This document shows, piece after piece, positions 1-64,000 of a stretch of DNA of 64,000 nucleotides. The DNA is from an uncultured Gammaproteobacteria bacterium (GTDB lineage Bacteria > Patescibacteriota > Patescibacteriia > Patescibacteriales > UBA12465), in the NCBI GenBank assembly GCA_964355275.1, contig CAYHCB010000006.1, positions 9,745 to 73,744 on the forward strand, given 5' to 3'. Each line of letters starts with the position of its first letter. Position 1 is the stretch's first letter. The notes below the pieces were generated by a model. That model worked only from the letters and a program-made list of their open reading frames with translations. It did not search any database and was not told the DNA's origin. A program made the translations under genes and the position numbers.

Positions 1-670
1 TAGAATGTACATTAAGTACTGTGAAAAAAAAGGTTTAAAAATAGAAGTACTAGATTCAAGTGTAATTGGTATTGGTGGTTATAAAGAAGTTATTTTTTCT
101 GTTAGTGGGCCAGGTGCTTATGGTGTATTAAAATATGAAGCTGGTACTCATCGTGTTCAACGTGTTCCTGAAACAGAAAAACAAGGCCGAGTTCATACTT
201 CAACTGCTACGGTAGTAGTTTTGCCAGAAGCCGAAGAAGTCGACTTAGAAATAAAAATGAGTGATTTACGTATTGATACTTTTTGTTCTAGCGGACCAGG
301 CGGTCAGTGTGTTAACACCACCTATTCAGCTATTCGGATTGTTCATCTTCCTACTGGTACAACTGTCAGTTGCCAAGACCAAAAATCACAACACCAAAAT
401 AAAGAAAAAGCTTTACAGGTTTTACGCTCTCGTTTACTAGCTAAACAAGAGGACGAAAGAATTGCCAAAGAATCTAGCGCTCGTAAGACCCAAATTGGAA
501 TTGGTGATCGAAGCGAAAAAATAAGAACTTATAATTTTCCTCAAGATAGAGTTACTGATCATCGTATTAATGAATCATGGCATAGCATACCTCTTATCAT
601 GGAAGGTGGTTTAGATAATATATTTAGTGCTCTAAAAAATGCTGCCAAAGAAGAACAAAGAAAAAAATAA
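1..670 (+). CDS. prfA: Peptide chain release factor 1, C-terminal ~2/3 (5' end outside window)
   Basis: Frame is open to the window edge. GGQ motif [11 protein letters not shown]; RF1-type [18 protein letters not shown]; followed by prmC. Confidence 0.9.
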
Positions 671-1547
671 AATTAAAATATCCGGTCTTCTTCAGGAGGC
701 CGTTTATCTTTTTAAAGCTAAAAACTTAGAAAAACCTGAGCTGGAAGCAGAGTTATTACTATCTTATATTTTAAAAAAGGATAGGCTTTTTTTATTAACC
801 AAGCAAGAAAAAAATATAAATGCTAAAACAGCCGCCAAATTTATTACTTTAGTAAAAAAAAGACTAGCCGGTTGGTCAAGCGCATTATTATTAAAAAATA
901 AAGAATTCTTTAGTTTAAATTTTTTGGTAAATAAAAATGTTTTAATACCACGCCCCGAAACTGAAATATTAGTCGATACTATTTTAAAACAAGTTATATC
1001 AGATAAAAAAACTTTAATAATGGATATTGGCACTGGTTCAGGAGCAATTATTATATCCCTGTTTAAAAATTTACATAACCCAGAAAAAAAACTAAGTTTT
1101 TATGCTTCCGATAAATCTCTCAAAGCTTTAAACGTGGCTCACTATAATGCTAAAAAATATAAAGCTACAATTAATTTTTTGAGTGGCGATTTACTGCAAC
1201 CATTTTTACCAATTTTTAAAAAAATTAAACCCAAAAATATTATTATAACGGCTAATCTTCCCTACTTAAAGCCAGCGGAAATGCATGAATTAAGTATTAA
1301 AAAAGAGCCTAAAATGGCTCTACTTTCCGGGTCTGACGGCTTATGGCATTATAAACGCTTATTTTCCCAGTTAAAAAAATTTATAAACAATGACAAAGAT
1401 TTAATAAATATTTTTTTAATTTGCGAAATTAACCCAGAACAAGCTTTACAAATAAAAAAAATAGCTAAAATAAATTTTCCAAAGGCAAAAATGTCTTTGA
1501 AAAATGATTACACCAACCGTCCCCGTTTTTTTATTTTAGAATTTTAA
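639..1547 (+). CDS. prmC: Release-factor glutamine N5-methyltransferase PrmC/HemK
   Basis: SAM motif DIGTGSGAI; catalytic tetrapeptide position reads NLPY (canonical NPPY); synteny after prfA; overlaps prfA by 32 nt. Confidence 0.85.
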
Positions 1548-2623
1548 TACTCTAGATAAAGCAAATTATCTATTACTTCTATCCAAGTGTTACCAGCATT
1601 AAAAATAAACTCCTCATTATTATTATAATATTTAACGCGGCTAGTAATGTTAGTTTTTTTCCAAGTTCCCATCTGACAGTTGCCATCCTGACACAGTAAG
1701 GCTTTACCTGATAGCGCAGCAGACATTTCTAAACGTAATTTTTCATCAGTAACCTTAAAAGAGGTTAAATGAACGACAATATTATTAGCAATTATCTTGC
1801 CTCCCTGAAAATCTAAATGTAAGGAGTTATCTAAATAACGCTCATATTGATTAGTCTCTTTTTGATATTTCCAATAGACCGAATAACTGCCGGGATATTT
1901 AATATCAACTCGAGATATAACAGCAATACTGGTAGTAGCTCCATCTTTAAACTTCCAACTATCCGATTTTAAACCGGACTCATTATTTTCGGTTCGATAA
2001 TTATTTAAATTATCACCAGAAATTAAGACATTATGGGGGGCTGTTCGCGTATCACTTCGCCAAAAATAAGAGCCTTTATAAAATTCATTTAAATCGCTTT
2101 TACCTAAATTTTTAGCAGATTCTAGAGCTTCTGGGCTACCGCCAGAATGAACATAAGTAGCCCCGGCATCTTTAGCCCAATTTAAGAAGTAATTACGAGC
2201 TGATCTTATCGGTCCTATTTCACTAGGTGCTTGATCGGGAGAGAAAAAGGCTAGATAACGCGTAATACCCCCCTCAGCTGGAGCCTCATAGACCAACGAG
2301 GCGGAACTTAAACCAGATTGCGGTCTAGCAGTCGGAAAGTTATCAATCATCACTGCATAGGGGCGTAATTCCGCTAATTCTGGTTTAACCATTACTCCGT
2401 CTAACCAACGCCTTACACAATTAAGACAAGCCGGCGAAGTGCTAGCAATTTCTGCAACTTTTACAACTTCAAGCGGTGTGTCTTTTTTAAAATTAAATTT
2501 TAACCAATTTGGTTGAAAAAAATATAGAAATAGACCAAAAAACGAAAAAACTAATACCACTAAAGCTAATTTAGTGGTATATAGTAATTTCGGCGATAAC
2601 TTGTTACTATTTTTTTGACTCAT
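1544..2623 (-). CDS. DUF3048-family secreted/membrane-anchored protein
   Basis: N-terminal TM helix. ARPQSGLSSASLVYEAPAEGGITRYLAFF matches my recollection of the DUF3048 core. Confidence 0.7.
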   Translation of the reverse strand: MSQKNSNKLSPKLLYTTKLALVVLVFSFFGLFLYFFQPNWLKFNFKKDTPLEVVKVAEIASTSPACLNCVRRWLDGVMVKPELAELRPYAVMIDNFPTARPQSGLSSASLVYEAPAEGGITRYLAFFSPDQAPSEIGPIRSARNYFLNWAKDAGATYVHSGGSPEALESAKNLGKSDLNEFYKGSYFWRSDTRTAPHNVLISGDNLNNYRTENNESGLKSDSWKFKDGATTSIAVISRVDIKYPGSYSVYWKYQKETNQYERYLDNSLHLDFQGGKIIANNIVVHLTSFKVTDEKLRLEMSAALSGKALLCQDGNCQMGTWKKTNITSRVKYYNNNEEFIFNAGNTWIEVIDNLLYLEY

Positions 2624-3253
2624 TTATTTTTTATCGTTTTTTTCATTCTTTTCGTCTTCTTTAGCGGAAGCTGCGGTTTCTGGAGCAGCGACTGCTTCAA
2701 CTACCTCTTCTTCTTGAACTCTAGGCGGAATTACACTGACAATTATTCTGCTTACTTCGTTCTCTAATTTCAATCCTTTAGGTAAGATTAAATCATCAGT
2801 AGAAATTTCATCGTGATAATTATTTAGCACTGAAATATCAACATCAATATGATCAACTAAATCGGCTGGTAAGCATTCTATTTCTAAAGAATCAAGATCT
2901 TTAATTAAAGAACCAGACATTTCTCTAACAGCCTTAGATTCACCAACAAAATGTAAAGGAATTTCAGTATTAATTTTATCAGACATATTTACCTGAAACA
3001 AATCAACGTGCAATAAACTACTATTTAATCCACTTCTTTGAACCTCTTTTATAAGCACCTTAATACTTTTATCGCCAAGTTTTAAATCAATTAAATTAGA
3101 TTCTCCGGCTCGCTGTACTACTTTCTCTAAATCGCCTCGTTTTAATTTTAAACTAGTACTAGCAACGCCGCGTCCATAAAGAACCGCTGGAACAAAATCA
3201 ACGGTCAGCTTTTCTTTTTGTTCACGAACTTCAGATGTCAATATAATATCCAT
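2624..3253 (-). CDS. rplY: 50S ribosomal protein L25 / Ctc-type
   Basis: N-terminal VPAVLYGRG block and Ctc-like two-domain length with acidic/Lys tail. Confidence 0.85.
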   Translation of the reverse strand: MDIILTSEVREQKEKLTVDFVPAVLYGRGVASTSLKLKRGDLEKVVQRAGESNLIDLKLGDKSIKVLIKEVQRSGLNSSLLHVDLFQVNMSDKINTEIPLHFVGESKAVREMSGSLIKDLDSLEIECLPADLVDHIDVDISVLNNYHDEISTDDLILPKGLKLENEVSRIIVSVIPPRVQEEEVVEAVAAPETAASAKEDEKNEKNDKK

Positions 3254-3316
3254 ATTTTTTGGCCTATTATACTTAAATTTTGCAATTTAAGTTGTTCAGC
3301 TTTTATAATTAATTTT

Positions 3317-4426
3317 TTAATAATTAATTTTTGATTTAATAATAATATTTTGCATAATTCCAATCGAAATAAATAATGAAAGAGTGGCACTGCCACCATA
3401 ACTAATAAAAGGTAAGGGTAATCCCACAATTGGCAACAAGCCAATATTCATGCCCATGTTTATAAACATATGGGTTAAAATAAGACCAGTTACCCCGAGT
3501 ATAAAGTAAATACCGAAATCATTATTAACTTTTTTTAAGGCTGCCAGTGATCTAAAGTATAAAATACTAAAAAAACTTAAAATAAGCATAATACCCAGAA
3601 AACCCATTTCTTCTGCCACTACCGAAAAAATAAAATCGGTTTGGGCTTCTGGTAAAAACTTAAGTTGTGACTGAGAACCAAAGCCTACACCCTTTCCGGT
3701 TAAACCGCCAGAACCAACGGCAATAATCGCCTGAAAGCTATTATAACACTCTTTTTGGGAACAAGATTCAAATGATGGATTTAGAAAGGTGGTAATTCGT
3801 TGTTTCTGATAATCCTTAAATGTTAGCCAAGCAGCACCTGATAAAATAATAGCTGCTAAAGCAATTATGAAAAAATATCTTTTATTAAAGCCCGCCATTG
3901 TTACCATAATAAGCCAAATAGCTAATAAAACTAAAGCTGAACCAAAATCTGGTTGTAAAATGATTAATCCGGTTAAAAGTATTGTACTAAGAGCGGAAAC
4001 TATAAAATGACGAAGGGTTTTTACTTTAGTAGCCAGATTAGAAAAATAACTAGCTAAAAATATAATTAAAATAATTTTAATAAACTCAACTGGCTGGACA
4101 CCAAAACCTAAAATATTAAACCAGCCCTTAGTTCCGTTTATAGTTTGACCAAACAATAAAACTAAAATTAAAATAATAATACCGAACCAATAAAGATAAC
4201 GATTTAAACTTTTTAAAAAACGATAATCTATAAAAGTAAAAATAAACATTAAAATTACACCTAGTCCGATAAAGAAAGATTGCTTATAAAAATTAACTAA
4301 ATCATGACTACCTAAACCAAGCGCCACACTATAGACCTCCATTAAACCAAAAGCCGATAATAAAATAACGGCTGAAAAAATAATCCAATCAAAATTCTTT
4401 AAATATAGCTTAAGCTGATAGTACAT
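3317..4426 (-). CDS. SEDS-family peptidoglycan glycosyltransferase (FtsW/RodA/SpoVE)
   Basis: About 10 TM segments. Conserved SGGLTGKGVGFG...LPEAQTDFIFSVVAEEMGF block. Confidence 0.85.
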   Translation of the reverse strand: MYYQLKLYLKNFDWIIFSAVILLSAFGLMEVYSVALGLGSHDLVNFYKQSFFIGLGVILMFIFTFIDYRFLKSLNRYLYWFGIIILILVLLFGQTINGTKGWFNILGFGVQPVEFIKIILIIFLASYFSNLATKVKTLRHFIVSALSTILLTGLIILQPDFGSALVLLAIWLIMVTMAGFNKRYFFIIALAAIILSGAAWLTFKDYQKQRITTFLNPSFESCSQKECYNSFQAIIAVGSGGLTGKGVGFGSQSQLKFLPEAQTDFIFSVVAEEMGFLGIMLILSFFSILYFRSLAALKKVNNDFGIYFILGVTGLILTHMFINMGMNIGLLPIVGLPLPFISYGGSATLSLFISIGIMQNIIIKSKINY

Positions 4427-4429
4427 AAA

Positions 4430-5317
4430 TTAATTACTGCGGTAAGGCTTATAAATACTGGAGTTAGCAATATTTAAATCGGGGACAATTTTAATAGTTC
4501 CTCCTAAATTACTGGCTTCAGGCCAGGCTAGACGAACCGATTTTTTCTCCAAACTATTTAAACCCTGAATAACGTAACGATTAACTGCCAAGACTTCACT
4601 GCCACGGTTAATTGTAATATTTAGAGGAACCTCAAAATAACCATAAGCCGAATTATTGATAATATCAAATTCTAAATAGCTAACATTATCACTATAAGCA
4701 TTCAGTTTAGGATCAATAATATCGATATCTAAGCGATCTGATTTATAAATATTCCAATCAGGAATAATACGAGCATTAAGTTTTTGCCAATTAATACTAG
4801 TTAATTCGAAGTTAGCTGGACCACTTGGTACTTTAACCTGACTATTTACCACTAAAATATTCTTTTCTTCATTTGGTAAAATAAAACTAGAGCCACAAAC
4901 TTTTTCAGTGTTTACCAAAAAACAAAAATTAAAATTAGCTAATTGTTTAGCATTGGGATTTTTTAAATTAACTACAAAATCAGAACCAACATTAGTCGCA
5001 ATTACTTTAGCGTTTCCGGCCTGTAAATCTAGGGGCTTACTCTGTAAACGATAGTTAGCTAAATCAAGCCCCGAAGCATCTTGAGCTAAAATTTTATCCT
5101 GTTCCCTACCGAAAACAAAGTAATAAAAATATCCATAGCCAGAGTAAAGCAAAAAACTAGCCGCCAAAACAAATAAAATAATTATAGTTGTTTTAGTAAA
5201 GTTATGTTTATTCCGCGCCAACCATAAGCCAAAATCTAAATTTTTAGCGGCTAAACCGGTGGGGTCATCGTATTTATTTAAATCAATGATATTTTTTGGT
5301 CTTTTATCCTCATTCAT
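4430..5317 (-). CDS. Hypothetical membrane-anchored protein (single TM, extracytoplasmic domain)
   Basis: Long ORF 3 nt downstream of the SEDS gene; one TM helix (IIILFVLAASFLLY). No motif recognised. Confidence 0.5.
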   Translation of the reverse strand: MNEDKRPKNIIDLNKYDDPTGLAAKNLDFGLWLARNKHNFTKTTIIILFVLAASFLLYSGYGYFYYFVFGREQDKILAQDASGLDLANYRLQSKPLDLQAGNAKVIATNVGSDFVVNLKNPNAKQLANFNFCFLVNTEKVCGSSFILPNEEKNILVVNSQVKVPSGPANFELTSINWQKLNARIIPDWNIYKSDRLDIDIIDPKLNAYSDNVSYLEFDIINNSAYGYFEVPLNITINRGSEVLAVNRYVIQGLNSLEKKSVRLAWPEASNLGGTIKIVPDLNIANSSIYKPYRSN

Positions 5318-5392
5318 AAAATGATATAATAAAATTGTTTTTAATATCTATATAATACCATATCTTAATAACTTTATAAACTTTTTAAATTT

Positions 5393-6343
5393 ATGATTGA
5401 AATAAAAATTCCTCTTAGTGTCCCTAGCGCAAAACATCGTGAATATCGTAAAAATTGGCAATTAGCCACTGCCGGGAGTGGTTCTTTATTTCTTTTTGCT
5501 GGAGATCAAAAAGTTGAACACTTAAATGACGATTTTTTTGGTCCTAATATTCCCTTAGAAAATGCCGGCCCAGAACATCTATTTCAAATTGCGGCCGTGG
5601 CCCCGATAGGCGTTTTTGCAACTCATTTAGGTTTAATTGCTCATTATGGCGCCAGTTATCCAAAGGTTCCCTATTTAGTAAAATTAAACGGACGAACAAA
5701 TCTATGTGAAAACACTGAAGACTTAATAAGTCGAGCCTGGTTAAAAGTAGCGGACGTTGTAGAATTTAAAAGACAATCTAATTTAAATATTTTAGGAGTT
5801 GGTTATACTGTTTATTTAGGCGGCACGAAGGAAAGTAAAATGTTAAAAGAAGCCGCTCAAATAGTTCGTGAAGCTCATAAGAATGGGCTCTTAGCGGTTA
5901 TTTGGATGTATCCCCGAGGGAAAAATATAAAAGAAGATGATATTCATACGATTGCCGGCGGCGCTGGTGTAGCGGCTGCACTAGGGGCTGATTTTGTAAA
6001 AGTTAAATATCCATATGATAAAAAAATAAAAATAACCGCGGAAAATTATCAAGAAGTAACTCGTGCGGCTGGTCGAACTCAGGTCATTTGCGTAGGTGGC
6101 AGTAAGCAGGAAGCTAAAGATTTAATTACTTACGCTTGGAATCAAAAAAATATTTCCGGAACATCCGGTTTGGCTATCGGTAGAAATTTACATCAAAGAA
6201 CTTTAAGTGATGCCATAAAACTAAGCACCGCCTTAGCGCTAATAATTAATCACGATGCCGGTCTAGAAGATGCTTTGGATGTTTATCTAGAGAAAAAGAA
6301 AATAGAAAGACAAAAAAATTCAAATTTCATTGGTTTGTTCTAA
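5393..6343 (+). CDS. Class I (DhnA/FbaB-type) fructose-bisphosphate aldolase family
   Basis: TIM-barrel aldolase pattern with GADFVKVKYP (Schiff-base Lys region) and GLAIGRN near the C-terminus. Confidence 0.7.
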   Translation: MIEIKIPLSVPSAKHREYRKNWQLATAGSGSLFLFAGDQKVEHLNDDFFGPNIPLENAGPEHLFQIAAVAPIGVFATHLGLIAHYGASYPKVPYLVKLNGRTNLCENTEDLISRAWLKVADVVEFKRQSNLNILGVGYTVYLGGTKESKMLKEAAQIVREAHKNGLLAVIWMYPRGKNIKEDDIHTIAGGAGVAAALGADFVKVKYPYDKKIKITAENYQEVTRAAGRTQVICVGGSKQEAKDLITYAWNQKNISGTSGLAIGRNLHQRTLSDAIKLSTALALIINHDAGLEDALDVYLEKKKIERQKNSNFIGLF

Positions 6344-6403
6344 AAAATAAACTAAGCAAATAAAAAACTAGATTTTAAAATCTAGTTTTTTATTTTATAC
6401 TTT

Positions 6404-8056
6404 TTAGTTTTGAATTTTTATATTTATTTTATCTGGGATAGTTGGCGCGGTAGAAATAAATGACGGTGAGAAATTTAATTCATAACTTTTTATTTCTGGA
6501 AAGCTATCAAGATACTCAGATATTTGTTCACGGTTTAGACCAACTAATTTCTTACGATCAAACAGTGATGAATTAGATTTTAAGGACATTGAACCACTAA
6601 AATAAGCTTTAATAACTGCCGTTTTAGTATTTTCATCAAAACTTTCTAAAGTATAAGTAATTTGTTCTTTATTAAAATTGGACAATTCTTTGTCATCAGG
6701 AACTAATAAGGAAAGGCGCGCCTGAGCTAAACTAATTGCTTTTTCTTTTGGAAAAGTAACTACGACCACCTTCTTTTTAGCCTTAACAATAAATTCTTCC
6801 TTGGATTCCCCTAGCTTGGCATTATATTCAATAGTAATGTTGTCGTCAGTGGCGTCGCCATTAATACCGTAAATTACTACCTTATCAGTGCCAGTAATCT
6901 TTAAATCATTTTTAACCTTTAAATCTAAAACTTCACTGATATCTTTTTTAGCCGAATCTAAATCACGTTGTTTTATATATTTCTTAACTTGAGTTTGATA
7001 AGTAAAAGATTCTTCACTTTCACCATAAATTTGGTCCTGTATACCCGCCCATAAACCCGGGATAGTAAAATGACTAGGATTAGTTATGGCCATCTCAGCA
7101 CTAGGCTTGTCAGCGTAAACATTAATTGTAACTTGTCCGCCAGCTGGCACATTAGTGGCTTCTTTTAAGCGAAATAATTTACCGTCCGCGGAAAGTAATC
7201 TGGTATTTACAACTAATGGTTGATTTTTATTATATTTATTAATTAGGGTAACTTTACCGATCACCTCTTCTCCTAAAACTTCCTCGCCACTAGTTTGATA
7301 TATTTTTTCCGAACTAACCTCAATAACTTGGGCCTCACCATAAATATTTTTATTATACTTAGCCTCAGAATTAGAGTTAATGTCAGTTAAAGGCGAGGTA
7401 GTACTGGAACTAGAAATATTAAAAGTTAAAGAATCGTTTAATGTTTCGCCTTGCGGTGAAATTAAAATTGTTAATTTTGAAAAAAATATATAAAACACGG
7501 CTAATAGTAAAATTGCTGTAGCCCCTAAATAAAATAAAGCTTGGCGTCTATAAAGTCCAATTGATTTTTTATTAGGCGCCAGAGTTGGCTTTTCTTCACC
7601 TTCTTTTGGTTTTACTTGAGAGGCCCATTCAGAAAAAAATTTCTTTTGTTTATCAAAATCTTCTCTATCGTCTAAACCGATTTCATTATTAATCTTATTT
7701 TTTGACTCATCACTTGATTCTTCTGTTTCATCTTCGCTGTAAATATCTTCTGGCTCTAATTTATTTTCTAATTCATTTTTAGGTTCAGTTTTTTTAAAAT
7801 CAGGCCAAGAAGAAAAAACCGGGATAGATTCCTTAGAACTAGTTGGTTGAGAAAAAACATCTTCATCAGAGATAACATCAATTGCAATCTTATTAGATAT
7901 AACAGGGGTTACTTTATTTGTTTTTTTGGTAACCACTTTTTTTATAACTTTTTTCTTGGTAATTACTGGTTTACTTTTGATAACTACTTTTTTCTTTTTA
8001 GGAGTAACTGATTTAATTTTAGTTTTAGGTTTAAGTTTCTTACTTATTTTTGGCAT
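6404..8056 (-). CDS. Hypothetical membrane protein with Lys-rich N-terminal tail and acidic linker
   Basis: N-terminus KLKPKTKIKSVTPKKKKVVIKSKPVITKKKVIKKVVTKK, acidic stretch, one TM (LFYLGATAILLLAVFYIFF), ~350-aa outer domain. Confidence 0.5.
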   Translation of the reverse strand: MPKISKKLKPKTKIKSVTPKKKKVVIKSKPVITKKKVIKKVVTKKTNKVTPVISNKIAIDVISDEDVFSQPTSSKESIPVFSSWPDFKKTEPKNELENKLEPEDIYSEDETEESSDESKNKINNEIGLDDREDFDKQKKFFSEWASQVKPKEGEEKPTLAPNKKSIGLYRRQALFYLGATAILLLAVFYIFFSKLTILISPQGETLNDSLTFNISSSSTTSPLTDINSNSEAKYNKNIYGEAQVIEVSSEKIYQTSGEEVLGEEVIGKVTLINKYNKNQPLVVNTRLLSADGKLFRLKEATNVPAGGQVTINVYADKPSAEMAITNPSHFTIPGLWAGIQDQIYGESEESFTYQTQVKKYIKQRDLDSAKKDISEVLDLKVKNDLKITGTDKVVIYGINGDATDDNITIEYNAKLGESKEEFIVKAKKKVVVVTFPKEKAISLAQARLSLLVPDDKELSNFNKEQITYTLESFDENTKTAVIKAYFSGSMSLKSNSSLFDRKKLVGLNREQISEYLDSFPEIKSYELNFSPSFISTAPTIPDKINIKIQN

Positions 8057-8147
8057 AGGATTTTTTTACTTTTTATCACGCAGAAAATGCGAAAAAAAAG
8101 ATTTTTATGTTGGCTGATTTTTACTTAAATTAAGTATACCAAAAATA

Positions 8148-11100
8148 TTAATTCTCAACAATTTTTAAAGCTCCAGAAAAAAGTCCTTGAAGAGCAATTA
8201 CTAAGTTTTTAGAATTATTTACCTTGAAGCCAGTCTTCATAATAGTATCTTTACTGGCTTGTTTTATTTTAAAATAAGTATCACTGGTACCAGGATGAGC
8301 AATTAATAGCTCTCTTAAAACCTGCAACTCTTCGGCTAATAAATCCCTTTCAAAAATTATTTTAAGAGGTGTCGTGTCATCATTTTTTTTTGACTCGCCT
8401 GATTCAGTTTTATTTAAATTATTACTTATTTTATTTGCACTAACAATTTTATTAGCATTACTACTGTAAGCAGTTAACTTGTCATTACCGGGACGATTAT
8501 ATTTATTTTTTTGCCAAGAATTACCATTACCATTTTTTTCTCTAGCAGCCATCATTAATTTTTTAAAATCATCTACAGAATTTTGCGGGGACACTGCATC
8601 TAGTATCATGACTTGATTAATAAGCAATTTAACGTCCTGGTCTTTTTCAGAGACACCACCTTCGCAAATAATGGCTCTGCCTTCTTGCCAGATAACTAGA
8701 GTTTCTTTAAGTAACCTGGGGAAAATTAAAAGTTCTACCGAAGAAGTCGCATCTTCAATCTTAACAAACAACATTGATTCATTTTTTTTAGTAATAATTT
8801 TTTTAATTGAGCCAATAATACCAGCGGTCACTACTGAATTTGCTCCTTTATGACGATGTAAATCAACTAAAGGAACGGCATACTCTGATAAATATTTTTT
8901 ATAGCCATTAAAAGGGTGCTCACTAATATACAAACCTAGAAGTTCTTTTTCCCAGGCTAGTTTTTCTGCTTGTGGTGTTGGCTCAACAATTTCCAAAGTA
9001 ACCTTTGGCTGATAAGAAACTTCGGTGGCCCCAGAAAATAAACTACTTTGGCGACTTTCTTTATTTTTACTAATCTCTTTATTTAAAAGAAGTAATTTTT
9101 CCGAATTAACTAAAAGACTGCCACGTTCACCCCAATGTTCTAAAGCACCACATTTTATTAAACTCTCTAAAGATTTTTTATTTAAATCTCGATCAGTAAT
9201 TCTTTCTAAAAAATTAAATAAATCTAAATAAGCGCCGCCAGATTTTCGTTCTTTAATTATTACGGAAACAATATGTTCGCCAATATTTTTAATAGCATTT
9301 AAACCAAAACGAATGGTATCAACTACCTCATCTTCACTAACAATTTTATGTTCCGCTGTTCCCGCGGTTACTACTGTAAAAGAATCAAAAGATTCATTAA
9401 CATCTGGAGGCATAATTTTTATACCCATGTTACGACATTCCTCAATTTCAATTGAGATTCGATCAGTATCATGTTGATCGGCTGTCAGCAGCGCCGCCAT
9501 AAACTCTACTGGCCAATGAGCCTTAAGATAAGCGGTTTGGTAACCAATAAGAGCGTAGCAAGCAGCATGCGAACGATTAAAGCCATAACCAGCAAAGGGT
9601 TCAATAAAAGAAAATATTTTTTCCGCTAATTCTTTATAAATTCCATTTTTAACACAACCATCGGTAAACTTTTCTTTTTGTTCAGCGAGTAAACTAACAA
9701 TTTTTTTACCCATGGCTTTTCTAAGCACATCGGCTTGCCCCATAGAAAAACCAGCCAAGTCACGAGCTATTTGCATAACTTGCTCTTGGTAAATGGCGAC
9801 GCCATAAGTTTTTGCTAAAATTGGTTCTAGTTTAGGATGTAAATAAACAACCTTTTTCTCACCATGTTTGCCACTGATATAATCAGGAATCCACTCCATT
9901 GGACCAGGGCGATACAGAGCTACCATGGCAATAATATCTTCGAATTCAGTTGGCTTTAAATCGCGTAAATAGCGTTTCATCCCTGAAGATTCAAATTGAA
10001 AAACTCCTGTTGTCTCACCTCTTTGGAATAATTCATAAGCCGACTTATCGTCCATCGGAATATCATTAATATTAATCTTAAGTCCTCTGACATTTTTAAT
10101 AATCTTTAACGCTGCTTCAATAATCGTTAAATTTTTTAAACCTAAAAAATCCATTTTAAGTAATCCTAAATCTTCAATCGGGTGGGCGGAATACTGAGAA
10201 ACAATTGTTTTATCAGCCGAAGAGGCATACTGAATTGGCGTATAGTCAGTTAAAGGATTTTTAGTAATAAGCACGCCACAAGCATGAGTAGAAGCGTGTC
10301 TAGCAACTCCTTCTAAACGTAAAGCGTAATCTAAAACTCTTTTGGCATCTGGATTTTTAGCATATTTTTCTTTCAGTTCAGGAACTGTTTTAATGGCATC
10401 ATTTAGTTTAGTAAACATTGGAATATCTTTTGCTAAACTATCACAAAAATCATAAGGATAATCTAAAACGCGACCAACATCACGCACGGCCGCTCGAGCC
10501 GCCATAGTTCCAAAAGTAATAATTTGAGAAACATGATCTTCACCATATTTTTTCGCAACATAATTTAAAACATCATTACGACGAATATCAGAAAAGTCCA
10601 TATCAATATCAGGCATTGAGACTCTTTCTGGGTTTAAAAAACGTTCAAAAAGTAAATCATATTTCAAGGGATCAAGATTAGTAATCCCGGTTAAATAACA
10701 AAGCAGAGACCCCGCAGCGCTACCACGACCTGGGCCAACAACAACGCCAGCGTCTTTAGCCCAATTAACAAAATCAGCCACAATTAAAAAATAATCAGGC
10801 CAACCCATTTTTTCTACCACTGATAATTCAAAATCCATGCGATCAAGAATTATTTTGGCTTCTTCACTTTTTAAATCTAAATCTGGATAACGTAATTTAA
10901 TACCAACTTCACATTGATGACGTAAATACGAATCACCACTATAACCGGCTGGCACTTCAAAATGAGGTAATTGAATTTGCCCAAGTTCAATTTCTAAATT
11001 ACATTTTTCCGCAATTTTCAAGGTATTAGAAATAGCCTCAGGGGTATCTTTAAAGGCCTCGATCATTTCCACATTTGAACGCATCGAATAATCGCCATGT

Positions 11101-11819
11101 CCAATCATAGACATGCGGTCAGTATCATGAATTTTCTTTTTATTCTGTAAACAAAGAAGAATATCTTGAGCCTCAGCATCTTCTTTTTTTAAATAATGAA
11201 CATCATTAGTAGCTACTAACGGAATATTTAACTCTTTGGAAAAATTAATTAAAGCATTATTTACCCGACTTTGTCCTTCAAGTTCAGGGTGGTCCATAAT
11301 CTCTAAATAAAAATTATCCTGACCAAAAAGTTCATTATATTCTAAGATTCTTTTTTTTGCACCCACTAAGTCACCAGCTAAAATATACTGGGAAATTTCT
11401 CCACCTAAACAAGCGGTTGAAGCAATTAAGCCCTCATGGTGTTCTTTAAGTAAATCCCAATCGATTCGCGGTTTATAATAAAAACCTTCTAGATGAGCAG
11501 CTGATATTAGTTTTATTAAATTTTTATAACCAATTTCATTTTTAACAAGTAATAAAAGATGATAATTTTTAGCATCAACGCGATTTAGTTTATCAAAGCG
11601 ACTTTTAGGGGCCAAATAAGTCTCTACTCCAATAATCGGCTTAATCCCTGCTTTTTTACATTTTTGGTAAAACTCAATTACGCCATACATTGTTCCGTGA
11701 TCAGTAATTGCTACAGCCGGAGAACCTTCACTTTTAGCACGATTAATCAACTCATCAAGTTGAGTTAAACCGTCAAGCAAAGAATAGTGGGTATGGTTAT
11801 GGAGGTGAACAAAAGACAT
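8148..11819 (-). CDS. dnaE: DNA polymerase III alpha subunit
   Basis: PHP N-terminus MSFVHLHNHTHYSLLDG; 1223 aa; polymerase core blocks (GPGRGSAAGS, MPDIDMDF). Confidence 0.95.
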   Translation of the reverse strand: MSFVHLHNHTHYSLLDGLTQLDELINRAKSEGSPAVAITDHGTMYGVIEFYQKCKKAGIKPIIGVETYLAPKSRFDKLNRVDAKNYHLLLLVKNEIGYKNLIKLISAAHLEGFYYKPRIDWDLLKEHHEGLIASTACLGGEISQYILAGDLVGAKKRILEYNELFGQDNFYLEIMDHPELEGQSRVNNALINFSKELNIPLVATNDVHYLKKEDAEAQDILLCLQNKKKIHDTDRMSMIGHGDYSMRSNVEMIEAFKDTPEAISNTLKIAEKCNLEIELGQIQLPHFEVPAGYSGDSYLRHQCEVGIKLRYPDLDLKSEEAKIILDRMDFELSVVEKMGWPDYFLIVADFVNWAKDAGVVVGPGRGSAAGSLLCYLTGITNLDPLKYDLLFERFLNPERVSMPDIDMDFSDIRRNDVLNYVAKKYGEDHVSQIITFGTMAARAAVRDVGRVLDYPYDFCDSLAKDIPMFTKLNDAIKTVPELKEKYAKNPDAKRVLDYALRLEGVARHASTHACGVLITKNPLTDYTPIQYASSADKTIVSQYSAHPIEDLGLLKMDFLGLKNLTIIEAALKIIKNVRGLKININDIPMDDKSAYELFQRGETTGVFQFESSGMKRYLRDLKPTEFEDIIAMVALYRPGPMEWIPDYISGKHGEKKVVYLHPKLEPILAKTYGVAIYQEQVMQIARDLAGFSMGQADVLRKAMGKKIVSLLAEQKEKFTDGCVKNGIYKELAEKIFSFIEPFAGYGFNRSHAACYALIGYQTAYLKAHWPVEFMAALLTADQHDTDRISIEIEECRNMGIKIMPPDVNESFDSFTVVTAGTAEHKIVSEDEVVDTIRFGLNAIKNIGEHIVSVIIKERKSGGAYLDLFNFLERITDRDLNKKSLESLIKCGALEHWGERGSLLVNSEKLLLLNKEISKNKESRQSSLFSGATEVSYQPKVTLEIVEPTPQAEKLAWEKELLGLYISEHPFNGYKKYLSEYAVPLVDLHRHKGANSVVTAGIIGSIKKIITKKNESMLFVKIEDATSSVELLIFPRLLKETLVIWQEGRAIICEGGVSEKDQDVKLLINQVMILDAVSPQNSVDDFKKLMMAAREKNGNGNSWQKNKYNRPGNDKLTAYSSNANKIVSANKISNNLNKTESGESKKNDDTTPLKIIFERDLLAEELQVLRELLIAHPGTSDTYFKIKQASKDTIMKTGFKVNNSKNLVIALQGLFSGALKIVEN

Positions 11820-11955
11820 AAAAAGTTTAAAATTTCTTGAGTTAATCTTAACTCAACTATAACAAGTTTAACGGAGCTTATCAATCTTGCTTAAAAAGAA
11901 AAAAAGTGCCCTGGTTGTGACACTTTTTTATTTCCTTTTTCTTTTAAGGCGTTAA

Positions 11956-12168
11956 TTATTCTTCGGCACGATATCTTTCGGACATAGTTAAATAAATAAC
12001 AAAGGCGAAAGCAAAACCGGCTATGGTGCCAAGAAGTAAACCTTTACCCAGCTCGAGTAAAGAAAACCCGGGTGTGGTTTTTAAAACGTAGATAAACACT
12101 CCAAGTCCAACAAGAGAGGACATTACTTTAGTTCGGCGAACTAATTTAGCTTGATTTTTTACTTCCAC
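11956..12168 (-). CDS. Small two-TM membrane protein, hypothetical
   Basis: 70-aa ORF with two hydrophobic helices, downstream of parB. No motif. Confidence 0.4.
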   Translation of the reverse strand: MEVKNQAKLVRRTKVMSSLVGLGVFIYVLKTTPGFSLLELGKGLLLGTIAGFAFAFVIYLTMSERYRAEE

Positions 12169-12227
12169 CTTAACCCCCTTTTTTTAAATTAATTAGTAAA
12201 AAGAACTTTAGAATATATATTATACAA

Positions 12228-13103
12228 TTAATTTACTATTTTGTCAAAAATGTCACTTAACTCTCCTTCACTATAAAAATCGATAATAATCTTACCGCCA
12301 CGCCCCTGCCTTTTAATATTTATTTTAGTACCTAAACTCTGAGCTAATCGTTTCTCTTTATCTTCATCAGCAAAATCTTTAATTCTAGCTTCCTTGGTTC
12401 CACCTAATCGTTTTATTTCACGATCAGTTTCCGCTACCGTCATGTTATTTCTTAGAATTTTACGAAAAACATTAATTTGTTTAGCTTCGCTGTCTAAGCC
12501 TAATAAATATTTAGCATGAGCTTCACTAATCTTCTTTTCGCCTAAAGCGATTTTAATTTCATCAGGTAATAATAACAGACGCAAACAATTAGCTATAGTT
12601 GAACGGGCTTTACCAACTCTTTTCGCCGCATCTTCTTGAGAAATATTAAATTCATCAATTAATTTTTGATAAGCCCAAGCAGTTTCTAAAGGGTTTAAGT
12701 TCTCCCGTTGTAAATTTTCAATAATCGCGAATTCTAACTTTTTTTGTTCACTAGCTTCACGAACAATCACTGGAACCTCTTTTAATCCTAAAACTTTAGC
12801 ACTGCGCAGACGACGTTCGCCAGCAATAAGTTCATATTTACCATCAGTTTTAGTAACAATCAGTGGTTGAATAATGCCATGCTCTCTAATTGATTCTACT
12901 AATTCATTTAAAGCATTATCAGCAAAATGCTGACGAGGTTGCCAAGGATTAATCGCAATTTTTTCCGGAGCAACTTTAATAATTCTATCAAAATCATTAA
13001 GTAATAAAGCTGAACCAGCCTCTGATAAAGCATCAAGTGGAACCGTGGTAATTATTTTTTTAGGGATGAGTGAATCAAGCCCGCGACCTAAACCGTTTGT
13101 CAT
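12228..13103 (-). CDS. parB: Chromosome partitioning protein ParB
   Basis: GLGRGLDSLIP, IAGERRLRSAK and HTH region; directly downstream of parA. Confidence 0.9.
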   Translation of the reverse strand: MTNGLGRGLDSLIPKKIITTVPLDALSEAGSALLLNDFDRIIKVAPEKIAINPWQPRQHFADNALNELVESIREHGIIQPLIVTKTDGKYELIAGERRLRSAKVLGLKEVPVIVREASEQKKLEFAIIENLQRENLNPLETAWAYQKLIDEFNISQEDAAKRVGKARSTIANCLRLLLLPDEIKIALGEKKISEAHAKYLLGLDSEAKQINVFRKILRNNMTVAETDREIKRLGGTKEARIKDFADEDKEKRLAQSLGTKINIKRQGRGGKIIIDFYSEGELSDIFDKIVN

Positions 13104-13116
13104 AATATGTAAAAAT

Positions 13117-13887
13117 TTATTTTATTTTTTCTAAAGAAATAACTTCTTGGGCTAACGCCTCATAAGCATGGGCACCGGTTGATTTGGGTTCATACTGTAA
13201 AATGCTGCGACCATAACTAGGCGCCTCGGCCAACCTTACGCTACGAGGAATAACTGTTTCAAAAACACGTCCGGGGAAATGTTTTTTAAGCTCTTCCATA
13301 ACCGAAGTAGATAATTTATTACGACGATCAAACATCGTAACTACCGTTCCCATTATTTTAAGTTCTGGTTTTAAATTTTCTTGTATCAAATTAATGGTTT
13401 GCAGTAATTGACCTAAGCCCTCTAAAGCATAATATTCGCTTTGAGTAGGAATTAAAATTTCATCAGCGGCCACTAAACTATTAATAGTTAAAAGTCCTAA
13501 AGATGGCGGACCATCAACAATTATATAATCATACTCCCCTCTTATACTCTCTAAAATTTGTGATAAACGATATTCTCTATTTTCCATTGACACCAGTTCA
13601 ATGCCAGCGCCAGCAAGACTGACGGTAGCCGGAGCAATTGAGTAACCTTTTTGTTTAGTCCGTTTAATAATATTAAAAATCTCTTTTTCACCAATTAAAG
13701 CCTCATAAATTCCCATTTCTAATTTACTATGTTCGATTCCTAGGCCAGAAGTGGCATTAGCTTGAGGGTCAAGGTCAACTAAAAGAACCTGTTTACCTAA
13801 ACTGGCTAAATAAGCTCCTAAATTAACAGAGGTGGTTGTTTTACCAACTCCCCCCTTTTGATTAACAACGGCAATGATTTTACCCAT
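13117..13887 (-). CDS. parA: Chromosome partitioning ATPase ParA/Soj
   Basis: Deviant Walker A KGGVGKTTT; ParA-length protein adjacent to parB. Confidence 0.9.
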   Translation of the reverse strand: MGKIIAVVNQKGGVGKTTTSVNLGAYLASLGKQVLLVDLDPQANATSGLGIEHSKLEMGIYEALIGEKEIFNIIKRTKQKGYSIAPATVSLAGAGIELVSMENREYRLSQILESIRGEYDYIIVDGPPSLGLLTINSLVAADEILIPTQSEYYALEGLGQLLQTINLIQENLKPELKIMGTVVTMFDRRNKLSTSVMEELKKHFPGRVFETVIPRSVRLAEAPSYGRSILQYEPKSTGAHAYEALAQEVISLEKIK

Positions 13888-13984
13888 AAAAACTGATTTT
13901 GTTACTAGTTTGATTATAACGGAAAAAGCTTATGCTAACAAGTGATAAAATTAAACAAAATTATTAAAAATATTTAATTTTAAT

Positions 13985-14012
13985 TTGACAACTTGAGTTT
14001 TTATATTATAAT
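13985..14012 (+). promoter_or_regulatory. Sigma-70 type promoter for tRNA-Leu
   Basis: TTGACA (13985-13990), 16-nt spacer, TATAAT (14007-14012), 15 nt before the tRNA 5' end. Confidence 0.55.
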
Positions 14013-14027
14013 AAGAAGGAATTTGAT

Positions 14028-14111
14028 GCCCGAGTGTCGGAACTGGTAGACGAACACGATTCAAAATCGTGCGGCCGAGAGGCCATGCGGGTTCGATTCC
14101 CGCCTTGGGCA
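14028..14111 (+). tRNA. tRNA-Leu (anticodon CAA), class II with long variable arm; CCA not encoded
   Basis: Hand-folded cloverleaf. Acceptor GCCCGAG/CTTGGGC, anticodon stem CACGA/TCGTG with loop TTCAAAA, variable arm CGGCCGAGAGGCCAT, T-arm GCGGG-TTCGATT-CCCGC. Confidence 0.9.
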
Positions 14112-14178
14112 CTTTTTAAAATTAAGAAACTTAGTAACAATCTTGATTATATTGTTGTGATGGTTATTTCCACTGAAG

Positions 14179-14210
14179 AGCAAGCTTTAAAAGGCTTGTT
14201 TTTTATTTTA
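14179..14210 (+). terminator. Intrinsic terminator after tRNA-Leu
   Basis: 7-bp stem AGCAAGC/GCTTGTT, 8-nt loop, then TTTTTATTTT. Confidence 0.5.
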
Positions 14211-14214
14211 ATAA

Positions 14215-14243
14215 TTGACTTTACTAAACAAAAATGTTAGATT
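14215..14243 (+). promoter_or_regulatory. Promoter for the 14311 gene
   Basis: TTGACT, 17-nt spacer containing TGn, TAGATT. Confidence 0.4.
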
Positions 14244-14310
14244 CTTTCCAAAGTCCAAAACCGAACGGGACGATAAATATAGGAGTAGGAAAAAATCAAA
14301 TTCTTTAACA

Positions 14311-15315
14311 ATGAAAAATTTTTTAGAAAGAATCCAGGGCATTCAAGATCAATGTATTAACAGATTTAAGAAAAAAGACCCCGCCTTAATCGGCAAAATT
14401 TCTGGAGCCACAATTCGCGGTATTGAAGGAGGTGTTTCATTTACGGAATACCGAAAAATAATGCAAAATGTGGACGATCACTCTAAAGATTGGCGTCGAT
14501 TCAAGGAAGACCCTAATAAGGTAGTAATTGAGAAAAATTTTCTGCTCAACTCCCTTGATTTAATCGGCGGTTTTTTAATCTTTAGACCAATTAACGATGA
14601 GGGTCAAACCTATATCCAGGTGAGTCCGGAATTTTGTTCGTCAATACCAAAGAGTAGTTATAATTACCGGCTGATATTCATCGCGGTAATTTGCGGAATC
14701 TTAACGTTGGCAGCTTTAATCAGTTTATCTTTTTTAGTTCTTCTCTGTTTAATAATTGCTATGTTTGTCGCAGACAGAAGAATAGTTGCCGAAAACAAGA
14801 GAATAAAAAAAGAGTGGGAAGAAAATCGCGCCAAACATCCCAACTCTCTATTTTCCGCCGCCTCATGTTCATTTCGCGAAATGGCTTCTAGGGGGAGAAT
14901 AAAGGCCTCCGTTAATGTTAATCTCTCTGACTGCCCTTTTGAAAGGCAGTATAATAAAATGTTAAATGAACTCGCCATTAGCGCCCATCAAATGAATGGA
15001 AGAATCGTTTGGTTATGGCGATACTCAAGATCGGCATCAAGCTTAGATTCACTTAACTTTTTATACCAAGAATCTAACTTAAAAGATTATCGTAATGCCT
15101 ACATAGATCTTACTCTTAACATCAAAAGCAGTAATCTGGTGCCAGCCATTGAAACAGAAAATTCATTTATTTTCTTTTTTGATAATTTTACGGAAAAGAT
15201 GGAAAAAGATAGCCCGCGTGATTATAGTTCATTTTTTAAACATTTAACCTCACAAATAAGAAATGAGTCAGGCACTATTTTAAAAGATGACATGTTTAAA
15301 CCATATGTCGCCTAA
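14311..15315 (+). CDS. Hypothetical membrane protein (orphan)
   Basis: ATG at 14311 preferred; the track's TTG start at 14215 lies in the terminator T-run/promoter. Central double TM (LIFIAVICGILTLAALISLSFLVLLCLIIAMFV). No motif. Confidence 0.55.
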   Translation: MKNFLERIQGIQDQCINRFKKKDPALIGKISGATIRGIEGGVSFTEYRKIMQNVDDHSKDWRRFKEDPNKVVIEKNFLLNSLDLIGGFLIFRPINDEGQTYIQVSPEFCSSIPKSSYNYRLIFIAVICGILTLAALISLSFLVLLCLIIAMFVADRRIVAENKRIKKEWEENRAKHPNSLFSAASCSFREMASRGRIKASVNVNLSDCPFERQYNKMLNELAISAHQMNGRIVWLWRYSRSASSLDSLNFLYQESNLKDYRNAYIDLTLNIKSSNLVPAIETENSFIFFFDNFTEKMEKDSPRDYSSFFKHLTSQIRNESGTILKDDMFKPYVA

Positions 15316-15335
15316 ACTAAAAATAAATCTAATAC

Positions 15336-15366
15336 AAAAAAGCGGACAAAAATGTCCGTTTTTTCT
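15336..15366. terminator. Bidirectional intrinsic terminator between convergent genes
   Basis: A-run, stem GCGGACA/TGTCCGT, 4-nt loop, T-run. Confidence 0.6.
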
Positions 15367-15393
15367 TTAATAAAAATATAGTTATACTTAAAT

Positions 15394-15747
15394 TTAACTT
15401 TTTTTAAATCTAACTGTAAAAATTGGTTCATATTCTACCTTATTTTCATCTATAATTTTTACTTCCTGACCACTAGTTAACTGAGTTAAAGCTAAATCTG
15501 ATAAAATTTGGGAGTCACCAGCGATATTTAATTTTAAACCTTCAATCTTATCGAACTCTTCTTTAAAATCTGATTGAACACCAACTTCTATTTTTTTCTT
15601 TTTAAGTTTTAATGATTCCAGTTCCTCAATAAGTTCTTGATACCCCCCATTAATAGATAAAGCATCGCGATACATTTTTTTAAGCTCACTTTGCTCTTTT
15701 TTTCTAACTTGAATTCTGTTAAAAACTTCGTGAAGATTTTGAGACAT
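15394..15747 (-). CDS. Hypothetical coiled-coil protein
   Basis: 117-aa ORF rich in E/K heptad-like sequence. No motif. Confidence 0.5.
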   Translation of the reverse strand: MSQNLHEVFNRIQVRKKEQSELKKMYRDALSINGGYQELIEELESLKLKKKKIEVGVQSDFKEEFDKIEGLKLNIAGDSQILSDLALTQLTSGQEVKIIDENKVEYEPIFTVRFKKS

Positions 15748-15907
15748 AGATTATTTTCAATTATATTTTAATTATAAAATTTATTATAGCACAAAGTAAA
15801 AATAAAAAAATTTAAACCAAAATCTCGACAATCTATTTACTTTATCATTAAAATATGTTATAAATACATATCCTTTAAAAATTTAATAATCCCAAAAAAA
15901 CCATAAG

Positions 15908-16465
15908 ATGAAAAGATTATTCGATATCACTGTAGCATTTATGCTGATAATAATATCCTGGCCTCTTATGTTGGTAGTAGGTATTATTATAAAAATAGAT
16001 TCTCCCGGCCCTATCTTTTACTGTCGTAAAAATAACGGTTTCATTAATTACAGAATAGGAAAAGAGGCAAAACCTTTTTACTATTTTAAATTTAGAAGCA
16101 TGTTTATTGACGATGAAAAAGTAACTAATTTTGGTGTTTTTATTAGAAGATGGCACTTCGATGAACTACCGGAATTATTTCTGGTACTTACAGGTAGTAT
16201 GAGCTTGGTGGGACCGAGACCGAGAACTAAAAATTCTATAATAAGAAGTCATGATTCTTATTATAAATCTCTAAGGGTTAAACCGGGAATGACCGGACCA
16301 TTTCAAATTAGTCGCCACAACAATACTATTGAAGAGGTTATTTATTTAAATAACTGGTATAGCGACAATTGTTGCTTTATAAAAGATCTAATTATTATTT
16401 TAAAAACCCCTCTAGCTATTCTAAGGCAAAAGGAAGGTGCCAAAGAAACTCTCAAATTAATATAA
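15908..16465 (+). CDS. Small phosphoglycosyl (bacterial sugar) transferase, PglC/WcaJ-C-terminal type, divergent
   Basis: Aligns by eye to the C-terminal domain of the 20315-21736 protein: re-entrant helix, PIFY, YYFKFRSM, FDELPELFLV, SLVGPRP. The ~30-aa segment holding the DPR[IV]T motif is absent. Confidence 0.7.
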   Translation: MKRLFDITVAFMLIIISWPLMLVVGIIIKIDSPGPIFYCRKNNGFINYRIGKEAKPFYYFKFRSMFIDDEKVTNFGVFIRRWHFDELPELFLVLTGSMSLVGPRPRTKNSIIRSHDSYYKSLRVKPGMTGPFQISRHNNTIEEVIYLNNWYSDNCCFIKDLIIILKTPLAILRQKEGAKETLKLI

Positions 16466-16489
16466 AGGCTGCTTAAAAAAGCAGCCTTT
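16465..16489. terminator. Hairpin terminator between convergent genes
   Basis: Stem AGGCTGCTT/AAGCAGCCT with AAAA loop, followed by TTGTTATTTT. Confidence 0.55.
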
Positions 16490-16514
16490 GTTATTTTATG
16501 TTGAAAAAAATATT

Positions 16515-17603
16515 TTATTTTATAATTCCACCGCCTAATACGCGATTTTTATTATAAAAAACAACACTCTGTCCCGAGGTGACAGCTCGCTGCGGCTCTT
16601 TAAAAATAACCAATAACTCAGTTTTACTTTTTCCACGACTAACAGTACAAACTACTGGCTTATGACCATAACGTATTACCGCTTGGCATTTTAAAGGTAG
16701 GGCTGGCTTTTCTCCAGATAACCAATTATTAGCCTCACAAACTAAACTAGAAGCAAATAAAATGTCTTCATTCCACTGGCGAACAACGTAAAGAATATTA
16801 TTTTCATAATCCATTTTTGCAACATAAAAAGGTCCATTACCCCCAACTTCAATACCTCGACGTTGACCAATAGTGTAAAGTGGCAAACCCTGATGAGTTG
16901 CTATTTCTTCCCCGCTATCTAATAATTTTATCGGACCAGGTTTTAATTTAAGATATCTTTTTAAAAAATCATTATGCGGACCAGATAAAAAACAGATGTC
17001 CTGACTCTCTGGTTTAGACGCCGTTACTAAACCATATTCTTCAGCTAATTTACGCACCCGCGGTTTATCATAAAAACCTAAAGGAAACATTAAATGTTTA
17101 AGTTGTTGTTGATTAAACGTATATAAAAAATAAGACTGATCCTTTTTTGTGTCCTTAGCTTTATATAAGCGACGTTCTCCTTTAAAATCTTTTATTTTTA
17201 AATAGTGACCAGTGGATACATAATCAAAACCTAATTTTCTAGCATATTCCAAAAGCAAGCCAATCTTAATTTTTTTATTACACAAAACACAAGGATTCGG
17301 TGTGCGGCCACTATTATATTCTGATAAAAAATTATCAACTACCGTTGCCTTAAATTCTTTAGAAAAATTAAAAGTATGAAGTGGTATGCCTATTTTGCTA
17401 GCAACCGCCTTAGCGTCAAGCAATGACTCAAGAGAACAACATTTATTTTCCGCTTTAGCACCTAACTTTTCATCTTTCCAGAAATGTAAAAAAATACCAG
17501 TAACATCATAACCCTGATTTTTTAAAAGTTGAGCCGCAACGGATGAATCAACGCCACCCGACATTGCCATTAATATTTTTATTTTTTTATTTTTATTTTT
17601 CAT
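16515..17603 (-). CDS. mnmA: tRNA 2-thiouridine(34) synthase MnmA
   Basis: PP-loop AMSGGVDSSVAA; conserved Cys (NPCVLCN, QDICFL); typical length. Confidence 0.9.
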   Translation of the reverse strand: MKNKNKKIKILMAMSGGVDSSVAAQLLKNQGYDVTGIFLHFWKDEKLGAKAENKCCSLESLLDAKAVASKIGIPLHTFNFSKEFKATVVDNFLSEYNSGRTPNPCVLCNKKIKIGLLLEYARKLGFDYVSTGHYLKIKDFKGERRLYKAKDTKKDQSYFLYTFNQQQLKHLMFPLGFYDKPRVRKLAEEYGLVTASKPESQDICFLSGPHNDFLKRYLKLKPGPIKLLDSGEEIATHQGLPLYTIGQRRGIEVGGNGPFYVAKMDYENNILYVVRQWNEDILFASSLVCEANNWLSGEKPALPLKCQAVIRYGHKPVVCTVSRGKSKTELLVIFKEPQRAVTSGQSVVFYNKNRVLGGGIIK

Positions 17604-18041
17604 TTACAAATCAATAATTATAGTAGTTGGTCCTTCATTAACTAAAGAAACAGACATTTTCGCACCGAAGTTACCAGTTAAAACTTTGAGTCCTTTATTT
17701 TTTAACAACTCAACTATTTTTTCATAGTACGGCACCGCCTTATCAGGTCGAGCTGATTCGATAAAACTTGGGCGATTCCCTTTTTTAGTATCACCGTAAA
17801 GAGTAAATTGTGACACCAAAAGTATTTCGCCACTGACATCCTGCAAACTTAAATTCATTTTATCGTTTTCATCGCTAAATATCCGTAAATTTGTAATTTT
17901 ATCAACCATTTTTATTATTTTGTCTTCCGTATCGTCTATATGAATGGCCAGTAAAACTAAAAAACCTCTATTTATTTGACTAACTATCTCTGTATCTACT
18001 TTAACGCTGGCACTACTTACTACTTGAACAATCGCACGCAT
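17604..18041 (-). CDS. dtd: D-aminoacyl-tRNA deacylase
   Basis: 145 aa with SQFTLYGD..KGNRPSF motif. Confidence 0.9.
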   Translation of the reverse strand: MRAIVQVVSSASVKVDTEIVSQINRGFLVLLAIHIDDTEDKIIKMVDKITNLRIFSDENDKMNLSLQDVSGEILLVSQFTLYGDTKKGNRPSFIESARPDKAVPYYEKIVELLKNKGLKVLTGNFGAKMSVSLVNEGPTTIIIDL

Positions 18042-18042
18042 A

Positions 18043-19185
18043 TTATTTTTTAAATAAATTTAAATAATTATCAACTGTTTTTTTCCAATTAAAAAGTTTA
18101 GCTCGTGCTATGCCTTTTTGCGCATAACTTTCTCTAAGCTTGGTATCAAGTAATAATGTTTCCATTGCTCTAGCTAAATCTAAAGTAGAATAAGGATTTA
18201 CTATTAAAGCGGCCGCCCCAGTTACTTCTGGTAGAGATGAAACATCAGAAGTAATAGTAGCAAGTCCGTGAGCCATAGCTTCAAGCGGCGGAAAACCAAA
18301 ACCTTCATAATAAGAAGGGTAAACAAATAAGGAAGCATTAGAATAAAGCCAATCACGCTCAGTACGACTAACATAGCCTAAAAAAAGAATATCATCGCGA
18401 TATAAAGAGGCGGCCGCTTTTCTGTAAATATGTTTATTTTTCCAACCACTAGCGCCTGCTAAAACTAATTGATATTCCGTTAAAGGAAAATGTCTATCAC
18501 GCATTAAATCGTAAGCCTCGATTAAACCAGATACATTTTTTCGGGGTTCAATGGCACCAAGATAAAGAATAAAACGTTCGCTTATCTTATTTTTATCTTT
18601 AAATTTTTTTGCCTCTATTTCCGTTAAACGGTCTTTTTCTTTATTTAAACCGGAATAAATAACTACTATTTTTTCTTCGGGAATTTGTAAGAGTTCCATT
18701 AAATCGATCTTGGTATTTTCTGATATAGCCACAATTACATCATATTTTTTTACTAATTGTTTAATGTTAAGTCCTTTGTGCCAAAAATTTTTACGAGCAC
18801 TAAAAAATTCCGGATAACGTAAAAATGATAAATCATGAATTGTTAAAATCTTTTTACCAGCCGAAGCTCCAAAACAAGAAAAGTTAAGATGTGGCGACCA
18901 AAAAACATCAACCGGTCCAGTAATTGAATCTAATTTGGGCCAAGCGAAAAACTTTTGTAAAACATAGTTAAAAATTTTATTTGGCCAACTAGTATTTTTA
19001 AAGCTAACTCTTGGACCACACCAATCTAAAAAATGCCGATCTAATTTCTTAAAAGAATTGTAATAAAAAATATACTCATTCCCGTCATCACGAGCTAAAA
19101 GTTCTTTAAGTAAATAATGGGTGTATTCCGAAATACCACTATATTGTCTGTCCATTAAAACCCTGATGTCAACGCCTATTTTCAT
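18043..19185 (-). CDS. Glycosyltransferase family 4 (GT-B)
   Basis: C-terminal EX7E-type block YEGFGFPPLEAMAHG. Confidence 0.8.
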   Translation of the reverse strand: MKIGVDIRVLMDRQYSGISEYTHYLLKELLARDDGNEYIFYYNSFKKLDRHFLDWCGPRVSFKNTSWPNKIFNYVLQKFFAWPKLDSITGPVDVFWSPHLNFSCFGASAGKKILTIHDLSFLRYPEFFSARKNFWHKGLNIKQLVKKYDVIVAISENTKIDLMELLQIPEEKIVVIYSGLNKEKDRLTEIEAKKFKDKNKISERFILYLGAIEPRKNVSGLIEAYDLMRDRHFPLTEYQLVLAGASGWKNKHIYRKAAASLYRDDILFLGYVSRTERDWLYSNASLFVYPSYYEGFGFPPLEAMAHGLATITSDVSSLPEVTGAAALIVNPYSTLDLARAMETLLLDTKLRESYAQKGIARAKLFNWKKTVDNYLNLFKK

Positions 19186-19187
19186 GT

Positions 19188-20306
19188 TTACTGATTATTT
19201 TTTACAACATTTATAAATTTTGTAATTTCTTCTTTAAAACGATTAACGGAAAATTTTTCGGCATGTGCGCGAATTTCTTCAGAATTAAAATCATAACTAC
19301 TAAATTTCTTCACAATCCCAACTATTGCATCAGCTGTTTGTTCATTAAAAAACAAGCCGGTTTTACCTTCAATAACCGTTTCTGTAACGCCACCTTTATT
19401 ATAAGCAATAACTGGTCGGCCAGAAGCCATTGATTCAACAGGAGTAATACCGAAATCTTCTTCCTGAGGATTAATAAAGGCTTGAGCTCGACTATATAAC
19501 ACCGCTTTTTCATCATCACTAATGCGACCTAAGAATTCAATATTAGTTGCTTCACCAGTAATATCCTTAAGATGATCTAAATCTAAACCATCACCAAAAA
19601 CTTTTAATTTATATTCAGCGCCTAATTTTTTAAAAGCTTCAACAACGATATCGACTCTTTTATATGGCACTAAACGACAACCAATTAAAAAATATTTTTC
19701 TTCTGGTGCTTGATTTTTTAAATCACTAATAAAAAAATGTTCCGTTTCAACCGGCGGATAAATTACTTGAGAATCGCGACGATAATATTTGGTAATTCTT
19801 TTTTGAACTGTTTTAGAATTAGCAATAAAATAATCTACTCGCGCCGCTGCTAAAAAATCCCACATTCTAAGTCTCACTAAAATAGTAGAGATTACTTTCT
19901 TTAACCATTTATTATATTTAAGTTCATTTAAATATTGATGGGCATCGCTCCACAAATAACGTGTAGGAGTGTGACAATAACAAATATGAGGAATGTCAGG
20001 ACTAGTAATCACGCCTTTAGCAAACGAGCTAGTATCAGAAATTACTAAATCATATTCACGCAAATCAAAAAATTCCACCGCCATTGGCATAAGTGGTAAA
20101 TACCATTTATAGTGACGAACGCCGCCAGGTAGTTTTTGAATAATCGAGGTATCTATTCGACGCCCCTTTAGATATTTTTCAGTCTTAACTTTATCAGCCA
20201 GCAAAGCGTAAATAACCGCATCAGGAAACATTTCAGCAAATATTTTTAAAACTTTTTCAGCACCACCGTCTTGCGCTAAATGATCATGGATTAAGGCAAC
20301 TTTCAT
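19188..20306 (-). CDS. Glycosyltransferase family 4 (GT-B)
   Basis: EEDFGITPVESMASGRPVIA block; N-terminal GGAEK. Confidence 0.8.
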   Translation of the reverse strand: MKVALIHDHLAQDGGAEKVLKIFAEMFPDAVIYALLADKVKTEKYLKGRRIDTSIIQKLPGGVRHYKWYLPLMPMAVEFFDLREYDLVISDTSSFAKGVITSPDIPHICYCHTPTRYLWSDAHQYLNELKYNKWLKKVISTILVRLRMWDFLAAARVDYFIANSKTVQKRITKYYRRDSQVIYPPVETEHFFISDLKNQAPEEKYFLIGCRLVPYKRVDIVVEAFKKLGAEYKLKVFGDGLDLDHLKDITGEATNIEFLGRISDDEKAVLYSRAQAFINPQEEDFGITPVESMASGRPVIAYNKGGVTETVIEGKTGLFFNEQTADAIVGIVKKFSSYDFNSEEIRAHAEKFSVNRFKEEITKFINVVKNNQ

Positions 20307-20314
20307 GTATTTAT

Positions 20315-21736
20315 TTATTCCGCTTGACGATTTTTAAGAACAGCCAAGGGTGTTTTAAGAAGAATAGAAAAATCTAATAACAAAGACCAATTTTCAATAT
20401 AATAAACATCTAATTTAACTTCCTCTTCGAATAATAAATCACTTCGTCCCGATACTTGAGCTAAACCAGTTATTCCAGGTTTAATGGTTAAAGTTTTTTT
20501 ATGATGATGTTCATATTTAGCTACCTCTTCTGGTAAATGAGGGCGAGGACCGACTAAACTCATGCGACCAGCAAATACTAAAAATAATTCCGGTAATTCA
20601 TCAATTGAGAAACGACGAATAAATTTTCCTACCGCTGTAACACGTGGGTCATCTTTTATTTTTACCATTGGACCATCACTACGTAAATTACGATCCGCTA
20701 GTTCATTATAACGCATGTTATCAACTTTATCGATCATGGAGCGAAACTTAAAATAATGAAATAGCTCTCCTTTTTCACCGACTCTGGTAACTGGTGTACC
20801 GTCATCACGATTAGCGAAAAAAATTGGTCCCCGAGAATTAAGTTTAATGGCAATAGCGGTAATTAAAAATACTGGTGATAAAATTATTATAAAGATACCA
20901 GATAATACTAAATCCATAATTCTTTTAGCAACTCGTCCCCAACCTTCTAAAGTAGTTCGTTTTACTTCTACTACGGGAATACCAATTATTTCTGTTACTT
21001 CGTGACGCAAAACTTTTATCTCTAGTAAATCAGCAACGTATTTAAAAGTTAGCTGATTTTCCGCTGCAAAATCATAAAGACGTAAAGTTTCTACCTTACT
21101 TAAATTAGGGTCACTTTGAATAACTTCATCAACTTCCCGGTCTTTTATAAACTCAGCTAGCTCTTGGGCTGTTTCTAAAGAAAAATCGCGAATACGACGC
21201 ACCACTTCAAAGCCAGAATATTTATTAGAAGAAAATTCAGCAATTAAATTATCTGCCGTTTTACTATTTCCCACTAGAACTATCCGACGAACACCAATAC
21301 CGTAAATATATAATTTTCTTTGTAACCAATTTAAAAAAGAATGTATAAAAATTAAATAAACCATTGATAGCAGCCAACCAACTAAAACAATAAACCTGGA
21401 ATCAAATAATTCCCGACGGAAAAAAATCATCACTGCAATAAGAGCTAAGCCCAAAGAACAACCTAAAATTATTCTAACTAGTTCTTTAGCCAGTGGAGTA
21501 TTTTTTTTAGTCCGATAAAGCCCAGAAAAGAAAAAAATAGGCACCATGAGAAGTGATATAAGTGTTAGTGACCAAAGATAATTATTAAAAGGTAAATCAA
21601 AAATTATCGGACGAATACCCCGATAATACTCAGAAAAACGTATGAAGTAAGCGCTTAACCCGGCCAAAAAAATGGTTAAAAAATCAATTGGTACCAAAAT
21701 GGTGGTAAAAAATAATTCAACTTTTTTTAATTTCAT
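20315..21736 (-). CDS. Polyprenyl-phosphate hexose-1-phosphate transferase (WbaP/WcaJ-like large PGT)
   Basis: 4-5 N-terminal TMs. C-terminal sugar-transferase domain with KFRSM, DDPRVT, DELPELFLV, SLVGPRP. Confidence 0.85.
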   Translation of the reverse strand: MKLKKVELFFTTILVPIDFLTIFLAGLSAYFIRFSEYYRGIRPIIFDLPFNNYLWSLTLISLLMVPIFFFSGLYRTKKNTPLAKELVRIILGCSLGLALIAVMIFFRRELFDSRFIVLVGWLLSMVYLIFIHSFLNWLQRKLYIYGIGVRRIVLVGNSKTADNLIAEFSSNKYSGFEVVRRIRDFSLETAQELAEFIKDREVDEVIQSDPNLSKVETLRLYDFAAENQLTFKYVADLLEIKVLRHEVTEIIGIPVVEVKRTTLEGWGRVAKRIMDLVLSGIFIIILSPVFLITAIAIKLNSRGPIFFANRDDGTPVTRVGEKGELFHYFKFRSMIDKVDNMRYNELADRNLRSDGPMVKIKDDPRVTAVGKFIRRFSIDELPELFLVFAGRMSLVGPRPHLPEEVAKYEHHHKKTLTIKPGITGLAQVSGRSDLLFEEEVKLDVYYIENWSLLLDFSILLKTPLAVLKNRQAE

Positions 21737-21790
21737 AGATATAACAAATTATTCAGGTCTAGGCGCTTTTATTGGCGCAAAAAATTGGTG

Positions 21791-22167
21791 TTAGCAGGGC
21801 AAGCTGTAAGCCGGATTCTGTCCATTAGAGTAAACTCTAATAGGATGATCATTTATCTGGTCCTACTGTTACCAATAGGATCTGGCGGACCACTTTTTTT
21901 CTTATTCAATTGAATAAGAATTTGTCCTTGCTCCAGGCAGGGTTTACCGCGAATCTAGCGTCACCGCTAGTCGAAAAAAGTAGCCAAACAAGTTGACACC
22001 CCCTTTCTTTTCACCTTTCGTTTCAGCAAGCTGAAACTAGTATAGTCTCTGTGGCACTTTCCCTAAGGTTACCCTTGGTGGACGTTATCCACTGCCCTTT
22101 TTGATGGAGTCCGGACTTTCCTCTTCATAATTATAAAAATTATAAAGCGATCATCCGCTTACCCTAA
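21791..22167 (-). ncRNA. rnpB: RNase P RNA (bacterial type A-like)
   Basis: Minus strand carries GAGGAAAGUCCGGACUCC, GGUAAACCCUGCCUGGAGCAAGG and ACAGAAUCCGGCUUA. Ends pair as P1 (UUAGGGUAAGC with GCUUGCCC..UAA). Confidence 0.85.
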
Positions 22168-22172
22168 TAACG

Positions 22173-22178
22173 ATTATA
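22173..22178 (-). promoter_or_regulatory. -10 hexamer for rnpB
   Basis: TATAAT on the minus strand 5-6 nt upstream of the proposed P1 5' end. No convincing -35. Confidence 0.35.
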
Positions 22179-22275
22179 TCGTACTGTAAAAAAGCGAAAA
22201 AATCAAGTTTAAGTAGTAAAACAATCTTTTATTTAAAAAATTGACAAAAAACCTTAAAAACTGAGATTAATCTAA

Positions 22276-22300
22276 AAAAGGGCTCTAAAAGAACCCTTTT
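22276..22300 (-). terminator. Intrinsic terminator after the 22358-25711 gene
   Basis: Stem AAAAGGG/CCCTTTT; on the minus strand followed by TTTTTTAG. Confidence 0.5.
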
Positions 22301-22357
22301 CTTCCCTTGCCGTCTCTCGACTAGACTTAGGCAACTATATTTATACAGCCGCTGACA

Positions 22358-25300
22358 TTATTTAAAAGTATTATATTCGGTTAAAACCTGAGCTGGCGTT
22401 AAAGTTCCCGACCACACCTTAAGCTCGTCTAAAGAAGATGGGTAATTTTCCTTAACAATTTCTAAACCTTCTATTTTTTCGCCTGTTCTTAATTTAATTA
22501 ATTGTTTCTCCATTTTTTTAACTCCATCTAAATAAAAACTTAGCAGATAACGATAAGAATCATAAGTTAAAACAACATGGTGCCACTGATTATCTGTCGG
22601 GAAGAGACTGTCGCCATAGTTTGTTAAATAACCACCATCACCATTAAAACCAAAACTAGGATTATAAATAGTTGGTGTTAGCGACATAATATTACCACTG
22701 TCTCCTTTTAACATTACTCTTGCTCTACCTTCGTTAGGACTTTCGGTATTTCGCCACCAATATGACAAAGATAAATCAGAAACCGATAAACTAGCTAAAG
22801 GTAAATTAATACTTTGACCAAGTTTTAAAGCACTACTATTTCTACCTTCCATATCCCAATGTTCAAGCATAAGGGGCATATCATCACTAGCTACTAAATC
22901 TTTAGTTATCAGGCCGGCATTTTCATCAAAACTCCAATAATGCTCTAGCTTAGCAGCCGTTTGCGCCGTCGGCCAATTATATGGATTAAATGGCTGATTT
23001 AATAAATTAATAGTATTAATTTCAGACGCCGGCAGAGATCTATCCCAAATTGATAATTCATCAATAGCGACTGGATCGGAATAATTACCACGAATTTCAA
23101 AGTAATCAAAAGTTGGCATTATTCCATTATAATGATAGGAATAAACTTCTTGGCCATCTAAATAAAGAGCCCAATAACCACCACTACGATTGACGACCAC
23201 AGAAACCTGATGCCAAGCTAAATCATTAGGCCAAACCACATCATTTAAGCGACCTTCGGGGCCCGGAAAACCATAAACGGTAGTAAAATAAGGAGTAAAT
23301 TCAATATAAGCTTGTTGTCCTGAACTAGCGGGATTAAAAAAATTAAGATAAAAAGCAAAGCTACTTTGAGTGTTGCGGTAATATAAATTTAAAGAAAATT
23401 GATTAGGATCGAGTGGACTACTAAAAATTGCTTTGGTACTAGAAGCATCATTATAACTTAAACTAGCGGCACAACCCCATTTTCCAGGTAACCATTTAGC
23501 TGGTCTTTTAAAATCAACGGGCGCGCTATCACTAATTTGTAACTCATTGGCAGCTGTTTCGCCATAACACTCATCAAAATGCCATAATTGAGTTAAGTTT
23601 TCCGAGTTAAGACCAGCCGGGCTTACAAATAAATCATGATTAATTGGATTATCTTCTGTTACTTGATTTTCTGACTCAATTAAAGCTAAATCATAAGGAA
23701 CTAACAAAAAATCATCGCTGTTATCATCGCTGTCAAATAAACGAGGCCAAAATTCATGTAAACCGCCAGAAGATAATAATTCTAAAGTGGAAGTGGCACT
23801 CGCTTTACGCTCTAAAGCATAACCTTTTTTTAAAGCTGGTGCTGGCGCTCCTTCAAAATATTGGGCCGTGCCATAACCAACTTTATCAATAATATCCTCA
23901 TCATCATCAGAAGAAATTGAAGCCGTTCCTAAATATAAAGTATAGGCATCATCTGTCCAAGAAAAAGTTGTTTTAGTAATAATGGCATCAGCTCTAGCTT
24001 TTATCTCAGAAGATGACGAATCTCTGGCTACTAAATAACTACCATAAGCTTTAATAATTGTTCCTCCGGGATAAACACCATCTACTTCATCACCAAAACG
24101 CATAATTAGAGTAGGGTCGCTACCGGTCTTGGCTTTTTCCAACCGATAACCAGCGGCCGCTAAATCAAAATCAATATTAGTCGTATTTACAATTTCCAAC
24201 CAATCATCACTGTCGTTACTATATATTTTAGCTATTAAAACAATAGGAATTTCTGGCTCAGTTACTTCGGTGCTAGTTGTCACTGCCGGTGTTACAAATG
24301 GCGTAGTGCTTGGATAAATTATAACGGGAGTTGAACTAACATGATTTATTGTTGTGTTTGAAATTGGATGATTAGCCACTATAGTGCTAGTTGAACGATT
24401 ACTTGTAACTGTAGTTGTCGTTGATGCAGCCACATTTGGCCTAACAGTAGTTCTGACCACGGAACTTATTTTTGGTACTACCGCAGCAACGGAACTACTA
24501 CTAACCGGCGAAACAGAATTACTTATTTTAGAAACACTAACTACAGGAGTACTAATTTTTGGAGAACTTACCTTAGCAGAAATGTTAGTACTAGTAGCTT
24601 TGACCGCACTTGTTTTAGTCACCGGAGTTTGCGTAGTTGTTACTTTATTACTTGTTGTTTTTGTACTCGTTGCCTTTGTACTACTTGTTTTTGCACTACT
24701 TACTTTAGCGCTTGATGAAGCCGCTGAGTCTAAATTATCAACTGTATAATTATCAGCCAAAACTACACCACTATCAGGAAAAACCTTATCTTTAATCGCC
24801 ACAAAACCAGTGACCACTTTACTGGCTAAATTTTTAACAGTAGATACTGGATTATTAATTAAACTCCATTTTAAAACTAAACCTAAAATTGGCGAATTAC
24901 CTCTAATAACTGGTTCCGAAAATGATGAAGACAAAGTAATATCAACCACCACATCCTTTAAACTACTTTGTAAATATTGCGTATATGGTAAAAAAATATA
25001 ACGATCACCGTCGCGTTCTAAACCAACGTCAAAACCAATTAATTCTGGCGCCGGAACAATCATGTTTTTCTTACGCGTAATTTTAGAATATTCTAAATTA
25101 CTAGCAAAACAATCTCCATGAGAATTATAAACACTTTCCTTATCATAACCATCAGGAGTAATGTCTACGGCATAATAATCAGGATTATATTCTAAAGAAT
25201 TTAAATTTGTGGGATTACTAATATTAGCACTTTCATAAACTTTTTCCGTTAAACCAACACAAGTCCACTGACCATTCTTAAATCCTTTTTGATATTTAAA

Positions 25301-25711
25301 ATCAAAATCATAAGCTAAATTACTACTCGCTAAATTCTTAGCAATAGAAACTGCTTTAGCAATTTGTAATGGTGAAGCATTAATTGGCAAGCGAGCACCG
25401 ACTAATTTTTCGCCCAAAGATTCGTTAATAAAATATTTAGCCGGCACTTTTATCGCTCCCTTAGGTTGCATCTCCACTATATAATCAATGCCATTTTCCT
25501 GACCAACATAAATAGCGCTATGACCGGAATAAATATGAGCCAACTTACCCTTTTCAGACAAAATTAAATCATCAGAATTATATCCATACATTTTTTCTTC
25601 ACCTGAAGTTCGGTAAAGTAAGGTTCCGACTGGCATAGCTAGCGCTTGAGTTAATGGTAAAAATAAAATTGCCATTAATAAAAATAAAAAAGAAATAATC
25701 AACTTTTTCAT
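22358..25711 (-). CDS. Large secreted multidomain protein: N-terminal papain-like (permuted, tentative) domain, S/T-rich linker, lamin-tail domain, two LamG-like lectin domains
   Basis: Signal peptide. HSAIYVG ... QWTCVGLTEKVY. ~150-aa S/T/K/V low-complexity region. LTD-like DDWLEIVNTTNIDFDLAAAGYRL. LamG_3-type endings IDELSIWDRSLPASEI and LDELKVWSGTLTPAQV. Confidence 0.7.
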   Translation of the reverse strand: MKKLIISFLFLLMAILFLPLTQALAMPVGTLLYRTSGEEKMYGYNSDDLILSEKGKLAHIYSGHSAIYVGQENGIDYIVEMQPKGAIKVPAKYFINESLGEKLVGARLPINASPLQIAKAVSIAKNLASSNLAYDFDFKYQKGFKNGQWTCVGLTEKVYESANISNPTNLNSLEYNPDYYAVDITPDGYDKESVYNSHGDCFASNLEYSKITRKKNMIVPAPELIGFDVGLERDGDRYIFLPYTQYLQSSLKDVVVDITLSSSFSEPVIRGNSPILGLVLKWSLINNPVSTVKNLASKVVTGFVAIKDKVFPDSGVVLADNYTVDNLDSAASSSAKVSSAKTSSTKATSTKTTSNKVTTTQTPVTKTSAVKATSTNISAKVSSPKISTPVVSVSKISNSVSPVSSSSVAAVVPKISSVVRTTVRPNVAASTTTTVTSNRSTSTIVANHPISNTTINHVSSTPVIIYPSTTPFVTPAVTTSTEVTEPEIPIVLIAKIYSNDSDDWLEIVNTTNIDFDLAAAGYRLEKAKTGSDPTLIMRFGDEVDGVYPGGTIIKAYGSYLVARDSSSSEIKARADAIITKTTFSWTDDAYTLYLGTASISSDDDEDIIDKVGYGTAQYFEGAPAPALKKGYALERKASATSTLELLSSGGLHEFWPRLFDSDDNSDDFLLVPYDLALIESENQVTEDNPINHDLFVSPAGLNSENLTQLWHFDECYGETAANELQISDSAPVDFKRPAKWLPGKWGCAASLSYNDASSTKAIFSSPLDPNQFSLNLYYRNTQSSFAFYLNFFNPASSGQQAYIEFTPYFTTVYGFPGPEGRLNDVVWPNDLAWHQVSVVVNRSGGYWALYLDGQEVYSYHYNGIMPTFDYFEIRGNYSDPVAIDELSIWDRSLPASEINTINLLNQPFNPYNWPTAQTAAKLEHYWSFDENAGLITKDLVASDDMPLMLEHWDMEGRNSSALKLGQSINLPLASLSVSDLSLSYWWRNTESPNEGRARVMLKGDSGNIMSLTPTIYNPSFGFNGDGGYLTNYGDSLFPTDNQWHHVVLTYDSYRYLLSFYLDGVKKMEKQLIKLRTGEKIEGLEIVKENYPSSLDELKVWSGTLTPAQVLTEYNTFK

Positions 25712-25752
25712 ATTTTTAAGCCAGCTAAGGGGTTGCTTGCTTTTATTTAATT

Positions 25753-26703
25753 TTAATTAGTAAAATAAGCATCCCAATCAGCTTGAGATAATTCCGGACT
25801 AGAAATCTTAAGTGTTCGGTAACGATTAACAATATCAATGGCAAAACTACGTTGAAAATCATCAAAATATTTGGTCCGATTTATTACATCAACTAATAAA
25901 ACCTCACTAGCTTCAGGATAAAAAGAATAATAATCACTTAAAACCAAAATAGCCTGATCTTTTACGCGATGAGGATAATCACCTGATTCAAGTACTGATC
26001 GTAACTTATCTAAGTCACTAGCTTGATAAGATAATTGCTTATTTTCAATATTAGCTAGGAGAAAAAAAGCTTTATTTTTTAAATTCAGAGAATAATCTCC
26101 TAAAATAATATCCCAAATAAACTTAATAACAACTTGTTCATTTTTACCAATCAGCAAATTAAGTAAATTTTCCTTTTCTGAATCAGTAGAAGCAGTTTTA
26201 AAATTACCAATAATTTCACCATAAAATGAAATATCAACTAATTCCGGCCAAGCGCGTGCTAATTCAGCTCGCAAACTAAGAGAATTTTTAGGGTCATTAT
26301 AGAATTCTTTTAATTTAAGAGAGGGTTCCTGTCCGCTTTCTCGCCAAATTTTTACCATTAAAATTCTAATCTCCGGTAAAACTTGAGGACTTATAATCAC
26401 TCTTTCTAAATCTGGTAATAACTTTTCTTTTTCCGTTAATAAAATTTTAGAAATAATATTTTTATATAATAGCCTTTTAGTAGCACAATCATCTCGACAA
26501 TAAAAACTTGTTTCCGAGGTGGCGGCTAATTTTTTAATCGCAATTTTGGCCCGTAATATTTCTGGATAATCGAGCCAGCTAGAACGAAATACTGGTAAAA
26601 ACATCATGAGAAGTAAAACAAAACCAAATGAACCCGCTAAAATTAAATAATGTTTTTTAATAAACATTTTAAGACGTCGCCAAATTTTTTTTAATTTATT
26701 CAT
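25753..26703 (-). CDS. Hypothetical N-terminally anchored protein
   Basis: 316-aa ORF with one N-terminal TM. No motif. Confidence 0.5.
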   Translation of the reverse strand: MNKLKKIWRRLKMFIKKHYLILAGSFGFVLLLMMFLPVFRSSWLDYPEILRAKIAIKKLAATSETSFYCRDDCATKRLLYKNIISKILLTEKEKLLPDLERVIISPQVLPEIRILMVKIWRESGQEPSLKLKEFYNDPKNSLSLRAELARAWPELVDISFYGEIIGNFKTASTDSEKENLLNLLIGKNEQVVIKFIWDIILGDYSLNLKNKAFFLLANIENKQLSYQASDLDKLRSVLESGDYPHRVKDQAILVLSDYYSFYPEASEVLLVDVINRTKYFDDFQRSFAIDIVNRYRTLKISSPELSQADWDAYFTN

Positions 26704-26933
26704 ATTTTTTAGAGCCGTTTAATTTAAATTATAAAAATTAAACTAACTGTTAATGTGAATTTATAGTAGCAAACCACTCATTAAAACAACTTGAATAAAA
26801 TATCAAAAAACTCCTAAAAGAAATATTTAATTTAATCTGGTTTTAAAGTATCTTTTGACAATCTAAAAAAATCTAACTAGAGAGTCAGATTTTAGAAAAA
26901 ATAATAAATTACAAAACTTTTATTATAAAAAAA

Positions 26934-26957
26934 CCGGACCCTTTTTAGAGGATCCGA
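26934..26957 (-). terminator. Intrinsic terminator after the Wzy_C-TPR gene
   Basis: Imperfect stem CCGGACC/GAGGATCCG. Minus strand followed by TTTTTTTATAA. Confidence 0.5.
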
Positions 26958-26978
26958 TTTTAGAAAAGTAATTTAAGT

Positions 26979-29144
26979 TTATTGCGCCATACTACTAGAA
27001 GAAGCGGCTGGTTTTTGAGCGTTAATCATAGAGGCTTGGAATAAAGCCGAATTAGCATTAATTTCGTCGCCCATTTGTTTATAAACTTCCGCTAAAAATA
27101 ACCAAGCTTGCTCGTTACTAGATTGAAAAACAACTAATTGTTTAGCCATAATAAGCGCGTGCGTCCAATCTTTTCCTTTATAATAATAATCTAAAAGAGT
27201 TAAGAAGTCTTTAGACATCCCTAAAGTAACAGCTCCTTTTAAATCAATGCATTTATCGGCATTTAAATAAGCATTTTTAGTATCCTTATTTAAATTATAA
27301 ACTCGATACAACTGACAATAAATATCCGGAAATTCAGGATTAAATTCAATCGTTTGGTTAATTACTGAAATAGCTTCAGGATACTTCTCCTTAGCCACTA
27401 GAAGGTTAGCCTTAAAGAAATAAACTGGAATACGCTCTGGGCTAGCACCAATAGATTTATCCACGGCTACAAGAGCATTATTATAATAAGTATCTAAAAC
27501 ATTCTCATCACTAAGTTTAAGACTAAAAGCAATCGCATTTATTTGGGCTACTTGTAATTGCATTAAACTATCTTGAGGATTATTAGAAACATTATCGTCT
27601 GCCAAAGAAATAACGTAATCAGCTACTTCTTTGCCCTGTTCAACCGGTAAACTTAAAATTATTCTCGGTTCAGAAATAACTGAATTAACTAAAGCATTTT
27701 TGCCATCACGATCAAGTGGGGTGTTATTTTTAAAGGCTTCTTTGTAAAGTGCCATACCCTCCATAATCTGCCCCTCAGATAATCGCGCATAGCTATTTAT
27801 TACCCCCTGGAAGGTCTGCCAAGGCCTGATATTAAAATAGTTGCTTAGTATTAGAACTAAGATAAAACCGACGATAAGAGCGGTAAATTCGGGCATCTTT
27901 TTCTCAGTCTCCTTAAGCTCAATAACAGGGTTTACTAAATAATAAATATAAGCCAAAGAAACCATTAAACCGATATAAGTAACCAGTGAATCAAAAACGG
28001 CTAAATTTTGAATGAAGTAAGCGGTAAACAGACCAATTAAAATTATTGGCTCGAAATTATGACGATCATTTTTAAGTAAACGAAGTAAATAAATAGCCAC
28101 CGCCACAAAAATACTAAGATAAGCCAAGAGCCCCACTAAACCAGTGGTTGAAGCAATGTCAATTAAATTATTATGAGCCCGATCAAAATAAGTATCACCT
28201 AAAGAATAGTTGTAAAACTTGGCATCAAAGTAACGATCAAAAACAATAGCGTAATTTCCAAAACCCACCCCTAGCCAAGGATGATTATGGAAATCTTTAC
28301 CAGCTGCCTGCCAACTAATTAAACGAGTCTGGAAGGTTGATTTTTGAGAGGTTAAATTTCTTAAAAATGAATTTTGAAACCAAGCAGTATTTTGTTGAGA
28401 AAAAATTAAAACTAAAGCGACAATCGCTACCACCAAAGAACCCCAAGCGGCAATTTTTATTTTTTTACTTTGATGCATTACTCCAATCAAGAAAACAATA
28501 AGTAATACACTGATTCCTAAACCAATAATAGCCCCCGAGGTGCGAGTTTTAGCAAACTCAAACAACATGATAATCACTGGAACAAATAAGAGCCAACGCC
28601 AACTCTCTTTTTTAGCTCTAAAAAATAGTAGAGCACAAAAATATAAATTGAAAATAATATAACCACTGACATAGGCAGTATTACCAATTGTGCTATAAGC
28701 AATACCTGCTAAGCCTTTAATACTAACTAAAGTAGCAATGATTACTGAGGTAAGGAGTAAAATTTGCCAATCTTTATAAGACCTAAAAACTGTAATTAAA
28801 ACTAGATATAAAAAGAAAAAGTGAATTATATGAAAAACACCCAACATTCTTTCAGCGTCACCCCAAAAACTGATAACTGGATCGACGCTAACAAAACAAG
28901 ATAAAATAATTGCTCCTAAAAAAGAAATAAGGCCCCAAGTTATTAATGACTTTTTTGGTCTATAGGTCGGAAACTTCCAAATAAAAATTGCCCAAATTAA
29001 AAGCAAAAATTCAGTTAGCACATTAAAGCTAAGTTGCTTAGAGGTGATGTAAGGAAATAATAAATCCGAAAAAACAAAAAAAACAGTCATTAGCGAAGCC
29101 ACAACTCCTAACTGAAGAATTCTAAGATAAAATTTTGAAGTCAT
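26979..29144 (-). CDS. O-antigen ligase/O-oligosaccharyltransferase-like (Wzy_C) polytopic membrane protein with C-terminal TPR domain
   Basis: About 12 TM helices with a large loop region in Wzy_C-like layout. C-terminal ~300 aa has TPR-like repeats (YPEAISVINQTIEFNPEFPDIYCQLYRVY...). Confidence 0.7.
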   Translation of the reverse strand: MTSKFYLRILQLGVVASLMTVFFVFSDLLFPYITSKQLSFNVLTEFLLLIWAIFIWKFPTYRPKKSLITWGLISFLGAIILSCFVSVDPVISFWGDAERMLGVFHIIHFFFLYLVLITVFRSYKDWQILLLTSVIIATLVSIKGLAGIAYSTIGNTAYVSGYIIFNLYFCALLFFRAKKESWRWLLFVPVIIMLFEFAKTRTSGAIIGLGISVLLIVFLIGVMHQSKKIKIAAWGSLVVAIVALVLIFSQQNTAWFQNSFLRNLTSQKSTFQTRLISWQAAGKDFHNHPWLGVGFGNYAIVFDRYFDAKFYNYSLGDTYFDRAHNNLIDIASTTGLVGLLAYLSIFVAVAIYLLRLLKNDRHNFEPIILIGLFTAYFIQNLAVFDSLVTYIGLMVSLAYIYYLVNPVIELKETEKKMPEFTALIVGFILVLILSNYFNIRPWQTFQGVINSYARLSEGQIMEGMALYKEAFKNNTPLDRDGKNALVNSVISEPRIILSLPVEQGKEVADYVISLADDNVSNNPQDSLMQLQVAQINAIAFSLKLSDENVLDTYYNNALVAVDKSIGASPERIPVYFFKANLLVAKEKYPEAISVINQTIEFNPEFPDIYCQLYRVYNLNKDTKNAYLNADKCIDLKGAVTLGMSKDFLTLLDYYYKGKDWTHALIMAKQLVVFQSSNEQAWLFLAEVYKQMGDEINANSALFQASMINAQKPAASSSSMAQ

Positions 29145-29236
29145 AATAGTAAAAGATTATAAAGTGTAGGACTAATTAAATACTGGATATATTTTAGCAT
29201 TAGTTTAGAAAAAAGCAAAAAATAAAGTAAAAACAA

Positions 29237-29260
29237 AAAGAGCCCCCGAAGGGGCTCTTT
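29237..29260 (-). terminator. Strong intrinsic terminator after the S-layer-like gene
   Basis: 10-bp stem AAAGAGCCCC/GGGGCTCTTT. Loop reads UUCG on the minus strand, followed by TTGTTTTTAC. Confidence 0.7.
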
Positions 29261-29291
29261 TGTAAACACTGGATCAATAAACTAAATAATA

Positions 29292-32200
29292 TTAGTTAAT
29301 TGACATAGTTTGAGTGTCAGATGGTAAACCATTGACTCTGTAACTATTAAACCAGTAATTGTTTGCATCAGTGTTAGAAGCACTATCAGTCCATGTTAAT
29401 GAAGTGAAAGCAGGTGTTAACAAGGTACCAGCAGCATAAGCAGCTTCTGCTATGCTTGTGCTTACAGATTCACGGTTACTACCAGTAACAGTTGTTACAA
29501 GGATAACTTCAAAAGTCTTTGAAGTACCAGCAGCAACAATTTCTGGAGTAGTTGTACCGAAATCAACAAAGATTTGGGTAGCGGAAGTAGTAGAAGTAAC
29601 AGCTTTAGCTACACCATTAACCTTAATAGCGTTAGAAGTGGTAGCTAATGTTACGCTAGCTGTCTTGGTGTAATCCAAGGCAATTCTACTAACTTTTACA
29701 TCAGCATTAGAATCTGCAGTTACAGTGAATTTAGCAACTACGGAATTACCACTAGTTAAAGTAGTATTAGGTAATGCAAGTAAAGCAACTGTAGGAACAG
29801 TTTTTCTAATACGGAATTCGTTAGCAACTACAGATAAACCTGTAGTGTAAGTTAAATCACTATTTGAAGATTTAAACTTAACACTGTTAACTTGAAGTTT
29901 TAAGTAAGCATTGGTAGCGCTTTCGTCGTTATCAATGTTATTTAAAACAGCTTTAATTGTTAACTTCTTAGATCCATCAGCAGGAACAACGATAGCATTG
30001 TTATTAATAACAAACTTAGCCTCTCCATTGAAAGGAGTTACTGTATCGATCGCAGTTGAATTTCCTTCTACATATAATTTGTAAGAAGAAATTCTAGGAT
30101 CGGTAGTAGTAATAGTAGATGTACCAGTAGTACTAGCATTAACAACTGTTAATTCAGTTACATTAGCACTATCATTTGTAGCAACTAACTTAAATTGAGC
30201 AACTGATTGTTCAACTGAAGGTTTAGAAGCTAAAATAGCGCTTACTGGAGAATCACCATCCTTAGTAATACCTAAAGTACCAGCACCTACAACAGTAAAT
30301 TTAGCTGTTACTGGGGTACCAGAAACAGAAACTGTTTTACCACGAGAATCTTCAGCAGTAAATGTTGAAAGCATTTTAATAGAACCAGTAGCGGCAGTAT
30401 CAATAGATCCTTTAAGTTCGATTGTCTTAGTTTGGTTATCAGCTACAGAAATAGATAATGAAGAGAAGGTGGCGCCGGTTGTACCAAAATCTTTAGTAGA
30501 ACCAACTTGTACGCCGTCCATATATAACTTCATATCATAAATACTAGAAGCTAAAACAGTATTGTTAGTTGTTGAAGCGATATCAATTTGAGTGATTTTT
30601 ACAGTGTCATTTGTAGCTTTAACTGTAAATTTACCTAAAGAAATATCAGATGTACCAATAACAACATTCTTATCAGAATAACCATCGCTGCGGATTGCTG
30701 ACAAAGCAGCACCAGAAACAGTGATGCTAGCACCAGTAGCGGTACCAGTTATATCACCTTCAGCAACAGCATTTTGAGATAATACGTATTCTGGAGTATC
30801 TAATAAGTGAGAACTCTTGTTCAAACTTGCTTTAAATACAGCGGAAGTAGTAGTAGCATTTGATTTTACATCAACAGTAACCTTAATTTCATTGTCCCCC
30901 TTGTTTAAAGAAAGAGTTGATGAAAGAGTTGTGGTAGCTGCAGCTGTAATAGGGTCATAAGAATCAAGTAAAGCGCCGTTAACGTAAACCTTTACGTTTT
31001 CAAAAGCGTCTACATTTGAGAAATCAGTATTAATTCTCAAACCATCAGCTACGATAGCCTCATCAGCCTTTACATTAGCTAATAAAGCAACAACGGCCTT
31101 GGTTCCTTTGATAACTGTAACATCAGAAGGAGATGTGGATTTCTTAGAAACAGAAACTACGCCTGATTTGATAGTTAAGTTAGCAACTTGAACTAAAGAT
31201 GCATCTTGCACTTTAACACCAAAACCATTTGTAAGTTCATTACCATTAAAATCTTCAATCTTATTTAATGATAGAACTACATTGTTACTTGTTGCAGTGT
31301 TTTCTTTAGCAATAACATCACCTTTAATAGCAAAAATCTGGTCACCATCATCTTTTAACATGGTTAAACCACCATTACTAAAGGTAAAAGTAATATATTT
31401 ACCAGAAATAGCTGCAGTAGCTACTTTTTTACCATTATTTTCAAGATAGGCATTCATGATAACTTTAGCTAAATCTTCATCACCAGAATTTTTAAACATA
31501 GCGCTCTTTAGAACGATATCTCTAGTGTTTGAAGCAAAATTAACAGTAAATTTACCTAATTGAACGTTCTCGTCACCGACATTAACGTTTACAGCAGCGC
31601 CTCCTTCATCTAATAAAACTTCAGTAACGGAATAATCTGTTGGGGACATTAAATTTCCATTAATAGGGAAAGAACCGGAGATAGCGGCAGCAGTAGCACT
31701 AACTGCAGAAGCAGAAGCGATACTTAAACCAATATTACCAGAACCTGTATTAGTGGATGGGAAAGAAGCGATTAAATCTAAAGTAACTGTTTGACCAGCA
31801 CCAACTGTTAGGGCTGGAGAGAAAGTCAAAATAGATTCATCATTGGAATTCATAGACTTCTTAGAAGCTACGATAGTACCATTTTGTTCTGCCCAAACTT
31901 TATCAATGTTAGTGTAAGCGGAAAGACCAATTCTTTTAACAGTAATAGAGTTAATAGTAACAGCACCATCATTAGCGGCAGTTAAGTTAACTTTAGCCAT
32001 TGGGATGCGAGCACCATTTTTTGGAACAGAAGCGCCAGCTGGAGTAGCAGCACTTAAAGAAGCTGTTAAACCAGAACCGGTCACAATAGGACCTGTACCA
32101 CCTACTTGAGCATCATAGTTTAAACTTTCAGCGCCTGTAACAGCATTTCCAGAAGCTGTAATAGTGTTGGAAATAGTGATTACATTAGCGAAGTTAAATC

Positions 32201-32783
32201 TATTTGCATTGAAAGCAGCTTCGTTAGCAATTGAACGATAGTTAGCGCCATCATATAAATAGACAGCACCTGAACCGGCATTCTTTACTAAAGTACCTGC
32301 AGGGATTTGACCATTAGCTAAAGCTGTACCAATAGTGTAGTTAGTAAAGAAAGCATCAGAAACATCGATAACTCTCTTTGCCCAATTTGCACCAAAGATA
32401 GCAATAGCATCAGCCTCACTAGAAATCTTTCTTAAAACACCGTTGGCTTCAACAGCGTAAACAGAAGGATCAGTTGTGATTTTAACTAATTTTGTACCAG
32501 GTCTTACCACAACGTTAGCTCCTAATGGATAAGATGCTAATTCTGAAGCAGAAATAGTAACTACACCACTAAAATCATTGTGCCAAGAGAAGAATACAGA
32601 TTCACTAGGGAAAACATATCTCTTTCCATCGTTGCCTAAGAAATAAACAGCTGATAAGCCGTCCATTTTAATGAGATCACCAGCTTGAGGAGCAGCTGCA
32701 TTGGCAAAAGAACCAATACCAGTCATTCCTAATACTGTTAATGTCATTACGCCGATGGTTAAGAATTTGCGTAAATTTTTCAT
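29292..32783 (-). CDS. Giant secreted surface (S-layer-like) protein with repeated beta-sandwich-type modules
   Basis: Start moved to ATG 32783 (MKNLRKF... classical signal peptide ending ANA/AAP). T/S/A/V/N-rich. At least 5 recurrences of a (G/A)KFTV.A.ND...V....I module signature. Confidence 0.7.
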   Translation of the reverse strand: MKNLRKFLTIGVMTLTVLGMTGIGSFANAAAPQAGDLIKMDGLSAVYFLGNDGKRYVFPSESVFFSWHNDFSGVVTISASELASYPLGANVVVRPGTKLVKITTDPSVYAVEANGVLRKISSEADAIAIFGANWAKRVIDVSDAFFTNYTIGTALANGQIPAGTLVKNAGSGAVYLYDGANYRSIANEAAFNANRFNFANVITISNTITASGNAVTGAESLNYDAQVGGTGPIVTGSGLTASLSAATPAGASVPKNGARIPMAKVNLTAANDGAVTINSITVKRIGLSAYTNIDKVWAEQNGTIVASKKSMNSNDESILTFSPALTVGAGQTVTLDLIASFPSTNTGSGNIGLSIASASAVSATAAAISGSFPINGNLMSPTDYSVTEVLLDEGGAAVNVNVGDENVQLGKFTVNFASNTRDIVLKSAMFKNSGDEDLAKVIMNAYLENNGKKVATAAISGKYITFTFSNGGLTMLKDDGDQIFAIKGDVIAKENTATSNNVVLSLNKIEDFNGNELTNGFGVKVQDASLVQVANLTIKSGVVSVSKKSTSPSDVTVIKGTKAVVALLANVKADEAIVADGLRINTDFSNVDAFENVKVYVNGALLDSYDPITAAATTTLSSTLSLNKGDNEIKVTVDVKSNATTTSAVFKASLNKSSHLLDTPEYVLSQNAVAEGDITGTATGASITVSGAALSAIRSDGYSDKNVVIGTSDISLGKFTVKATNDTVKITQIDIASTTNNTVLASSIYDMKLYMDGVQVGSTKDFGTTGATFSSLSISVADNQTKTIELKGSIDTAATGSIKMLSTFTAEDSRGKTVSVSGTPVTAKFTVVGAGTLGITKDGDSPVSAILASKPSVEQSVAQFKLVATNDSANVTELTVVNASTTGTSTITTTDPRISSYKLYVEGNSTAIDTVTPFNGEAKFVINNNAIVVPADGSKKLTIKAVLNNIDNDESATNAYLKLQVNSVKFKSSNSDLTYTTGLSVVANEFRIRKTVPTVALLALPNTTLTSGNSVVAKFTVTADSNADVKVSRIALDYTKTASVTLATTSNAIKVNGVAKAVTSTTSATQIFVDFGTTTPEIVAAGTSKTFEVILVTTVTGSNRESVSTSIAEAAYAAGTLLTPAFTSLTWTDSASNTDANNYWFNSYRVNGLPSDTQTMSIN

Positions 32784-33120
32784 ATTTGTAATTAAGGATT
32801 CGAAAGTTGAATGTCCAAACAATTTTAGTCTGAACAATTCCTCTCTCGATATTTATTCGGTTTAAGCTACCATCTGAAAGATAGACCATTTAGGTACATC
32901 AATCGGAATCCCGCTTCCCTAATCGCGCTAGAATTGCGGACTAGTGAAAAGCTAAATCGATGTACACTTGGATATCTCACGATTTAAGCTTATCCCCGAA
33001 TTTTTTTTGTTTTTAATAGAGCGAAACCAATCCTTTGCAGGACCCGACCCTTTACGGGGTTTCACTGATCGCATTTAGCAAGCTAAACGCAGATCTGTTA
33101 ATTTATCTCACACCGTTTCA
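32784..33120 (-). promoter_or_regulatory. Long structured 5' leader (and possible promoter) of the S-layer-like gene
   Basis: 360-nt non-coding gap, GC-richer than other spacers. Several helices whose G-U pairs exist only on the minus strand. TGAAAC hexamer at 33115-33120 (minus). Confidence 0.45.
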
Positions 33121-33199
33121 CCAAATTAGATGATATTAATCTTCCAGAAAAGGGTGTCGAGATAAGAGATAAACTAACAGCTCGGCGCTTTGGCCTTTG

Positions 33200-33943
33200 T
33201 TACTTAATTAAATCATTTACTTCTTTTAATTTATCAAGAGCTTCAGTATATTTCTTTTCATCAAACAAAGTTTTTGCTTCTTCTAAAATTTTAGTTGTAG
33301 TAGAGGTAGTGGCGACAACAACTTCATTATTAACTTCAGTGCCTGCTAAAGAAACACCGGTCTCATCTTTCTTTAAAGTGGCGCTAAAAACTTCTGTACT
33401 GCCAGTAGCTGAACCGACTGTAGAAATTTCTTGTACAACTGGTTTTTCTAATCTAGCCACACTCTTTCGGACAGTCTTCATTTCTTTTTCAAACTTAACA
33501 TTTAGGGCCGCAATTTCCTCTTTATTGTCAAAACTTGGATCAGCTAAAACAGTGGTTATATCCTGAGCATTACTAGCCGCAAATTGTCCGGCCATTTTGT
33601 CTCGATCATCGGAATTAAAAATAGTAGTTAATTTTGCTTGTTCAGAGATTTCCCGAGCGATATATAATGATTGGTTAGGTTTAGTCTTAGCTAAAAGTAA
33701 ATGGCCGTAAGCGCTGGAAGTAACCACAAATAACATTAAAGAGGCTAAGGCAATAGCTGGAGCAGAGGCAGTTTTTAAAGCGCTCTGAAAATTGATAAAA
33801 AAAGATGACCAGGCCGACGAATTTGTCGCTCCGGAGTTAGAAATTTGGGTAAATAAAGAATCCCGATTAGCTTTTAACCAGCTAGTATCGGGTTTGATTT
33901 CTCTAAGATTACCTAATTTTTTGATAAGATCACGGTCAGTCAT
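33200..33943 (-). CDS. Membrane-anchored anti-sigma-like protein (DUF5667-like, tentative)
   Basis: Downstream of the ECF sigma. Short cytoplasmic N-terminus, one TM (PAIALASLMLFVVTSSAY), extracytoplasmic helical/T-rich domain. Confidence 0.5.
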   Translation of the reverse strand: MTDRDLIKKLGNLREIKPDTSWLKANRDSLFTQISNSGATNSSAWSSFFINFQSALKTASAPAIALASLMLFVVTSSAYGHLLLAKTKPNQSLYIAREISEQAKLTTIFNSDDRDKMAGQFAASNAQDITTVLADPSFDNKEEIAALNVKFEKEMKTVRKSVARLEKPVVQEISTVGSATGSTEVFSATLKKDETGVSLAGTEVNNEVVVATTSTTTKILEEAKTLFDEKKYTEALDKLKEVNDLIK

Positions 33944-34031
33944 AAAATTATGTATTATTACGCTTTAATATACGTAATAAAAGAAAAAACGTTACAGTTG
34001 GCAACGTCTTCTCTTTTTTCTATTTGTTCTA

Positions 34032-34613
34032 TTAATTTTTTTGATCTTCTTCGATTAAGTCTTTAAGCGCGGCTAGTGAACGATGCAGTAAAACCCGAAT
34101 ATTACCCTTAGTTTTACCAGTTACTTCACTAATTTCATCAATATTTAAATCATTTACGAACTTTAAAACAATTACCTCGCGGTATTCTTCCTTAAGTAAA
34201 GGTAATTTGCTCTTTATTCTATTTAAATCAGCATTTCGGTCCATATCAGCCTCTAAATCTTTGCCTTCATCAGCAATATCTATCGGATGAGCTTCATCAT
34301 CTAAAGAAATTTCTAATTTATTACCAGTTTCCCGATAATAATCAACTATCGAGGTGCGTGCTATTTTATATAAAAGAGCTCTTAAAGTACTACTACTAGT
34401 TAAGCTATTATTTTGGATATGATTCCAAGTTTTTAAAAATATCATGGAAGTCAAATCTTTAGCTTCCTCAGACTCACCAACCTTAAAATAAACAAAACGA
34501 TAGATATCGCCGGCAAAATCATCGTAAACCTTAATAAAAGCATCCTTGTCTTTATTTTTAAGACGACTTAAGGTTTGTTTGTCTTTAAATTTCTTAACCA
34601 GTGGTAATGACAT
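34032..34613 (-). CDS. ECF-type sigma-70 family RNA polymerase sigma factor
   Basis: 193 aa; region 2 (DLTSMIFLKTWNHI, ALLYKIARTSIVDYYR) and region 4 (YREVIVLKFVNDLNIDEISEVTGKTKGNIRVLLHRSL). Confidence 0.85.
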   Translation of the reverse strand: MSLPLVKKFKDKQTLSRLKNKDKDAFIKVYDDFAGDIYRFVYFKVGESEEAKDLTSMIFLKTWNHIQNNSLTSSSTLRALLYKIARTSIVDYYRETGNKLEISLDDEAHPIDIADEGKDLEADMDRNADLNRIKSKLPLLKEEYREVIVLKFVNDLNIDEISEVTGKTKGNIRVLLHRSLAALKDLIEEDQKN

Positions 34614-34979
34614 CGGGTATTTAAATGTTTAAATTTTTTAATAAAAAATAAGGAAATTCACTATTTCCCTGCTATATTTTACTTTATTTGTGTCAAAATT
34701 CTAGCATAAGAAGTGATAAATAGCAAGAAAAGCCTAATCTTAAATTGTTTTTTTTTATCTCTTTATTATACGCTAAAAATATAAAAACTCTTCACTTCAA
34801 AATTAATAATACAAAACTCTTCGCTTGTTGATTTGGATATAGTTTTTAACATATACTCCTAGATTACCAGAAAGCGCAATATGTGCTGGCGCATTACCTG
34901 GCCATCTTGACTTTTAAATATAAAAGATTAACAATAAAAATACTTTAGTCTATGATATAATGGACTTAAATATTATTCT

Positions 34980-35216
34980 ATGTTAGAAGAAAAAGAAATT
35001 ATCTCACCGCTATGGTTTTCGGTTTCCTCTTCAGCTAAATTAGGTGGCGTTGATCCTAAGACTATTCGTCGTGCCATTAAAAATAATCCTGACTTAAAAT
35101 ATAAAATAGTAAAAGATCGTTATAAAATTGAACTTGGATCTCTGCTCTCTTTTTTAAATAAAAAAACCAAACTAAAAAACAAATTAAATAAAAATGGACT
35201 AGGACAATATCTATAA
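34980..35216 (+). CDS. Small putative DNA-binding (HTH) protein
   Basis: 78 aa; SAKLGGVDPKTIRRAIK resembles an HTH. TGATATAAT about 20 nt upstream; terminator follows. Confidence 0.4.
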   Translation: MLEEKEIISPLWFSVSSSAKLGGVDPKTIRRAIKNNPDLKYKIVKDRYKIELGSLLSFLNKKTKLKNKLNKNGLGQYL

Positions 35217-35249
35217 AAAAAATCACCCGATTCCGAAGGTGATTTTTTT
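35215..35249. terminator. Bidirectional terminator (HTH gene / hup)
   Basis: A-run, stem ATCACC/GGTGAT, T-run. Confidence 0.6.
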
Positions 35250-35273
35250 ATATAGAGGTTCGCTGTTTACAAA

Positions 35274-35555
35274 TTATAGAACAGCATCTTTAACCGCTTT
35301 AGCTAAACGAAACTTAACCACAGTTTTAGCTGGGATTTTGATAGTTTCGCCAGTAGCTGGATTGCGGCCTTCACGAGCTTTTCTTTTAGCCTTTACTAAC
35401 TTACCGAAACCTGGAACGATACATTCACCGTTCTTTTTTACTTCTTTGTAAGTCATGTCAGCAATAGTTTCTAAAAACATTGCTACTTCCTTCTTAGCAT
35501 AACCAGTTGTTTCAGCTAAGTTGGCTACCATTTGGGCTTTTGTCATTTTAGACAT
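35274..35555 (-). CDS. hup: Nucleoid protein HU
   Basis: 93 aa; GFGKL..KARKAREGRNPATGETIKIPA arm motif. Confidence 0.9.
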   Translation of the reverse strand: MSKMTKAQMVANLAETTGYAKKEVAMFLETIADMTYKEVKKNGECIVPGFGKLVKAKRKAREGRNPATGETIKIPAKTVVKFRLAKAVKDAVL

Positions 35556-35687
35556 AGTTGCATGGGGCTTTATGATAAGTAATTATTTTTTTAAAAAAAA
35601 TAAATAAAAATCATTTCTGCCTAAATTATTTAATTAAAAATTTATTTTTAAAATACAAATTTTCAATTAACCTTTATTTACAAGAGT

Positions 35688-35716
35688 ATTATATCACACG
35701 TAAAAATATTTGCCAA
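35688..35716 (-). promoter_or_regulatory. Promoter of hup
   Basis: Minus strand TTGGCA, 17-nt spacer ending TGTGA, TATAAT (extended -10). Confidence 0.55.
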
Positions 35717-35882
35717 TAAACAGGGGTCAAGCGATTAGAGATAAGACAAACACCTTATACTTGGGCCTTTACATTAAACAAAAATCAACTATAATTATAC
35801 TAAATTATAAATTAATAATTATAACTGAATAATTTAATTAGCAAGATAGTACTTTAAATAAACCAAAAAAACCGAATAAACC

Positions 35883-36236
35883 ATGAAAAGAAAAATTTTA
35901 ATCGCCGACAGCGACGAAGTGTCACTTTTTTTCTACGGCATTATTTTAAGAAATTATGATCTTACTATGGTTCAAGATGGTGAGCGCGCCCTGGAAAAAT
36001 TTATTGAAGAAGAACCGCACCTGGTGATTGTTAATCATAGTATAAGTACGCAGAATGGGTTTGAACTTACAAAAAATATTAAAAACCTAAATCAGACAAT
36101 ACCGGTGGTAATGGTTTCCTCTAGTATAACCACAGAAAAAAAAGCAATCAGCGCTGGTTGTGACGGCTTCTACACTAAGCCCATTCGGGCAGAAAAAATT
36201 ATCGAAATTGTGAAAAACACTTTCGCAAAAAATTAA
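35883..36236 (+). CDS. Stand-alone receiver (CheY-like) domain protein, atypical
   Basis: 117 aa with REC layout (ILIADSDE ... VVMVSS ... YTKP). By eye alignment to CheY, the phospho-acceptor position reads Asn (LVIVNHSI). Confidence 0.7.
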   Translation: MKRKILIADSDEVSLFFYGIILRNYDLTMVQDGERALEKFIEEEPHLVIVNHSISTQNGFELTKNIKNLNQTIPVVMVSSSITTEKKAISAGCDGFYTKPIRAEKIIEIVKNTFAKN

Positions 36237-36255
36237 CAGTTTTACAAAAAGCTGC

Positions 36256-36288
36256 AAAAAGATTGGACATAAATCCAATCTTTTTTTT
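36256..36288. terminator. Bidirectional terminator
   Basis: Stem AAAAAGATTGGA/TCCAATCTTTTT. Confidence 0.6.
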
Positions 36289-36290
36289 GT

Positions 36291-37049
36291 TTATTTTAAA
36301 TTGTAGGTGATGTTCATTTCAATAATTATTTCTTTAAGACCACCTGGTGTTTGCGGTGGCACATAGCCTGCCCCCATGCCACCCATACCGCCTTTATCAT
36401 AAACCGGTGATGGCGCCTGAAGAGCATTTTCATACCAACCACTAATGTCATCTAATTCTACTCCAGCGGCATTAGCTAAAACTATTCCTTTAGCTTTAGC
36501 ATCATTTATGGCCCGCAAACGAGCCGTTTGTTTTAAATCATTAATATTAGAAACATCGAAAGACAAACCACTTATTTGATTAGCGCCGGCTCGACTAGCA
36601 GCCGAAATAACTTTATTTAAATTATTGACATCTTGATTATAATTTTGCACTTTAACTATTAATTGTTCGTTAGCATTATAACCAGAAACCACTGATACAT
36701 TATCCTTATAATCATACTGTGGGTACAAAGAATAATTTGAAGCCGAAATATCAGCCTCGGCTACTTTTTCGTTTTTAACGGCGGCAATAATTTTAGTCAT
36801 TTTATAGTTTAATTGTCGCAGTGCTTCGTCAGCAGTTTTAGCTTTATCAATTTGAACACCTAAAGTTACAATCGCTAAATCTGGTTCATAAGAAACTTTA
36901 CCTTGACCAGTTATAGTCACTTGGCGAAATTGTTGATTAACAATTTTATCTCTTAAAATAGAAACGATCACAGTGGCCACAATTCCTAAAACAAGAATTA
37001 AGATTATAATTGTTTTGGGACTACGCCAATTTAAATTTTCTCTTTCCAT
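36291..37049 (-). CDS. SIMPL (DUF541) domain periplasmic protein
   Basis: N-terminal TM, then VTITGQGKVSYEPDLAIVTLGV and a layout typical of SIMPL/26-kDa periplasmic immunogenic proteins. Confidence 0.75.
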   Translation of the reverse strand: MERENLNWRSPKTIIILILVLGIVATVIVSILRDKIVNQQFRQVTITGQGKVSYEPDLAIVTLGVQIDKAKTADEALRQLNYKMTKIIAAVKNEKVAEADISASNYSLYPQYDYKDNVSVVSGYNANEQLIVKVQNYNQDVNNLNKVISAASRAGANQISGLSFDVSNINDLKQTARLRAINDAKAKGIVLANAAGVELDDISGWYENALQAPSPVYDKGGMGGMGAGYVPPQTPGGLKEIIIEMNITYNLK

Positions 37050-37088
37050 ATTTTTAAAATTTATTTTTATTATATTAATATTATACCA

Positions 37089-37823
37089 CTATATTATATT
37101 CTTTTTAAGTGGTTTAATTTTTAAATAGCTAAGTCTTTTGTTCTCTTCTAAACGTTCAATAGCATAACGTAACATTGTCCGTGGCATTTGACTGGCATAT
37201 ATATTTAAAAAATTACATAAAATAAGTTCATTACGTTTACCTAACTCTCTAAGCATCCAACCACCAGCTTTATGCATTAAGTCTTCGGGGTCATTAAGTA
37301 ATTGTTTGGCTAGTGCTAAGACGTCCTGACTTTCTCCTTGACGAATAAAGGCCATCGTAGAAACCATCGCTAAACGTCTATCCCAAATATTTTTTGATTT
37401 AATTAAACGATATAAAATTTTACGCTCTTGAGGTTGACGAACTAAATAATCACCCATGATTTTATAAACTGACAAATCAACTAAATCCCAATTGTTAGCA
37501 GCGGCGCGATGTTTAATATAAAAAAGATAAATTTTTTTTCTTGCCCCATCACTTATGGCAGCTTGATATTTTTCGACTAAAATAATTAAAGCAATCAGTC
37601 TCAGTTCATGGACTTTATCAGCTAATAAAATAACTACGACAGCTAAACTTAAATTCTTAAACTCTTTAGCTAACAGCCTCATTTCTGGCACTGTTAAGCC
37701 CCAAAAGATATCGCCAGCACCATATTGCCCGGGACCAGTCTTAAAAAAATACTGAGAGTGGGCTGCTCGCTCAGGTGAGTATAATTTCTTTGTTTTGCTT
37801 ATTAATTTGGCTAAATCAGTCAT
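37089..37823 (-). CDS. DNA alkylation repair protein (AlkD-like HEAT-repeat family)
   Basis: YFFKTGPGQYGAGDIFWGLTVPEMRLLAKEF and WDLVD blocks; TAG stop. Confidence 0.75.
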   Translation of the reverse strand: MTDLAKLISKTKKLYSPERAAHSQYFFKTGPGQYGAGDIFWGLTVPEMRLLAKEFKNLSLAVVVILLADKVHELRLIALIILVEKYQAAISDGARKKIYLFYIKHRAAANNWDLVDLSVYKIMGDYLVRQPQERKILYRLIKSKNIWDRRLAMVSTMAFIRQGESQDVLALAKQLLNDPEDLMHKAGGWMLRELGKRNELILCNFLNIYASQMPRTMLRYAIERLEENKRLSYLKIKPLKKNII

Positions 37824-38013
37824 AGCTGTAACAATTTTACTTAATTTACGTATGCTATTTATAAAAGTATATTTAAAACATTAAATAAATCATCACCTTT
37901 CGGGAATTTTTTACCTTATTTTAGATAAACAGTTCCCGGAAGGGCGATAGTCATAAGGCTAATCACGAACTAGGATTGGTCCCCTAGTTTCCCCTTCTTT
38001 AAACAATAAATAT

Positions 38014-38163
38014 ATGTTTAGAGAAATCCTGGGATTCTTACTTGTTCTAGTAATCGTGAAATTTGCCCTCCCACAAGAGATTGGTGGCCTGGTAACGGAA
38101 ATTTTACTTAAAATTTTAACTTTAGTAAAAGATGCCGTCAACCAAGTTGGCCCTTCTCTTTAA
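38014..38163 (+). CDS. Candidate 49-aa small hydrophobic protein (below track cutoff)
   Basis: ATG..TAA translating to MFREILGFLLVLVIVKFALPQEIGGLVTEILLKILTLVKDAVNQVGPSL. Stops 7 nt before a strong terminator. No SD. Confidence 0.3.
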   Translation: MFREILGFLLVLVIVKFALPQEIGGLVTEILLKILTLVKDAVNQVGPSL

Positions 38164-38167
38164 AAAA

Positions 38168-38198
38168 TAAAAAGCTTTCCTAACAGAAAGCTTTTTTC
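38168..38198. terminator. Bidirectional terminator (small ORF / rlmH)
   Basis: Stem AAAGCTTTC/GAAAGCTTT with 6-nt loop, flanked by A- and T-runs. Confidence 0.7.
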
Positions 38199-38202
38199 CT
38201 TT

Positions 38203-38658
38203 TTAGTAGTGATATTCCTTATTATGAATAATAGTGGCTGCTCGATAAATTTGCTCAAATAAAACAACTCGGGCTAACTCATGAGGAAAAGTTAAAGGTG
38301 ACAGTGAAATTTTAGGATAACTACTTTCTAGCTCTGGCGCAAAACCTAAGCTACCAGCAATTACAAAAACTATTTCTAAATTATCAATCTTGATCGCAAA
38401 ATCATGAGAGTTAAAAAGTTTTCCATGTTCGGAGAGTAAATAAATTTGGGCCTCTTTTTTCCGTTCTAAAATAACCCTAATTCTATCCGCTTCTATTTTT
38501 TTGGCCTTCTCTTTAGTAGTAGCTGAAAAAGCTTCAGCTTTTACTTCTTCTATTTTTAAACGAGTATAAGGCTTAATTCTTTTTATATAAGACAAAGCAG
38601 CTTCGCTCAAATATGATTCTTTAATTTTGCCAACAGCAACAATGGTAATATTTAACAT
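38203..38658 (-). CDS. rlmH: 23S rRNA (pseudouridine1915-N3)-methyltransferase RlmH
   Basis: 151-aa SPOUT protein; N-terminus MLNITIVAVGKIKE; C-terminal LSLSPLTFPHELARVVLFEQIYRA. Confidence 0.9.
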   Translation of the reverse strand: MLNITIVAVGKIKESYLSEAALSYIKRIKPYTRLKIEEVKAEAFSATTKEKAKKIEADRIRVILERKKEAQIYLLSEHGKLFNSHDFAIKIDNLEIVFVIAGSLGFAPELESSYPKISLSPLTFPHELARVVLFEQIYRAATIIHNKEYHY

Positions 38659-38798
38659 GTTTTAAAATTTTAGAAAACTTAAAAATATTAATCTGCTCTT
38701 ATTCTATCAAAAATTTAAACAAGCGGCTAATAACAAATATTAATTACTAATACTACTTATTTATTGGCAAATGATTATAAAAATACTATAATATAATT

Positions 38799-39218
38799 AT
38801 GAAAAAAATCATTCAAGAATTTAAAGAATTTGCCGTAAAAGGTAATGCTATAGAACTAGCCACAGCGGTGGTTATTGGCGGTGCTTTTGGTAAAATAGTT
38901 ACCTCTTTAGTAAGTGATATTATAATGCCACTAGCTGGCGTATTTACTGGTGGCGGATCTTTCTCTGATTGGAAAATTATTTTAAAAGAAGCAAACGGTA
39001 TAAAAACAGCTCTTACTTTAAATATCGGACTTTTTATCCAAAATATAATTGATTTCCTAATCATTGCTGCCGCAATATTTTTAATGATAAAATTACTTGC
39101 CAGACTCAAAGAACAACTTAAAAAAAGCAAAGCTGAAGAAGAAAAAATTGCCCCCGAGCCTAAACCAACTAAAGAACAGGAATTACTAATTGAAATTAGA
39201 GACTTATTAAAAAAATAA
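38799..39218 (+). CDS. mscL: Large-conductance mechanosensitive channel
   Basis: FKEFAVKGNAIELATAVVIGGAFGKIVTSLVSDIIMPL; two TMs; charged C-terminus. Confidence 0.9.
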   Translation: MKKIIQEFKEFAVKGNAIELATAVVIGGAFGKIVTSLVSDIIMPLAGVFTGGGSFSDWKIILKEANGIKTALTLNIGLFIQNIIDFLIIAAAIFLMIKLLARLKEQLKKSKAEEEKIAPEPKPTKEQELLIEIRDLLKK

Positions 39219-39226
39219 AAGAAACA

Positions 39227-39258
39227 AAAAAAGAGTCCTAAATAAATAGGGCTCTTTT
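39227..39258. terminator. Bidirectional terminator
   Basis: Stem AAAAGAGTCCTA/TAGGGCTCTTTT (one G-T). Confidence 0.6.
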
Positions 39259-39281
39259 GCTATATTTAATATAAAGAAAGC

Positions 39282-39818
39282 TTATTTAATGAAGGTTAAA
39301 CTTTTAGCAATATTATCTATAACTAATTCTAAATCAGCTCTTTTTTCGCCATCATACCAAGCCATAAATGCATAAACCTTATTATTATTTATATAGGTAT
39401 ATCTTATTTCAGTTTGGCCGTCTTTAAAAGTTTTTTCCGGATTAGGATTAGCAATTACAGCGCCATCTAGAACCCAGATGCTTAAAGTAAAATCAGAACA
39501 CTGGAAAATACCTTTATTAAAAAAACATGAACCAGGATATTTCAACTTTACCCCCATTTCCTCATCTTCATAGGTAAAAGTTTTTCTTTTTTCTTCTTGA
39601 CTGACCGGTGGTAAATTATTTTTATTAGCGCTAATTGTTCCTGTTGCAGTTGAGGTGGCGCCAGTAACAGCAGAAGCATCTATCGGAACAGAACAGGTTG
39701 TGTTATTTAAACTAAGGGGCGGCGTCACGTCTGGTTTTATTTTTTCTCCACCAAGAAGTGAACAACCAGAAACTAAAAAGATAAGCGTTAATAAAGAAAG
39801 AAACCAGTATTTTTTCAT
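39282..39818 (-). CDS. Putative lipoprotein
   Basis: Signal peptide with lipobox LVSGC. No other motif. Confidence 0.6.
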   Translation of the reverse strand: MKKYWFLSLLTLIFLVSGCSLLGGEKIKPDVTPPLSLNNTTCSVPIDASAVTGATSTATGTISANKNNLPPVSQEEKRKTFTYEDEEMGVKLKYPGSCFFNKGIFQCSDFTLSIWVLDGAVIANPNPEKTFKDGQTEIRYTYINNNKVYAFMAWYDGEKRADLELVIDNIAKSLTFIK

Positions 39819-39850
39819 AAAGGTAAATATATAATTTATTTATTTCTATA

Positions 39851-40354
39851 TTATAGCACCAAAAGACCAGACCAGACTAATCCAGTAATAACTATTAAAC
39901 TGGCAAAAATAATTCTAAAAATTAAACCAAAACGACCAGCTAACCACATCAGACCAATAAGCGGAAAACCAATCAGCGGCCAAAGGCTAGTTCCCTGTTT
40001 TAAATAATTTAAGCCATCGCGAGAAGCACCTTTTAAATCTTCATCACTAGGAAAAGCATGAGCGGCTACAGAAAAAGCTAACCATAAAAATATAATTCTC
40101 ATATAAGAACCCTCATCAAAAATGTAAATAAAGTAAGCTAGAAAAAAAGCTACTAAGGAATTAAAAATAATCGGACCAGTGGCCACAAAAAAAGATTGAA
40201 GATAATTTCTTGGAGCCTCATGCATGACATAACCACTGGGATTTCCAAAACGAAAATAGACAGTTTTAATAACCTTTAAACCAGATATTTGGCAAAATAT
40301 TTTATGAGCCCACTCATGAATAGCGACACCCGGAAAAGTTAAAAAGAAAAACAT
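39851..40354 (-). CDS. Polytopic membrane protein with HExxH motif (DUF3267-like putative zincin)
   Basis: AIHEWAHKIF at the first TM boundary. Start moved to ATG 40354 because the longer start sits inside the upstream terminator hairpin. Confidence 0.55.
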   Translation of the reverse strand: MFFFLTFPGVAIHEWAHKIFCQISGLKVIKTVYFRFGNPSGYVMHEAPRNYLQSFFVATGPIIFNSLVAFFLAYFIYIFDEGSYMRIIFLWLAFSVAAHAFPSDEDLKGASRDGLNYLKQGTSLWPLIGFPLIGLMWLAGRFGLIFRIIFASLIVITGLVWSGLLVL

Positions 40355-40396
40355 AAATATTATAATTATATAAACATTATAACATAGGCTAAATAA

Positions 40397-40429
40397 AAAA
40401 ATCACCCCGCCTTAAAACGGAGTGATTTT
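40397..40429 (-). terminator. Intrinsic terminator after the 40447 gene
   Basis: Minus strand ATCACTCCG..CGGGGTGAT followed by TTTTTTTA. Confidence 0.6.
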
Positions 40430-40446
40430 AAAAATATTTTTTAAAT

Positions 40447-40935
40447 TTATTTAATTGGAGTGGCTGGAATAACTGGTGCTACTGCCTTTACTGGAACTAC
40501 TGGAGTAGCCGGACTAATATTTTGATTTAACATCGGACAAGAAAAATTTTGCGCTTGAAAAGTTTCTCCAGATATTTGAGCGCCACCATTTCTCATTGGA
40601 CAGCCACCCTGAACTTGAGCTGCTGCTTCCATCTGACAACCGCCACCGTTAAATTTATTACCACGTTCCATTTGACTACCACCGCGTCTATCAAAATTAG
40701 TCATCATTTTAGAACCATAATTACCGCCCTCACGATAATAATCATTATTACCTCGATTTAAGTGAGAACCAAAACTAGCACCGATTGAAAAAATAGCAAA
40801 AACTATAATTGCTACTAGAAAAATCCGAACACACTTATGCCCCTTACAGTCACCATGATGACCACAAAAAGCATGCTTTTTATGCTCTTCTTTAGATTCT
40901 TCAATTTTTTCGCTTTCAATCTTGTCTTCTTCCAT
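40447..40935 (-). CDS. Membrane-anchored Cys/His/Met/Gly-rich protein (possible metal binding)
   Basis: HKKHAFCGHHGDCKGHKC before a TM. Outer part has GGCQME, GGCPMRN and SCPMLN repeats. Confidence 0.5.
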   Translation of the reverse strand: MEEDKIESEKIEESKEEHKKHAFCGHHGDCKGHKCVRIFLVAIIVFAIFSIGASFGSHLNRGNNDYYREGGNYGSKMMTNFDRRGGSQMERGNKFNGGGCQMEAAAQVQGGCPMRNGGAQISGETFQAQNFSCPMLNQNISPATPVVPVKAVAPVIPATPIK

Positions 40936-41026
40936 AGGATTTAAAATTAATTATATTTTATAAAATTTTTAGTTACTTATAGGTAATACGCAAAATACTT
41001 TTTTTTCTTCAAATTAATAAAGATAC

Positions 41027-41063
41027 AAAAAAGGGCGGATAAAATCGCTTAAACCGCCCTTTC
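41027..41063 (-). terminator. Intrinsic terminator after the 41093 gene
   Basis: Stem AAAGGGCGG/CCGCCCTTT; minus strand followed by TTTTTGT. Confidence 0.6.
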
Positions 41064-41092
41064 TATATAAATAATATATTGTTTTTTATTCT

Positions 41093-41563
41093 TTATTTAG
41101 CATCAAATTGACCACCCATTCCCATTCCCATTCCTCGCCCTTCACCTTTAGTGACGCCTAATTCTGTCATAATTGCATCAGCTTGCTGACGTAAGTTATG
41201 GGCTTCAACAAATCGACTAAAATTACTAGCATTAATGGTTTTTAAAATTGGGGCATTTGCTCCTTCAGCCGCTACCCAAGCATTATAATCATTAGCCGCT
41301 AAAGCAGTTTCAACGGCTGCCTTACGTACTTCTCGCTCAGCTTGATTAGCGGTTCGATTAGCTTCTCTTTCTCCCTGAGTCATACCATTTTCTAAATTAT
41401 TAGCCCCTTTGTTCATTCTAAAATGAGAAGTGATATTAGCAACAGTGTTACCAGCTGAATTTTCTGTACCAGCTGCTAAAGTAGCCGAAGAAATTCCAGC
41501 AGCGCCAATAATTGTTAGCGCCAGTAAACCAAGAGCAAGTTGAGACTTTTTAATTTTTTTCAT
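41093..41563 (-). CDS. Secreted helical protein with Gly/Met-rich C-terminal tail
   Basis: Signal peptide, Ala/Glu/Asn-rich helical body, tail KGEGRGMGMGMGGQFDAK. Confidence 0.55.
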   Translation of the reverse strand: MKKIKKSQLALGLLALTIIGAAGISSATLAAGTENSAGNTVANITSHFRMNKGANNLENGMTQGEREANRTANQAEREVRKAAVETALAANDYNAWVAAEGANAPILKTINASNFSRFVEAHNLRQQADAIMTELGVTKGEGRGMGMGMGGQFDAK

Positions 41564-41646
41564 ATATTTTTTAATTTTAATTTGTAAAGTAATTATTTGT
41601 TAGAACCGGTTCTGCTTAGTACTACGTCTTAAAATTATTTTTCTTC

Positions 41647-41684
41647 AAAAAAATCTCCTCAGTTTTAAATTGAAGAGATTTTTA
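41647..41684 (-). terminator. Intrinsic terminator after the 41703 gene
   Basis: Stem AAAAATCTC(C)TCA/TGA(A)GAGATTTTT; minus strand followed by TTTTTTGAAG. Confidence 0.5.
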
Positions 41685-41702
41685 AATAGATTATAAATAT
41701 AA

Positions 41703-42518
41703 CTAATCTTCTAAAGGTGGCGGCGGCAATAAATCACAAGGTCTATCTTTATTATCTTTATTCTTTTCACAATTTCTAGGCACCCCCTCTGGTCGTGGTC
41801 GTTTAAAAAATCCGCGACCTGGGCCAACTGCTAAAATTTCTTTAACCAAAAATTTATGATCACCAGTTTTTTCTCCCATTAACATAACGGGATAACCAAC
41901 AACCATTTTTTCATCATCGTCATCACTAGAAAGTAAAGTTAACCAATCCTCTCCAGCACGATCAATTAGATGATACTCCAGGGGGCTAGGCTGAGAAATA
42001 ACTAAACCAGATAAACGACCACCTTCTGGATTAGCCCAATAATTAAGTCTAGGATTAATAACTTTATCATATAAAGGAGCTCGTTCTCCTAAAATATCAT
42101 CAATTACGCGATCAAGTCCAAAAGCATTAAGTATCCCGCCAAAAATTAAACTAACCGCAATAATTACTAAAATAACTTTGGCAGTAGAATATTTATAACC
42201 CTTTTTAGTATGTTTTACATAGTAATAAACTAATACAGCAAAAACAGCTAAACAAATTATCCAAAAGAATGGAATTATAAATAATAAAGCTTCCAAAAGA
42301 TTGCCACCGGCACGACCGTAAACACCAGCATCTTCACTCCTTATCATAAAAAAAATAAGCGAAGTAGAAATTGCCCCTAGAGCCAAAGAAAAAATACCCA
42401 AAAACCAAATAAAGGAGTTCTTTAAAAGAAACTGCCATTTTGGTTTCGGCGATATTTTTAATTCTTTAATTTTGTGCAAAAAATTTTCGCCAAAATTTTT
42501 ATCTTCTAAATTGCTCAT
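41703..42518 (-). CDS. Polytopic membrane protein, candidate anti-sigma partner
   Basis: ATGA overlap with the upstream ECF sigma gene. Three TMs. C-terminal domain ending PRNCEKNKDNKDRPCDLLPPPPLED. Confidence 0.5.
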   Translation of the reverse strand: MSNLEDKNFGENFLHKIKELKISPKPKWQFLLKNSFIWFLGIFSLALGAISTSLIFFMIRSEDAGVYGRAGGNLLEALLFIIPFFWIICLAVFAVLVYYYVKHTKKGYKYSTAKVILVIIAVSLIFGGILNAFGLDRVIDDILGERAPLYDKVINPRLNYWANPEGGRLSGLVISQPSPLEYHLIDRAGEDWLTLLSSDDDDEKMVVGYPVMLMGEKTGDHKFLVKEILAVGPGRGFFKRPRPEGVPRNCEKNKDNKDRPCDLLPPPPLED

Positions 42519-43099
42519 ATTTTAATTTGTTGTTTAATTAGCTCCCGTTTAAATTCACTTTTAGCTTTATTCATTAAAGATCCAACAGTACCAATTGGTT
42601 TCTTTATAATATCAGAAATTTCTTGATAGTTTTTTTCTTCTAAAAACTTTAAAACTAAAACTTCTCGATATTTTTCTGCTAAAGAATATAAAATTTTAGC
42701 GACTTTATCTTTTAAGTAAAGATTATCTATTTCATTTTCAATATTAAAGTTAAACATTATTTTACTGGCACTATCATCTTCTAGAGTAATGCTGTGTCCT
42801 TCCGCCCGAGCATTTAAACGACGATGTTGGCTTATTACCTGATTTCTCGCGACCGCATAAATCCAAGATGAGAATTTTAAATCAGTATCAAAATCATTTA
42901 GATTTAAATAAACTTTTAAAAATACGTCTTGTAATAAATCCTCAGCATCTTCATCTCTTACATTAGTTATCCGTCTAATATAATTAAAAAGTTTTGTCTT
43001 ATAACGATTAATAATTAACACAAAATTATCCTGATTTTCCAGGGCTAATTTTACTATTTCTTCGTCGCTAAGTTGTTCTGTCACCTCTGGATTAATCAT
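42515..43099 (-). CDS. ECF-type sigma-70 family sigma factor
   Basis: Region 2 (DLLQDVFLKVYLNL, SWIYAVARNQVISQHRR) and region 4 (YREVLVLKFLEEKNYQEISDIIKKPIGTVGSLMNKA). Confidence 0.85.
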   Translation of the reverse strand: MINPEVTEQLSDEEIVKLALENQDNFVLIINRYKTKLFNYIRRITNVRDEDAEDLLQDVFLKVYLNLNDFDTDLKFSSWIYAVARNQVISQHRRLNARAEGHSITLEDDSASKIMFNFNIENEIDNLYLKDKVAKILYSLAEKYREVLVLKFLEEKNYQEISDIIKKPIGTVGSLMNKAKSEFKRELIKQQIKI

Positions 43100-43118
43100 G
43101 TTTTTGTCTTTACTATTA

Positions 43119-43144
43119 ATACGTAAAGATTTATAAATTCTTCA
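43119..43144 (-). promoter_or_regulatory. ECF-type promoter-like motif upstream of the sigma gene
   Basis: Minus strand TTGAAG, 16 nt, CGTATT, 18 nt before the ATG. Resembles TGAAAC-N16-CGTATA. Confidence 0.4.
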
Positions 43145-43152
43145 AACCTTCT

Positions 43153-44289
43153 TTAATATATTGCTTTAGCGACTGTTTTAGCCACTTCTTTATCAAAAGG
43201 ATTAGGTAAAATGAGCTCTGGATTAGGACTGATAACTAAAGCTGCCAAGCTTTCAGCCGCTCGAGTAAGCATTAAATCAGTGATTTGTTTAACTTTATTA
43301 TCTAAGGCTCCACGAAAAATACCTGGAAAAGCTAAAACATTATTAAGTTGGTTAGGAAAATCACTACGACCAGTCGCGACCACAAAAGCACCGGCTGATT
43401 TTGCAACATCGGGCATAATTTCAGGGACAGGATTAGCTAAAGCAAAAATAATTGGTTTTTCATTCATGCTTCTTAACATTTCTTCACTTAATATATTAGC
43501 GGCACTGACACCAATAAAAATATCACGCCCTTTCAAAGCTTCAACTAAAGTCTGAGTATTTTTCTCCTTATTAGTTCGCTCAGCGATTTCGGCTTTAGCC
43601 TCATTTAAATCTGGTCGACCAGAATATATCGCTCCTTTAGTATCGCAAACGATAATGTTTTTAAAACCATATTTTAATAATAAATCAGTAATTGCTAAGC
43701 CAGCCGCTCCGGCACCATTAACTAGTAATTTTGCCTCTTCTTTATTTAAACCCCGAAGTTTAATGGCGTTGATTAAACCGGCTAAAACAACTAAGGCGGT
43801 GCCGTGTTGGTCATCGTGCATCACTGGGATATTTAATTCTTGTTTTAAACGGGCTTCAATTTCAAAACAGCGCGGAGCAGAAATATCTTCTAAATTGATT
43901 CCTCCAAAATTAGGAGCCAAATATTTTACGGTTTTAATTATTTCTTCGGTATCTTGCGTATCTAAACAAATTGGAAAAGCATCAACTCCAGCAAAAGCTT
44001 TAAATAAAATACATTTACCTTCCATGACTGGTAAAGCTGCCTCAGGACCCAAATTGCCAAGTCCTAAAATAGCACTACCATCGCTTATTACCGCTACCAT
44101 ATTACCTTTCATGGTATGAGTTAAGGCAGCGGATTTGTCTTGAGCGATTAAACGACAAACCTCAGCAACGCCAGGGGTATAAGCCAAAGACAAATCTTCT
44201 TTATTCAAAAGTGGCACCTTACTCAGTATTTCCAATTTACCTTTATTTTTTTGATGTAAATTTAATGATTCTTGATAAACACTTAACAT
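43153..44289 (-). CDS. NAD(P)-dependent malic enzyme (short, MaeB N-terminal type)
   Basis: LSLAYTPGVAEVC and VAVISDGSAILGLGNLGPEAALPVMEGKCILFK. Start moved to ATG 44289 (MLSVYQ) to remove overlap with the upstream gene. Confidence 0.85.
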   Translation of the reverse strand: MLSVYQESLNLHQKNKGKLEILSKVPLLNKEDLSLAYTPGVAEVCRLIAQDKSAALTHTMKGNMVAVISDGSAILGLGNLGPEAALPVMEGKCILFKAFAGVDAFPICLDTQDTEEIIKTVKYLAPNFGGINLEDISAPRCFEIEARLKQELNIPVMHDDQHGTALVVLAGLINAIKLRGLNKEEAKLLVNGAGAAGLAITDLLLKYGFKNIIVCDTKGAIYSGRPDLNEAKAEIAERTNKEKNTQTLVEALKGRDIFIGVSAANILSEEMLRSMNEKPIIFALANPVPEIMPDVAKSAGAFVVATGRSDFPNQLNNVLAFPGIFRGALDNKVKQITDLMLTRAAESLAALVISPNPELILPNPFDKEVAKTVAKAIY

Positions 44290-44299
44290 ATTTTTATAT

Positions 44300-45067
44300 T
44301 TATTTACGTAATTTATAAAACAGAATAGCGGCGGCCACTGAAACATTTAAAGATTCAATTTTATCAGAAATATCAATTTTGATAGTTTGACTAGCCATTT
44401 GACCAATTTCAGCGCTAACACCATGACTTTCATTGCCTAAAACTAAACAAAAATTATCAACCGGCTTAAGCTCATCTAAATCTAAACTGCCCCGTGAGCT
44501 AGTGACATACAGTGGTAATTTATTTTGTTTAAGCCAAGCGCCATTTTTATCTTCTAAAATATTTAATTTAAAAATAGAATCTTTAGCGGCGGCAATTGTC
44601 TTAGCATTATAAATATCCACACAAGTATCATCTAAAACTAAATTAGTAAAATTAAAAGCTAAAGCCGTACGCATAATAGTGCCTAAATTACCCGGATCAC
44701 TGACACCATTTAAATAAATAACTGATTTGCTGGCAACTAAATCATTAACCGGAAATTTATAAATAGCCGTAATTCCCGAGGGTGTGTCTAATTGAGAATA
44801 ATGACGATTAAGTGCTTCATCAATTATATAATAAGGGGCGTTAGAATTTTCTTGTAAAACTTGGAATTTATCAAGATGTCTAGTGATAAATTCAGCGGTC
44901 ACAAATAAAACCTCAAAATCATAACCACTGGCTAAGGCGTCGCTAATAATTGTTAAGTTTTCTACGGTAAATTGTTTAAACTCATACCGGTATTTTTTAA
45001 GTGCCAGTTTGCCTAATAATTTGATTTGATTATTTTGTAAGCTAACAATGGTTTCTAGTTTTTTCAT
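44300..45067 (-). CDS. TrmH/SpoU-family RNA 2'-O-methyltransferase
   Basis: SPOUT motifs GNLGTIMRTA, LVLGNESHGVS, ESLNVSVAAAI. Confidence 0.8.
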   Translation of the reverse strand: MKKLETIVSLQNNQIKLLGKLALKKYRYEFKQFTVENLTIISDALASGYDFEVLFVTAEFITRHLDKFQVLQENSNAPYYIIDEALNRHYSQLDTPSGITAIYKFPVNDLVASKSVIYLNGVSDPGNLGTIMRTALAFNFTNLVLDDTCVDIYNAKTIAAAKDSIFKLNILEDKNGAWLKQNKLPLYVTSSRGSLDLDELKPVDNFCLVLGNESHGVSAEIGQMASQTIKIDISDKIESLNVSVAAAILFYKLRK

Positions 45068-45073
45068 AATATT

Positions 45074-45550
45074 TTAATTTAAATTTTTAATCCAATTTTT
45101 AGCATTACCTAAAGTTAAATCTTTATTTTTCTTAAGAGGGGCAAAAAAATCGATTACCGAAATAATTTGATTATTATTTAATTTAGCTTGTAAATTAATT
45201 AAAGCTTTGCCAGGATTACTTTCATGGCTACAAAAAAGGGCTATTTTTTTATTTACTAAAATATTATTTGCTAAAAAGCTACGAATTGCTGGCACGTAAT
45301 TAGCCGCCCAAACTGGCGTTCCAATAACAATTAAATCATAAATATTAAGATTATTATTTATTTTTTCAATTTCTGGCGATTCTTTCATAATTACCTGACG
45401 CCCACCCCATAAATATTTCAGGAAACTATCAGATTTTAATTCCTTTTTAAGATGTAAAACTAACAGATCGGCCCCCACTTCTTGAGCCATTGTTTCACTA
45501 AGAAGTTTAACATTACCATCTAAAGAGTAATAAATAATTAGCGTTTTCAT
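45074..45550 (-). CDS. Flavodoxin-like fold protein
   Basis: MKTLIIYYSLDGN start; LIVIGTPVW; ~160 aa. Confidence 0.65.
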   Translation of the reverse strand: MKTLIIYYSLDGNVKLLSETMAQEVGADLLVLHLKKELKSDSFLKYLWGGRQVIMKESPEIEKINNNLNIYDLIVIGTPVWAANYVPAIRSFLANNILVNKKIALFCSHESNPGKALINLQAKLNNNQIISVIDFFAPLKKNKDLTLGNAKNWIKNLN

Positions 45551-45560
45551 AATATTTTAA

Positions 45561-47156
45561 TTAATTATCTAAATGTAAATTTATAATCGATTCAGCAACC
45601 GTTAAACCATCAATAGCTGAAGAGACAATACCGCCAGCATAGCCAGCACCTTCACCACAAGGATAAAGACCTAAAATATTTGACTGACATTTTTCATTTC
45701 TCAGTAATCTAAGTGGCGCGGAACTTCTGGTTTCAATGCCGGTTAATAAGGCTTCTGGATCAGCAAACCCTTTAATTTTTTGAGCCATCAGGGGCAACGC
45801 TTTTTTTAAACTTCGAATTACATAATCAGGTAAACAGGCATCTAAAGATGTCAGTTTAACGCCTGGTAAATAAGTTGGTTTTACTTTACCAATTTTAAAT
45901 GAAGGGCGACCCGCTAAAAAATCGCCAACTAGTTGCGCTGGGGCCTCATAATTTGAACCACCCATTTCATAGGCTTTTTGCTCCCAAAAACGCTGAAAAT
46001 ATAAACCAGCCAAAGGATCAGTAGAACTAAAATCACTAGGCATAACCGGAACTAGTAAAGCACTATTAGAATTAGCGCCGGCCTGTGAGTAAAGACTCAT
46101 ACCATTAGTGACTAATCCACCTAATTCTGAAGCGGCCGCAATAACATAACCACCGGGGCACATACAAAAAGTATAAACGGATCTTTCGCCAATTACATGC
46201 TCGACTAATTTATATTTAGCGCTGGAGAGTTTTGGATGACTACAAAAATTACCATATTGGGCGCTGTTAATATTTTCTCTTAAATGCTCAATGCGCAACC
46301 CAATCGCAAATGGTTTTGCCTGAATCTCGACTTGTTTTTCCTGAAGCATTTGGTAAGTGTCACGAGCGGAATGACCAGTGGCTAAAATAACTGAATCAGC
46401 TAAAATACGCTCCTTATCATTAAGGATAACAGCGACTATTTTCCCGTCCACAATTTCTAAATCGGTTAAACAAGTGTCAAAACGCACTTCCCCGCCCAAT
46501 GAAATTATTTTTTGACGAATATTTTTTACTATTTTTCTTAAATTATCGGTGCCAATATGAGGCGTGGCGCTAGTTATTATTTCGCTAGGCGCCCCAGCCG
46601 CTACTAATTCCGAAAAAACATAACTTGATCTGGGATCATTTATTAAAGTATATAATTTACCATCAGAAAAAGTACCCGCCCCACCTTCGCCAAACTGAAT
46701 ATTAGATTCTTTATTTAAAATACCGGATTTAAAAAAGTTACTTACCGTTTCTGACCTTAAATCGACCTCCTGCCCACGTTCGATTAGAAAAGGTTGCAAA
46801 CCAGCTGTAGCTAGAGCTAAAGCGGCAAATAAGCCGCTAGGGCCGCTACCGACAACGATTGGTCGATGGGAAGAGAGAGAAACTTTCTTTATTTCATAAA
46901 TATAAGGAGTTACAATTCTCACGCGATGTCTGGGACTCCAGATTTTAATATCTTTTATATCTTTAACCTTAACGTCTACTGAATAAATAAAAAGTATCTG
47001 AGATTTTTTTCGGGAATCAATGGCTTTTTTAATAATCTTACAACTTATAATAGCTGATTCCGGTAAAGCTAAAATTACCCCTATTTTATCTTTAAGCAAA
47101 TCCTCGTCGTCTTCCAAGTCTAAACTTATTTCTTCAATTCTAATTAAATTATTCAT
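45561..47156 (-). CDS. FAD-dependent oxidoreductase of unknown specificity (COG2509-like)
   Basis: Dinucleotide fold VVGSGPSGLFAALALA; C-terminal GEGAGYAGGI. Confidence 0.7.
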   Translation of the reverse strand: MNNLIRIEEISLDLEDDEDLLKDKIGVILALPESAIISCKIIKKAIDSRKKSQILFIYSVDVKVKDIKDIKIWSPRHRVRIVTPYIYEIKKVSLSSHRPIVVGSGPSGLFAALALATAGLQPFLIERGQEVDLRSETVSNFFKSGILNKESNIQFGEGGAGTFSDGKLYTLINDPRSSYVFSELVAAGAPSEIITSATPHIGTDNLRKIVKNIRQKIISLGGEVRFDTCLTDLEIVDGKIVAVILNDKERILADSVILATGHSARDTYQMLQEKQVEIQAKPFAIGLRIEHLRENINSAQYGNFCSHPKLSSAKYKLVEHVIGERSVYTFCMCPGGYVIAAASELGGLVTNGMSLYSQAGANSNSALLVPVMPSDFSSTDPLAGLYFQRFWEQKAYEMGGSNYEAPAQLVGDFLAGRPSFKIGKVKPTYLPGVKLTSLDACLPDYVIRSLKKALPLMAQKIKGFADPEALLTGIETRSSAPLRLLRNEKCQSNILGLYPCGEGAGYAGGIVSSAIDGLTVAESIINLHLDN

Positions 47157-47265
47157 ACTTAAAACATTATTTCTACTCTAAATATTACCTTGACTTACTT
47201 TAATATGCAATCTCTTTAAAAAGTGTAACAAATACAATATTTTTACGTATTATTATATGTAAAAT

Positions 47266-47433
47266 ATGAAAAAGATGCAGAGCTTACAACCCATGTGGTC
47301 AAATTTACAAGCCTTATATAAGGACTGTTTTGCTTATGGTATCGTCACTGACCACCGAGCTGATTGGGCTTTAGCTATGTATTATCAACAACCAGAAAAA
47401 AGTTTAAAGACTATTCGGAGGAATCCCGGATAG
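47266..47433 (+). CDS. Candidate 55-aa small protein (below track cutoff), or part of a cis-regulatory leader
   Basis: ATG..TAG ORF MKKMQSLQPMWSNLQALYKDCFAYGIVTDHRADWALAMYYQQPEKSLKTIRRNPG. GC-richer than flanks. Terminator 27 nt downstream. Confidence 0.3.
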   Translation: MKKMQSLQPMWSNLQALYKDCFAYGIVTDHRADWALAMYYQQPEKSLKTIRRNPG

Positions 47434-47460
47434 GAACAAAAAAAATGTTGCTAACAAGTT

Positions 47461-47497
47461 AAATCCCTCGGCTCAATTCGATCCGAGGGATTTTTTT
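47461..47497 (+). terminator. Intrinsic terminator 55 nt upstream of the MFS gene
   Basis: 11-bp stem AAATCCCTCGG/CCGAGGGATTT followed by 7 T. Confidence 0.7.
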
Positions 47498-47551
47498 GTC
47501 AAAAAAGTATTTCTTGAATTTTTACTAACCGTTCATTAAAAACCAAAAACC

Positions 47552-48769
47552 ATGAAAACACTAAACATTAACCCAATTATTGCGACTTATCTGCTATTTA
47601 ACGGCTTATTTTCGTTCGCCATCTCCTGCTCATTTGTCACCTATGTACCATTTCTTGCAGAAAAAGGAATGAATCTGTGGCAAATAAATCTGATTAATGC
47701 TTCCTTCATGTGCTCTATTGTCCTGGCGGAAATGCCTACTGGTAGCTTCGCTGATCGTTTTGGCAGACATCATAGTCTGGCAATTAGTTGTTTTTTACTA
47801 GCGGCTAGTTTTCTAGTTTACTATTTATCTAACTCCTTCTATTTATTCATTTTAGCCGAATTAATTGGCGCCATTGGCCAAACATTTTCCTCTGGAGCAG
47901 CCGAAGCTTGGTTAGTTGATTCTTTAAAAAAAAGAGACGAACAACACTTAGAAGATAAAGCTTTTAGACAGGAGGCGGTCAGCAAACCAATCGGAACGAT
48001 TGTTGGTTGTCTGTTGGGTGGTGCTTTAGGAGGTGTAGACTTAAGTATTCCCTGGTTAATGTCGGCTTTATTTATCTTTATTACTGGCCTCTTAGCTTTC
48101 TTTTTTATTAAAGAAAATTATGCGACAGAAATGGTCGCTAATCGGAAAAATAGTTTAAGTAAACAAATAAATGAGGCTTGGCATTACGGCGTTAAAAATA
48201 AAGAATTACTCTATATTATGGGATTCGGCTCTTTAATCGCTTTTTCTATCCAAGCACTTAACATGCAATGGACCCTACTATTTAAAGACAATTACAATTT
48301 TAGTTCTTTAGAACTAGGATACTTATTTGTCGGCATTTCACTAACCGCTGCCTTAGGCGGATTATTCTCTAAACTCCTTAAAAAATGGTTTAAAAACGAA
48401 AAATTAGCCATTGTTATCCCCCAGCTTATCACCGCCTTAGCGATTATCATTTGCTCTCAGGTAAGCGGCTTATTCCTAGCTATAAGTGCTTTTTTATTAC
48501 ATGAGTTTGGGCGCGGTATTTTTAGCCCGCTTAAACAAAGCTATGTGAATAAACGCTTAGTTTCTGATAAACGAGCTACCCTTCTATCCCTAGAATCTAT
48601 GTTTATTAAATTAGGCGCTTTCTCGGGATTACTGGCCAGCGGTTTTCTAGCCGAAAACTATTCAATTAGCTGGACCTGGTTATTTTCTGGAGTATCTCTG
48701 GCGGTTGGCACTATTATTTTTATAATAAACACCAAAAAAACAGCCCCCGTCGAGATAAGGTCTGATTAA
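47552..48769 (+). CDS. MFS transporter
   Basis: 12 TM; loop 2-3 motif GSFADRFGRH. Confidence 0.85.
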   Translation: MKTLNINPIIATYLLFNGLFSFAISCSFVTYVPFLAEKGMNLWQINLINASFMCSIVLAEMPTGSFADRFGRHHSLAISCFLLAASFLVYYLSNSFYLFILAELIGAIGQTFSSGAAEAWLVDSLKKRDEQHLEDKAFRQEAVSKPIGTIVGCLLGGALGGVDLSIPWLMSALFIFITGLLAFFFIKENYATEMVANRKNSLSKQINEAWHYGVKNKELLYIMGFGSLIAFSIQALNMQWTLLFKDNYNFSSLELGYLFVGISLTAALGGLFSKLLKKWFKNEKLAIVIPQLITALAIIICSQVSGLFLAISAFLLHEFGRGIFSPLKQSYVNKRLVSDKRATLLSLESMFIKLGAFSGLLASGFLAENYSISWTWLFSGVSLAVGTIIFIINTKKTAPVEIRSD

Positions 48770-48804
48770 AAAAAAGACCCAAGAATAATCTTGGGTCCTT
48801 TTTA
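48770..48804. terminator. Bidirectional terminator
   Basis: Stem GACCCAAG/CTTGGGTC flanked by A- and T-runs. Confidence 0.65.
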
Positions 48805-48822
48805 AATATTTAAATTTAATAA

Positions 48823-49215
48823 TTAATAAAAATATTTAAGAAAATAATTAAACACGGCATAAATTATTGCTAAAGATGAAAAAACAAAAATAGCAATATA
48901 ATTCCACTTAGCCAAACTAGTACTTAGCCCTCTAAGTATATAAACTAAGGCATCTTTTTCTTCTTGATTAAGTGTTTGCCCGGACTCTATTTTAGTTGTT
49001 AAGTTTAATTTTTCAATGAGTAAATCACGACGATTTTCCACTGACCAACGATGGCCAAAAAACCAAACAAAACCGACAGTGCCTACGTACCAAGAGACAT
49101 CTAGCCAAAAAAGACTATAGTCACTGAAAACTATAACTAAACGATAAGATATGGTTGCAATAACACCAACTATAAATATTAAAATACGATAAGCAGAGTG
49201 ATTAAGTTTTGGCAT
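48823..49215 (-). CDS. Hypothetical 3-TM membrane protein
   Basis: 130-aa ORF with hydrophobic helices. No motif. Confidence 0.45.
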   Translation of the reverse strand: MPKLNHSAYRILIFIVGVIATISYRLVIVFSDYSLFWLDVSWYVGTVGFVWFFGHRWSVENRRDLLIEKLNLTTKIESGQTLNQEEKDALVYILRGLSTSLAKWNYIAIFVFSSLAIIYAVFNYFLKYFY

Positions 49216-49224
49216 ATGATTATT

Positions 49225-49755
49225 TTATATTATATAAAAATAAATTTTTTTATTATTTAAGAAAATAGTATTATCTGGTTTTAAATTGGGCAATGAAAAA
49301 GTTTGACTGATTATCTGGGTTCCCTTTTTACATTCCTTGATAATTTTATTTTCCAGCTGAATCATTATATTATTATTTAAATAGCAATAAATAATATCAG
49401 CTGTTTGTAAATTAAGTTTTAATAAATCTTTATTAAGTAATTTTATTTTGCTGCCTTGTAATTTTAATCTAAACTTATTAATAAAATAAATACTAAATAA
49501 ATTTTCAACACCAATTAATTCTGTTGTTGGATAAATAGTCTCTATTTTTCTTAAAAATCTAGCCCGCCCACAACCTATCTCATAAACAACGGCGCCATCT
49601 TTTATTTTAATTAAACTAATTATTTTAGCTATACTTTCTAATTTAGTAGAGAGAAATGGTGGATAATTAAAAAAGATAATATTATAGAATTGTGAAACAA
49701 AAAAGATAAAATAAACCAACAAAACAAAAAAGATAAAAAACAATAATACTATCAT
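49225..49755 (-). CDS. Small class I SAM-dependent methyltransferase with N-terminal TM
   Basis: Motif I VYEIGCGRARF after a hydrophobic N-terminus. Confidence 0.55.
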   Translation of the reverse strand: MIVLLFFIFFVLLVYFIFFVSQFYNIIFFNYPPFLSTKLESIAKIISLIKIKDGAVVYEIGCGRARFLRKIETIYPTTELIGVENLFSIYFINKFRLKLQGSKIKLLNKDLLKLNLQTADIIYCYLNNNIMIQLENKIIKECKKGTQIISQTFSLPNLKPDNTIFLNNKKIYFYII

Positions 49756-49992
49756 AAATATTAATCACATTTTAAAGGGTATTAAAATAAGTTTACTATT
49801 TTATTATATACCAACAAGCCAAAGATGTTAAATTTAAAAAAGAAGGTAATTTATATTATCCCCTTTCGCTAGAATGTTTAAACCGAGTAAGCAAACGGAA
49901 TTATTGCTCGTTTTTTTAAATGTAAAACTAATAAACACAAACAAAACAACCCTCTAAAAAGATGGATTGTTTAAAGTTATCTAGAAATTTAT

Positions 49993-50115
49993 TTACTTTT
50001 TCTTTTTCTTGCTTGCTCTTTCCTCAAGCATCACCCGTTTGATTTCTAAACGTTTTTTAGTTTTAGGAGAGTTAGATTTTTTACCTTTACCGACTCCTGT
50101 GGTTCGTTTTGCCAT
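49993..50115 (-). CDS. Candidate 40-aa Lys-rich basic peptide (below track cutoff)
   Basis: ATG..TAA translating to MAKRTTGVGKGKKSNSPKTKKRLEIKRVMLEERASKKKKK. No match to the small ribosomal proteins I know. Confidence 0.25.
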   Translation of the reverse strand: MAKRTTGVGKGKKSNSPKTKKRLEIKRVMLEERASKKKKK

Positions 50116-50237
50116 AAAAATATTTAATAAATAATAGTAATCTTAACCTATTTTTAAAATAAAATCAAATTAACCCTTTGTTCTCGCTTATTTTATCATT
50201 ATTTGTTTAATAATCGCCTTTTTTCTATAAGGGCAAT

Positions 50238-50267
50238 AAAAAAAATAGGTTAAAATAACCTATTTTT
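50238..50267. terminator. Hairpin terminator after the 57-aa ORF
   Basis: Stem ATAGGTTA/TAACCTAT flanked by 8 A and 5 T. Confidence 0.5.
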
Positions 50268-50293
50268 AGTAAGAGAGTAATAGAATATAACAA

Positions 50294-50467
50294 TTAGAAA
50301 CCAAGATTATTGGATTTTAAAGTTAAATCAAAAATAGTTATAAAAAAAATAATGGTTACAATAATACCAGCAATAAAGCCAGACAAAGAAGATGCTAAAA
50401 CGCGACCCAATTTCCATTTAAAATTTTTATTATCGTTAGAAACAAAATCGTCAAATGATTTTTCCAT
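50294..50467 (-). CDS. Candidate 57-aa single-TM protein (below track cutoff)
   Basis: MEKSFDDFVSNDNKNFKWKLGRVLASSLSGFIAGIIVTIIFFITIFDLTLKSNNLGF. Clean TM and its own terminator. Preferred over the antisense 50310-50504 track ORF. Confidence 0.3.
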   Translation of the reverse strand: MEKSFDDFVSNDNKNFKWKLGRVLASSLSGFIAGIIVTIIFFITIFDLTLKSNNLGF

Positions 50468-50624
50468 AAAAATTATTTTTAATAAATTAATATTTACTTT
50501 TTAATATTTAGCACTTTTATATTTTAACATATTTTATAAATATTTTCAATATTTTAAATATTTGAAATTAGCGTTTCCTATTTTTACTACCCAATAAAGA
50601 TTTTAATTTATATTTAATTAACTA

Positions 50625-51302
50625 CTACTCCTTTGTGTTATATTTTCTAATAGCCTCAATAATCTCTTTTCTAGATTGAATTGCCTCTTCTCTCTTTTTT
50701 TTATCAGTCGCTATTTCTGAATAAATATGACTAGTACTTTTTTCAACTAAAGTGCCCTCGCCAAATGGACTGCAGCCGCGACTCGGACCTTTATCTAGAA
50801 TTTCTTCACCCACTAATAAATCTGGGGTAACCGCGGCTCCAGGCTCTTGATAGCGTGATTTTATAGCTGCAAAACGAACATCTAAAAAACCATTCTTATT
50901 AAAAAACTCTTTTATAGGTAGCAAAGAGGCTCCAGTATGGATGCAAGCATCAAAAATTAAAAGCGGCTGATCTTTGGCAGTGTTTAAATCTTTATAGACC
51001 TGAGCAAATTCTTCAATAACAGCTTCATCTTCTTGATACTGAAAACCCGAAGGATTCAGAAAATAATAATTTGGCTCCTTTAAATCGGGAAAGTTTAGTT
51101 TCCAGTACTCCTTAATACCAATATAAAAATTGCGAGCTTTCCGATCAATCAAGGCTAAATTGGGAATCTTTTCTGACTTTAAATAATTCGCCACCTCTTT
51201 ACTAAAAACATAAATTTCTTCTAAATTACGTTCTTTTTTAAAGATTTCATTCTTAGCTGGGTCAGTTATTTGATTAAAATCGGCTTTAAATTCGTGAAAC
51301 AT
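50625..51302 (-). CDS. Hypothetical protein with phosphoribosyltransferase-like PRPP-loop motif
   Basis: LLIFDACIHTGASLLPI resembles the PRT acidic-hydrophobic PRPP motif. Start at ATG 51302 (MFHEFK) preferred. Confidence 0.45.
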   Translation of the reverse strand: MFHEFKADFNQITDPAKNEIFKKERNLEEIYVFSKEVANYLKSEKIPNLALIDRKARNFYIGIKEYWKLNFPDLKEPNYYFLNPSGFQYQEDEAVIEEFAQVYKDLNTAKDQPLLIFDACIHTGASLLPIKEFFNKNGFLDVRFAAIKSRYQEPGAAVTPDLLVGEEILDKGPSRGCSPFGEGTLVEKSTSHIYSEIATDKKKREEAIQSRKEIIEAIRKYNTKE

Positions 51303-51312
51303 ATTAATAGGA

Positions 51313-51486
51313 TTACATAAGTAAATACAGGTCAAAAATACCCTCTTCTTCTGTTTGGATTCTAATATTTAACACATCTACTATTTCTAATAACTCATCT
51401 TTAAAGGTTGAAGATGAGACTTTAAGCAATTCTGGTGTTTCATATTTATTTAAAAAACTTATAACTACTTTAGCTATCTCTTCCAT
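51313..51486 (-). CDS. Candidate 57-aa ORF (below track cutoff)
   Basis: MEEIAKVVISFLNKYETPELL...EEEGIFDLYLLM. Its ATG overlaps the end of the upstream ORF by 13 nt in another frame. Confidence 0.3.
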   Translation of the reverse strand: MEEIAKVVISFLNKYETPELLKVSSSTFKDELLEIVDVLNIRIQTEEEGIFDLYLLM

Positions 51487-51740
51487 TTTAAAAATAAATT
51501 TTTTAGTCTCATTAACATCCGCCCCATTTTAATTTTTTTATCTAAAAAATCAGGATAAAGTTCTTTATTCTCAAGAGCTAAATGATTAAGTAAATCAACC
51601 TTAAATTTTGCTAAAGCTGAAATTACTAACAAATCTTTTTTATCACTGATTAAATCAAAATTTTCTAAAGCTAAAGTTAAATCTTCCTTAAGCAAAATAT
51701 GCTGATTTTTTAGATTTATAATTAATTCATTGGGACTCAT
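51474..51740 (-). CDS. Hypothetical 88-aa helical protein
   Basis: Track ORF; TGATATAAT 25 nt upstream. No firm motif. Confidence 0.45.
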   Translation of the reverse strand: MSPNELIINLKNQHILLKEDLTLALENFDLISDKKDLLVISALAKFKVDLLNHLALENKELYPDFLDKKIKMGRMLMRLKNLFLKWKR

Positions 51741-51814
51741 ATTTTTTGTTATTTTAATAATATTATTATATCACATTGGTTATTTTGAAAAAAATAAAGA
51801 TAAGGTTAAATACT

Positions 51815-54502
51815 TTATTTTTTAGTATTTGATTTTACAATGAAAAAATGTTTAATAAGCTCAATTATAAAGATATTAATTATTGAGGCAATAAAGATTA
51901 AAAACCAACTGAACATAGACAGTGGAACAGTCCCAATGATTCTTTGAAGTGGGGCCCAATATATAGCTAAACATAATAAAAACAAACTCACCGCAAAAGC
52001 TCCCAGTAAATAAGGGTTGTGTCCATGTTTAATTTTATAAATTGGGATAGTTAAACTTCTTAAACTGAAAATTCCAGAAATTGATTTAAATCCTAAAAGG
52101 GTGAAGAAAAAAGTGCGTAAATAATTAATATCCCAACCAAAAAGAGCTTGATTGCTATAAAGATAGAAAAATAACATTAAAATCGCAAAATCTCTAATTA
52201 GCCCCAGCCAAATAATAATTACCTTCATTTCCCTGTTTACAATTGGTTCACTTTTTTTAAGCGGTTTAGCCGTCATGACATCTTTATCGCTATTTTCAAA
52301 AGCTAAGGAAAAATTAGGAAAACCATCATTAATAATATTAACCCATAGAATCTGCGCCGGTAAAATTGGTAATGGTGTGCCTAAAACTATCGAGCCCACA
52401 ATTAAAAATATTTCCGAAAAAGAATCAGAGATTAAATAAGTAACTGACTTTCTTATATTATTAAAAATAACGCGGCCTTCGCGTACTGCCGCCACAATGA
52501 CTTTAAAATTATCATCAAGTAAAACGATATCAGAATTTTCTTTAGCTACATCAGTACCCGAGCCCAAACAAACTCCAATATCGGCCGTTTTTAAAGCAGG
52601 GGAATCATTTAGACCGTCACCAGTCATGGCCACCACCTCCCCGTTAGCTTGCAAAGCTTGTACAATTTTTAATTTATTTTCTGGGCTAACACGAGCATAA
52701 ATATTATGGGTTTTAACCATGATTCTTAAGGCCTCATCAGTGGTTCTGTCTAATTCTTCTCCGGTAACTATATCATCTACAGTATCAGTAAAACCAACTT
52801 CTTTAGCAATCGCATGAGCTGTCAGAGGATGATCACCGGTAATAATTATCGGGCGAATACCAGCCTGACGGCACAAAGATATGGTTTCCTTAGCATCCAC
52901 CCGTAAAGGATCTTTAAAAGCAATAAAGCCAACAAATACCAAATCATTATCAATGCCCGTCCAATCTTTTGTCTCTTGTTCAATGGACCAAGGCAAGGTG
53001 TCAATCTTTTTATAGGCTAAAGCGATTAATCTTAAACCACGGCCAGTTAATTCTTCGGCTCGATTTAATAATTTAATTTGTTCATTTTTTGTTAATTCTT
53101 TAGAAACACCTTCGGCTAAATATTTAGCCGATTTAGCAATAATTCTTTCCGGGGCCCCTTTCTCGTATAAAACATAATTACCCCCAGATAAAGAATGAAG
53201 AGTGATCATGAACTTATTATCACTACTAAAAGGTAACTCACCTATCTTCGGTTCTTTTTTAAGAAGATCTTCTCTATCTATACCGATTTCTTGTCCAATT
53301 TTTAAAAGGGCGACTTCTATTGGTAGACCAATAATTTTTTCGTCATGCAAGTCATCGGCTTTTTCTAATATAGCATTATTACATAACAGACCGATTTCTA
53401 AAGTGCGAAAAAAATTAACTAACTCTTCTTTTTTAGAACGACTAGTAATATCTATTGGTGTAAGCTCTTTATCGCCAATAATAAATCTAGCAACTTGCAT
53501 TACACCTTCAGTTAAAGTTCCCGTCTTATCCGTACAAATAACAGTGACTGAACCTAAAGTTTCCACTGCTAATAATTTTCTGGTTAAAGCTTTTTGTTTT
53601 AAAATTTGCTTCATGCCTAAAGTTAAAATGACCGTCACGGCCACCACTAAACCCTCTGGCACAGCCGCCACAGCCACAGCAATCGCCGTTAAAAAGATAT
53701 CAAAAAAATTACGTCCCTGAATTAAACCAAAGATAACTATTAAAATACTAGCGGCAATAGCAATTAAACTTATAAATTTTGAAAGTTGGGAAAGGCGCAT
53801 TTGAAGAGGAGTTCGCCCCTCTTTCGTTTGACGCACCATATCAGAAATTTTTCCTAATTCAGTGTGCTGCCCTTTAGCAACCACGACTGCTTCACCGTTA
53901 CCGCTAACGACCACCGTTCCAGAATAAACCATATTTTTTCGATCGGCTAAACCTGTGTTTTCTGGTAATACTTTAGTATGTTTAAATATTGGGTTAGATT
54001 CACCAGTTAAACTAGCTTCATTGATTTGTAAATCAATACTTTTAATTACGCGGCAATCAACCGGAATTTTTTCTCCGGCACGTAAAATTAAAATATCACC
54101 GACTACAACTTCTGAGCTATTAATTTCCCGATCAACACCAGCGCGACGAACAATTGTTTTGTGTTCCACTAATTTCTTTAATTGATTTAAAGTATTGTTA
54201 GCTTTATTCTCCTGAAAAAAACCAATCACCGCATTAATTAAAACCGCACCAAAAACGATTTGGGCTTCTAGCGACCGGCCAATTGCTATAGAAATACCGC
54301 CAGCAACTAATAAAAGAATAATTAAAGGATTTTTAAATTGATTAAAAAAAATAAAAAATTTACCAAGTGGTTTAACTCCGACTAATTTATTAGGACCATT
54401 TTTTTCTAAAAGATGTCGAGCCGTTAGATCACTTAATCCTTGAGATGAACTTTTTACGTGCTCAAAACAGTCGCTGATAGAGAGATTATGGAATAACAAC
54501 AT
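51815..54502 (-). CDS. P-type (P2, Ca2+/cation) transporting ATPase
   Basis: LTGES, CTDKTGTLT, TGDHPLTA, MTGDGLNDSPALKTADIGV; 10-TM layout; 895 aa. Confidence 0.9.
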   Translation of the reverse strand: MLLFHNLSISDCFEHVKSSSQGLSDLTARHLLEKNGPNKLVGVKPLGKFFIFFNQFKNPLIILLLVAGGISIAIGRSLEAQIVFGAVLINAVIGFFQENKANNTLNQLKKLVEHKTIVRRAGVDREINSSEVVVGDILILRAGEKIPVDCRVIKSIDLQINEASLTGESNPIFKHTKVLPENTGLADRKNMVYSGTVVVSGNGEAVVVAKGQHTELGKISDMVRQTKEGRTPLQMRLSQLSKFISLIAIAASILIVIFGLIQGRNFFDIFLTAIAVAVAAVPEGLVVAVTVILTLGMKQILKQKALTRKLLAVETLGSVTVICTDKTGTLTEGVMQVARFIIGDKELTPIDITSRSKKEELVNFFRTLEIGLLCNNAILEKADDLHDEKIIGLPIEVALLKIGQEIGIDREDLLKKEPKIGELPFSSDNKFMITLHSLSGGNYVLYEKGAPERIIAKSAKYLAEGVSKELTKNEQIKLLNRAEELTGRGLRLIALAYKKIDTLPWSIEQETKDWTGIDNDLVFVGFIAFKDPLRVDAKETISLCRQAGIRPIIITGDHPLTAHAIAKEVGFTDTVDDIVTGEELDRTTDEALRIMVKTHNIYARVSPENKLKIVQALQANGEVVAMTGDGLNDSPALKTADIGVCLGSGTDVAKENSDIVLLDDNFKVIVAAVREGRVIFNNIRKSVTYLISDSFSEIFLIVGSIVLGTPLPILPAQILWVNIINDGFPNFSLAFENSDKDVMTAKPLKKSEPIVNREMKVIIIWLGLIRDFAILMLFFYLYSNQALFGWDINYLRTFFFTLLGFKSISGIFSLRSLTIPIYKIKHGHNPYLLGAFAVSLFLLCLAIYWAPLQRIIGTVPLSMFSWFLIFIASIINIFIIELIKHFFIVKSNTKK

Positions 54503-54545
54503 AAATCAAAAATTAAAAATAATAATAAAGCGATTTTATCTTTTT

Positions 54546-54554
54546 ATTATATCA
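54546..54554 (-). promoter_or_regulatory. Extended -10 promoter element for the ATPase gene
   Basis: Minus strand TGATATAAT about 44 nt upstream of the ATG. Confidence 0.4.
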
Positions 54555-54593
54555 TAATTTAATAATATAGGCGTAATAAGGCTATTTTTTAAT

Positions 54594-54622
54594 AAAAAAA
54601 CCAGGGAGATGTTCTTCCCTGG
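54594..54622 (-). terminator. Intrinsic terminator after the 54665 gene
   Basis: Stem CCAGGGA/TCCCTGG; minus strand followed by TTTTTTTA. Confidence 0.65.
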
Positions 54623-54664
54623 TCGCTAAATTGTTTTTAACCTAATAAGATTATTTGTACTGAT

Positions 54665-55228
54665 TTAAAAAATGGGATTTGAGAATTTTTTAGCTAATTG
54701 ATTAGCATCGGAGGAGCTCTTGCCGTAAGTTTGCTGAAAATTTTCAACAAGATCTTGTTCGGTCTCAAAACCGGAATAAACTATCTTCCCGTTTGCGACA
54801 ACTTTTTCAAAAATTTTGAAGAATTTTTTCTCTTTAATTAGTAGGCTCGAATCTGAATCACGACAATCAGTAATTTTGACTTGCCATGATTTCATGGATT
54901 TACCATCACCGGTGGGATTTGGCACGTTATAGTCGTTAATCATTTCGCGGGAGAATTCAACGCTTTCAGCACCGGACTTGATAATAATAAGATCTTCTTC
55001 GTCCTCATTTATTGGAAACGATACACCAGGCAAAAAGTTAAACATTACCGTGTCCCCTTGATAAGTAACCTGGCCATTAAGCAACATGGCATATTCTTCT
55101 TTGGGGTCGGCAAAACGACTAAACAGTCTTTCGGAGGCCTCATCATAAGAATAATAGGAAAAAAACGAAGCGGCGGTAATTCCACCAATTACGACAAACA
55201 TTAAAGAAACAATCATCAATCTTTTCAT
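54665..55228 (-). CDS. Hypothetical N-terminally anchored protein
   Basis: 187 aa, N-terminal TM, slightly GC-richer than neighbours. No motif. Confidence 0.5.
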   Translation of the reverse strand: MKRLMIVSLMFVVIGGITAASFFSYYSYDEASERLFSRFADPKEEYAMLLNGQVTYQGDTVMFNFLPGVSFPINEDEEDLIIIKSGAESVEFSREMINDYNVPNPTGDGKSMKSWQVKITDCRDSDSSLLIKEKKFFKIFEKVVANGKIVYSGFETEQDLVENFQQTYGKSSSDANQLAKKFSNPIF

Positions 55229-55410
55229 AGGTTTCTGGTTTAAATTGTTAAATTACTTTTTTTTATTTTCGACTAATTTCTAACTTAATTAGTATACAAC
55301 AAAATAACATAATTGTCAATTATTACAGTTGCTTAGTCATTATAAATGGCTAATATTAATTTTATTTATGAATAATTGATAAAATAATACTTAGCTTGAG
55401 TAAATAAGTA

Positions 55411-55923
55411 TTAAATATGACAATCTAAAATTAAAGAAAAACTATTATCAGAATATTGTTTTAATATTTTTTTAAATTCATCTTTCCAATTACCAGTGTC
55501 ACCTGTTGATCTTATACGTGATAAGTCTGGCAGTATAATTGAATCCGGAAACCTATCATATCCATCTACATAATTTAACAGATTATCGGTCATATCTAAA
55601 TCAAAAACATGGTAAGAATCAAAAAAATTTAATTTTTTCAAAGGTTTATCAATTTTTTTTACACACTCTGCAATCAAACCAGTTTTAAAAAGAGTGGTCA
55701 TTAGATAAACGCCTTTTTCGTCCACTCCAGATTCATAAGAACTTAGCTCTGCCAGTGATTTCGCAATTGAGTAATTATCATTCATGTCGGTGCCTGGGAT
55801 AAGACTAGCGGATTTTATTATTAAATCGGTAGGATAAGTCTTAGATTTTTCGGGCAACTTTTTTTTAATATTACTTAAAGTTTTTTGGCTAGCCTGAATA
55901 ATAACAATAGTTGTAAACTTCAT
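55411..55923 (-). CDS. Hypothetical cytoplasmic protein
   Basis: 170-aa ORF. No motif. Confidence 0.45.
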   Translation of the reverse strand: MKFTTIVIIQASQKTLSNIKKKLPEKSKTYPTDLIIKSASLIPGTDMNDNYSIAKSLAELSSYESGVDEKGVYLMTTLFKTGLIAECVKKIDKPLKKLNFFDSYHVFDLDMTDNLLNYVDGYDRFPDSIILPDLSRIRSTGDTGNWKDEFKKILKQYSDNSFSLILDCHI

Positions 55924-56000
55924 AGATTAATTATTTATTATTAAAAATAAATTTAAAAATTAAATAAGCGAAAAATTAATTAAAATAATGCCCAAGCAGC

Positions 56001-56783
56001 TTATTTATTTAATTTAGAAACTCTTACCGGCAACGGAATAAAAACACTAGTTCTTTTTTTATACTCTAAAAACTCTGGATTTTCTGCCATTTTCTTTTCA
56101 AGCAACGGAATACCAGAAATCTTAAGAATTAAAATTGTTATAGTAAGTGGTCCAATAACACTTAACCAAGCGTTTGGTGTATTAACTGCAATTAACCATA
56201 GACCCCACCACTGTGCTACTTCACCAAAATAATTAGGATGCCTGGTATATCGCCATAAACCATTTTGCATCAAATGACCTTTGTTAATTGGATTTAAAAT
56301 AAAACTCCTTAGTTGGGCATCTCCAACTACTTCAAAGAAAAATCCTGTTAGCCAAACCAATATACCAAGGCCATCGATAAAATTAAGATCTGCGCCGGTA
56401 TTTTTGTTAATAAATAATACGGGTAATATAATTAAATATAAAAGTGCTCCTTGAAGAAGATAAATTTGTAAATAAGAACGAATATAAAACCAACTTCCCC
56501 ATTCTTTTCGCCAAGCTAAATATCTATAATCTTCAGTTTTTCCTTTATTGCGACTATGAATATGCCAAGCGAGACGAAGCCCCCAGATACTAACCAAAAT
56601 ATTTACCAAAAGACTTCTGATACTAAAATTTTCGGCCAAAAAAAATGATAACCAGGCTATAAGCATAAAACCAATGCCCCAAGCAATGTCAGCTACATCA
56701 TTTCTTTTTTTAAATAAAGAAAGAATAAACCAAAAACTCATGTAAACAAAAAGTGCGCTGGCTAAAATTATATAATAATTCAT
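56001..56783 (-). CDS. DUF1295 (steroid 5-alpha-reductase/ICMT-like) membrane protein
   Basis: RYTRHPNYFGEVAQWWG block; about 7 TM. Confidence 0.8.
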   Translation of the reverse strand: MNYYIILASALFVYMSFWFILSLFKKRNDVADIAWGIGFMLIAWLSFFLAENFSIRSLLVNILVSIWGLRLAWHIHSRNKGKTEDYRYLAWRKEWGSWFYIRSYLQIYLLQGALLYLIILPVLFINKNTGADLNFIDGLGILVWLTGFFFEVVGDAQLRSFILNPINKGHLMQNGLWRYTRHPNYFGEVAQWWGLWLIAVNTPNAWLSVIGPLTITILILKISGIPLLEKKMAENPEFLEYKKRTSVFIPLPVRVSKLNK

Positions 56784-57178
56784 AAACCAATTTTAGTAGC
56801 TATAAAATAAGTAATCACTGAGACAGACGCTGCTAAAGTTGTTCCCCAGAGCAAATCAACAAATGTCACTAAAATAGGCCAATTTGAAATAGTGGCTAAA
56901 TTAGTTAAATCATAAGTTGCATAAGTAATTAAGCCAAATAGCGCCCCTAATAAAAGTGCTTGTTGCCAGGAATTTTTATCAAGCGCTGGAGTGATAACAA
57001 ATAAAACTAAACCAACGATGAAAATTAAGTAAAAAATTATGGCTGCCGTCCAATTAACATTTGTCTTCATTAAAAAGCCGATTTGTTTAGAATAGAAACC
57101 TTTAGCGACTAAGCCGAGCCAAATCATATCAATAGCCAAAAAAACTGGTAAAGCAATAAGATAAATTTTTATAAACAT
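56780..57178 (-). CDS. DUF2177-like membrane protein
   Basis: 132 aa, 4 TM, YDLTNLATISNWP...VDLLWG. ATGA overlap with the downstream gene. Confidence 0.6.
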   Translation of the reverse strand: MFIKIYLIALPVFLAIDMIWLGLVAKGFYSKQIGFLMKTNVNWTAAIIFYLIFIVGLVLFVITPALDKNSWQQALLLGALFGLITYATYDLTNLATISNWPILVTFVDLLWGTTLAASVSVITYFIATKIGL

Positions 57179-57179
57179 A

Positions 57180-57944
57180 TTATTTATTTTTATAAATTAG
57201 TTTTCCGATAAAAAAGCCAAACAATAATAAACATAAAATTACGGTCGCGATAACACTGGGATATTGTCCGTTAAAGCCGTTAACGGATAAATGTTTAAGT
57301 AAGATTCCGAGATACGCCCATATAAGTACTAAACCATACAAAATATTGTTATCTTTACGCATTCGCAGAATTCCAATTAATGCCCCAACGAGTAAAATGA
57401 TGCTTGTCCAGATAAAGTCAGAGATGCCAAATCCATTCCAGTCGAGACTAACTAAAAAAACCGTAATATTGGCAATCGCCGCTACAGTAATCCAGCCAAA
57501 ATACAAACTAAAAGGTGCCCCAATGAAAAGTTTTTCCAAAGAAGAAAATTTTTGTATACGGATAATGTCGGCAATTTTAATAAGAAGCAAAAGTAGCGCC
57601 AACATAATAATAACCGAAAGACCAAGATAATCGTAGTGCCAAGAAAAAATCCACAAAATATTAGCTAGTGATGTGGCGATAAAAAGAGGATTAATTTTAT
57701 TAAAAAGTTCATCATTTTTTTGATTACTTTTTATAAACTGATACAGCACATACCCTGCTAAAAATAGGTAAATTAGACCCCAAATAGAAAACGTTAAACC
57801 AGCCGGCGCAAATAAATTTGGATAAGCATCTGATATTTCACCGGTGCCGCGATTATTAATGGGAAGACTATTAGCTAAAAAATTTACAAAGACCATAGCG
57901 ACATAGGCAATTCCCGCAAAAATTTTTATAATCATGTTTTTCAT
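57180..57944 (-). CDS. TspO/MBR-related (long form) tryptophan-rich membrane protein, tentative
   Basis: GEISDAYPNLFAPAGLTFSIWGLIYLFLAGYVLYQF and a W-rich 7-8 TM body. Confidence 0.45.
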   Translation of the reverse strand: MKNMIIKIFAGIAYVAMVFVNFLANSLPINNRGTGEISDAYPNLFAPAGLTFSIWGLIYLFLAGYVLYQFIKSNQKNDELFNKINPLFIATSLANILWIFSWHYDYLGLSVIIMLALLLLLIKIADIIRIQKFSSLEKLFIGAPFSLYFGWITVAAIANITVFLVSLDWNGFGISDFIWTSIILLVGALIGILRMRKDNNILYGLVLIWAYLGILLKHLSVNGFNGQYPSVIATVILCLLLFGFFIGKLIYKNK

Positions 57945-57969
57945 AATTTTATTTTATAAATTATTAAAA

Positions 57970-58458
57970 TTATTTTATATAACTATCGAAATAAATAGCA
58001 TGGCAAGTGTAGCCCTCGGGATTTTTTTGTAAATAACTTTGATGATAATCTTCTGCCTGATAAAACATTTTTAATGGCTCAAGTGATGTTACTAAAGGAC
58101 TCGGCCATCTTTTTGATTTATTTACAATTTCAATAAAATTTTCCGCTTCCTTTTTCTCTTCATCGTTTCCGTAAAAAATTGCTGATCGGTAAGAAGTGCC
58201 AATGTCATTACCTTGTTGATTTAAAGTAGTAGGGTTATGAATCTGAAAAAAGAAATCGAGAAGATTTTTATATGATGTCGTAGTTGAGTCATATTCTATC
58301 TCTACAGCTTCAGCGTGACCAGGATGATTTTCGTATACCGGGTTTTCGTTTGTACCACCAGTATAACCAACTACAGTCTTAACAACTCCCGGTTGAGTTC
58401 TAATTAATTCCTCAAGTCCCCAAAAACAGCCGCCAGCTAATACAATTTTTTTAGTCAT
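57970..58458 (-). CDS. msrA: Peptide-methionine (S)-S-oxide reductase
   Basis: GGCFWG active site. Start moved to ATG 58458 ([14 protein letters not shown]). Confidence 0.9.
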
Positions 58459-58463
58459 AATAA

Positions 58464-58820
58464 TTATTTGCCAGAAATAAATTTTATTGAAATAGAGTTT
58501 ACACAATGGCGAATATTTTTATCTGTTAACTGTTCACCAGAAAATATGTGCCCCAAATGACCACCACACCGAGCACAACTTATCTCAGTTCTTAGACCAT
58601 CAGTATCTAAACTTTTAATTACAGCGCCCTTTATTTCGTTATCAAAACTTGGCCAACCACAACTGGACTTAAATTTATCTTCAGAATTATAAAGTGGTGC
58701 CTCGCACTGACGACAAACATAAAGACCATTTGCTGTGTTGTTTAGGTATTGCCCAGAAAAAGGCATTTCTGTGCCTTTATTAATTATCACTCTTTTTTCT
58801 TCTGCAGATAATATATTCAT
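58464..58820 (-). CDS. msrB: Peptide-methionine (R)-S-oxide reductase
   Basis: Two CxxC zinc pairs (CRQC, CARC), GWPSF, RHCVNS. Confidence 0.9.
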
Positions 58821-58836
58821 CCTATTAATTTTAAAT

Positions 58837-59472
58837 TTATTTTACTTCAATTAGCACTTCGTTTCGCATCATCCATGGTGGTGTCCACGGTGCATTATAG
58901 CCGGCGTAGGCAGTGTTCCCTGTCGATATAATTCCATCACGAGCAAGTGACAAAAGTAATTTTTCTTGCATACGTTTAATCCGTGCATCTGAGGGGTACC
59001 AGAAAAATCGCATAACGCCATATTTCTTAAGAGGAATCGTTACTATTTCTACTCGAGAATCATTTGGTTTTGGTAATGTTTCAAGTTTATAAGAGCGAGG
59101 CATACCAAAAGATATCACCTGTAAATTGCCATCGGCTGTTACCACTACTGGCGCTGTCATGGAGATATTTTCTGACGCCTTAGAGTTGTCTCCTTTTTGA
59201 GATAATACGGGCGCAGTCATAGCAATACTTTCTTTTTTTGTATTTCCACCAAAGATGTATCCCGCTACAATTCTAAAACCTTGGTTCATGGCCTCTCCAT
59301 GCTCCCCTTGTACCTTTGTTTGCGCCACAATATGCGCCGGATACTCTCTTATTTCGTAACCATTAACTTTATTTACCACTTTATAATCAGCGCGTTCGAC
59401 ATTAGAACCCAAAAAGCCCCAGATAGACCAGAGCAAAGCGATAACCGCAAGAATAATTAGGATATTAATCAT
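58837..59472 (-). CDS. SOUL/HBP-family heme-binding-like protein, N-terminally anchored
   Basis: [19 protein letters not shown] repeated twice, [16 protein letters not shown]-terminus. Confidence 0.75.
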
Positions 59473-59478
59473 ATTAAT

Positions 59479-59487
59479 ATTATATCA
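59479..59487 (-). promoter_or_regulatory. Extended -10 element abutting the SOUL start codon (possible leaderless mRNA)
   Basis: Minus strand TGTGATATAAT-ATTAAT-ATG, only 6 nt between the -10 and the ATG. Confidence 0.4.
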
Positions 59488-59563
59488 CATCTTAAGTTCC
59501 AAAACAGTAACTAAGATTATAATTAATATTGATTAATAAATGGAGAGTTAATCTTTAAAATAT

Positions 59564-60460
59564 TTACCCCCTCTTTAAATAAACTTTTACGAAACTACTT
59601 TTAAGTTCAGCAGCTTTAGTTGATAAACTTTCAATATTTCCTGTTTTAGCTAGATTTAATAATGTTTCCAGATTATTTCTAATTAGCTTAATTTCATCAT
59701 CATTGGCCACTTCCTCAATGGTTATAAGTTTATCATTAGCATCAATGTATGTTTGAATCACTCCAGCTGGATTTTTATTATCTGCTTCGGCAATCACTTT
59801 CTCCATAGAATCATGAAAATCAACTAAATATACAGCTAACATTGAGAAGCCGTTACGCTTTAAAATGTCTTGAAAAATCGGCCGAACTTCCTCAAAATCT
59901 GTATGAGCTTCTTTTAAATCACCAGTATAAACTTTTTCTTTTAAATTTATAATCAGACCGGATACTTTAGCTAAATCAGAGTTAAAATTATTGTCTTTAG
60001 CAACAACTCGAGGGTGATACTTAGAATACTTTTCCGAAAAACTAGCATACTCTAAAGCTAATTTATCATAATTAACAATTGATTCTAATCTCTTATCCTG
60101 TCCAGTGTTAAATAATGTTTGTTTATAATAATTATTCATTACGTTAAAGTCCTCTAAAAACAATTTTCTAGTAAAGAAATCACTATAATAACTACCAGCG
60201 GCAGCAATTATTAAAAAAATAACAACAAAAATAGCAAGTATTACTTTTGATATTTTTTTGTTAATTTTATTAGTATTAAATCCAAAAACTTTATACAAAC
60301 CACAAAATCCCGTGATGGCGGTTGCAAGCATCATAACACCTAAAATATAGAACACTATTTGCAAAGTGCCGCCAAACCAAAACCAAGCTAAAATAAAAAA
60401 TATCTCAGCTAGCAATAATCTTATTAATCTATCTATAATTCCTTCATTCTTTTTAAACAT
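59564..60460 (-). CDS. DUF2892-type (YgaP-like) membrane domain fused to a helical C-terminal domain
   Basis: N-terminal GIIDRLIRLLLAEIF...ATAITGFCGLYKVFG, a third TM, then ~200-aa helical domain. Confidence 0.5.
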   Translation of the reverse strand: MFKKNEGIIDRLIRLLLAEIFFILAWFWFGGTLQIVFYILGVMMLATAITGFCGLYKVFGFNTNKINKKISKVILAIFVVIFLIIAAAGSYYSDFFTRKLFLEDFNVMNNYYKQTLFNTGQDKRLESIVNYDKLALEYASFSEKYSKYHPRVVAKDNNFNSDLAKVSGLIINLKEKVYTGDLKEAHTDFEEVRPIFQDILKRNGFSMLAVYLVDFHDSMEKVIAEADNKNPAGVIQTYIDANDKLITIEEVANDDEIKLIRNNLETLLNLAKTGNIESLSTKAAELKSSFVKVYLKRG

Positions 60461-60464
60461 ATAA

Positions 60465-61622
60465 TTATTTATTAATTTTACTTACTAAATTATTTTCAAT
60501 AAACTTGCGAAAATCTTCCGTTTCCAGCGGATCGCCAGCCTTATTTTTTAATCCATATTTAGGGGCTATTTCTTTCAACATCATTGTTTTATCAATATCA
60601 GCTGGCAGATTAAACTCGGCCTGAAAAGCTGTAAATGGCAGACCACTCTCCTTAATAACAAACTCTAAAGTATTGCTACCTCGAATATTTGCAACGTTAA
60701 CTTGCCCTTTATCGTTTTTAACATTTGATTCTATCGCCTGCTGCCATAGAGGTGACAGTGACGCTCCTAATACAACAACCACAAAAAGAATAACCACTAT
60801 AAGGCTAAATTTATTTTTAGATATTTTTTTACCAAAAATAGAAACTGCTAAACTTTTTTCCGGACAGCCGCTAACACAATTTAAACAGCTAATACAATCG
60901 GCTGATTTAACTGAGTCACTAGTAGCCACATCTAACCCCGCCGGACAAACATAGTTACAATGATTGCAAGATACACAAGTATTTTTATCTCTTCTTAACC
61001 TAAAAAAACTAAACTTTTTAAATATTCCTAAACTTGCCCCGAGTGGACAAAAATATCGACACCAAAAACTCTTAGTAAACAATGAAGCAATTAACAAAAT
61101 TATTAATATACTATAACCGTAGACCTTCTCTTCCCATTCATTACCTAAATGCATTAAAGCATTATAGGGGTCATAATTTCTAAAAACTAAATCACCCAGC
61201 TGATAAGATAAGCCTATAATTACTAATAAAATTATATATTTTAAATACCTGGCATATTTATCAACAACAACCGGAAGCTCTAAATCTTTTTTAATTCCTA
61301 TTTTGCGACCAATCCAGCGAATCATTTCTTGAAGAGCGCCAAGTGGACAAAAATATCCACAAAAAATACGGCCAAAAAATATTGTAAAAATCAACACTAT
61401 TGCCAGAAGCGTAAACGAGCTAAGTAAAATTCTATTTAAAAATTCTCCGGTAGTTACATAAGTTAATAAACTTTCAAAACCACCAAACGGACAAAAAGCA
61501 TCAATTGGTGCCGCTTTTTCAACTCCCAAATTTAAATGTCTAAGAGTCAAATATAAAACTAAAGCAATCACCACAAACTGCGACACTTGTCTTAAATAAT
61601 GCCAATTAATTTTACTGCTCAT
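60465..61622 (-). CDS. Membrane-bound polyferredoxin (NapH/MauN-like 4Fe-4S protein)
   Basis: CxxCxxCxxxCP clusters CVSCNHCNYVCP and CISCLNCVSGCP, repeated CPxG motifs in TM loops, 5-6 TM. Confidence 0.75.
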   Translation of the reverse strand: MSSKINWHYLRQVSQFVVIALVLYLTLRHLNLGVEKAAPIDAFCPFGGFESLLTYVTTGEFLNRILLSSFTLLAIVLIFTIFFGRIFCGYFCPLGALQEMIRWIGRKIGIKKDLELPVVVDKYARYLKYIILLVIIGLSYQLGDLVFRNYDPYNALMHLGNEWEEKVYGYSILIILLIASLFTKSFWCRYFCPLGASLGIFKKFSFFRLRRDKNTCVSCNHCNYVCPAGLDVATSDSVKSADCISCLNCVSGCPEKSLAVSIFGKKISKNKFSLIVVILFVVVVLGASLSPLWQQAIESNVKNDKGQVNVANIRGSNTLEFVIKESGLPFTAFQAEFNLPADIDKTMMLKEIAPKYGLKNKAGDPLETEDFRKFIENNLVSKINK

Positions 61623-61929
61623 AGCTTTGAAAAAATTTAGTTATTAATATATTATATTTTTTAAATATTTTTTTATTTATAAAATAATATTTTTTTTGTT
61701 TTTCTTGTCTAAGATCAATTAACTTTAAATCTTTTAAAACTCGAAGATGGCTGGAAACTAAATTTTGTGATAATTCTAAATTTTCATATATATCACAAAC
61801 ACAGCGTTCCCCGTCTTTTAATAAACAAAGAATTCTTAATCTATTATCTTCTCCAATTACCTTAAAAAGTTTAGACAAATCGCTAAACTCTAAAGAGATT
61901 TTTTTATTTATGCAATCTTTATTTTTCAT
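61612..61929 (-). CDS. ArsR/SmtB-family metalloregulator
   Basis: wHTH with alpha3 ERCVCDI and LSQNLVSSHLRVLKDLKLI. ATG 61929 preferred over track start 61962, whose extra codons are the palindrome. Confidence 0.8.
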   Translation of the reverse strand: MKNKDCINKKISLEFSDLSKLFKVIGEDNRLRILCLLKDGERCVCDIYENLELSQNLVSSHLRVLKDLKLIDLRQEKQKKYYFINKKIFKKYNILITKFFQSYEQ

Positions 61930-61936
61930 TTGTTTA

Positions 61937-61952
61937 ATCAATATATATTGAT
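61937..61952. promoter_or_regulatory. Perfect 16-bp palindrome, candidate ArsR operator
   Basis: ATCAATATATATTGAT, 8 nt upstream of the ArsR ATG. Confidence 0.5.
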
Positions 61953-62096
61953 ATACTAACATTTAAAAATTTTACGGTCAAATATTTTTTGTCCTAAAGA
62001 TAATTAAAATTAAACTAGGTAGTGAGTAAATCGAGCCCCATTAAAGGCCCTATTTTAGTTCTACATCTTCTTGAGAGGAATTCTGCGCCGCTAAGG

Positions 62097-62124
62097 AGGA
62101 TGAAGCAATTCATCCTTTTTTTTA
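62097..62124 (+). terminator. Orphan plus-strand intrinsic terminator
   Basis: 8-bp stem AGGATGAA/TTCATCCT, GCAA (GNRA) loop, run of 9 T. No plus-strand ORF precedes it. Confidence 0.65.
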
Positions 62125-62233
62125 TTTAAGAAACAAATTAGACAAATTAAAAGCCCCAAAACTGTTTTAGTCTCAGGGCTCATAAATTTTATATTGCTGT
62201 TCTATTCAGATGATGGTGGGGTACATTACTGTT

Positions 62234-62644
62234 TTACACAGCTTTGTTGAGGGCGATGTGATCTGAGAAGAACTGGGTGTACATTTGGTGTACTGCCAGC
62301 ACGTGTTGCGTTTTATCGTTGAGGATGTTTGACCAAGCTTGATCGCTCAGTACCAGGTTACAATAGACTCTGCCGTCTTTCATCGTATCGACGATGAAGA
62401 CAACCAGGAGATCGCCTGCTGACTCCTCTTGAACTGTAAACAACTCTGCAAGTGGTCTGGCCGAAAATTCAAACCAATCGTTTCCGGAATGGTGAATTCT
62501 TTTGGATTTGAAAATCGTACAAACATTTTTTAAACTAAATCCGTAGTTATACAGATAATCAGAATAAGAAAGTGATTTTTGCATTTCCAGTAAACCACTT
62601 GGATTACTTAAGATCAAATTTTTGATGCTCGCTTTTGTTTCCAT
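62234..62644 (-). CDS. Orphan 136-aa protein with anomalous composition
   Basis: Track ORF. The 3' two-thirds of the gene hand-counts to 43-52% GC per 60-nt line, against ~25-35% nearby. No motif recognised. Confidence 0.55.
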   Translation of the reverse strand: METKASIKNLILSNPSGLLEMQKSLSYSDYLYNYGFSLKNVCTIFKSKRIHHSGNDWFEFSARPLAELFTVQEESAGDLLVVFIVDTMKDGRVYCNLVLSDQAWSNILNDKTQHVLAVHQMYTQFFSDHIALNKAV

Positions 62645-62651
62645 ATGATTA

Positions 62652-62701
62652 TTTATTAGGTTTTCTCAACTTCCATCAAGAAGCTAGGAAAACCTAATAA
62701 A
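62652..62701. repeat. 14-bp perfect inverted repeat with 22-nt spacer, just upstream of the 62644 start codon
   Basis: TTTATTAGGTTTTC (62652-62665) and GAAAACCTAATAAA (62688-62701). Confidence 0.7.
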
Positions 62702-62745
62702 CATTGAAAAGATTAGATTTTTAAATAACTATTTTTGATAAACTT

Positions 62746-62754
62746 ACTATATCA
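62746..62754 (-). promoter_or_regulatory. Extended -10-like element for the orphan gene
   Basis: Minus strand TGATATAGT about 100 nt upstream of the ATG. Confidence 0.3.
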
Positions 62755-62897
62755 CATTTTTAATATATTGTCAATATTATAACAAAAAATGGGCTGAAAT
62801 TAACCTACTTTTTAGACCTGTCATCCTCCGGATTTTAAGCTAATTTTGAAATATTATATCTAATATTAAATAATAAAAATAGATAACTGGATTTATA

Positions 62898-63629
62898 TTA
62901 AAGCCACTTCAATCTTTCACTCTTAGCTGTAGCAGGGTTATCTATTTTATACTGAGGATGTAATTTAGCCCATTTTGATATATCCGTCCATTTAAGGCCA
63001 TGAAAGCCGAATTGCCCATCCCAATAATAATTATCTTTATCCTCTGACTCAAAACTAAACTGCTTAGCCAAATTAATGGGGGCAAATTTTATTCCTTCAG
63101 CTTCTAAAAGATTACGATACCAAACGCAAAGAGATGTGTCTTCTGGATGTAATCTAGTTATTTCACCTGTCTGAGACAGTTTCGATGTTAACTCTAACAT
63201 TTTTTTACTGCGCAAACTGAAACCACCATTTCCGACCACAAGCTTACCAATAAGTTCTTCTGGAAATGAAAAATTAGTAACCGACCAATCAGCTACTAAC
63301 CAAGGGGCACCAATATAATCATATTCTAGATATTCATCGGTCCAAGCCTTAGGGTTAAGTATGAAGCCATCATACTGAACTAATAAGACATGAGTGGTGT
63401 TAACATATTGCCATAGATCATTTATTACAAAGTGAGAATATTCTTCGGTTGAACTGATAGCTTTAATTTTAACTATATTTTCTTTATTGGCCACGTCTAA
63501 AGAGGTTAGCAGCTTAACTTCGGCAAACTCAAAATCATTTTGGCAAATACTAATCGCCAATCTAAGCCTTTCAACATCGACACAATCAATGCCTAGTAAT
63601 GTTACGTTTTTTAGTTTTCTTTTATTCAT
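62898..63629 (-). CDS. DUF5672-like protein (putative glycosyltransferase-like), tentative
   Basis: VTLLGIDCVD, YDYIGAPW and GNGGFSLRS blocks, matching my recollection of DUF5672. Confidence 0.5.
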   Translation of the reverse strand: MNKRKLKNVTLLGIDCVDVERLRLAISICQNDFEFAEVKLLTSLDVANKENIVKIKAISSTEEYSHFVINDLWQYVNTTHVLLVQYDGFILNPKAWTDEYLEYDYIGAPWLVADWSVTNFSFPEELIGKLVVGNGGFSLRSKKMLELTSKLSQTGEITRLHPEDTSLCVWYRNLLEAEGIKFAPINLAKQFSFESEDKDNYYWDGQFGFHGLKWTDISKWAKLHPQYKIDNPATAKSERLKWL

Positions 63630-63685
63630 ACTTATATTTCTTTTCTCTGATTAACTGATTAACTAATCCGCCGATATATTAAATA

Positions 63686-64000
63686 TTAATCCTGTCTTTT
63701 AGCTTCTTTTATTAATTTTTTAAAATTATGATAATTACCCTCTAATTCCTGTCGACAAATTTCTAAAGATATAATATTATATTTTTCATCAATCTTTTTT
63801 TCTAAATTATCTAAAACGAGGTTAAAATTAGGAAGTCTGTTGCCAAATATCATTAGTCCATGAAAAAAACCTTCGGGACTTAAAAATCTATAACAATCAG
63901 CATTAGCACAAATTTCGGCCTCCAAACAATAGTAATCTTTAACGCCGTGATGCTGCTCGATACAGTAAACTATTTTTTTAAAAACTTCATCATTAAGATT
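63686..64000 (-). CDS. Hypothetical protein, 5' end outside window
   Basis: Reading frame stays open from the track's TTG (63925) to the window edge (…NDEVFKKIVYCIEQHHGVKDYYCLEAEICANADC…). Cys/His-rich. Confidence 0.45.
   Translation of the reverse strand, partial: NLNDEVFKKIVYCIEQHHGVKDYYCLEAEICANADCYRFLSPEGFFHGLMIFGNRLPNFNLVLDNLEKKIDEKYNIISLEICRQELEGNYHNFKKLIKEAKRQD

Follow-up and report, generated by a model that had tools for sequence, protein, structure and literature searches.

A conserved leader hairpin precedes a gene of an undescribed Patescibacteria protein family on a small, probably mobile transcription unit

INTRODUCTION

Hairpins in the 5′-UTR that are processed by RNase III are found in the lambda N leader and in the leaders of rnc, pnp and adhE in E. 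coli. Other leaders, such as those of ompA, ermC and aprE, carry a 5′ stem-loop that lies a few nucleotides from the 5′ end and stabilises the mRNA. Here we describe a leader hairpin and the gene behind it from a 64-kb stretch of Patescibacteria DNA, called the window throughout. The gene belongs to an undescribed Patescibacteria protein family, the hairpin is an undescribed leader element supported by covariation, and both are carried on a small mobile transcription unit. A literature search found no description of the protein family or of the leader motif.

Much of the accessory content of the small Patescibacteria genomes has no annotation, and the locus is a clean example of the gain or loss of a single gene between genomes that are syntenic in other respects. 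The protein family has a confident predicted fold for which no structural neighbour was found, and the RNA structure in the 5′-UTR, backed by covariation, comes from a lineage without Shine-Dalgarno-guided initiation.

RESULTS

The gene and its transcription unit

The following features were assigned, with positions counted from the first letter of the window:

62746..62774, minus strand: promoter, TTGACA, 17-nt spacer with TG, TATAGT (extended -10), an 11/12 match to consensus
62645..62739, minus strand: predicted 5′-UTR of ~95 nt without a Shine-Dalgarno motif, its start placed from the -10 box
62650..62703, minus strand: predicted leader RNA hairpin, 54 nt and 24 bp, from fold ΔG (-26.7), covariation and strand asymmetry
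62234..62644, minus strand: coding sequence, 136 aa, ATG start, GC3 0.45, member of an unnamed Patescibacteria-restricted family
62142..62181, minus strand: intrinsic terminator of the gene, stem-loop and U tract, in common with the closest homologue L038
61982..62890, no strand: variable segment of 909 nt from the DUF5672 gene to the ArsR promoter, 104 nt in the relative L040

An initial annotation of this DNA had proposed a 136-aa open reading frame with a leader of ~100 nt predicted from a TGATATAGT element, and both were recovered. The reading frame is present on the minus strand with an ATG start, and the TGATATAGT element is part of the near-consensus extended -10 promoter at 62774..62746. 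The transcription start would, judging from the position of the -10 box, give a leader of ~95 nt. The arrangement TTGACA-17-TGnTATAAT was also found upstream of homologues. The window gene and L038, which encodes a protein with 81% amino acid identity, have the 3′ arm of the leader, the ORF and the terminator in common and then diverge. Because the similarity stops past the terminator, the terminator was taken as the 3′ edge of the cassette. We slightly favour the view that the locus is a monocistronic, self-contained accessory cassette that consists of promoter, leader, ORF and terminator.

A conserved protein family without known relatives

The initial annotation called the gene an orphan, but it is a member of a Patescibacteria family that is conserved and under purifying selection. 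When 5.8 billion proteins were searched, at least 34 homologue clusters at 53–81% identity were obtained, nearly all of them 132–140 aa long, and an exhaustive phmmer search of 1.84 billion representatives gave 15 clusters at 50% identity. The family occurs patchily: a pattern scan matched 11 of 185,579 species representatives. Of the alignment columns 22 are invariant, among them Cys95 and those of an N-terminal NPSGLLE motif and an HQMY motif, and pairwise dN/dS values were 0.10–0.20. All hosts of the family are Patescibacteria MAGs (Nomurabacteria, Falkowbacteria, Paceibacterota and Minisyncoccia), and the neighbours of the window gene match Falkowbacteria best. That this is a real conserved gene is virtually certain.

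The family proteins are soluble and mildly acidic, ~135 aa long with a median pI of 6.2 and a net charge of -2, and no RNA-binding motif or fold was recognisable in the family. When protein searches and structure prediction were carried out, as the initial annotation had suggested, the prediction gave a confident fold but no structural or curated-family match was obtained. AlphaFold2 with a deeper alignment returned an alpha/beta domain (pLDDT 88.7, pTM 0.85). Foldseek found no neighbour in the PDB (best E = 0.97 and 1.6, TM ≤ 0.2) and nothing significant in BFVD, which was searched with the first model only (best E = 0.13), and sequence profile searches of the PDB reached E = 0.33 and 0.49 at best. 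The predicted alpha/beta fold would accordingly be one without a detectable structural neighbour. No family in Pfam, NCBIfam, PADLOC or PHROG reached its threshold, and the last three gave no match of any kind. The sole Pfam match, to DUF4735 over residues 59–127 (E = 0.013), scored 15.5 bits against a gathering cut-off of 31.2, covered 67 of the 283 profile positions and was treated as chance; none of the 34 homologue clusters had a Pfam domain.

The compositional anomaly sits at synonymous sites

The first counts of GC by eye, 43, 45, 47 and 52% for the four 60-nt lines across 62221–62460, were reproduced exactly (43.3, 45.0, 46.7 and 51.7%), while line 62521–62580 was found to be 21.7% and not ~25%. 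The mean GC of the 64-kb window is 32.9%. Windowed GC and codon usage were computed against the 58 window ORFs of at least 100 aa, a background with no ribosomal-protein genes in it, and the suspected foreign composition was borne out, with GC3 and the codon chi-square as the strongest outliers in the window. The 240-nt GC maximum in the gene was 0.475, the joint highest in the window and 2.9 sd over the mean, and the GC of the whole gene was 0.401 (rank 2 of 58 ORFs). GC3 was 0.453 compared to a mean of 0.238 (sd 0.055; z = +3.9, rank 1), and GC2 was ordinary at 0.31. The length-scaled codon-usage chi-square was 1.34, the top value among the 58 ORFs, and the runner-up had 0.68. The anomaly of the gene is thus located at synonymous sites.

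C-ending codons made up 45% of the twofold (Y-ending) codons in the gene compared to 17% in the background (p = 5e-5), and CTG and CTC together accounted for 9 of the 16 Leu codons. At fourfold sites T fell to 20% from 50% in the background and G was gained. AAA, GAA and CAA were kept, with no G-ending excess for Lys, Glu or Gln. The codon bias is partly of the strong-expression type. Within the ORF there was no synonymous-site conservation of the kind that would indicate an embedded element, and codons varied freely.

The shift in composition within the gene, also noted at first, is real: GC3 was 0.32 in codons 1–57 and 0.55 in codons 58–137. The suggestion that it marks a recombined gene did not hold up. 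The family mean and several homologues show a GC3 rise from 5′ to 3′ (0.23/0.48, 0.28/0.47 and 0.21/0.40), as does L038 (0.33/0.49), whose gene also has a GC excess over its own contig like the window gene. Since the rise is a trait of the family, an intragenic recombination breakpoint is unnecessary.

The cassette is present or absent between conserved flanks

The initial annotation suspected a laterally acquired cassette and proposed a comparison with related genomes. In the relative L040 the flanks are orthologous to those in the window, with the NapH-like Fer4_5 protein 84% identical and the DUF5672 protein 66% identical, and the gene is missing at the junction between them: the distance from the DUF5672 gene to the ArsR promoter is 104 nt, compared to 909 nt in the window (62890..61982). 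No homologue was found by tblastn in the 21-kb loci of L039, L040 and L041. We infer the direction of the indel at the DUF5672–ArsR junction from the sequence comparison, and a deletion in relatives may explain the L040 arrangement. In the strains with an identical protein (L005–L008) the gene is at the same place, and the near-identical L005 carries an extra 2255 nt at 62091–62096.

The surroundings of the gene differed in every lineage examined, with no conserved synteny. Across 22 loci the GC of the gene was decoupled from that of the surrounding locus (r = 0.19, slope 0.13), the hosts being at 26–44% GC and the gene at 25–42%. The clearest case is the pair L013 and L014, which has locus GC values of 0.276 and 0.365, and its proteins are 91% identical with a dS of 0.25. 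The two cassettes have 87% nucleotide identity across ~0.9 kb, and this gene was the only one in common among ORFs of at least 70 aa when 10–12 kb was compared.

No integrase or transposase was found in any locus examined, no phage genes were found near the cassette, and no direct repeats or target-site duplication were found flanking the cassette in the window. The family had no match in the viral, phage and plasmid records of IMG/VR, INPHARED and PLSDB. Among the hallmarks of an acquired cassette, the locus thus showed atypical codon usage and presence or absence between conserved flanks, and it showed neither a mobility gene nor direct repeats. The synonymous-site outlier, the empty site in L040, the decoupled GC and the sharing between L013 and L014 agree with the suspected lateral acquisition, and going by these comparisons the cassette has probably been acquired horizontally or is at least mobile between genomes.

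The leader in the window forms one dominant hairpin

The perfect 14-bp inverted repeat that was seen at first (62652–62665 and 62688–62701, plus one U-G, ending 7 nt ahead of the ATG) was confirmed, and when the leader was folded one dominant hairpin of 24 bp was obtained with the repeat as its base. On the mRNA strand the repeat grows to 16 bp by one G-U and one U-A pair. The resulting outer stem (62688–62703 with 62650–62665; 16 bp, 1 G-U) is separated by a C/A 1x1 internal loop at 62687/62666 from an inner stem (62679–62686 with 62667–62674; 8 bp, 3 G-U), which is closed by a UGAU loop at 62675–62678. The ΔG of the whole hairpin is -26.7 kcal/mol, and against shuffled sequences the 106-nt leader had a z-score of -4.6 and the best local hairpin one of -7.1. 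The outer stem ends 5 nt ahead of the AUG, which is unpaired in the MFE structure. The hairpin starts ~40 nt from the predicted 5′ end, and its arms lie at +40 to +95 from the predicted transcription start. The sequence after the hairpin is AUCAUAUG in the window and an A-rich spacer in homologues. Upstream of the 60 window ORFs this was the most stable hairpin. The next-strongest upstream hairpins in the window were mostly U-tailed terminators of upstream genes.

Pairing is conserved across homologues and favours the mRNA strand

The same design, an outer stem, a central 1x1 loop and an inner stem of 7–9 bp placed between a like promoter and the ORF, was found at 11 further homologue loci (L001, L002, L009, L011, L017, L019, L022, L026, L029, L034 and L035). 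The homologue hairpins are 14–30 bp long and largely different in sequence, and the central loop is C/A in 8 of the 12. The z-scores ranged from -3.7 to -7.1 across the 11 complete hairpins, that is, the window and ten others; the L019 hairpin is cut by the contig end and was left unscored. In an alignment of six sequences 91% of the cells pair, compared to 38–51% when the partner was slid. Compensatory changes on both sides were found in 14 of the 24 pairs, one G-U pair was invariant, and 0 of 500 shuffles matched the observed covariation values. A covariance model built from the six sequences retrieved the non-seed L001, L019 and L038 and gave no other significant match in 328 kb, the rest of the window included, so that the hairpin is present as a single copy in the 64 kb. 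The most divergent hairpins (L009, L029 and L035) could not be aligned by MAFFT and were missed by the covariance model, and their assignment is based on individual folds.

The sense strand folded more stably than the antisense strand in 11/11 hairpins. There were 46 G-U pairs compared to 9 A-C mismatches (p = 4e-7, from pair counts that are not independent as the hairpin sequences are phylogenetically related), and the G>C skew of the strand predicts a ratio of only ~1.3 to 1. The 46:9 asymmetry points to an RNA with the sense of the mRNA and speaks against an operator or a cruciform. Thus, the conserved hairpin very probably forms at the RNA level, in the mRNA.

In the protein tree the loci that bear the hairpin are basal, and the loci without it, called type B, form a derived clade. 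Type B loci retain the protein behind a short leader of ~35 nt with a conserved sequence and no hairpin. Read from this tree, the leader of the family carried the hairpin ancestrally. A similar hairpin leader stands before an unrelated gene in L011. The type B cassettes gave the clearest evidence for mobility, yet they are hairpin-less. The type B block is bounded by tRNA-like fragments, an observation that is suggestive only.

Several described classes of element do not fit the hairpin

At gathering threshold, Rfam matched only RNase P and one tRNA in the whole window, and in a permissive search of 61900–62900 the best match was a miRNA-precursor model at 23 bits against a threshold of 60. 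A terminator or attenuator was rejected as no U tract follows the hairpin, whereas real terminators in the window carry U tracts. An RNA thermometer of the ROSE or fourU type was rejected on the lack of Shine-Dalgarno motifs in the genome, the unpaired AUG, the -26.7 kcal/mol stem and the spacer, which varies from 1 to 29 nt. An integron gene cassette was rejected because the repeat lies 5′ of the ORF, with no conserved core and no integrase nearby. The initial annotation had also offered an operator as an explanation for the repeat; a transcription-factor operator was rejected because the arms covary without a conserved half-site, at +40 to +95, and G-U pairs outnumber A-C mismatches as given above.

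DISCUSSION

How the hairpin may act on the mRNA

No Shine-Dalgarno-like motif was found in any of the 57 window ORFs inspected for it (0/57), and many window ORFs have a -10 box a few nucleotides ahead of the ATG. The absence of the motif is in line with the reported loss of the anti-Shine-Dalgarno sequence in many Parcubacteria (PMC9297842). In a genome without Shine-Dalgarno motifs initiation would rely on an open, A-rich start region, and a need for such a region suggests that the hairpin acts post-transcriptionally. From the sequence comparisons we infer that it controls translation or mRNA processing.

The initial annotation considered that the repeat could occlude initiation. This is plausible in the window lineage, where the spacer has shrunk to 5 nt; the stem would then lie within the footprint of the ribosome, so that lowered initiation is to be expected and translation from a very strong promoter may be damped. 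It does not extend to the other homologues, in which the spacer is A-rich and mostly 14–29 nt long and the hairpin should therefore not be able to work by hiding the start. Since the distance between hairpin and AUG ranges from 1 to 29 nt across the family, occlusion of the start site is unlikely to be the conserved role. Two helical turns with a central 1x1 loop, mostly C/A, and a conserved G-U pair would instead suit a factor specific for double-stranded RNA, and recognition or processing of an RNase III type, which would set the fate of the mRNA, is the leading candidate. RNase III acts on near-continuous double-stranded RNA of about 20 bp and longer, a size reached by the 24 bp in the window, with 14–30 bp in homologues. 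A search for an rnc signature gave no match in ~400 kb, made up of the 64-kb window and of fragments of other genomes. Alternatively, the hairpin might serve as a structural insulator or stability element. A specific role in processing or in damping translation is put forward tentatively, as we consider it somewhat less probable than its absence.

Alternative explanations

For the gene, the codon bias could also stem from translational selection if the gene is native and very highly expressed and was lost in relatives, not gained here. Such a gene might well have a near-consensus extended -10 promoter, enriched C-ending twofold codons with AAA, GAA and CAA kept, and a GC3 rise shared by the whole family, and the narrow range of the gene, 25–42% GC over hosts of 26–44%, could mean constraint. 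The decrease of T and increase of G at fourfold sites do not follow from it, however, and CTG and CTC would be an unusual preferred set for Leu in AT-rich bacteria. It is also at odds with the empty site between conserved flanks in L040, with the patchy occurrence among species representatives, and with L013 and L014, which have only the cassette in common despite a dS of 0.25. We consider this explanation unlikely. Even less is to be said for a chimera in which recombination fused a native AT-rich 5′ third to a GC-rich 3′ part of foreign origin. The step in GC3 between codons 1–57 and 58–137 would be its signature, but the same gradient runs through the family mean, several homologues and L038, and the amino acid identity to L038 shows no breakpoint, with 0.69–1.00 in 13-codon blocks. 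A chimera is therefore highly improbable, and acquisition or movement of the intact cassette is the reading that we retain.

For the hairpin, three other roles were weighed against an action on the mRNA. The hairpin might be a binding site for the encoded protein, which would regulate its own translation in the manner of the operators known for ribosomal proteins or phage coat proteins. The hairpin accompanies the gene at 12 loci, and specific recognition is hinted at by the 1x1 loop, which is conserved, and by the G-U pair, which is invariant. This becomes less likely because the protein is mildly acidic without a recognisable RNA-binding motif or fold, because the type B clade retains the protein without the hairpin, and because in L011 a similar leader is found in front of an unrelated gene; we regard autoregulation as improbable. 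It is very unlikely that the repeat works in the DNA as an operator or roadblock to which a dimeric repressor such as the neighbouring ArsR-family protein binds, although a perfect 14-bp repeat does lie between promoter and start codon with an ArsR-type gene ~700 bp downstream. The arms are 22 nt apart with a spacer that itself pairs, their sequences change freely among homologues while pairing is kept, both the G-U excess and the better fold of the sense strand speak for RNA, and elsewhere the ArsR gene is unlinked to the family. The chance that the hairpin is a site of recombination or mobility, like an integron attC site or a MITE, is slimmer still. It would explain why structure is conserved over sequence, as in attC, on a cassette that is mobile, but attC sites lie 3′ whereas the hairpin is 5′ of the ORF in a transcribed leader. 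By inspection the arms have no RYYYAAC...GTTRRRY core in attC orientation, there is no integrase nearby and only one copy in 64 kb, the G-U asymmetry follows the mRNA strand, and the cassettes that are most clearly mobile, those of type B, have no hairpin. We thus return to a hairpin that acts in the mRNA.

Comparison with known systems

A more far-reaching and speculative interpretation, to which we give a minor chance, is that the locus represents a new minimal mobile cassette of Patescibacteria: a unit of 0.6–0.9 kb that lacks a recombinase, is sometimes bounded by tRNA-like fragments, crosses between GC contents, and combines a protein of unseen fold with an undescribed leader RNA for expression or maintenance. 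The locus is a useful setting for studying how leader structure tunes translation without Shine-Dalgarno motifs, and how genes move among reduced genomes without obvious mobility enzymes.

The cassette resembles phage morons and like autonomous cassettes in being a self-contained unit of ~0.6–0.9 kb with atypical composition, located between genes that lie side by side in a relative, but unlike morons the window cassette is not in a prophage. With integron attC sites the hairpin has in common that it is an imperfect inverted repeat whose structure, and not its sequence, is conserved, on a mobile single-gene cassette; it differs in being 5′ of the ORF and transcribed, without core sites or integrase, and with an asymmetry of the mRNA type. 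Like the stabilisers in the ompA, ermC and aprE leaders it is a very stable leader hairpin on a strongly promoted gene, although it lies ~40 nt from the predicted transcription start. Compared to the leader hairpins processed by RNase III its sequence is unrelated and the likeness is one of predicted fold only, and it consists of what those hairpins also have: a stem of roughly two turns, with a small internal loop, near the start codon.

A terminator beside the target gene, at a junction that differs between strains

62093-62120 (+): terminator adjoining the target gene, with the strain junction at 62091-62096

The initial annotation had labelled the element flanking the gene for the 136-aa protein an orphan terminator or sRNA candidate. 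A comparison with the near-identical strain L005 (98.7% nucleotide identity) showed that in L005 it belongs to a PEMT-family gene, whose terminator it forms. At 62091-62096, the window lacks 2255 nt that are present in L005 and contain the PEMT-family gene and a DUF4153 gene. Thus, the terminator is most simply read as a deletion remnant or as a marker of an insertion site in L005, rather than as an sRNA.

Elsewhere in the window, a perfect 19+19-nt palindrome (AAATAAAAAACTAGATTTT / AAAATCTAGTTTTTTATTT, 6358-6395) was flanked by two convergent ORFs and is probably a bidirectional terminator. The interval 2031-2520, inside ORF 1544-2623, tied the 240-nt GC maximum of the target gene (0.475). 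This ORF fell outside the top 12 window ORFs by GC3, and the high GC is presumably due to amino-acid composition, not synonymous sites.

Borders of the family gene in the hairpin-less clade

L013 5760-6649; L014 5771-6642; also L028 and L016: conserved block of ~0.9 kb around the family gene, tRNA-like fragments at its borders

In these loci, the block was bordered upstream by the tRNA-like fragment TGGTTCGAATCCACGACGGGTG and downstream by a tRNA-like fragment ending TTTCGAACTTCGTCCACGACCCCGAGCA, with no similarity beyond. A tRNA-Gln gene was found directly upstream of several loci of this clade. These tRNA-like borders could reflect past tRNA-targeted integration.

Structured leaders

L011 9019-9130 (-): leader of an unrelated gene, with promoter, box, hairpin and spacer
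L017 4402-4739: promoter, hairpin and small ORF ahead of the family gene

Most leaders of the hairpin-type loci contained a box resembling AGTTCTTTGA, close to the predicted TSS and 10-20 nt past the -10 box; the window version, AAGTTTATC at about 62737-62745, was degenerate. A leader of the same kind preceded a 139-aa lipoprotein-like gene in L011 that is unrelated to the family and has a faint Inhibitor_I42 match. This leader combines a TTGACA promoter, a GGTTCTTTACAGT box that was also found in the leader of homologue locus L034, a long hairpin with a z-score of -5.6, and a spacer rich in A. The covariance model built from six family hairpins scored this leader at E = 0.09.

In L017, a small ORF stands between the promoter with its hairpin (z -7.1) and the family gene, and encodes a membrane protein predicted to have two helices (the listed 94 aa run from a GTG; counting from the first ATG gives about 77 aa). 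In L017 the unit is bicistronic, because the family gene starts 4 nt past the stop of the small ORF.

In the window, a hairpin of 50 nt that lacks a U tail (32800-32850 (-), dG -21.5, z -4.6) was positioned 17 nt upstream of a 1163-aa ORF (29292-32783) for which there was no Pfam match. It is possibly another structured leader.

Translation initiation

No Shine-Dalgarno-like motif was found at any of the 57 ORF starts across the whole window. Many of these ORFs carried a TATAAT box 5-8 nt upstream of the ATG, which suggests that leaderless or SD-independent initiation is widespread among them. The absence of SD motifs agrees with the loss of the anti-SD reported for many Parcubacteria (PMC9297842).
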